From: Candidatus Heimdallarchaeota archaeon
Lineage (GTDB): Archaea; Asgardarchaeota; Heimdallarchaeia; Heimdallarchaeales; Heimdallarchaeaceae
Direction: 5' to 3'
Length of the DNA: 24,065 nucleotides
NCBI GenBank assembly: GCA_021399395.1
Contig: JAAFKJ010000172.1
Coordinates: 1 to 24,065 of the forward strand
Both the position numbers and the translations under genes were made by a program. This document shows, in pieces, positions 1 through 24,065 of this stretch (the stretch's first letter is position 1; each line of letters opens with the position of its first letter). The notes beneath the pieces were generated by a model. That model worked only from the letters and a program-made list of their open reading frames with translations. It ran no database searches and was not told the DNA's origin.

Positions 1-986
1 ATTCCTCGCTCCTCTGCTTTATACTTGAGCAGAGAAAGGAGTTTGTGATAGGGGACGATAACAAACATCTGGGTGGTCTTCTTCCTTAATCTAATTTGTT
101 GCTTCCACCCTGGATTATAACCTATATAGATAGTGCGTAAACCTCGTTTGTGCCACAAATTGACTAAAAATCTACTTAAATGGTGGAAACAGTCTTTAAC
201 CTTTCTTCTCCACTTTTCCTTAACTTGAAAATAAGCTGGCCCATATCGGAGCTTGTTCTTCTGCTGGAGTTGGACTCTTTGCTGTTGTGCATATTGTTCT
301 TGTAATTGACTGATTTTTTTCAGATAATATTGCATGATACTTTTGATTCCCTTCCCCTCGTCCTTGATAATAATCGGGCGTGAGCCGATATTATCCACAA
401 AGGTAACGAGGTTGGTTAAGCCCAGATCAAGTGCACCTTTTCGTTTGGTATTCTTCTGCACTTGCTTGGGGATGTGTTTGAGATAGATGATCTCTACGGT
501 ATACCCTACTCCTCTCGGAACGATTCTCACTTCTCGTAGATTATCTGTAGCTTTCAATCTAGTCTTGATGGTAAACGGTATTTTCTTAGGCAACACTAAC
601 CGACCATTGCTGATCTTTGCTTGTTGATTAGAGATGATCGCAATTGTCTCCCCATCAGGTGCTTTATAGTGAGGAGGGCGAGGTGGTCCGAGGAATTTAT
701 TTGGTTGCTTTTTCCATTCTTTACTAGCTTGGAAGAAGGCTTTCCAGTTTCGGATAAGTAGTTTGAGCGTGTGTTGAGCTGTGTGAGCGGGAAGTATACG
801 GTAACATGTTTCCTTCTTCAGTTTCCTGTCTAACTCATAATAAGAATATGCTGCTTTTTGTTGCAGTAACTGTTGTTTACACAGATAATTTGCTCGATTG
901 TAGAGATTCTTTGTTTGATGGCAGAGTGTGCTCAAAGCTGTGTGAGTTGGAGCTTCCATCACTTCTGCTCGAGGATAACTCTTCAT
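1..986 (-). CDS. tnpB: IS200/IS605-family RNA-guided endonuclease TnpB, partial (328 codons in window; 3' end runs off the left edge)
   Basis: Manual translation from ATG at 986 is open to position 1: MKSYPRAEVMEAPTHTALSTLCHQTKNLYNRANY...WKAFF...PRPPHYK...LREVRIVPRGVGYTVEIIY...GALDLGLTNL (RuvC-I Asp, codon 428-426)...FHHLSRFLV...IYIGYNPGWKQ...LLKYKAEERG. TTTTTATA box at -23 to -30 (1009-1016). Missing from the ORF track because there is no stop in the window. Confidence 0.95.
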   Translation of the reverse strand, partial: MKSYPRAEVMEAPTHTALSTLCHQTKNLYNRANYLCKQQLLQQKAAYSYYELDRKLKKETCYRILPAHTAQHTLKLLIRNWKAFFQASKEWKKQPNKFLGPPRPPHYKAPDGETIAIISNQQAKISNGRLVLPKKIPFTIKTRLKATDNLREVRIVPRGVGYTVEIIYLKHIPKQVQKNTKRKGALDLGLTNLVTFVDNIGSRPIIIKDEGKGIKSIMQYYLKKISQLQEQYAQQQRVQLQQKNKLRYGPAYFQVKEKWRRKVKDCFHHLSRFLVNLWHKRGLRTIYIGYNPGWKQQIRLRKKTTQMFVIVPYHKLLSLLKYKAEERG

Positions 987-1055
987 CCCTACTTCATCTT
1001 GCTTTGTCTATAAAAACCCCACAAACCTTTTTTTAATTACACAGTTACACAAAAG

Positions 1056-1085
1056 TACATCATAAACTGTATTAGAAATGATGTA
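1056..1085. repeat. Perfect 8-bp inverted repeat TACATCAT-N14-ATGATGTA, candidate IS left-end hairpin
   Basis: Arms at 1056-1063 and 1078-1085. An overlapping alternative stem is ACAGTT (1041-1046) / AACTGT (1065-1070). Confidence 0.55.
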
Positions 1086-1158
1086 GCGTCATCCAGATTA
1101 TTTGCATAGGAAAAGGATAAATAAGTCTCTAATATATATTAAGAAGAATAGAAATTAG

Positions 1159-2214
1159 ATGGTCAGAATGAATCTTGCTCTTTATATTGCTGAAGAACAA
1201 ACCGCTCAGTTATTTGCTAAGGAAATTAAAGAAGTCCTATTAGAAATAGATCCTTCTTTGAGTATCTTAGAACTTCAAGATAAAGAGCTTGGAAAAGATA
1301 ATTGGGAAAATGAAATTCAAGATTTTTCAACACATCGGGTTAATTGTCTAATTGCAGTAGGAGATACAGGAACTTTTTTGAGAGCTATATTCCTGTGTCG
1401 CAATTCAATACCTATCGTTTCAGCATCTTCTGAGAGTATCAGTTTTTTTACAGAAATTAATCCTCTAAATGTAAAGGAAACCCTGCAAGCTTTGCTCTCT
1501 CAAAAGTATGATGTAGATAATTACAACCAAATAGTATTTCAAGATCTGAAAAGTAATCTTCCCGTACCTGCATTAAATGAAATCGCTATATTTCCTAAAG
1601 ACTCAGCTCTTCTGATGAACTATACTCTTATAGTCGACAAGAATCAGCTGTATAGAGGAAGGGCAGATGGTATAATAATATCTACTGCTCTAGGAAGTAC
1701 GGGTTATGCTCTATCCTCTGGAGGTCCAATTGCTTTTGGAAATCCAGATATTATCATTGTAGTTCCAGTTAATCCCTTGGGAAAAGATCACATTCCTTTG
1801 GTTTTGCCATCAGGTTCAGAAGTTAAACTTGTTAACATGAAATCAAGATCTCAGATTGAAGTTATTATTGATGGTCAATTAAGATTACAAGCTGATGAAG
1901 AGGTTTTGATAAGGAAATCGTCATCAACTGCAAAGATTATGCGGTTCCAAGCTAAGAGAAATATATTAGCTAAACTTCGAAATCGCTTAGTCGAACTAGA
2001 CCTGCGCAATCTCCAAGGAGTTCCACCTTCAGCAAAATATATCTTTAAACTTCTATTGACAGAAGGAGAAATGACTCAAAAAGAACTTATAGAAAGTACG
2101 GGTTTGCCTAACCGTACTGTTAGGAATGCTCTTGCTATACTGAAAGGGAAAGGAGTAATCAATCAGAGACCTCATTTAAGAGATGCAAGACAATCAATCT
2201 ACTATGTTGAATAA
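1159..2214 (+). CDS. NAD-kinase-like protein fused to a C-terminal winged-helix (MarR-like) DNA-binding domain
   Basis: ALNEIAI and ADGIIISTALGSTGYALSSGGP are NAD kinase signatures. GGDGT is replaced by GDTGT. The C-terminal PPSAKYIFKLL-TEGEMTQKEL-TGLPNRTVRNAL-RDARQSIY is a typical archaeal wHTH. Confidence 0.88.
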   Translation: MVRMNLALYIAEEQTAQLFAKEIKEVLLEIDPSLSILELQDKELGKDNWENEIQDFSTHRVNCLIAVGDTGTFLRAIFLCRNSIPIVSASSESISFFTEINPLNVKETLQALLSQKYDVDNYNQIVFQDLKSNLPVPALNEIAIFPKDSALLMNYTLIVDKNQLYRGRADGIIISTALGSTGYALSSGGPIAFGNPDIIIVVPVNPLGKDHIPLVLPSGSEVKLVNMKSRSQIEVIIDGQLRLQADEEVLIRKSSSTAKIMRFQAKRNILAKLRNRLVELDLRNLQGVPPSAKYIFKLLLTEGEMTQKELIESTGLPNRTVRNALAILKGKGVINQRPHLRDARQSIYYVE

Positions 2215-2215
2215 A

Positions 2216-2234
2216 GAAGAGCACTTCTCTTTTT
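2216..2234 (+). terminator. Putative terminator (short hairpin plus U-tract)
   Basis: AGAAG-agca-CTTCT followed by a T-run immediately after the stop at 2214. Confidence 0.4.
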
Positions 2235-2338
2235 CATAATATGTAAGATTCTATTCTTGATTGTACTATCAGATTTTTTATAAAGGATACTAAGTATAAT
2301 TTTACGGAACAAAACACTTTATCAGAGGAGTAGCTAGA

Positions 2339-3031
2339 ATGAATATGTTGACCCCGTTAACCCTAAAGAAAATTACAATTTTAGGGACAACTGGATCTGG
2401 CAAAACTACTTTTCTTGAAGCTCTTTTTGGAAATATCAGCAGAAATGATGTGGCGAGAAGGTTATTCAAAGAAGTGAGTAGTAATTTAGATTTTACACCT
2501 TTGAAATACAGCAATTTTACATCTAGTACAACAACAATCTCGTTGAATGTTGTAAATTCAGTAATAGTGTTAACACGTTTCAACAAAGTGATTCTTAGAA
2601 AATTCAAAGAAATTGATACTCTGGACTTTGAATCTATAGATTCAGCCTTTCAAGTTATTTTCAATGACCCAGCAGGTCAAGATAGATTTGATTTCATGCA
2701 AGATATTGCCATCAAAGGAGCTAATCTTGTTGTAATCATGGCTGATGGTACAAATATTTCTTCATTAGAAAAAATTGTTCATTATCTGGATATGGTAAAT
2801 CTAGAAGAATCAAGAAAACAAAGGAATATTCCTGTATTGGTATTTATCAATAAATCTGATTTGAGAGGTAAGGGAGTCTATCTTGGAAAAGAAGTTGCGG
2901 AACGTATAGTTTACTCATCTATAGTTGATAGGGAGTTGGTTTTTTATGAAACCTCGAATCTAGATGCTGACTGTTATGAACTACCTTTAACCATCGTTTT
3001 TAATTACTTAGCAATGCAAGCCTACAGCTAA
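2339..3031 (+). CDS. Ras-superfamily small GTPase (MglA/CvnD- or Arf/Rab-like) with insertions
   Basis: G1 GTTGSGKT, G2-like STTTISL, G3 DPAGQ(DRFDFM), G4 NKSD, G5-like ETSN. SD GAGGAG upstream. Confidence 0.9.
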   Translation: MNMLTPLTLKKITILGTTGSGKTTFLEALFGNISRNDVARRLFKEVSSNLDFTPLKYSNFTSSTTTISLNVVNSVIVLTRFNKVILRKFKEIDTLDFESIDSAFQVIFNDPAGQDRFDFMQDIAIKGANLVVIMADGTNISSLEKIVHYLDMVNLEESRKQRNIPVLVFINKSDLRGKGVYLGKEVAERIVYSSIVDRELVFYETSNLDADCYELPLTIVFNYLAMQAYS

Positions 3032-3038
3032 AACTGCT

Positions 3039-3066
3039 CAAACTAACTAAATCTTTATCTAGTTTG
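3039..3066. promoter_or_regulatory. 28-bp imperfect palindrome overlapping the TATA box of the 3081 gene
   Basis: CAAACTA-ac-TAAA-tc-TTTA-tc-TAGTTTG; TTTATCTA lies at -27 to -20 of ATG 3081. Confidence 0.55.
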
Positions 3067-3080
3067 CTTTTGACCTTAAC

Positions 3081-3449
3081 ATGAAAGGTATGAAAAATAT
3101 AAAACAAATTACCTTTAATTTTACACAGAGCCGCAGAATCAAGAATTATGCTCGAAAAAACAATATTCCAGAGAAGGAAGTTTTATCCAAATATCCGGAA
3201 GTAATACATATAATTTTCCAAGCTTGGAAAAAGAATTATTCTCAATCTCAAGATGTAGAATTCAGAGATTTCTTTCTCCAAGTAATGAAATTTGCAGAAT
3301 TTGAACATAGGTTGAAAGAAAGAAAGTCTGATCTGATTAAAATTAAAGATCATCTTATCATATTAGAAGATGCTTTAGTGGAGTACGACCGAGATTACAA
3401 TACAATTATCGAAATTGAACAAATTGTAAAAGACCTAACTGGGGGATGA
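3081..3449 (+). CDS. Hypothetical protein (possible ribbon-helix-helix-like N-terminus, helical/coiled-coil C-terminus)
   Basis: 122 aa, TATA box upstream, 4-bp gap to the next ORF. QITFNF-(helix)RRIKNYARKNN-IPEKEVL pattern. Confidence 0.7.
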   Translation: MKGMKNIKQITFNFTQSRRIKNYARKNNIPEKEVLSKYPEVIHIIFQAWKKNYSQSQDVEFRDFFLQVMKFAEFEHRLKERKSDLIKIKDHLIILEDALVEYDRDYNTIIEIEQIVKDLTGG

Positions 3450-3453
3450 TGAT

Positions 3454-3903
3454 ATGAAGATAGGTACAACCATGTACAAAGTAAAATTAAAAGATAAAAT
3501 CCCTTGTGATGATGAAAGCATTCTTGCTAGCGATTTAGCTTACTATTTGTACTATTTAGAGGTGATTCCAGAGGAACTTGCAGAATGGACTATGGAAGAT
3601 GTATCTAATAAGAGAGCTGAAGATGAAGAGATATTCACTGAATTAAGCAAGGAATATTCAGGATTATTTCAAGACTATGCTTTGATTAGACTAAAAGCAA
3701 ATGAACTATATGAGAGAAATCGCGTAATTGCTCTTACTCTGGGGATTCTAAGACTTAAGCTTATTCAGTTGAAAGAAAGTGGTAGAGAATTACCAATTGA
3801 TTATGATGAAGCAATCGAGAAAGTTGAATATTTTATCTATAGGTATCTAACAAAGAAACAAGATAAAAGACTGGTTGAACAAGTCGTTTTTGAAGAGAGA
3901 TAA
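3454..3903 (+). CDS. Hypothetical acidic all-alpha protein
   Basis: 149 aa; SD-like GGGGGA upstream; operonic with the 3081 gene; no recognised motif. Confidence 0.75.
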   Translation: MKIGTTMYKVKLKDKIPCDDESILASDLAYYLYYLEVIPEELAEWTMEDVSNKRAEDEEIFTELSKEYSGLFQDYALIRLKANELYERNRVIALTLGILRLKLIQLKESGRELPIDYDEAIEKVEYFIYRYLTKKQDKRLVEQVVFEER

Positions 3904-3939
3904 GGTTCATGTTCTTCAGATATTACAAATCTTATAGTT

Positions 3940-3965
3940 AAGGTCTAAACCTTCTCAACAAGGTT
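3940..3965. promoter_or_regulatory. Overlapping palindromes between the TATA box and the recombinase start (candidate recombinase binding site)
   Basis: AAGGT-ctaa-ACCTT (3940-3953) and AACCTT-ctcaac-AAGGTT (3948-3965); another AAGGTT at 3902-3907; CTTATAGT box at 3931-3938. Confidence 0.5.
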
Positions 3966-3968
3966 ATT

Positions 3969-4700
3969 ATGATTCGATGCGTAATTTATGTAAGAACATC
4001 AACAGCTGATCAAGAATCAGGTTTGGAGACTCAAATTGATGATGTTTCAGCTAAAATCTATCAAGTAGGGGACAGGGAGATAGTGAAGATCATTCGTGAT
4101 GAAGATACTCCTGGTGATAGTGATCCTGAATATAGAGAAGGATTTCTAGAAGTATTAAGAATGGTAAATAATGACGAAATTGATGAATTGTGGAGTCAAT
4201 CCAGAGATAGGTTATCAAGAGATGTAGACATTTTAGGGTACATTAGAATTCTACTAAAGAAGAAAGAAGTGCCGATAGTCTGTCTTGACGATGAAGATAA
4301 CAAAGCAATTGCGCGAGTTAAAGATTTATTTGGTGAAATGGAGCTTGAAAAATATCGTGAGAAGAGATACAAAGGGATGTTACGAAGAATAAATTCGAAA
4401 AAAGTCATGTCAAGACCACCTTTCGGATATGCTGTGGATGAAGAAGGTAGCTTAATAATTGACGACAGTAAAAGAGGGTTAATTCGAAGGCTTTTTGGTG
4501 AATTTGATAATCCATTCTCTTCTTTGAAAACCTTGAGCATGAAATACAACATCCCAGTTTCAACGTTGAGAAATATCCGATCCAATCCAATTTACAGAAC
4601 TGGAGAGGTTAGATGGGCCGGTAAAATTGCTTATTATGTTGAAGCGGTCGTACCAGAGGATAAAGATCAAATGTTGAAAACTGATTGGGAAGGAAGCTAA
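3969..4700 (+). CDS. Serine site-specific recombinase (resolvase catalytic domain plus recombinase domain, no zinc ribbon)
   Basis: YVRTST (catalytic Ser11), SRDRLSRD, long helix E then RPPFGY, and STLRNIRSNPIYRTG, as in large serine recombinases. The protein ends at 243 aa. Confidence 0.92.
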   Translation: MIRCVIYVRTSTADQESGLETQIDDVSAKIYQVGDREIVKIIRDEDTPGDSDPEYREGFLEVLRMVNNDEIDELWSQSRDRLSRDVDILGYIRILLKKKEVPIVCLDDEDNKAIARVKDLFGEMELEKYREKRYKGMLRRINSKKVMSRPPFGYAVDEEGSLIIDDSKRGLIRRLFGEFDNPFSSLKTLSMKYNIPVSTLRNIRSNPIYRTGEVRWAGKIAYYVEAVVPEDKDQMLKTDWEGS

Positions 4701-4831
4701 TCCTTCTTACTCATAAGTTTCATAAACATTTTCTTTTTCTGTTTCTCTTCTAATTTGAAGAATTTCTATGGTATAATAGATTTTTAAAAATAATAAAAAA
4801 AGAAGGAAGAAAATTTTAAACTCTTTTTCCT

Positions 4832-5659
4832 TTAATGTACTTTTTTCCTTAGAATATATGCTAATCCGATAACAAAAAGAGCTATCATACCGTATGCCCA
4901 ATTAAAGGGAATACTTTGAGTACTGATAGTGTTCAAAAGTATTAATTCGAATTTTTCTTTTCCTGCACTACTATCTATGGTTTCAGCAATTTCTAGTTTA
5001 TCCAAAGTACCCCATTCAACGTTGTAGCTAATTTCCATGACTGAATCAAATTTATAATCCCCTCCAAAAATTCCACCTGGTATATCAATATGTTCCTCTG
5101 CAGATATTATTAACAAATTGTCCTTCTTTTCAATATCATATGATCCACCTGGATCATTAAATTTAAACACTTCAAAATGCGCTACTACAAAATCAAAGAA
5201 ATCAACACTTGCAGTTGCATTTTGCAGAGTTACAGGTACAAAATACATCCAGAATACTGGACCCCAGAGTAAAGTTCCAGGATAAAGAGAGCCACCCCAG
5301 TCTAGTGCGGATGCATCGTTTCCTAGATAATCGTCATTTTTATAGAAATTCGCCCATTCTTCAGTTGTGGTGTGTATCTCTTCAAACGTAGTAAGGTTTA
5401 ATTCATCCGGATCTGTTGTGATGTTAACTCTAAGGATGTCGCCTAACTCCATAGTTATTCCCGGTTTTATTTCCCATTCATATAGATCTTCTTTTTCTAG
5501 TTTCATAATCTCCCAAGCAACTGATTCACCAGGAGATAAATTATCTGAGTAAGTAAAATCTAGATAACTAATTTCATACTCTGCTAGTGAAGTACTCATT
5601 GTAAACGAAAATATAGATAGACCTAACAAAGATAGAATAAATACAGCTTTTTTTTTCAT
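4832..5659 (-). CDS. Secreted, C-terminally membrane-anchored surface protein
   Basis: Signal peptide MKKKAVFILSLLGLSIFS; acidic beta-rich body; C-terminal IPFNW + TM helix + RKK; SD GAGGT. Confidence 0.85.
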   Translation of the reverse strand: MKKKAVFILSLLGLSIFSFTMSTSLAEYEISYLDFTYSDNLSPGESVAWEIMKLEKEDLYEWEIKPGITMELGDILRVNITTDPDELNLTTFEEIHTTTEEWANFYKNDDYLGNDASALDWGGSLYPGTLLWGPVFWMYFVPVTLQNATASVDFFDFVVAHFEVFKFNDPGGSYDIEKKDNLLIISAEEHIDIPGGIFGGDYKFDSVMEISYNVEWGTLDKLEIAETIDSSAGKEKFELILLNTISTQSIPFNWAYGMIALFVIGLAYILRKKVH

Positions 5660-5769
5660 TTATATTACCTCTATTTAATAAACTGAAAACAGTTTATATC
5701 AATCGCTAACTATCTATTTTACATTATTTAAATATATGGGGGAAGAATAACAATTAACATCTAGACTTT

Positions 5770-6675
5770 CTAGTCATACATTTCATGGATATATCCTTTT
5801 TCTAATACGACTCTGACATCTGGTATGTTCTTGCTGAAACAATACTCTGTTATATAACCAGTGACCAAGTTCTCAGGAATGACTTCAAAATAAGGATTGT
5901 AAACCTTGACTCCTTCAGGTTTGTCTTTAGCCCAGATGTCTTTTGAAGTATAACTTTGAACTGTAAATGGAATTGCTTTTAGTAGTAACTTTAAGGTAGA
6001 GCTGACAACATAGAACGGGATTTTATGTTGATAAGCAAATAAAGCTAAAGCATGACAACCTATTTTATTCGCAACATTTCCATTTGGAAATATAGTGTCT
6101 GCTCCGATTAATACAAGATCAGGTTTGAGAGTGATCATAGCCATAGACATTGCAGCATCAACTAAATAATTCACTTTGTATCCAAACTGTGTTACTTCCA
6201 GAGCAAGTTTTTTGCCTTCTAAAGCGGGTCTTGATTCAAAGACTGTTAGTTCTGGTAATTTTTCTTTATCTACTCCTTCACTCAATTTCTTAAGACTATA
6301 AACAATTGTACTTGATCTTGAAAACGTCATGATGTTTTTACACTTGGAAATTATTGGCAAGAGCTTTTCATTGACATTGCTTCTTTGTTCATCCATTTTA
6401 GCAATGACTCTTTCTGCTAATTTCTCAACAATTACTCCTTTGTGAAAGAAATCGATAAAATAAATCAAAACATTTCGAAGAGCAGACATTTCTTTCTTTA
6501 TATTCACAACTTCTCGAAGCATTTCAGTTAAATCCTTGATGTTGCCGTATTTTGCTGGATCATTATCTATTTCTTGTTTAACAATATGAATAGCTTTACG
6601 AACAATCTCTTCTGAACCACTGATTTTGTCAGTTTTCAGCTTAACTATTTCAGCTTCAAATGTTTCGGAATACAC
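5770..6675 (-). CDS. eIF-2B alpha/beta/delta family protein (sugar-phosphate isomerase fold)
   Basis: TFSRSST, FESRPALEG, VDAAM, LIGADTI, NKIG, NPYFEVIP, ITE motifs. GTG start with TTTAAAT about 25 bp upstream. Confidence 0.9.
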   Translation of the reverse strand: MYSETFEAEIVKLKTDKISGSEEIVRKAIHIVKQEIDNDPAKYGNIKDLTEMLREVVNIKKEMSALRNVLIYFIDFFHKGVIVEKLAERVIAKMDEQRSNVNEKLLPIISKCKNIMTFSRSSTIVYSLKKLSEGVDKEKLPELTVFESRPALEGKKLALEVTQFGYKVNYLVDAAMSMAMITLKPDLVLIGADTIFPNGNVANKIGCHALALFAYQHKIPFYVVSSTLKLLLKAIPFTVQSYTSKDIWAKDKPEGVKVYNPYFEVIPENLVTGYITEYCFSKNIPDVRVVLEKGYIHEMYD

Positions 6676-6731
6676 AAAGCTATTGTTAGAAGTCCATTTA
6701 AAAAGTTGTTTTTTTGATATAAAATAGGTAA

Positions 6732-7469
6732 TTACTTAATACCAAAGAACTCTTTTTCCTCTTCTATCATATCAATAAATAACCCATCTAGCCGATGGGT
6801 TAAATGAATAATATCGGGAGGTAAGACTCTAATTTTTGTTTGATTAAACCAAGTTAAAATGGTCTCATAGTGTTCTTCTTTAACCATCATATCTTTTTCT
6901 AAACGTATTATTAAGAGAGGGATATCCTTGTTTTCAACCTTTATATCACTCAAATTTCTACCAACTTTTCTGATACACTGGTTGTATTCTTTCTTCATAT
7001 TTCGAGCACCATGTTTTATAAACATATAAAGACCTTCAAAAGAAGCTGGTACTGCTTTTTTCAAATTGAATCCAGCGATGACTAGATTCATTGGAAATAG
7101 CAGAGCAAAGATTATTGCAAAAAGATACATAATTGGAACTGGTAGAAGAAACATGAAGTTGAGGAACCAATGTACATCTTGGATATGGGCAGAACCAACT
7201 AATACTACTCCCTTGCATTTAGGGAGATGTTTTCTTCCAAGCAGTTCTAAAATGTTAGAACCCCCCATACTATATCCTACTAGAATATATTCTCGATTTC
7301 CTGGAATAATTGATTCTATCTCTTCAAGATGTTCATCTATTGAAAATCTTTTCCAATTAGTTGTATGAGCGAAATTTTCCTTGCTAAATCTCTCCTCATA
7401 AATCGGATACTTTCGCTTATAATTAGTAAAACCTGCAACTAATATAATAAAGAGATCCTTCATATCCAT
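6732..7469 (-). CDS. Alpha/beta hydrolase fold protein
   Basis: GYSMGG nucleophile elbow; candidate acid (EKD) and His (IIHLTH); hydrophobic cap segment. Confidence 0.8.
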   Translation of the reverse strand: MDMKDLFIILVAGFTNYKRKYPIYEERFSKENFAHTTNWKRFSIDEHLEEIESIIPGNREYILVGYSMGGSNILELLGRKHLPKCKGVVLVGSAHIQDVHWFLNFMFLLPVPIMYLFAIIFALLFPMNLVIAGFNLKKAVPASFEGLYMFIKHGARNMKKEYNQCIRKVGRNLSDIKVENKDIPLLIIRLEKDMMVKEEHYETILTWFNQTKIRVLPPDIIHLTHRLDGLFIDMIEEEKEFFGIK

Positions 7470-7561
7470 GGAAAATGAATGAATTGTGCTTGTTATTAAA
7501 TTTTATTAGTAGATAACATATAAAGGACAAAATCTAAAAGGTAGTTCTTCTTCCATTCTTC

Positions 7562-8470
7562 ATGGGTGGCCTACTTTTCGGGATATCAATTGTGTCTGGG
7601 TTGATATTTACAGCTCTATACAACATAGGTTTTGTTTTAGAGAAAAAAGCTATCTTGAAGTTACCTCCAGAAAAGAAGGAAGGGGTTCTAAACTTACTCA
7701 AATCAATTCTAACAAATAAGCTCTGGTTACTAGGTCTCTTTTTGACAATTGCAAGCATGGGTTTCTATTATCTAGCATTATTATGGGCTCCTTTAAGTGC
7801 AGTAGCACCATTATCTGGTTTTGGTCTAATTGTACTAATTGTATACGCTCACTTCGATCTAAAGGAATCTTTGAAGAAATTGGAATTGGTGGGTTTCGCT
7901 CTTGTGATTGTTGGTATAGTGGTTTCATCAATAATGATGAATTATGGAGTAAGAGATCTTCAGTGGGTAGAATGGAAAGGAGTATCACATTCTGTCAATG
8001 GTGCAATTGTTGTATTTGGGAGTTTACTTGTTGCTGTAACTTTTACTTTTGTACCCGTTCTATTTAGAAAGAAAATCAAACCATTTGATATAGCAATTTT
8101 CGCTGGGTTGATGGCAGGAATTCAAGCTATCGCTTTTAAGGGGATTACTGTTTGGTCGTCTGAGAGCAATATCAATCTTGATTTAGTGATTATAATTTTC
8201 TATATAATTATAGTATTGGCAACAGCTTTATTGTCTACAGGGAGCTTGCAGTTTGCATTTAAAGAAGGAAAAGTTTCCAATATAATGCCAATTTACAATG
8301 GCGTAATGACAATCTTTCCTATACTCTTTGGAGGAATAATTTTACTAGAGTGGAGTTCTCTTATTTTGGTTCAACAAATATTTCTGGGGCTTTCATTGGT
8401 CATAACAATTGCTGGAATTGTTTTACTAAGCTTGAAACATTCTCAATCCTATTTAGAAACTAATCTTTGA
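7562..8470 (+). CDS. DMT-superfamily (NIPA/EamA-like) membrane transporter
   Basis: About 9 TM helices; GFVLEKKA, WLLG, ALLWAPLSAVAPL, HFDLKESL, LQFAFKEGKVS motifs. Confidence 0.85.
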   Translation: MGGLLFGISIVSGLIFTALYNIGFVLEKKAILKLPPEKKEGVLNLLKSILTNKLWLLGLFLTIASMGFYYLALLWAPLSAVAPLSGFGLIVLIVYAHFDLKESLKKLELVGFALVIVGIVVSSIMMNYGVRDLQWVEWKGVSHSVNGAIVVFGSLLVAVTFTFVPVLFRKKIKPFDIAIFAGLMAGIQAIAFKGITVWSSESNINLDLVIIIFYIIIVLATALLSTGSLQFAFKEGKVSNIMPIYNGVMTIFPILFGGIILLEWSSLILVQQIFLGLSLVITIAGIVLLSLKHSQSYLETNL

Positions 8471-9795
8471 GTTATTTTTTCTACTTCTTCTATAGTGCTT
8501 TCAATATCTCTATTGATAAGTGTTGAATCTTGAACAATAAGCGAACCATTAGCTAAAACGTTACTAACATCACTTCCTTTCATCGAATAAGCAAAATGAT
8601 TGAGAACGTAATCGGGATTCTTACTAGGTGTTAAGTGTGGTTTTTTCAGATTAACAGTAACTATATCAGCTAAGGATCCTTTCTCTAAAGTACCAATTCC
8701 ATCCCAGTTCAATACTTTAGCTCCTCCTAGTGTCGCCAACTTGAAAATCTCTTGAGATTTAATGATAGTTGGACTGTGATGAAATCCTTTGTAATAAAGT
8801 GCTAAAAATCTAATGGTATCAAATAAATCTAGAGTGTTATTACTAGAAGGACCATCTGTCCCTAATCCCACCCTATCAACCTCTTTAATGATGTCTGGAA
8901 AAGGTGGCATATGATTACCTAATTTCGCGTTTGATAAAGGATTGAGTGATAATCTTGTACCTCTTTCTTTGAGAATCTTTATGTCTTTTCCAGTAACATG
9001 AATACAATGTGCAGCTATCATTTTATCATCTAAAACCCCAATTGAGTCCAAGAGCTCTACTGGTGTTTCTACATCAGGATAATTCTGATCATTCTTCTCA
9101 TTGAACTTTTTGCTATCTTCCATTTCAGTAGAAGATTCTGCTAGATGGGTGTGGATGAATAAATCGGGTTTATCATTATTTTCATTGTAATCGAGTATAT
9201 ATTGGTGAGCTTTCTGGAAGTCTTCAATTGTTACAGTATAAGGAGAATGAAGGGAAAATGTAACTCTAATTTGTTCGTTCAAAGTATGGTGGTGTTTTTC
9301 TATAATATCATAAGCGTCTTCAAAAGACGTTATCCCTGATAAAATTGGAGCTGCAACATAACCTCTTAATCCTATGTCACTAATTGCTTTTGCTTCGAAA
9401 CCAGGATACCAGTACATAGAATTGACAGCTGTCACTCCACTTAGAGCAGATTCAATGCTCCCTAGAAGTGCTCCTTGGTAAACATCCTCATCAACCAGTT
9501 TGGCTTCTAATGGCCAGATGTGATCTTCTAACCATGATTTTAGTGGAATATCATCGGCTATTCCTCTGAATAAAGTCATAGCGATATGGGTATGGCAGTT
9601 GACTAATCCTGGAATAAGTAACTGGTTGGAGTCGCCAATTATATCATGACCTGAAAGATTAGACCTTTTTTCATCGTAAGTTCCAATTTCTACAATCTTC
9701 TCTTCTTCCACAATAATAAGTGGGTCTTCAATAATTTGTAGCTTTGAATTGGTGTCATAATAAATGGCCAATCTTCCTCTGATTCCATATTCCAT
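8449..9795 (-). CDS. Metal-dependent amidohydrolase, 5'-methylthioadenosine/S-adenosylhomocysteine deaminase-like
   Basis: PGLVNCHTH, WLEDHIWPLE, HSPYT, HTHLAES, AAHCIH, GLGTDG, ATLGGA, GTLEKGSLADI. Substrate not certain. Confidence 0.9.
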   Translation of the reverse strand: MEYGIRGRLAIYYDTNSKLQIIEDPLIIVEEEKIVEIGTYDEKRSNLSGHDIIGDSNQLLIPGLVNCHTHIAMTLFRGIADDIPLKSWLEDHIWPLEAKLVDEDVYQGALLGSIESALSGVTAVNSMYWYPGFEAKAISDIGLRGYVAAPILSGITSFEDAYDIIEKHHHTLNEQIRVTFSLHSPYTVTIEDFQKAHQYILDYNENNDKPDLFIHTHLAESSTEMEDSKKFNEKNDQNYPDVETPVELLDSIGVLDDKMIAAHCIHVTGKDIKILKERGTRLSLNPLSNAKLGNHMPPFPDIIKEVDRVGLGTDGPSSNNTLDLFDTIRFLALYYKGFHHSPTIIKSQEIFKLATLGGAKVLNWDGIGTLEKGSLADIVTVNLKKPHLTPSKNPDYVLNHFAYSMKGSDVSNVLANGSLIVQDSTLINRDIESTIEEVEKITQRLVSK

Positions 9796-9838
9796 AAAAA
9801 GAAGAAAAAAGAAGAATATTTGAGTGTTGTTCTAAAGA

Positions 9839-10984
9839 TTATTGAGAATCAAAGTCCTCAAACAGATCCATAACATTTGGTTTACCATAAGGCAAGTAGT
9901 CATCTACAAATTCAGAGATATCATCGATACTCATTTCAGGATCAAAGTTTTTCATGATATTCTTGAGACCTTGTCTAATCATAACTGAGGGAAATTCACA
10001 GATGATGAAGCCGATATATTCACCCTTCTCTTCTAACATCAAAGAATAATCTCCAAGATCAATCTCTCTAGGAACAACATCTTTACCTATCAACTGTCCT
10101 GCAAAGTTGGAAATAGCTGTAGCTACTCCAGAAATTAAATGCTCATTCACGTCATATTTTCCTTCAAAAAGACCTGCATAAATGCTCAGTCCTGATTTAC
10201 TGAAAACATGAACGGAATAGACTCTAGATGATCCATAAAGGGCTCGTTTTCCTCCAACAATCATTCCTATACCTATCATAGCCGCACCAATCGAAGCTGA
10301 AACCAACTCTAGATGAAGTGTCGCTTTTATTTTTGCAAAAGCATAGAGTGAATAGAGAACTGCGCTGACGATAAATGCGATTATGGTTCCTGCAATCATG
10401 AATGCTAGTATCTTCTTGTGTTTCTCTTCAACGAATCTATACTGACGAGACAGATACCAAACTAAAGTTCCACCGGCATATAACACCATTGCTGCATCAC
10501 AGATAATCCAGATAAAGTGTGCTTCTGTGACTATAAAATCTAAAGTTGCATAGTCAGTTGAATTGACTGTATAACTAATGAAATTATCTACAGTATTTGG
10601 GTAACCTGCGGTTAGAGTTAGAAAAACTGTTGCACCAAAAAGAATGCTTCCTACTACAACTGTTTTGGAGTTCAAAGTTCTTCTTGCACTCAAAACTCTT
10701 GCAAATAAAACAGTTGACCCCATAGCAAGCATACTACTGATTGTTGCTATAACTGAAAAGACAAGTACAACAACCTCATTACCAGGCTTGCTGAAAATAA
10801 TCTGGAACATATCACCAATAATCCAACCAGCAATTCCAAAAAGAATCCCAAGCATAAAATATACTGCTGATGAAGCTAGTTCATATTGTCTCTTGAAGAC
10901 GATTACAATCATAGCTATGATTATACATAAAGAAACTGCAGCATAAATAAGAGATGTAATTATCATCAGATATACAGAGTGCAT
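9839..10984 (-). CDS. Seven-TM membrane protein fused to a C-terminal longin-like domain
   Basis: Seven hydrophobic segments in residues about 3-243, then VYSVHVFSKSGLSIY...EHLISGVATAISNFAGQL...EIDLGDYSLMLE..YIGFIIC, a longin-like pattern. The true start may be ATG 10966 (TTTAAAAA at -23 to -30). Confidence 0.8.
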   Translation of the reverse strand: MHSVYLMIITSLIYAAVSLCIIIAMIVIVFKRQYELASSAVYFMLGILFGIAGWIIGDMFQIIFSKPGNEVVVLVFSVIATISSMLAMGSTVLFARVLSARRTLNSKTVVVGSILFGATVFLTLTAGYPNTVDNFISYTVNSTDYATLDFIVTEAHFIWIICDAAMVLYAGGTLVWYLSRQYRFVEEKHKKILAFMIAGTIIAFIVSAVLYSLYAFAKIKATLHLELVSASIGAAMIGIGMIVGGKRALYGSSRVYSVHVFSKSGLSIYAGLFEGKYDVNEHLISGVATAISNFAGQLIGKDVVPREIDLGDYSLMLEEKGEYIGFIICEFPSVMIRQGLKNIMKNFDPEMSIDDISEFVDDYLPYGKPNVMDLFEDFDSQ

Positions 10985-11038
10985 CTATTTTTTAAATCTA
11001 ATGTAAGTTTTTTGAGGAAAAAGGAAAAAGAAGAGAAT

Positions 11039-12121
11039 CTAATTTCTCTTTCGATTGATGAATACTATTGATAATCCTATACTTAGTAGAGAAAGGAGTA
11101 CAAATGGTAAGCTCATTCCAGATTCTGTTGGGGTTGGAGTTGGAGTTGGAGTTGGAGTTGGAGTTGGAGTTGGAGTTGGAGTTGGAGTTGGTATTTCTAT
11201 TGTTTCAAGTAAGTGATTTAGTATATTATTAACAAATACTTGACCATATTGGATACCACCATTATAGAAGCTAACTTCTGTTTTTTGGTCGTACATATAT
11301 TTGTAGTCGGAATAGATAGATTCTCCAGCAAGAACAATATGACTGTAATTACCATCTCCGATATCGATTTTTTCATATACAACAGCAGGTATATCACCTA
11401 CTTCAACAACATATAGATCCTTTTCTCCACTAGAAACATCAGAGTCATCTGATACTGCAACACTACTGTAGCTTAACAAAACCTCAACATTAGGTAATGT
11501 TTCATCTTTCAAACTTACATAGTTAGTACCATTATAACCCAAAACAGCACAAGGTCCATGCATCATTATTCCTGCTGCACATCCAACACTAGCAATGGTT
11601 GCTGTAGCACTAACCCCATAATTAGTTGCTGCTACACGATATGCTGCTCCATCATTATATGTGGCATCAGAGATTGAGGTAGCATCCAACATTATTTGAG
11701 CATCAAGAAAATGCATGACATCATCAATCGGCGCACTATCGAAATATCCCCCGTAATCACTGTCTCCAGAACCAATAATCAGTTTGTTACCTAACTCAAA
11801 CCAATCCTTAATATCAGTTAAATGTGATGGTAACCAATCTTGTCCTGCATCAGCTTGTGTCAGAAAAAGTGCATTTACTTCATCAGGTAATTCCCAAGTT
11901 TCATTGATAAACAAGACGGTATTTCCTGTTATAGTTAAATTGGCAACTATATTATCAACATCATTAGAATGATAACCACCATGGTATAGATCAAATGCGA
12001 CTATATTCCCAGAGAAATTAAATTCTGTCTCAACTGCGAAAGCTGTTTGATATTTTGTTGAATTTAATTATAAAACTACGAATATCAAGCTCACAACAAA
12101 TAAAATTTTACTTTTTTTCAT
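11039..12121 (-). pseudogene. Surface-protein paralog of 12186-13289, interrupted by an in-frame TAA at codon 18
   Basis: ATG 12121: MKKSKILFVVSLIFVVL*LNSTKYQTAFAVETEFNFSGNIVAFDLYHGGYHSNDVDNIVANL..., in frame with the track ORF 11039-11914. TAA at 12070-12068; TATA CTTAAATT at -23 to -30. Confidence 0.8.
11127..11192 (-). repeat. Hexamer tandem repeat encoding a (Pro-Thr)11 linker
   Basis: Nine perfect GTTGGA units (11133-11186) plus two variant units on the + strand. Confidence 0.95.
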
Positions 12122-12185
12122 AAAGATGTGGATGTAAAGTAAGAATTTAAGTTTTTCTGAAAAAAGAAAAGTTTGAAAAATCTTA

Positions 12186-13289
12186 CTATCTCTTTCTTAT
12201 ACGTAATATAACAAGAGCACCTACACTTAACAGGGCAAGAATTGCTGTACTGATACCTACGTCTACAGTTTTTCCTGAAGTTGGGGTTGGAGTCGGAGTC
12301 GGAGTTGGAGTTGGAGTTGGAGTCGGAGTCGGTAGTTCTCTATATTCTAAGAAATAATTAATGATATTATTAACAAGTACTTCACCAGAATGTACTCCAC
12401 CATTGTAGAATCCAATTTCAGTTTTTTGGTCATACATGTATTTGGAGTCGGAATAAATTGATTCACCTGAAACAATTATATGACTATCAATATAGCCCAA
12501 GTATTCATATACAACAGCTGGATAATTACCAATTTCTAAGTCATATGAATAAAGATCGAGTTCGTTATCACTTACATCAGTATCTGCAGCAGTTGCATTT
12601 TCACTGTATCTCATGATCGTCCATACTCTGTCTGGAAAAATTGAATGACCAATTCTCAAATCCTGGTAATTCATGCCATCATATGCAATTATTGAACATG
12701 GACCATGCATAATTATTCCAGCTGTCATATCTTTAGTTAAATTACCAACCAAATCACCATCATATATTGATACACCTATTCCATAGTACGGAGCTGCAAC
12801 TCTGAAATCAGCACCATCGTTAAAGACTGGGTCTGAGATGGATGTGCCATCTAATCTTACAATGGCTCCTGTGGCATTTAAAACATCATTTATTGGAATT
12901 GGGTTGAAGAATCCACCATAATCTGAATCTCCGGATACCCATAGAAGTTTTTCTCCTAATGCCATCCAGTTTACAATATCTGTCCTCTGTGATTCGGTCC
13001 ATGCTGCTCCTTCATCACCTTGTGTTATAAATAGAGCATGAACATGATCTGGTAATTCCCATGTTTCATTAATGTATAAGACAGTGTTACCCGCTTCGGT
13101 GAAATTAGCAACTATGTTATCAACATCTGCAGCGTGATAACCACCGTGATAGAGGTCAAATGCTATGACATTTCCAGTTATTTCGATTTCAGTTTCAACA
13201 AAAAGCAACGCAGCTTTGCTGAATGAACCTACAAAAAGCAACATAAATATGATATTTGTCAATAGAACGAATTTTATTCTTTTCATCAA
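12186..13289 (-). CDS. Secreted surface (glyco)protein: GATase-like/GIFT-like domain, PT linker, C-terminal TM anchor
   Basis: Signal peptide; AFDLYHGG, KLLWVSGDSDYGG, DPVFNDGADFRV, SGESIYSD; many N-x-S/T sequons; (PT)9; TM + RIRKR. Likely start is ATG 13286. Confidence 0.85.
   Translation of the reverse strand: MMKRIKFVLLTNIIFMLLFVGSFSKAALLFVETEIEITGNVIAFDLYHGGYHAADVDNIVANFTEAGNTVLYINETWELPDHVHALFITQGDEGAAWTESQRTDIVNWMALGEKLLWVSGDSDYGGFFNPIPINDVLNATGAIVRLDGTSISDPVFNDGADFRVAAPYYGIGVSIYDGDLVGNLTKDMTAGIIMHGPCSIIAYDGMNYQDLRIGHSIFPDRVWTIMRYSENATAADTDVSDNELDLYSYDLEIGNYPAVVYEYLGYIDSHIIVSGESIYSDSKYMYDQKTEIGFYNGGVHSGEVLVNNIINYFLEYRELPTPTPTPTPTPTPTPTPTSGKTVDVGISTAILALLSVGALVILRIRKR
12280..12333 (-). 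repeat. Hexamer tandem repeat encoding a (Pro-Thr)9 linker
   Basis: Nine GTYGGN units with mixed codons. Confidence 0.95.
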
Positions 13290-13441
13290 GCTAAATAGTA
13301 AACTTGTGCATTATTAAACATTATTAACTTTTTGAGATGTAAACAGATCTGTAAGATAAAAACTATATTAAATATAGCGATTTACTTATCGAAAAGCAAT
13401 TTACTATATTTTTTTGAAGAAATGAGTTTTACTTGACTTTT

Positions 13442-13963
13442 TTAAATTTTAAAGAAATTATATGTATGTTTTCCTTTAAACGAGAATTGGAATAAATCTG
13501 TTTGCTCTACTTTCCTAATAGCCTTTTTTCTGTCAGGCCGGTGAATTGTCAACGATAATCTTCCCTTAGGTTTCAAAATTCTATGTATTTCTTGTAATAT
13601 TTTCTCCGGCTCACTTAACATGTGAATGATATCAAATAATAACGCAACATCTATGGTGTTATCTCCTAAACCAGTCTCACAATCTGAATGTATTATCTCA
13701 ATGTTAGAATATCCTTGTTGTGAGGATTTCTTCTTAACTTTCTTTATTGCAAGAGGGTGAATATCCAAAGCAAAAACCTTACCAGTTTTTCCAACTATTT
13801 CAGCTGCAGCAAGACTAAAACTACCGGGACCACATCCATAATCAAGTAGAAAGAAACTAGGTTTGATTTCAATCTCATTTAATATTTTTTGAGGTGGCAT
13901 GATTTTATCCCGAAGTTTAAAGAAAAAGCACATAAATTGGAACTCAAAATTAGACAATATCAT
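13442..13963 (-). CDS. Class I SAM-dependent methyltransferase (UbiE-like)
   Basis: LLDYGCGPG, VFALDIHP, IDVALL, EIHRILKPKG. Confidence 0.9.
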   Translation of the reverse strand: MILSNFEFQFMCFFFKLRDKIMPPQKILNEIEIKPSFFLLDYGCGPGSFSLAAAEIVGKTGKVFALDIHPLAIKKVKKKSSQQGYSNIEIIHSDCETGLGDNTIDVALLFDIIHMLSEPEKILQEIHRILKPKGRLSLTIHRPDRKKAIRKVEQTDLFQFSFKGKHTYNFFKI

Positions 13964-14112
13964 TAGTCATACTATCTAATTAGAGTCAAAGTAATATAAA
14001 TAACTTTCATTTTATTATTGAGTTGAATTTTAATCAAGAAAAACACTCTAGCATAAATGATGATTTTTATCTTTTCTTCGAGATATATCAGTTTTAAGTA
14101 TTTTTACCTTCT

Positions 14113-15198
14113 TCAGATATCAGAAATATAAACCGGTCTATAAGGAAAAATGGGTATTATTTTATTACATTTCGGACATCTATTTTCTTCAGTAAGATTG
14201 CTAAAAGTAACTGAGAACATATCTCGTTTTATTAGTAATTCTGAACACTCTGGACAGTATGTGCTTTGAAAAGGATGACCTGGTATGTTACCAAGATAAA
14301 CAAAATTTAACCCTTCATTTTTGGCAATTGTGTGTGCTTTTTGAAGTAAAGAAATAGATGTTTTCTCAATTCTTGTTAGATGTGATGGGAAATATCTGGT
14401 AAAATGTACTGGTGTATTTGGAGATAGATTCTTGATCACTTTTTGAGAAAAGTCTCTGATGAATTCTTCATCATCATTTATGGTGGGTATAAGTAAATAT
14501 ACAAGTTCAACATGCACTCCTCTCTGATAAGCAACTTGGAGATTGTCCCAGATATATTTTCCTTTGATATCAAGAAGGCAATCCACAATATTCTGTGTTC
14601 CCTTGAAGCTAACTGTTAAACCACTCATCCCTGAAGCTATAAGAATATCTAAAGCTTCCCCAGTCATGTATCCATTAGATACAAACATTTTGTAGTAATC
14701 ATTGGGGAGCATCTGAAAAACATCTACTGCGAATTCAAATGAAAGAGTAGGTTCATTATAGGAAAAACAAACACCATTTATTGATGGATTAAAATTGGCA
14801 TTTTCAACTACTTTTTCAGCTGTCATAAGACTTGCATCAGAATATTTTTCGGGAGGAGGACGTTTAGAGATATCCCAATTAAGACACCAATCACAAGTAA
14901 AATTACATCCCCAAGACCCCAACGTAAGGGATGTAGATCCAGGAAAATAATGATAAGCAGGTTTCTTTTCAATAGGATTTAAACTATAACTAGAAACATC
15001 CCCATATTGAATTGTGTAAATCTTACCCTCGATATTTTTTCTTGTTTTACAAAAACCTATTTCTCCTTCTTTAATTGAACACATACGACGACAGACGAGA
15101 CATTGAGCACCACCATTACTCAATTTCTTCTGTAAGTAAGATTCTTTTATTCGAGGGTCTTTGTCTGTCAAAGCGTTCACTTCTTTCACTAGAATCAT
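14113..15198 (-). CDS. amrS: AmmeMemoRadiSam-type radical SAM enzyme (PFL-activating enzyme family)
   Basis: CLVCRRMC...GFCKTR, NPIEKKPAYH, GCNFTCDWCLNWDIS (CX3CX2C), YNEPT, VSNGY, YLGNIPGH, TYCPEC..CPKC. Confidence 0.85.
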   Translation of the reverse strand: MILVKEVNALTDKDPRIKESYLQKKLSNGGAQCLVCRRMCSIKEGEIGFCKTRKNIEGKIYTIQYGDVSSYSLNPIEKKPAYHYFPGSTSLTLGSWGCNFTCDWCLNWDISKRPPPEKYSDASLMTAEKVVENANFNPSINGVCFSYNEPTLSFEFAVDVFQMLPNDYYKMFVSNGYMTGEALDILIASGMSGLTVSFKGTQNIVDCLLDIKGKYIWDNLQVAYQRGVHVELVYLLIPTINDDEEFIRDFSQKVIKNLSPNTPVHFTRYFPSHLTRIEKTSISLLQKAHTIAKNEGLNFVYLGNIPGHPFQSTYCPECSELLIKRDMFSVTFSNLTEENRCPKCNKIIPIFPYRPVYISDI

Positions 15199-15249
15199 TG
15201 ATTAAATATCTTTTGTAAGTTTTTTAGAAAAAGAGGAAGGGTGCTCTAT

Positions 15250-16707
15250 TTAGAGTATTCCGAATAGAGCTCTTACGATAGGGATAAGAACAGCTAAAGA
15301 TGCTAGAACCTTTGGTCCCCAGGCTTGTAAATAATATCGGACGTCTCTCACAACCCTTAGATTGAAAATCTGAGTTGATATAGGTTCATCATCAACAATC
15401 ATATCTAAAGCTATCAAATTAGATCCTATATTTTCTGAATGAGCAGAAATCCAAATACAAGTGCCAGTGAATAGAATAGCTGTGACTAATCTCACTAATT
15501 GACGTTTATCTTCAGATAAAAATTCAGAAGTGTCCTCTGGTATTGCCACAAAGGGATCAAAGGCGTTAATTGAGAAACCTATGTCGATGTCATGGGGTGA
15601 AAGATCATCAGCTCCCTTATAATTCATGAGTACCTTTTGCTCACCACTATCATCTTTTCGATTGAGAATAAAGAAAACAATATCTTGTGATTCTTCTTTC
15701 TTCTGAGTTGGGGGAACAGCTGAAATAACCCAGAAATCCTTAGCTTCTATTAATTCTGGTGTTTCTGTTAAAGTTAATATTGTTCTGTCGATAATTAAGA
15801 ATAATTCAGGAGTTTGTTTGGTTAAATGTGAAAAGATGTCTTTCCATACTTTTAGATTCAAGTCTTCGCCTTTCAATATCTCTTCTGTGTGTGACATCGG
15901 AACAATACGCTGTAATTCCCTTCTGAGATATTCTTTATCAAAAATTTTAGGAAAACGATAATTAAGATAGAGTAAAACAAGTACATTCTGAATGGCTAGT
16001 GGTTTTCGATTCGCTTCAGGTTTAAGATTCGGTGCGAATTCAGGAACTATTTGTTTAGAAATATGCTCGCTCCATTGAGAGAATCTTACTCGAGTAATTG
16101 GGTCAAGTAAAGTGTATATGCCATCATAAATCATCATATCCAAGATATAAGGGTGTCTAGAGGCTGTATAATATTTAACTAAACCTCCAACATTTAAACC
16201 AGTTAGAGTAGGAATTCTGATGATGAATGAAGCTGCAATTGCGAAAATAGTACAACTAATCGAAATATAGGTAGCTAATGTTTTTCCGTTTCCCTCTGAT
16301 AATGCAAACAATGCTTCGATGCCATCTGAAGCATGAACAGCAGCTGCATAAAATCCATAGGCTATGACTGCTAGAAAGAGAATAATTAGTAGATAGAGAT
16401 TACTTTGTTTGTACTTTCGTTCAAGATTCCTAAAACCAGCTGCGGAATTAATAGGTGTTCCTTCCTTAATAAGACCTCGAACTTCTCCATCAAAAGAAAG
16501 CGAAACCAGTACTCCATTGAAAGCAAGAATTAGACTGTTAGCAAGGAAAAGATACCACGCCAAATCTACTAACCAGCTGTAAGCATTTGCTGCTTCTATT
16601 TCGAAGTAGATAAGTCCAGCAATAACTCCTGCTGGGAAGATGAAAAGGAATACTCTTCCAATCCATCTAGAATAAAGATTGACCAATCTAGAAGTAACTG
16701 TAACCAT
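15250..16707 (-). CDS. Uncharacterised membrane protein (4 N-terminal TMs, soluble domain, C-terminal TM)
   Basis: Hydropathy pattern over 485 aa; no catalytic motif recognised. Confidence 0.8.
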   Translation of the reverse strand: MVTVTSRLVNLYSRWIGRVFLFIFPAGVIAGLIYFEIEAANAYSWLVDLAWYLFLANSLILAFNGVLVSLSFDGEVRGLIKEGTPINSAAGFRNLERKYKQSNLYLLIILFLAVIAYGFYAAAVHASDGIEALFALSEGNGKTLATYISISCTIFAIAASFIIRIPTLTGLNVGGLVKYYTASRHPYILDMMIYDGIYTLLDPITRVRFSQWSEHISKQIVPEFAPNLKPEANRKPLAIQNVLVLLYLNYRFPKIFDKEYLRRELQRIVPMSHTEEILKGEDLNLKVWKDIFSHLTKQTPELFLIIDRTILTLTETPELIEAKDFWVISAVPPTQKKEESQDIVFFILNRKDDSGEQKVLMNYKGADDLSPHDIDIGFSINAFDPFVAIPEDTSEFLSEDKRQLVRLVTAILFTGTCIWISAHSENIGSNLIALDMIVDDEPISTQIFNLRVVRDVRYYLQAWGPKVLASLAVLIPIVRALFGIL

Positions 16708-16872
16708 GGAAAAAAATAGTATTCAGTTGAATAAATACTTTGTGCAGAACTGATTTTCAAGTATAGCTTAGATATTATTGCCAATTCTCAAGGAAAGGTG
16801 GATAATCAAACCCGAGACAGTAAGAAAATTCAAGTTGAATCTAATGAGAAAAAGAAATTGAAAGAAGATTGT

Positions 16873-18753
16873 TTATCTTCTTCTTATTACTTGAACTAGA
16901 GGTGCCCAAACACCCGAAAATATGGTGTTTTCCATGGGTTCTTCATTTAAAGCTTTAGGGATGAATGAAGGAGTAAGCTCTTCAATATCAAATGGAGTTA
17001 ATGATAGATAATTTACAATGGGCAAAGTTATCCTAGACATATGTGTTGCATCTAGGAAAATGCTATTGTTTGCAGTATATGTGGTTGTATTGCTCCACAA
17101 AGCATCTCCAGTATTAGGATTTGTTTCAAATCTTTCATAATTTGAACTTGAGATGTCAACTCTGAATCTATGCCCTTCATTGAACAAATAAGCAGTACTA
17201 TCCAAAGGAATTGAAATTTCATAAATCTCTCCAGGTGTTAGAAATTCCCAGTTAGTTATACTGTTTCTATTTCTAGCCCTTACAATTGTATCTGTAACTA
17301 TCATTGAGCTGTTGTCTGGGAAAACATCAGTTATTTTGACTGTGAAATCTGTGTCGGTACAATTAGAACTTACATAGATTGTTGCTTGCATCTGACCAAC
17401 AATTGTTAATGGTTCAGTTAAAATTGCTGTTGAAAAACTAAGGACATCATCACGTAGCTCAAGAGAAGCTTGATCATAGATACCAGCTGGAAGAGCTAAA
17501 TTACCGCCACCTATAGTATCAACTGGATTATTTGGATCATAAAGATAGCTTAGAGAATCTTCAACTGTGAGACTTGGATTTTCTAACAAACTGAAATTGG
17601 ACTGTAGGTAGAGATCATAAGGTGTAGATAGTATCGGCCATTCCTCAGCTTGATACCAATTATTCCCTAGTTGGCTGGGATTATAAGGTAATGAACTTGT
17701 AAGATAATACGTAATATTTGGAAAAGAATCCCAAAGAGTTGAATTATTTTTTAACCACTTTTCGAAAAGAGCATCATTTGCTTTGAACATCATACTCAGA
17801 TCTTGATTTGGGAATGTGAATTCTCCAGTTGCAGCACCAAACATGCCGCCATGAACCCAAGGCCCCATGATTAATTTAGCATTACCTTGTGCTCCAACTC
17901 CTCCACTATGCTGATACCCATAGTAAGCATCAATTGTGTTCTGAGTGAAAATATCATACCATCCACCTATATGTAACGAAGCAACATGAATGTCGGAGTA
18001 ATTGGCCTCTATGTTCAACGCATCCCAGATGGGATTATATTTTTCATTTTCTTGAAGCATATCAAAACTTTCTTGAGGAAACTGATTTGCTTCCATCCAA
18101 GGAATAAATAGTTCACTTCTTAATTCTCCACCTCTGAAACCTGCGTTATAAACATTTGGTGTTGCTACAATTGGCAGTTGACATTTGAGCGAATCAGGTG
18201 CTTTAGGTGCCATAAGATATTGGGCAATCCCCAGTGCAGAAGGACCCCAAGTTCCTATTTTTCCATTACACCAAGGTTGCTCAGTTATCCAAATCAGAGA
18301 AATTTGACCATCTACTTGCTCAGTTATAAATGGTAAAGATTTTTCGCCTTCTGAATCGTAGAACCCTCTAAAATCTTGTATCACCACTGCATATCCTGTT
18401 TGTGTATAAGACGCCATGAGTGTGAGGGCATCTTTAGCATAGGGTGTTCTTATAAAAATTACTGGAAGCGCATTGTCAAGATTCGAAGGAAGATAGACAT
18501 CAGTAGCTAATCCAACATTATCTACCATTTTGACCGAATAAGGAACTTTGATGTAATCTGAATACATTGTGCTATTTTGAGGGAATTGCCAATCTATACC
18601 CGTTGGTTGAGGAAATTGTTTGGGAATAAAAACGATCAACACTGTACAAACTGAAGCAATAACTATTGCGGAAGAAATCATTATAGCTATGGTTTTGGTT
18701 TTCACAATCAGAAATAGTAAAGGTAGAATATAATTTTTTGGTAGACTAATCAA
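16873..18753 (-). CDS. CocE/NonD family serine hydrolase (peptidase S15-like), exported or membrane-anchored
   Basis: RTPY, QDFRG..SEG, QPWCNGKIGTWGPSALG, GGWYD, GPWVHG, YDPNNPV, DTDFTVK, GHRFRVDISSSNY. The likely start is later (GTG 18705). Confidence 0.93.
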   Translation of the reverse strand: MISLPKNYILPLLFLIVKTKTIAIMISSAIVIASVCTVLIVFIPKQFPQPTGIDWQFPQNSTMYSDYIKVPYSVKMVDNVGLATDVYLPSNLDNALPVIFIRTPYAKDALTLMASYTQTGYAVVIQDFRGFYDSEGEKSLPFITEQVDGQISLIWITEQPWCNGKIGTWGPSALGIAQYLMAPKAPDSLKCQLPIVATPNVYNAGFRGGELRSELFIPWMEANQFPQESFDMLQENEKYNPIWDALNIEANYSDIHVASLHIGGWYDIFTQNTIDAYYGYQHSGGVGAQGNAKLIMGPWVHGGMFGAATGEFTFPNQDLSMMFKANDALFEKWLKNNSTLWDSFPNITYYLTSSLPYNPSQLGNNWYQAEEWPILSTPYDLYLQSNFSLLENPSLTVEDSLSYLYDPNNPVDTIGGGNLALPAGIYDQASLELRDDVLSFSTAILTEPLTIVGQMQATIYVSSNCTDTDFTVKITDVFPDNSSMIVTDTIVRARNRNSITNWEFLTPGEIYEISIPLDSTAYLFNEGHRFRVDISSSNYERFETNPNTGDALWSNTTTYTANNSIFLDATHMSRITLPIVNYLSLTPFDIEELTPSFIPKALNEEPMENTIFSGVWAPLVQVIRRR

Positions 18754-18757
18754 AAAC

Positions 18758-19417
18758 TTATTTGAAACATTTTCCTAGATTCTCATAAAGATCTTTTTTA
18801 GATATGACTAAACCAAGCCAAGTCACGAAATCCATTAGGTATGTTCCCTCGTCTCCATCAGTTGGGACATTCATTAGCTTCTCGATTGCTTCCAAAGATG
18901 TATTCTCAAAATTGCTTATTAACGTCTCAGTACTAGTCTCTGTTAAATCAATAAGAATCTTTTCAAGACATTTTAAATTAGGAGTCTTTCCTCCATATTG
19001 ATGTTTAAATACCTCACCAATGAATTCGGTTAGACCCTCTCGTCGTTTAAGTAATTCTCCTGAAGCAGAATTGTGAAAAGGAGTATTGTGAGTACCAATA
19101 AGAAAGAATTTTGCGGTTACTCCAAATAGAGTTTCAGTTTTTAAATCATCAACGTAAATACGCTTACCCACCTGAGTAACCATATCTAAATCTTTCAGTT
19201 TACCTAAATACCTGTAAATAGTCTTATCTGATTTCTCTTCTACTTCTTTGCTCTTCTTGAATTCCTTAATTATGTCTTTGACAGTTAAAGGTCCAAGTTT
19301 GTTGAGAATATTTCTGAGAAATAACAGGTTCTGATCACGAAAAGTAGTATCATCTCTTGGTGTGAAAATGTGTTTAATGGGTTTAGGTTCCAAAGTTTTG
19401 AAATCTTGATATTCCAT
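18758..19417 (-). CDS. Winged-helix transcriptional regulator
   Basis: GPLTVKDI...KSDKTIYRYLGKLKDLDMVTQVGKR...ETLFGVTAKFF; SD GAGGT; divergent from the permease. Confidence 0.8.
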   Translation of the reverse strand: MEYQDFKTLEPKPIKHIFTPRDDTTFRDQNLLFLRNILNKLGPLTVKDIIKEFKKSKEVEEKSDKTIYRYLGKLKDLDMVTQVGKRIYVDDLKTETLFGVTAKFFLIGTHNTPFHNSASGELLKRREGLTEFIGEVFKHQYGGKTPNLKCLEKILIDLTETSTETLISNFENTSLEAIEKLMNVPTDGDEGTYLMDFVTWLGLVISKKDLYENLGKCFK

Positions 19418-19510
19418 GAATTAACCTCAAATCTTTATTTCTCATTTAGTGGAAACAACTTTCTTAGTTTAATGAAACGTCGGCTCATTTATAAATATAT
19501 TCTTACCTTT

Positions 19511-19529
19511 GTGAGAAATCAGTTCTCAC
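19511..19529. promoter_or_regulatory. Operator-like perfect palindrome GTGAGAA-N5-TTCTCAC between divergent TATA boxes
   Basis: Lies between TTTATAAA (19488-19495) and TTTTTAAG (19540-19547). Confidence 0.7.
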
Positions 19530-19664
19530 GCCCGTAAGATTTTTAAGTGCGGGTGCGCGGTGATGTCTAACAGTTGAAAACTGGTTTGCATATTGGACGG
19601 AAGAAAGCCAATTTTCAGAATATATACGTTACAAAAAAATTATAAACGCACCAAGGTCACTCAC

Positions 19665-22600
19665 ATGGTTATATTGTCTAGAAAGAAACTGATATTTTCA
19701 CTATTTTCACTTATACTTATAGGTTCATTTTTGATTAGTCCAGCACAAGCTCAAGAGAATGAAGATCTGCTATATTTAACAGATACGATATCTGATGGAG
19801 GAGTATTAGAATCTGAAGTTATAATTGATGGGAACGGGAATCTTCATACTTTTATGATAGTTAAGAATAGTAATGGAACAAGGTTAGTTCATCTTTACTA
19901 TATTGAGGGTGTAATGAATTTTGATGTGATTGAGGAGTCCGCGCAAGGAGTTCATTTGTTTATCAGCTATGTTGTTGGTACAAAAGCTGGTATTGTCTAT
20001 TCTATAGATATTGGACCTGGAGCAAAAGATTTCAGGGTATATGAGAAACAAGATAGTTATGTCAACAATGCTTTGATATTTCATCTAACTTCAGAATTAG
20101 CTACTTGGTATGTTGACTACTATAAATTTCTCTTCGAAGATGGTTTGATTCATGGTTTTCATAATCATTTTTGGGGAGGAGACATGCAATTTATGAACAT
20201 CACTCACTACTATGGACCACCAAGTGGAACTATACTAAGTGAATCATTCTTTATTGCTGATTCAAATACTAAAAGTGCTATTGACATTGTGATTGATGAA
20301 TTTTCAAACCTCTGGTATATCTATGAATTAAGACAAGACGATTATGGTATAGGTATAGGCGAGTTGGATGACCTTAGTTACGGTCTAATTCCTGTAGCTA
20401 CTAGAATCTTTAGTGGAGTTCTCTATGATGTTCCAAAATTCATGGCAACCAGTTGTGATCCAGTTGATGGGCTTCTACAATTTGTATTCGTTAATCCCTA
20501 TAAGCTGTTTTGGGGATATTTCAATGGTATTTCTATCGCTGAAGACGTTCAATCAACTTTTTATATAGACCCAATAGATTTTGAGTTCAATATAGATGAT
20601 ACCGCAACATCAGTTTTAGTATTAGATTTAGTCGATGATAATATTTTGAACCTCTATCATTTTACCTTAACAGGTATTTCTTGGGGAGTCCAGAGCATTC
20701 AATCTGATGAAAAAATATTGGAAGATCAATATTCAGTATTTTTGGAAGGAGTTAATTTTGTTGTTATTTTCTCTACAAATATTAACACGAATCCCTATGG
20801 ACCAGATTCTCCTCTTGCTTTCAGGGAGAAGACTGGTTTAGCTCTATTCGTACTAGCAAATATAATATTAGAAACAGAATTGTATATTGAATCTCTCGAA
20901 GTCTATAATCCAATTATAGAGTTCTTTGTCACAAAATGGTGGGTTCTCGTTATTATTGGTGGAATATTAGTAATACTAGGACTAATCCTATGGGTAGCTC
21001 TCAAAAGGAGAAAGAAGGAAATTCATGCATTTCTCACAGATACTCAAGTCGGAGAAAACAAGTCAAGGTTTGCTCTTCTCTTCCTGAATATAGGTCGATT
21101 GATAAGAAATGGATTCAGTACAATTTTTACGATTTGGTTGTCAAATAAAAAACGTTCAATACTAACTTTAGCTGGTTTTATCATCACTGGCTATCTTCTA
21201 AGTTCGGCTGTAATAATAGCTCAAAGTGAAGAATCAGCAATGATTAAAGCTTTTGATAAATCATTCCCACTAATTGCAGATGGAGAAATATCTGCAAGGT
21301 TGGAGACTTCATTTATTACGGGTAATTATTCTCTAATTCAACCTTCTTATGGTACTGATGCTAGAAATGAGATACTTGATTTATATCATGGTTTAACAGT
21401 GGATAATTACATTGAAGACTTATTATCTGGGTATAGAACTATCGTACGAGTGTACAAAACTTTCGGATCAGCAGATCTCAGTTTCGTAGGATTACCTGAT
21501 GGCTGTGATGAATTTCTAGATACTATGTTGGTTTCTGGAAGATTGCCGATTAATGATACTGAAGTTTTAATTACAGATGCACTTTCTACTTCAACCGGTG
21601 TTGATATAAATGAAACTTTGACAATAGGTGGTTGGGCTGACTTCTGGGTAGGCTGGACAGGGGCTCCCGCTGATGAAGACGACTATAAAATTAATTGTAC
21701 AGTTGTTGGAATTTTTGAAAGAATTAGTGTTGGACAAGCCAAAAGGGTTTCCGAGCATCTAGGTGTCCCCTATGATATCTATACTATAGCATCAGAAAAC
21801 GCTGAAATTATAACAATACAAGACAATTTCTTCGAAATCTTATCGAATGGGAACAAGATGCATCTAGGAATGTGGGGTTACTATCAGCTGTTGATGAATT
21901 TTGATGAATTCAGTATAACTGATCGAGCTACTTTAGTCGAGGAACAAGATGAAATGCAACAAAAGATATACACTTTTAGTTTCGATCCTTCTTCTACAAT
22001 AAGCACACAAGTTATCGATGAACTTAATGATGAAGAAACAACTGAACTAAAACTCTTCTTTGAATCATTTAATGCTTATTACTTGAACAATATGGCCAGA
22101 TTGTTGATTTTTGCAATACCAGCAATTTTGCTTTCGATATTTATGGTGTTTGAATCTTCAGATCTCTTCTCATCAAGCTATGAACAAGAGATGGAGATTC
22201 TTAGAAATAGAGGTATATCAACTGGAAGGTTATTCAGTATGTATCTCATAATACGGCTTGCGGAGATTATAGTAGCAAGTCTTGCAAGTTTTGGAATAGC
22301 TATTGGAACAGCAATTCCTCTAATTAAAATTGATGGTTTCATATCATTTACTAATACTGATACTCATCTAGTAATTGGTAATATTCCAACTACGTTAGGA
22401 ATGATTGCGGGTGTGCTATTCATTGTATCAGTACCTCGAATATTGATACTTGTAAGAAGAAAGAGGAAAATTGAAAAAGCACCAAGAATCGCTAGAATGA
22501 AAATTAAGAAGGAACCAGAACCAACATTTGACATTCCAAAAGACGAAATTATAGTAGGAGAAAGTAAAACAGCAGGTAAGAGTTTAGCAGATGGCTATAC

Positions 22601-24062
22601 TGAAAAAGAAACAGAAACAACAATAACTTCTGTTCTTAATTACTTGGTGAAATCTAAATTACTGTCATGGAGAGATATTTTCTTCCTGGGTCTAGGAATA
22701 GGATTGTTTTACTTCTTCTTTAATAGGGCATTCATAGCTTTTGACACTCAAGCAGTTGATGATTTTACAATTTACCTATTCTTGACTATAGCAGGAGCAA
22801 TCTTTACTCTTATTGGTGGATTACCTTTTGCTGTAAAATTATTGGGACTAATTCAAAGATCTATTAGTGCATTAGTTTGGAGGTACAAAAAATCCCGATT
22901 CAGCTTCTCACTTGCTGAAATTGGTAAAGATATCAGGCATTTTGAGAATATTACATTGATTTTCTTATTGGTAGTGTTGATTATAGTACCAGTGCTAGTT
23001 GTTCCATATTCTAAAGAAACGACATTGACAGAACAAGCATACTTCATGAATGGAACTGACATCAGATTAATGAATTGGGATGATGTCGACATCATATCAG
23101 TAAACGATCTTGATTCTATCCCCCAGATAAGAAGTTATACACACATTGAAGAATATACGCTCTACGGTGGGGATTATGATCATGCGCGTCTACTTGTCGT
23201 GAATGTTACGGATTTTATGAAAACGATGACGGTTCCATCTGCAAGTGTCACGACTCTTGATTGGAATTTAATTGCATTACTGAATGAATCTAATATTTTA
23301 ATTTCCAACCCAATGAAGACTGAGTTACAGAAACCAATTGGTGGAACGTTAGATTTCGAATATTTATCTAATATACATACTATGACCATTTTGGGTAATT
23401 TTAATCTATTTCCAGTGTTTTACTCAAACTGGGATTTATATAACGAAGAACACATGATGATTATTTCTACAGAAGCATTTGAAATTATTGATCCTATAGT
23501 TAATAGGAGATTAAAGTTCAAAGATGAGATATTCATAAGAACATATTATGAAAAGGATGCACAAGTAGTGGTAGATAAACTCTATGCAATTGAACAAGGA
23601 TTAACAGTCGATACTATGTCCGAGGTGAAATCTAAACTTAAGACACCATTATACAACATCTTCATAATAGAAATGCTACTGTCGCTATTTGTTGCAACTG
23701 GAGTACTGATATTCTCCACATTTACAACAGCAATAAAGATACTAGAAAAGAGAGTAATCAAACATGATATCATGAAGAAGATGGGTATAAACTCATCGAA
23801 AATAATATCGATGTCTACGGTGCAAACGATGCTAGCAGCGATAGGACCGGCTTTAGCGATTGGGGCAATAGTAGGATTTAATGTAATAGGTCCTGTATTG
23901 AAACAGTTGAACTATGGAGCAGTTCCTTACAAGTTTTACATTAACTATCCATATATTATGATATCCGTTCTATTTGTAGGAATACCGTTACTGATCTATC
24001 TTAGCTTAAACTACTTCCTGAAAAAGGAATTTGGTAAATATGCACCAACAATGATGGAGTAA
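19665..24062 (+). CDS. Large FtsX/MacB-family ABC transporter permease with an extra N-terminal extracellular domain
   Basis: Signal peptide from ATG 19665 (MVILSRKKLIFSLFSLILIGSFLISPAQA); LVSGRLPINDTEVLI, EMEILRNRGIS, QAYFMNGTDIR, DIMKKMGINS; two extracellular-domain/FtsX modules. The track start at 19593 (TTG) is probably too early. Confidence 0.9.
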   Translation: MVILSRKKLIFSLFSLILIGSFLISPAQAQENEDLLYLTDTISDGGVLESEVIIDGNGNLHTFMIVKNSNGTRLVHLYYIEGVMNFDVIEESAQGVHLFISYVVGTKAGIVYSIDIGPGAKDFRVYEKQDSYVNNALIFHLTSELATWYVDYYKFLFEDGLIHGFHNHFWGGDMQFMNITHYYGPPSGTILSESFFIADSNTKSAIDIVIDEFSNLWYIYELRQDDYGIGIGELDDLSYGLIPVATRIFSGVLYDVPKFMATSCDPVDGLLQFVFVNPYKLFWGYFNGISIAEDVQSTFYIDPIDFEFNIDDTATSVLVLDLVDDNILNLYHFTLTGISWGVQSIQSDEKILEDQYSVFLEGVNFVVIFSTNINTNPYGPDSPLAFREKTGLALFVLANIILETELYIESLEVYNPIIEFFVTKWWVLVIIGGILVILGLILWVALKRRKKEIHAFLTDTQVGENKSRFALLFLNIGRLIRNGFSTIFTIWLSNKKRSILTLAGFIITGYLLSSAVIIAQSEESAMIKAFDKSFPLIADGEISARLETSFITGNYSLIQPSYGTDARNEILDLYHGLTVDNYIEDLLSGYRTIVRVYKTFGSADLSFVGLPDGCDEFLDTMLVSGRLPINDTEVLITDALSTSTGVDINETLTIGGWADFWVGWTGAPADEDDYKINCTVVGIFERISVGQAKRVSEHLGVPYDIYTIASENAEIITIQDNFFEILSNGNKMHLGMWGYYQLLMNFDEFSITDRATLVEEQDEMQQKIYTFSFDPSSTISTQVIDELNDEETTELKLFFESFNAYYLNNMARLLIFAIPAILLSIFMVFESSDLFSSSYEQEMEILRNRGISTGRLFSMYLIIRLAEIIVASLASFGIAIGTAIPLIKIDGFISFTNTDTHLVIGNIPTTLGMIAGVLFIVSVPRILILVRRKRKIEKAPRIARMKIKKEPEPTFDIPKDEIIVGESKTAGKSLADGYTEKETETTITSVLNYLVKSKLLSWRDIFFLGLGIGLFYFFFNRAFIAFDTQAVDDFTIYLFLTIAGAIFTLIGGLPFAVKLLGLIQRSISALVWRYKKSRFSFSLAEIGKDIRHFENITLIFLLVVLIIVPVLVVPYSKETTLTEQAYFMNGTDIRLMNWDDVDIISVNDLDSIPQIRSYTHIEEYTLYGGDYDHARLLVVNVTDFMKTMTVPSASVTTLDWNLIALLNESNILISNPMKTELQKPIGGTLDFEYLSNIHTMTILGNFNLFPVFYSNWDLYNEEHMMIISTEAFEIIDPIVNRRLKFKDEIFIRTYYEKDAQVVVDKLYAIEQGLTVDTMSEVKSKLKTPLYNIFIIEMLLSLFVATGVLIFSTFTTAIKILEKRVIKHDIMKKMGINSSKIISMSTVQTMLAAIGPALAIGAIVGFNVIGPVLKQLNYGAVPYKFYINYPYIMISVLFVGIPLLIYLSLNYFLKKEFGKYAPTMME

Positions 24063-24065
24063 TGA

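What the first reader, a model, noticed from the sequence alone, without database searches (positions are those of the whole stretch)
2339..4700. Small GTPase + two orphan ORFs + compact serine recombinase cassette
Seen: four co-oriented genes. A Ras-like GTPase is followed by two coupled orphan helical proteins and a serine recombinase, with no integrase-associated, replication or transposase genes nearby. I know of no described system with this composition. Inference: either a domesticated recombinase-controlled regulatory switch or a minimal integrative element carrying a GTPase signalling or defence module.
Basis: inference. Interest (0 to 1): 0.7.

Follow-up and report, generated by a model that had tools for sequence, protein, structure and literature searches.

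The report
Domesticated mini serine recombinase neighbourhood
Four neighbouring genes in an Asgard (Heimdall-type) archaeon are a fixed, inherited stretch of chromosome and not a mobile element, and its short DNA recombinase is kept far more strictly than the genes around it, so the cell appears to have taken it over for a job of its own.

Summary
The four co-oriented genes are real and sit at the stated coordinates. They are a Ras/Arf-like GTPase, two family-restricted helical orphans, and a 243-aa serine recombinase (Rec).

The block is not an integrative element. Within one archaeal family (homologues are named Heimdallarchaeaceae) it holds the same chromosomal position, with the same housekeeping genes on its right flank, in all five genera sampled. 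It has no tRNA gene and no repeats flanking the four genes, and its base composition is like most of the window.

It reads best as three units:
- **GTPase:** separable. It is unlinked in one genus and a pseudogene in one genome.
- **ORF2-ORF3:** a translationally coupled pair that also exists as a second, paralogous pair elsewhere in the genome.
- **Rec:** has its own conserved palindromic upstream element. It is the slowest-evolving gene of the region (75-92% identity, against 36-55% for its housekeeping neighbours at the largest distance). In two genera the syntenic orthologue has lost the catalytic Ser/Arg residues but keeps the C-terminal half.

This indicates a domesticated recombinase whose constant activity is DNA binding. 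Its target is unknown. A 1063-bp surface-protein gene next to Rec is present or absent between ~99%-identical strains. That is suggestive, but it was not shown to be Rec's work.

The parts
2339..3031 (+). Small GTPase of the Ras/Arf superfamily, 230 aa, with a long insert between the P-loop and the DxxGQ motif. Read directly from the translation: G1 GTTGSGKT, G3 DPAGQ, G4 NKSD.
   Evidence: The closest solved structures are Arl8A/B (E 1.4e-8, covering only residues 110-217). The tree places it in a clade made up only of the f1 sequences.
3081..3449 (+). ORF2, a 122-aa orphan. Model: an extended N-terminal segment, two helices, then one 59-residue helix. Possibly a ribbon-helix-helix DNA-binding head on a coiled-coil stalk.
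   Evidence: AlphaFold2 mean pLDDT 87.2. Foldseek top hits are Arc, CopG, MatP and ParD, but all have E>=2. No Pfam or PDB sequence hit. All named relatives are Heimdall/Asgard records.
3454..3903 (+). ORF3, a 149-aa orphan. It is all-helical with a long helical hairpin (helices 47-82 and 84-108) and is translationally coupled to ORF2.
   Evidence: AlphaFold2 mean pLDDT 72.3. No fold match with E<2. Pfam gives only coiled-coil noise. 84 relatives were found, and every one that carries a name is Heimdall.
3922..3968 (+). Conserved element upstream of Rec: ATTAC, a TATA-like TTATAG, then AAGGT-N4-ACCTT-N6-AAGGT ending 4 nt before the ATG. It is read as a promoter plus palindromic operator. An RNA hairpin over the ribosome-binding site is the alternative.
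   Evidence: Aligned upstream regions from 22 loci. The full motif occurs once in the 2.8-Mb genome.
3969..4700 (+). Compact serine recombinase (Rec), 243 aa. It has an N-terminal catalytic domain with the YxRxST..Q and DRLSR motifs intact, an alpha-E helix, and a ~100-aa C-terminal domain (RPPFGY ... NPIYRTGE) that resembles the start of the recombinase domain of large serine recombinases.
   Evidence: (phrog_95 integrase, profile positions 87-322 of 651).
4711..5773 (.). A 1063-bp segment that is present or absent between strains. It carries one gene for a secreted, membrane-anchored protein (4832-5659, minus strand) and starts 10 nt after the Rec stop codon. It is flanked by imperfect direct repeats (about 4703-4740 and 5766-5803) that share the core TCATA. 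The left repeat is a diverged copy of the 3' end of the neighbouring IF-2B-family gene.
   Evidence: Contigs of runs X1 and X2 join 4710 to 5774. Repeats: (family D1, spacing 758+305 = 1063). The segment is absent in G021, G005, G008, G025, G029, G027, G030 and G028 (G004 carries different genes downstream of Rec) and present in G001.
5770..6675 (-). IF-2B-family gene (PF01008), convergent with Rec. It anchors the conserved right flank.
1159..2214 (+). NAD kinase with a C-terminal winged-helix domain. It is the left-flank neighbour in genus g1 only.
3..986 (-). TnpB-family RNA-guided nuclease gene, running off the window's end. Context only; not part of the block.
   Evidence: GC is 0.40-0.42, against 0.29-0.39 in the rest of the window. 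Contigs of other strains diverge at 1062-1065.

Best explanation
This is a vertically inherited chromosomal neighbourhood specific to one Asgard family (Heimdallarchaeaceae, going by the names attached to homologues). It is made of three separate units, not one four-gene system.

1. **GTPase.** A lineage-specific Arf/Ras-like GTPase, probably with its own promoter, that sits next to the others by synteny only.
2. **ORF2-ORF3.** A translationally coupled pair of helical proteins. I infer that they form a coiled-coil complex, and that ORF2 contributes a ribbon-helix-helix-like DNA-binding head.
3. **Rec.** A domesticated compact serine recombinase. I infer that it is transcribed from its own promoter and that a dimeric DNA-binding protein (Rec itself, or ORF2) occupies the palindrome AAGGT-N4-ACCTT between the TATA-like box and the start codon.

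In genera g1, g2 and g4, Rec keeps every catalytic residue and evolves more slowly than any neighbour, so I take it to be an active site-specific recombinase working on a chromosomal target that I could not identify. In genera g3 and g5 the syntenic orthologue has lost the nucleophile serine and the Arg/Asp cluster, while the alpha-E helix and the C-terminal domain remain conserved. The function common to the whole family is therefore sequence-specific DNA binding (regulatory or architectural), with strand exchange as an addition in some lineages.

**Shown:** gene content, synteny, relative conservation, loss of the catalytic motifs, the upstream motif, and the strain-level indel.

**Inferred:** promoter and operator function, ORF2-ORF3 complex formation, ORF2 DNA binding, and Rec activity.
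For: **Fixed position**
- Of 31 genomes of family f1 (G000 included), ORF3 and Rec are adjacent (gap <200 nt) in 22. They are separated by one inserted gene in 1 (G025) and lie on different contigs in 1 (G026). The remaining 7 could not be assessed because the locus was not assembled or not found.
- The right flank (IF-2B-family gene, hydrolase, NIPA-type transporter, amidohydrolase) recurs in all five genera, with individual genes missing in some (genus g3).
- ORF3 and Rec had no match at E<=1e-3, apart from one weak ORF3 hit (E 3.8e-4), in the 30 genomes of five other families. ORF2 gave only two weak hits there.

**Not mobile**
- No tRNA gene.
- No repeats flanking the four genes.
- GC is 0.30-0.36, inside the 0.29-0.39 of the rest of the window apart from the TnpB end.

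**Conservation**
- Against G027 (genus g4): Rec 77%, GTPase 63%, amidohydrolase 55%, hydrolase 47%, ORF3 44%, transporter 40%, ORF2 38%, IF-2B-family protein 36%.
- Rec identity falls steadily with distance: 92, 84, 79, 77%.

**Catalytic loss**
- Alignments A3 and A4 show YVRTSTADQ replaced by YI---NEENEE (g5) and YCRAVEKEE (g3), and SRDRLSRD replaced by DAKSVTQD and SEGVISHD.
- In these orthologues, residues 1-120 are 37-38% identical to the window's Rec, against 65-66% for residues 121-232.

**Separate units**
- ORF2 and ORF3 are adjacent in 25 of the 25 genomes where both orthologues were found.
- A paralogous ORF2-ORF3 pair lies elsewhere, with no GTPase or Rec match in the 9-13 kb fetched around it, in at least 6 genomes.
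- The Rec upstream element is conserved in all 19 Rec1 orthologue loci aligned.
- A Rec paralogue in this genome (C20, 47% identity) stands alone among metabolic genes.

**GTPase linkage**
- Of 25 assessable genomes, the GTPase is adjacent and not visibly broken in 19 (some copies are cut off at contig ends), an adjacent pseudogene in 1, separated from ORF2 by a ferritin-like gene in 2, and unlinked in 3.
Against: - No recombination target, inverted-repeat pair or excision junction attributable to Rec was found. A genome-wide scan for inverted repeats gave only chance-level hits.
- The catalytic domain is very well conserved in three genera. That argues for real enzymatic work, which this account leaves unspecified.
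- The ribbon-helix-helix reading of ORF2 rests on non-significant fold hits (E>=2) and on reading the sequence.
- The operator reading of the palindrome is not separated from an RNA-hairpin reading, because the arms never vary.
- Most genomes are incomplete MAGs (72-95% complete), so 'not found' does not mean absent.
Confidence: 0.6

Rival explanations
1. One four-gene functional system. The GTPase acts as a nucleotide-dependent switch that, through the ORF2-ORF3 coiled-coil pair, controls when the recombinase acts.
For: All four genes are co-oriented and close together. A GTPase of the same family-specific clade lies next to ORF2 in genera g1 and g5, and one gene away in g4.
Against: - The GTPase is on another contig in both g2 genomes, where ORF2 instead follows a giant surface-protein gene.
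- It is a pseudogene with 7 stops in G004 while ORF2, ORF3 and Rec stay intact.
- The linked copies in g4/g5 and in g1 fall in different sublineages of the tree (support 85/75 and 88/84).
- The paralogous ORF2-ORF3 pair has no GTPase or Rec beside it.
- Unrelated housekeeping genes are equally syntenic.
- Rec has its own conserved upstream element.
Confidence: 0.12
2. A resident 'cassette slot'. Rec (and its paralogues) inserts and excises single genes, mostly for surface proteins, at sites abutting its own gene. This would be an integron-like platform built on a serine recombinase.
For: - A 1063-bp single-gene segment starts 10 nt after the Rec stop codon. It is precisely absent in contigs that are ~99% identical (runs X1 and X2), and its imperfect direct repeats share a TCATA core.
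- Further loose ends at 4805 and 5716 hint at another allele.
- A 624-aa beta-helix surface-protein gene lies between ORF3 and Rec in G025 but not in G029.
- In G012 an alternative contig continues from the Rec start codon into a RelE/ParE-like toxin-antitoxin pair.
- The gene content between the paralogue Rec2 and its anchor gene p145 differs among 4 loci that contain both (G000:C20, L133, L136, L138). A fifth locus (L129) carries yet another gene set, without p145 in view.
Against: - Only one junction is resolved, and it has 5 bp of microhomology, which also fits slippage or homologous exchange.
- At least 27 of the 34 differences between the X1 contig and the window over 1062-4710 lie in 3254-4676. 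This suggests an old allele moved by homologous recombination and not a recent excision.
- No second copy of the segment or its repeats exists in the genome.
- No repeats flank the Rec2 insert.
- The G025/G029 difference is a replacement without repeats.
- Indels also occur elsewhere in the block, for example the TnpB insertions and the loss of the hydrolase gene, and I looked hardest near Rec.
- The catalytically dead orthologues cannot do this.
Confidence: 0.08
3. A decayed integrative element (provirus, plasmid or IS607-like transposon) that became fixed in the family ancestor. The four genes would be leftover cargo.
For: - ORF2, ORF3 and Rec appear together only in family f1.
- Rec's best PHROG match is an integrase family, and its best PDB match is an IS607-family TnpA catalytic domain.
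- A TnpB gene is 3 kb away.
Against: - No att repeats, tRNA gene or compositional signal.
- No replication, structural or transposase genes in the block.
- The TnpB gene is not syntenic: it sits at a different place in G008 and is absent elsewhere.
- Rec does not have the IS607 architecture. Its catalytic domain is N-terminal, and it scores 32 bits against the cut-off of 110.
- Strong purifying selection on Rec, and a paralogous ORF2-ORF3 pair, are not what decaying cargo shows.
Confidence: 0.05

Closest known systems
Large serine recombinases (phage integrases, XisF, SpoIVCA, CcrA)
   Same: N-terminal catalytic domain with the Ser/Arg motifs, an alpha-E helix, and a following domain that opens with the RPPFGY-type motif. 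Best profile matches are phrog_95 integrase (E 2.7e-26, profile positions 87-322 of 651) and NCBIfam XisF (E 1.2e-13). XisF and SpoIVCA are also host-domesticated (recalled, not from a call).
   Different: Only 243 aa. The match stops about a third of the way into the integrase profile. No PF07508 hit, no zinc-ribbon or coiled-coil domain, and all NCBIfam scores are far below their cut-offs. No interrupted target gene was seen.
Small resolvases/invertases (gamma-delta/Tn3 resolvase, Hin, Gin; Bacteroides Mpi as a chromosomal global invertase)
   Same: Size class, and the domain order of a catalytic domain followed by a small C-terminal DNA-binding domain. phrog_125 'DNA invertase' E 1.8e-13. 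A palindromic site directly upstream of the recombinase gene recalls res and autoregulation in Tn3-family elements (recalled). The stand-alone chromosomal location resembles Mpi (recalled).
   Different: No HTH_7 domain was detected. No partner site or inverted-repeat pair was found. No transposon context.
IS607-family TnpA with TnpB
   Same: Serine recombinase chemistry. The best solved-structure match is the ISC1926 TnpA catalytic domain (E 2e-4). A TnpB gene is in the window.
   Different: IS607 TnpA has its DNA-binding domain at the N-terminus and its catalytic domain at the C-terminus (recalled); here the order is the reverse. 32 bits against a cut-off of 110. The TnpB gene is 3 kb away on the other strand and is not syntenic.
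Compact ~240-aa recombinases of Thermoplasmatota MAGs
   Same: Same length and architecture, 48-56% identity, catalytic motifs intact, and stand-alone among chromosomal genes. These are the nearest relatives outside the family.
   Different: Different neighbours: an HNH gene in one locus (L123), and an RHH gene plus a 358-aa gene in two (L126, L127). These show no detectable similarity to ORF2 or ORF3. They are uncharacterised too.
Arf-like GTPase Arl8 and the Asgard small-GTPase expansion
   Same: G1, G3 and G4 motifs present. The best solved-structure matches are Arl8A/B. Asgard genomes carry many small GTPases (passages of PMC8813620 seen).
   Different: A ~60-residue insert between G1 and G3. 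Only the C-terminal half aligns to known structures.

Membership tests
Serine recombinase superfamily (PF00239) | Catalytic domain profile match above the curated threshold | tested here: met
   63.3 bits against a cut-off of 23.3, residues 5-140.
Serine recombinase superfamily (PF00239) | Nucleophile Ser in the Y-x-R-x-S-T motif, plus the D-R-x-x-R cluster | tested here: met
   The window protein has YVRTSTADQ and SRDRLSRD. These columns are nearly invariant in alignment A3 (Y7, R9, S11, D80, R81, R84). They are NOT met in the syntenic orthologues of genera g3 and g5. The numbering of the motif by analogy with gamma-delta resolvase is recalled.
Large serine recombinase / phage serine integrase | Full recombinase domain (PF07508) plus zinc-ribbon and coiled-coil domain; 400-700 aa | tested here: not met
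   243 aa. No PF07508 or zinc-ribbon hit at E<=0.1. The match to phrog_95 ends at profile position 322 of 651.
Small resolvase/invertase (Hin/Gin/Tn3 type) | C-terminal HTH_7-type helix-turn-helix domain | tested here: not met
   No HTH_7 hit at E<=0.1. The C-terminal domain is ~100 aa with RPPFGY ... NPIYRTGE motifs.
Small resolvase/invertase (Hin/Gin/Tn3 type) | Paired recombination sites (res, or inverted hix/gix-type sites) near the gene | tested here: inconclusive
   One palindromic element lies upstream of Rec. No second copy exists in the 82%-complete genome, and there are no recurrent inverted repeats.
IS607-family transposase | NCBIfam NF033518 at its threshold, with an N-terminal DNA-binding domain, a C-terminal catalytic domain and an adjacent TnpB gene | tested here: not met
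   32.1 bits against a cut-off of 110, and only the catalytic part aligns. The catalytic domain is N-terminal. The TnpB gene is not adjacent and not syntenic.
Integrative mobile element | Flanking att repeats, variable presence with empty sites, and integration or replication genes | tested here: not met
   No flanking repeats or tRNA gene. The position is the same in five genera. No empty site was seen in any genome with an assembled locus.
Integron-like cassette platform | A recombinase next to an insertion site that holds arrays of single-gene cassettes, each with a recombination site | tested here: inconclusive
   One single-gene indel with imperfect direct repeats lies next to Rec. There is no array, no recurring site, and no second copy.
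Ras-superfamily small GTPase | Profile match at threshold and the G1/G3/G4 motifs | tested here: met
   TIGR00231 45.6 bits against 42.5; Pfam Ras 38.1 against 21.6. GTTGSGKT, DPAGQ and NKSD were read in the translation.
Ribbon-helix-helix (CopG/Arc/MetJ) DNA-binding proteins (for ORF2) | Profile or fold match to the beta-alpha-alpha module | tested here: inconclusive
   No PF01402 hit in any of the 15 members. Foldseek ranks Arc, CopG, MatP and ParD highest, but with E 2-7 and probability <=0.35. The model has an extended segment followed by two helices.
Known anti-phage defence systems (PADLOC) | Any component model matched | tested here: not met
   Only P-loop-level hits for the GTPase (best E 3.5e-5, over residues 12-50). 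None for ORF2, ORF3 or Rec.

The most novel reading that the evidence does not exclude
The compact recombinase and its paralogues are the enzymes of a chromosomal cassette slot in Heimdallarchaeaceae. Single genes, mostly for cell-surface proteins, would be inserted and removed at sites abutting the recombinase gene, giving an integron-like or shufflon-like way to vary the cell surface that is built on a serine recombinase. The RHH-like/coiled-coil pair would serve as accessory or directionality factors.
Probability: 0.08. Interest if true: 0.85.

Novelty: new variant of a known kind. Interest (0 to 1): 0.45.

Why it matters
Domesticated site-specific recombinases are known in bacteria, for example developmental excisases and global invertases. 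I found no description of one in Asgard archaea. The full-text searches returned nothing on this family, and the paper on the circularised Heimdallarchaeum genomes does not contain the words recombinase, resolvase or invertase in its main text (its supplements were not read).

Here a 243-aa serine recombinase is the most strictly conserved gene of its neighbourhood in the archaeal family closest to eukaryotes. Natural 'catalytically dead' orthologues show that its DNA-binding half carries a function of its own.

This offers a tractable case of a recombinase turning into a DNA-binding factor. It is also a small candidate enzyme, should its target site be found. Finally, it is a caution that tidy-looking gene rows in Asgard genomes can be inherited synteny and not systems.

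Tried and rejected
- **ESM Atlas.** It does not hold ORF2 or ORF3. The ORF3 homologue P0015 gave only unnamed clusters, with 129-140 shared features, which is below the level that marks kin.
- **Fold searches.** The ORF2 and ORF3 models gave no match with E<2.
- **Profile searches.** The ORF2 and ORF3 alignments against PDB sequences and Pfam gave only coiled-coil noise. YabA matched 7 of 24 ORF3 members, best E 0.001.
- **Thermoplasmatota neighbours.** The genes next to Rec homologues there (an RHH gene and a 358-aa gene) compared with the ORF2 and ORF3 profiles gave probability 0.1.
- **Invertible DNA.** A genome-wide scan for inverted repeats of 13 nt or more, spaced 60-4000 nt apart, gave 376 pairs after filtering. 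The longest was 23 nt and no motif recurred, so this is chance level.
- **Other copies of the Rec upstream motif.** The full motif occurs once in the genome.
- **Second copy of the 1063-bp segment or its repeats.** None.
- **Repeats around the insert next to the paralogue Rec2.** None informative.
- **Indel boundaries in G025 against G029.** A replacement without repeats.
- **Laid runs.** They are contigs only, so rare variants, transcript ends and expression could not be read. Parts of the window without cover in some runs are not evidence.
- **IS607 link to the TnpB gene.** Considered and rejected, as set out in the membership test.
- **Defence-system reading.** Rejected.
- **Supplementary files.** None were opened. 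Supplements of PMC8813620 may list these genes.

Full report
**Observation**

- The first is a small GTPase: Pfam Ras 38.1 bits against a cut-off of 21.6, TIGR00231 45.6 against 42.5. GTTGSGKT, DPAGQ and NKSD are readable in the translation. Its nearest solved structures are Arl8A/B, but only residues 110-217 align.
- The two middle ORFs match nothing in Pfam or PADLOC, nothing in PHROGs below E 0.05, and nothing in NCBIfam near a cut-off.
- The last carries the resolvase catalytic domain, with no other Pfam domain.
A TnpB-family gene lies at 3-986 on the minus strand, in the only part of the window with raised GC (0.40-0.42).
- There is no tRNA gene, and no repeat pair brackets the four genes.

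**Organism**

Names attached by public sources to the closest homologues of ORF2, ORF3 and Rec are Candidatus Heimdallarchaeaceae, Heimdallarchaeota or 'Asgard group'. Rec relatives at 75-77% identity lie in records titled Ca. Heimdallarchaeum aukensis and Ca. H. endolithica.

**Synteny**

I searched 61 genomes: the window's own genome G000, 30 others of its family f1 (five genera in all), and 30 genomes of five other families of the class.
- ORF3 and Rec were found in 27 and 28 of the 30 other f1 genomes. In the other families neither was found, apart from one weak ORF3 hit.
- ORF2 was found in 26 of the 30 f1 genomes, with two weak hits outside.
- GTPase relatives at 34-46% identity occur throughout the class.

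From the coordinates:
- ORF2 and ORF3 are adjacent in 25 of the 25 genomes where both orthologues were found.
- Of the 31 f1 genomes, ORF3 and Rec are adjacent in 22. One inserted gene separates them in G025, they lie on separate contigs in G026, and 7 genomes cannot be assessed.
- Of 25 assessable genomes, the GTPase is adjacent to ORF2 and not visibly broken in 19 (some copies are cut off at contig ends). It is an adjacent pseudogene in G004 (7 stops) and lies one ferritin-like gene away in the two g4 genomes. It is unlinked in G025, G029 and G026.

Gene-by-gene comparison of 10-17-kb stretches shows the order NAD kinase, GTPase, ORF2, ORF3, Rec, IF-2B-family gene, hydrolase, NIPA-type transporter, amidohydrolase in genus g1. 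The right flank from the IF-2B-family gene onward recurs in all five genera, with some genes missing (genus g3). The block is therefore a fixed piece of chromosome. Clearly unrelated housekeeping genes are as syntenic as the four genes of the finding.

**Three units, not one**

ORF2-ORF3 behaves as a module. The two are 4 nt apart here and overlap by 4 nt or abut in relatives. A paralogous pair (about 20-37% identity) lies elsewhere in at least six genomes, with different neighbours and no GTPase or Rec match in the surrounding 9-13 kb.

Rec has its own conserved upstream element (window 3922-3968): ATTAC, a TATA-like TTATAG, then AAGGT-N4-ACCTT-N6-AAGGT ending 4 nt before the ATG.
- The whole element is conserved in the g1 and g2 orthologues.
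- The ACCTT-N5/6-AAGGT core is conserved in all 19 Rec1 orthologue loci aligned, including the two divergent genera.
- The full motif occurs once in the genome.
- Its position between a TATA-like box and the start codon fits an archaeal operator. An RNA hairpin that masks the AAGGT ribosome-binding site is the alternative. Because the arms never vary, covariation cannot decide between them.

The GTPase tree puts all the f1 sequences in one well-supported clade (99/99) with two sublineages. The copies linked to ORF2 in g4 and g5 fall in one, and those linked in g1 fall in the other, together with the unlinked copies of g2 and g5 (support 85/75 and 88/84). The neighbouring GTPase may therefore not even be the same orthologue across genera.

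**The recombinase**

Rec is 243 aa. The catalytic motifs YVRTSTADQ and SRDRLSRD are intact. An alpha-E region and a ~100-aa C-terminal domain follow, with RPPFGY and NPIYRTGE motifs.
- The best profile matches are a phage serine-integrase PHROG (E 2.7e-26, but only profile positions 87-322 of 651) and XisF, which is far below its cut-off.
- No HTH_7, PF07508 or zinc-ribbon domain is detected.
- It is therefore neither a classical small resolvase/invertase nor a large serine recombinase. It is not of IS607 type either, because the domain order is wrong and the score is 32 bits against a cut-off of 110.
- An exhaustive phmmer search of 1.84 billion cluster representatives found 677 proteins at E<=1e-3 but only 8 at E<=1e-30. 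Many of the more distant hits are also 220-260 aa long.
- The nearest relatives outside the family (48-56% identity, 236-287 aa as called, motifs intact) are in Thermoplasmatota MAGs. There they stand alone among chromosomal genes.
- This genome has a paralogue (contig C20, 47% identity) between a peptidase gene and a beta-helix surface-protein gene.

Two results point to domestication.
1. **Rec is the slowest-evolving gene of the region.** Against G027 (genus g4) the identities are Rec 77%, GTPase 63%, amidohydrolase 55%, hydrolase 47%, ORF3 44%, transporter 40%, ORF2 38% and IF-2B-family protein 36%. Rec identity falls steadily with distance (92, 84, 79, 77%), which fits vertical descent.
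2. **The syntenic orthologues in genera g5 and g3 have lost the catalytic residues in two different ways.** They read YI---NEENEE with DAKSVTQD, and YCRAVEKEE with SEGVISHD. They remain full-length ORFs. One of them is on record from four contigs. Residues 121-232 are 65-66% identical to the window's Rec, against 37-38% for residues 1-120.

The part kept in every lineage is therefore the alpha-E helix plus the C-terminal, presumably DNA-binding, half. Catalysis is dispensable in some lineages and strongly maintained in others.

**The orphans**

AlphaFold2 with family alignments gives two models.
- **ORF2** (mean pLDDT 87.2): an extended segment at residues 7-13, helices 14-26 and 31-53, then a single helix 61-119. 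Foldseek against the PDB ranks Arc, CopG, MatP, ParD and other ribbon-helix-helix proteins at the top. All have E>=2, so this is a lead and not a result.
- **ORF3** (mean pLDDT 72.3): helical, with a hairpin at 47-82 and 84-108. It has no fold match with E<2.

**Structural variation next to Rec**

Contigs of two runs from one study, about 99% identical to the window, join 4710 directly to 5774.
- The join skips 1063 bp that hold a single gene for a secreted, membrane-anchored protein (4832-5659, minus strand). That gene belongs to a multi-copy family often found in tandem arrays.
- The skipped segment starts 10 nt after the Rec stop codon.
- It is flanked by imperfect direct repeats sharing TCATA. 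The left repeat is a diverged copy of the last codons of the IF-2B-family gene (ENVYETYE* against GYIHEMYD*).
- The joined form restores the ...EMYE* ending seen in genomes that lack the segment.
- Against a recent excision, at least 27 of the 34 differences between that contig and the window over 1062-4710 lie in 3254-4676. That pattern is what an old allele moved by homologous recombination would leave.

Other variation hugging Rec genes:
- a 624-aa beta-helix surface-protein gene between ORF3 and Rec in G025 but not in G029;
- an assembly branch in G012 where, after the Rec start codon, one contig continues into Rec and another into a RelE/ParE-like toxin-antitoxin pair;
- gene content between the paralogue Rec2 and its anchor gene that differs from locus to locus.

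No recurring site, array or second copy was found. Indels also occur elsewhere in the block, and I looked hardest near Rec. I therefore hold the cassette-slot idea at about 8%.

**Comparison with what is known, and novelty**

The closest known kinds are host-domesticated serine recombinases (XisF and SpoIVCA among the large ones; global invertases such as Mpi among the small ones; recalled). This protein fails the defining domain tests for both size classes and for IS607 TnpA.

Three full-text searches found nothing on this family. The circularised-Heimdallarchaeum paper does not use the words recombinase, resolvase or invertase in its main text (passages seen; supplements not read).

I rate it a new variant of a known kind: a compact, domesticated archaeal serine recombinase with natural catalytically dead orthologues, sitting beside a family-specific orphan pair. 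The four-gene 'cassette' as such is not a system on present evidence.

**Verdict**

- Observation: partly confirmed (the genes are as described; 'no transposase nearby' is wrong).
- The integrative-element reading is rejected. The domesticated-recombinase reading is supported.
- Involvement of the GTPase is doubtful.
- Rec's target and the orphans' role remain open.
- Interest: 0.45.

Noticed in passing
window 3-986 (minus strand) and 1062-1065: A TnpB-family gene runs off the window's end, with higher GC (0.40-0.42) than the rest of the window. Contigs of near-identical strains diverge from the window at 1062-1065, so the element or its neighbourhood varies between strains. A TnpB relative (61% identity) sits at a different place in G008, beyond the IF-2B-family gene.
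   Followed up: partly
window 1159-2214: An NAD kinase (both Pfam halves) is fused to a C-terminal winged-helix DNA-binding domain (TrmB/MarR-type hits over residues 287-345).
   Followed up: no
window 4805 and 5716 (also 5517 and 5737-7011): Besides the clean 4710-to-5774 joint, contigs of runs X2-X4 leave the window at 4805, and one contig of X3 enters it at 5716. This hints at a third allele with other content in place of the surface-protein gene. Another X3 contig joins 5737 to 7011 with 10 other letters in between.
   Followed up: no
L048 (G012:C6) 1-460 against L020 (G012:C13): An assembly branch with a 127-nt identical overlap that ends 7 nt into the Rec ORF. One contig continues as Rec. 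The other continues into a short ORF followed by a RelE/ParE-like toxin ORF.
   Followed up: partly
L076 5583-7423; L082 5115-6906; L080 6335-7577: The paralogous ORF2-ORF3 pair has its own conserved neighbours. In g1 a 169-171-aa ORF lies directly upstream. In g1 and g4 a divergently transcribed 109-158-aa ORF is also present. Neither has a significant Pfam family.
   Followed up: partly
G000:C20:18197-20808 (L143); L129, L133, L136, L138: Downstream of the Rec paralogue (Rec2), the genes before the anchor gene p145 differ from locus to locus: a beta-helix surface protein, a 540-aa membrane protein, a 316-aa protein, or a methyltransferase-like 193-aa protein. L129 has a 1023-aa protein and a beta-helix protein, without p145 in view. 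In G007 and G016 an acetyltransferase-like gene follows Rec2 directly.
   Followed up: partly
L071 (G004:C65) 5973-6681: The GTPase next to ORF2 is broken into fragments with 7 in-frame stops, while ORF2, ORF3 and Rec are intact. The locus lies between a 1943-aa surface-protein gene and two further surface-protein genes (1173 and 916 aa).
   Followed up: partly
L123 6001-7124; L126 and L127: In Thermoplasmatota MAGs the Rec homologue overlaps an HNH endonuclease gene by 4 nt (L123). In L126 and L127 it follows an RHH gene (PF01402, E 0.002) and a 358-aa gene of no known family.
   Followed up: partly
L067 (G029:C16) about 7350-7390: A (GTCAT)n microsatellite lies just upstream of the conserved Rec upstream element in G029. 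In G025 the beta-helix gene takes its place.
   Followed up: no
window 19593-24062: A very long ORF (1489 aa, plus strand) at the far end of the window. Not examined.
   Followed up: no
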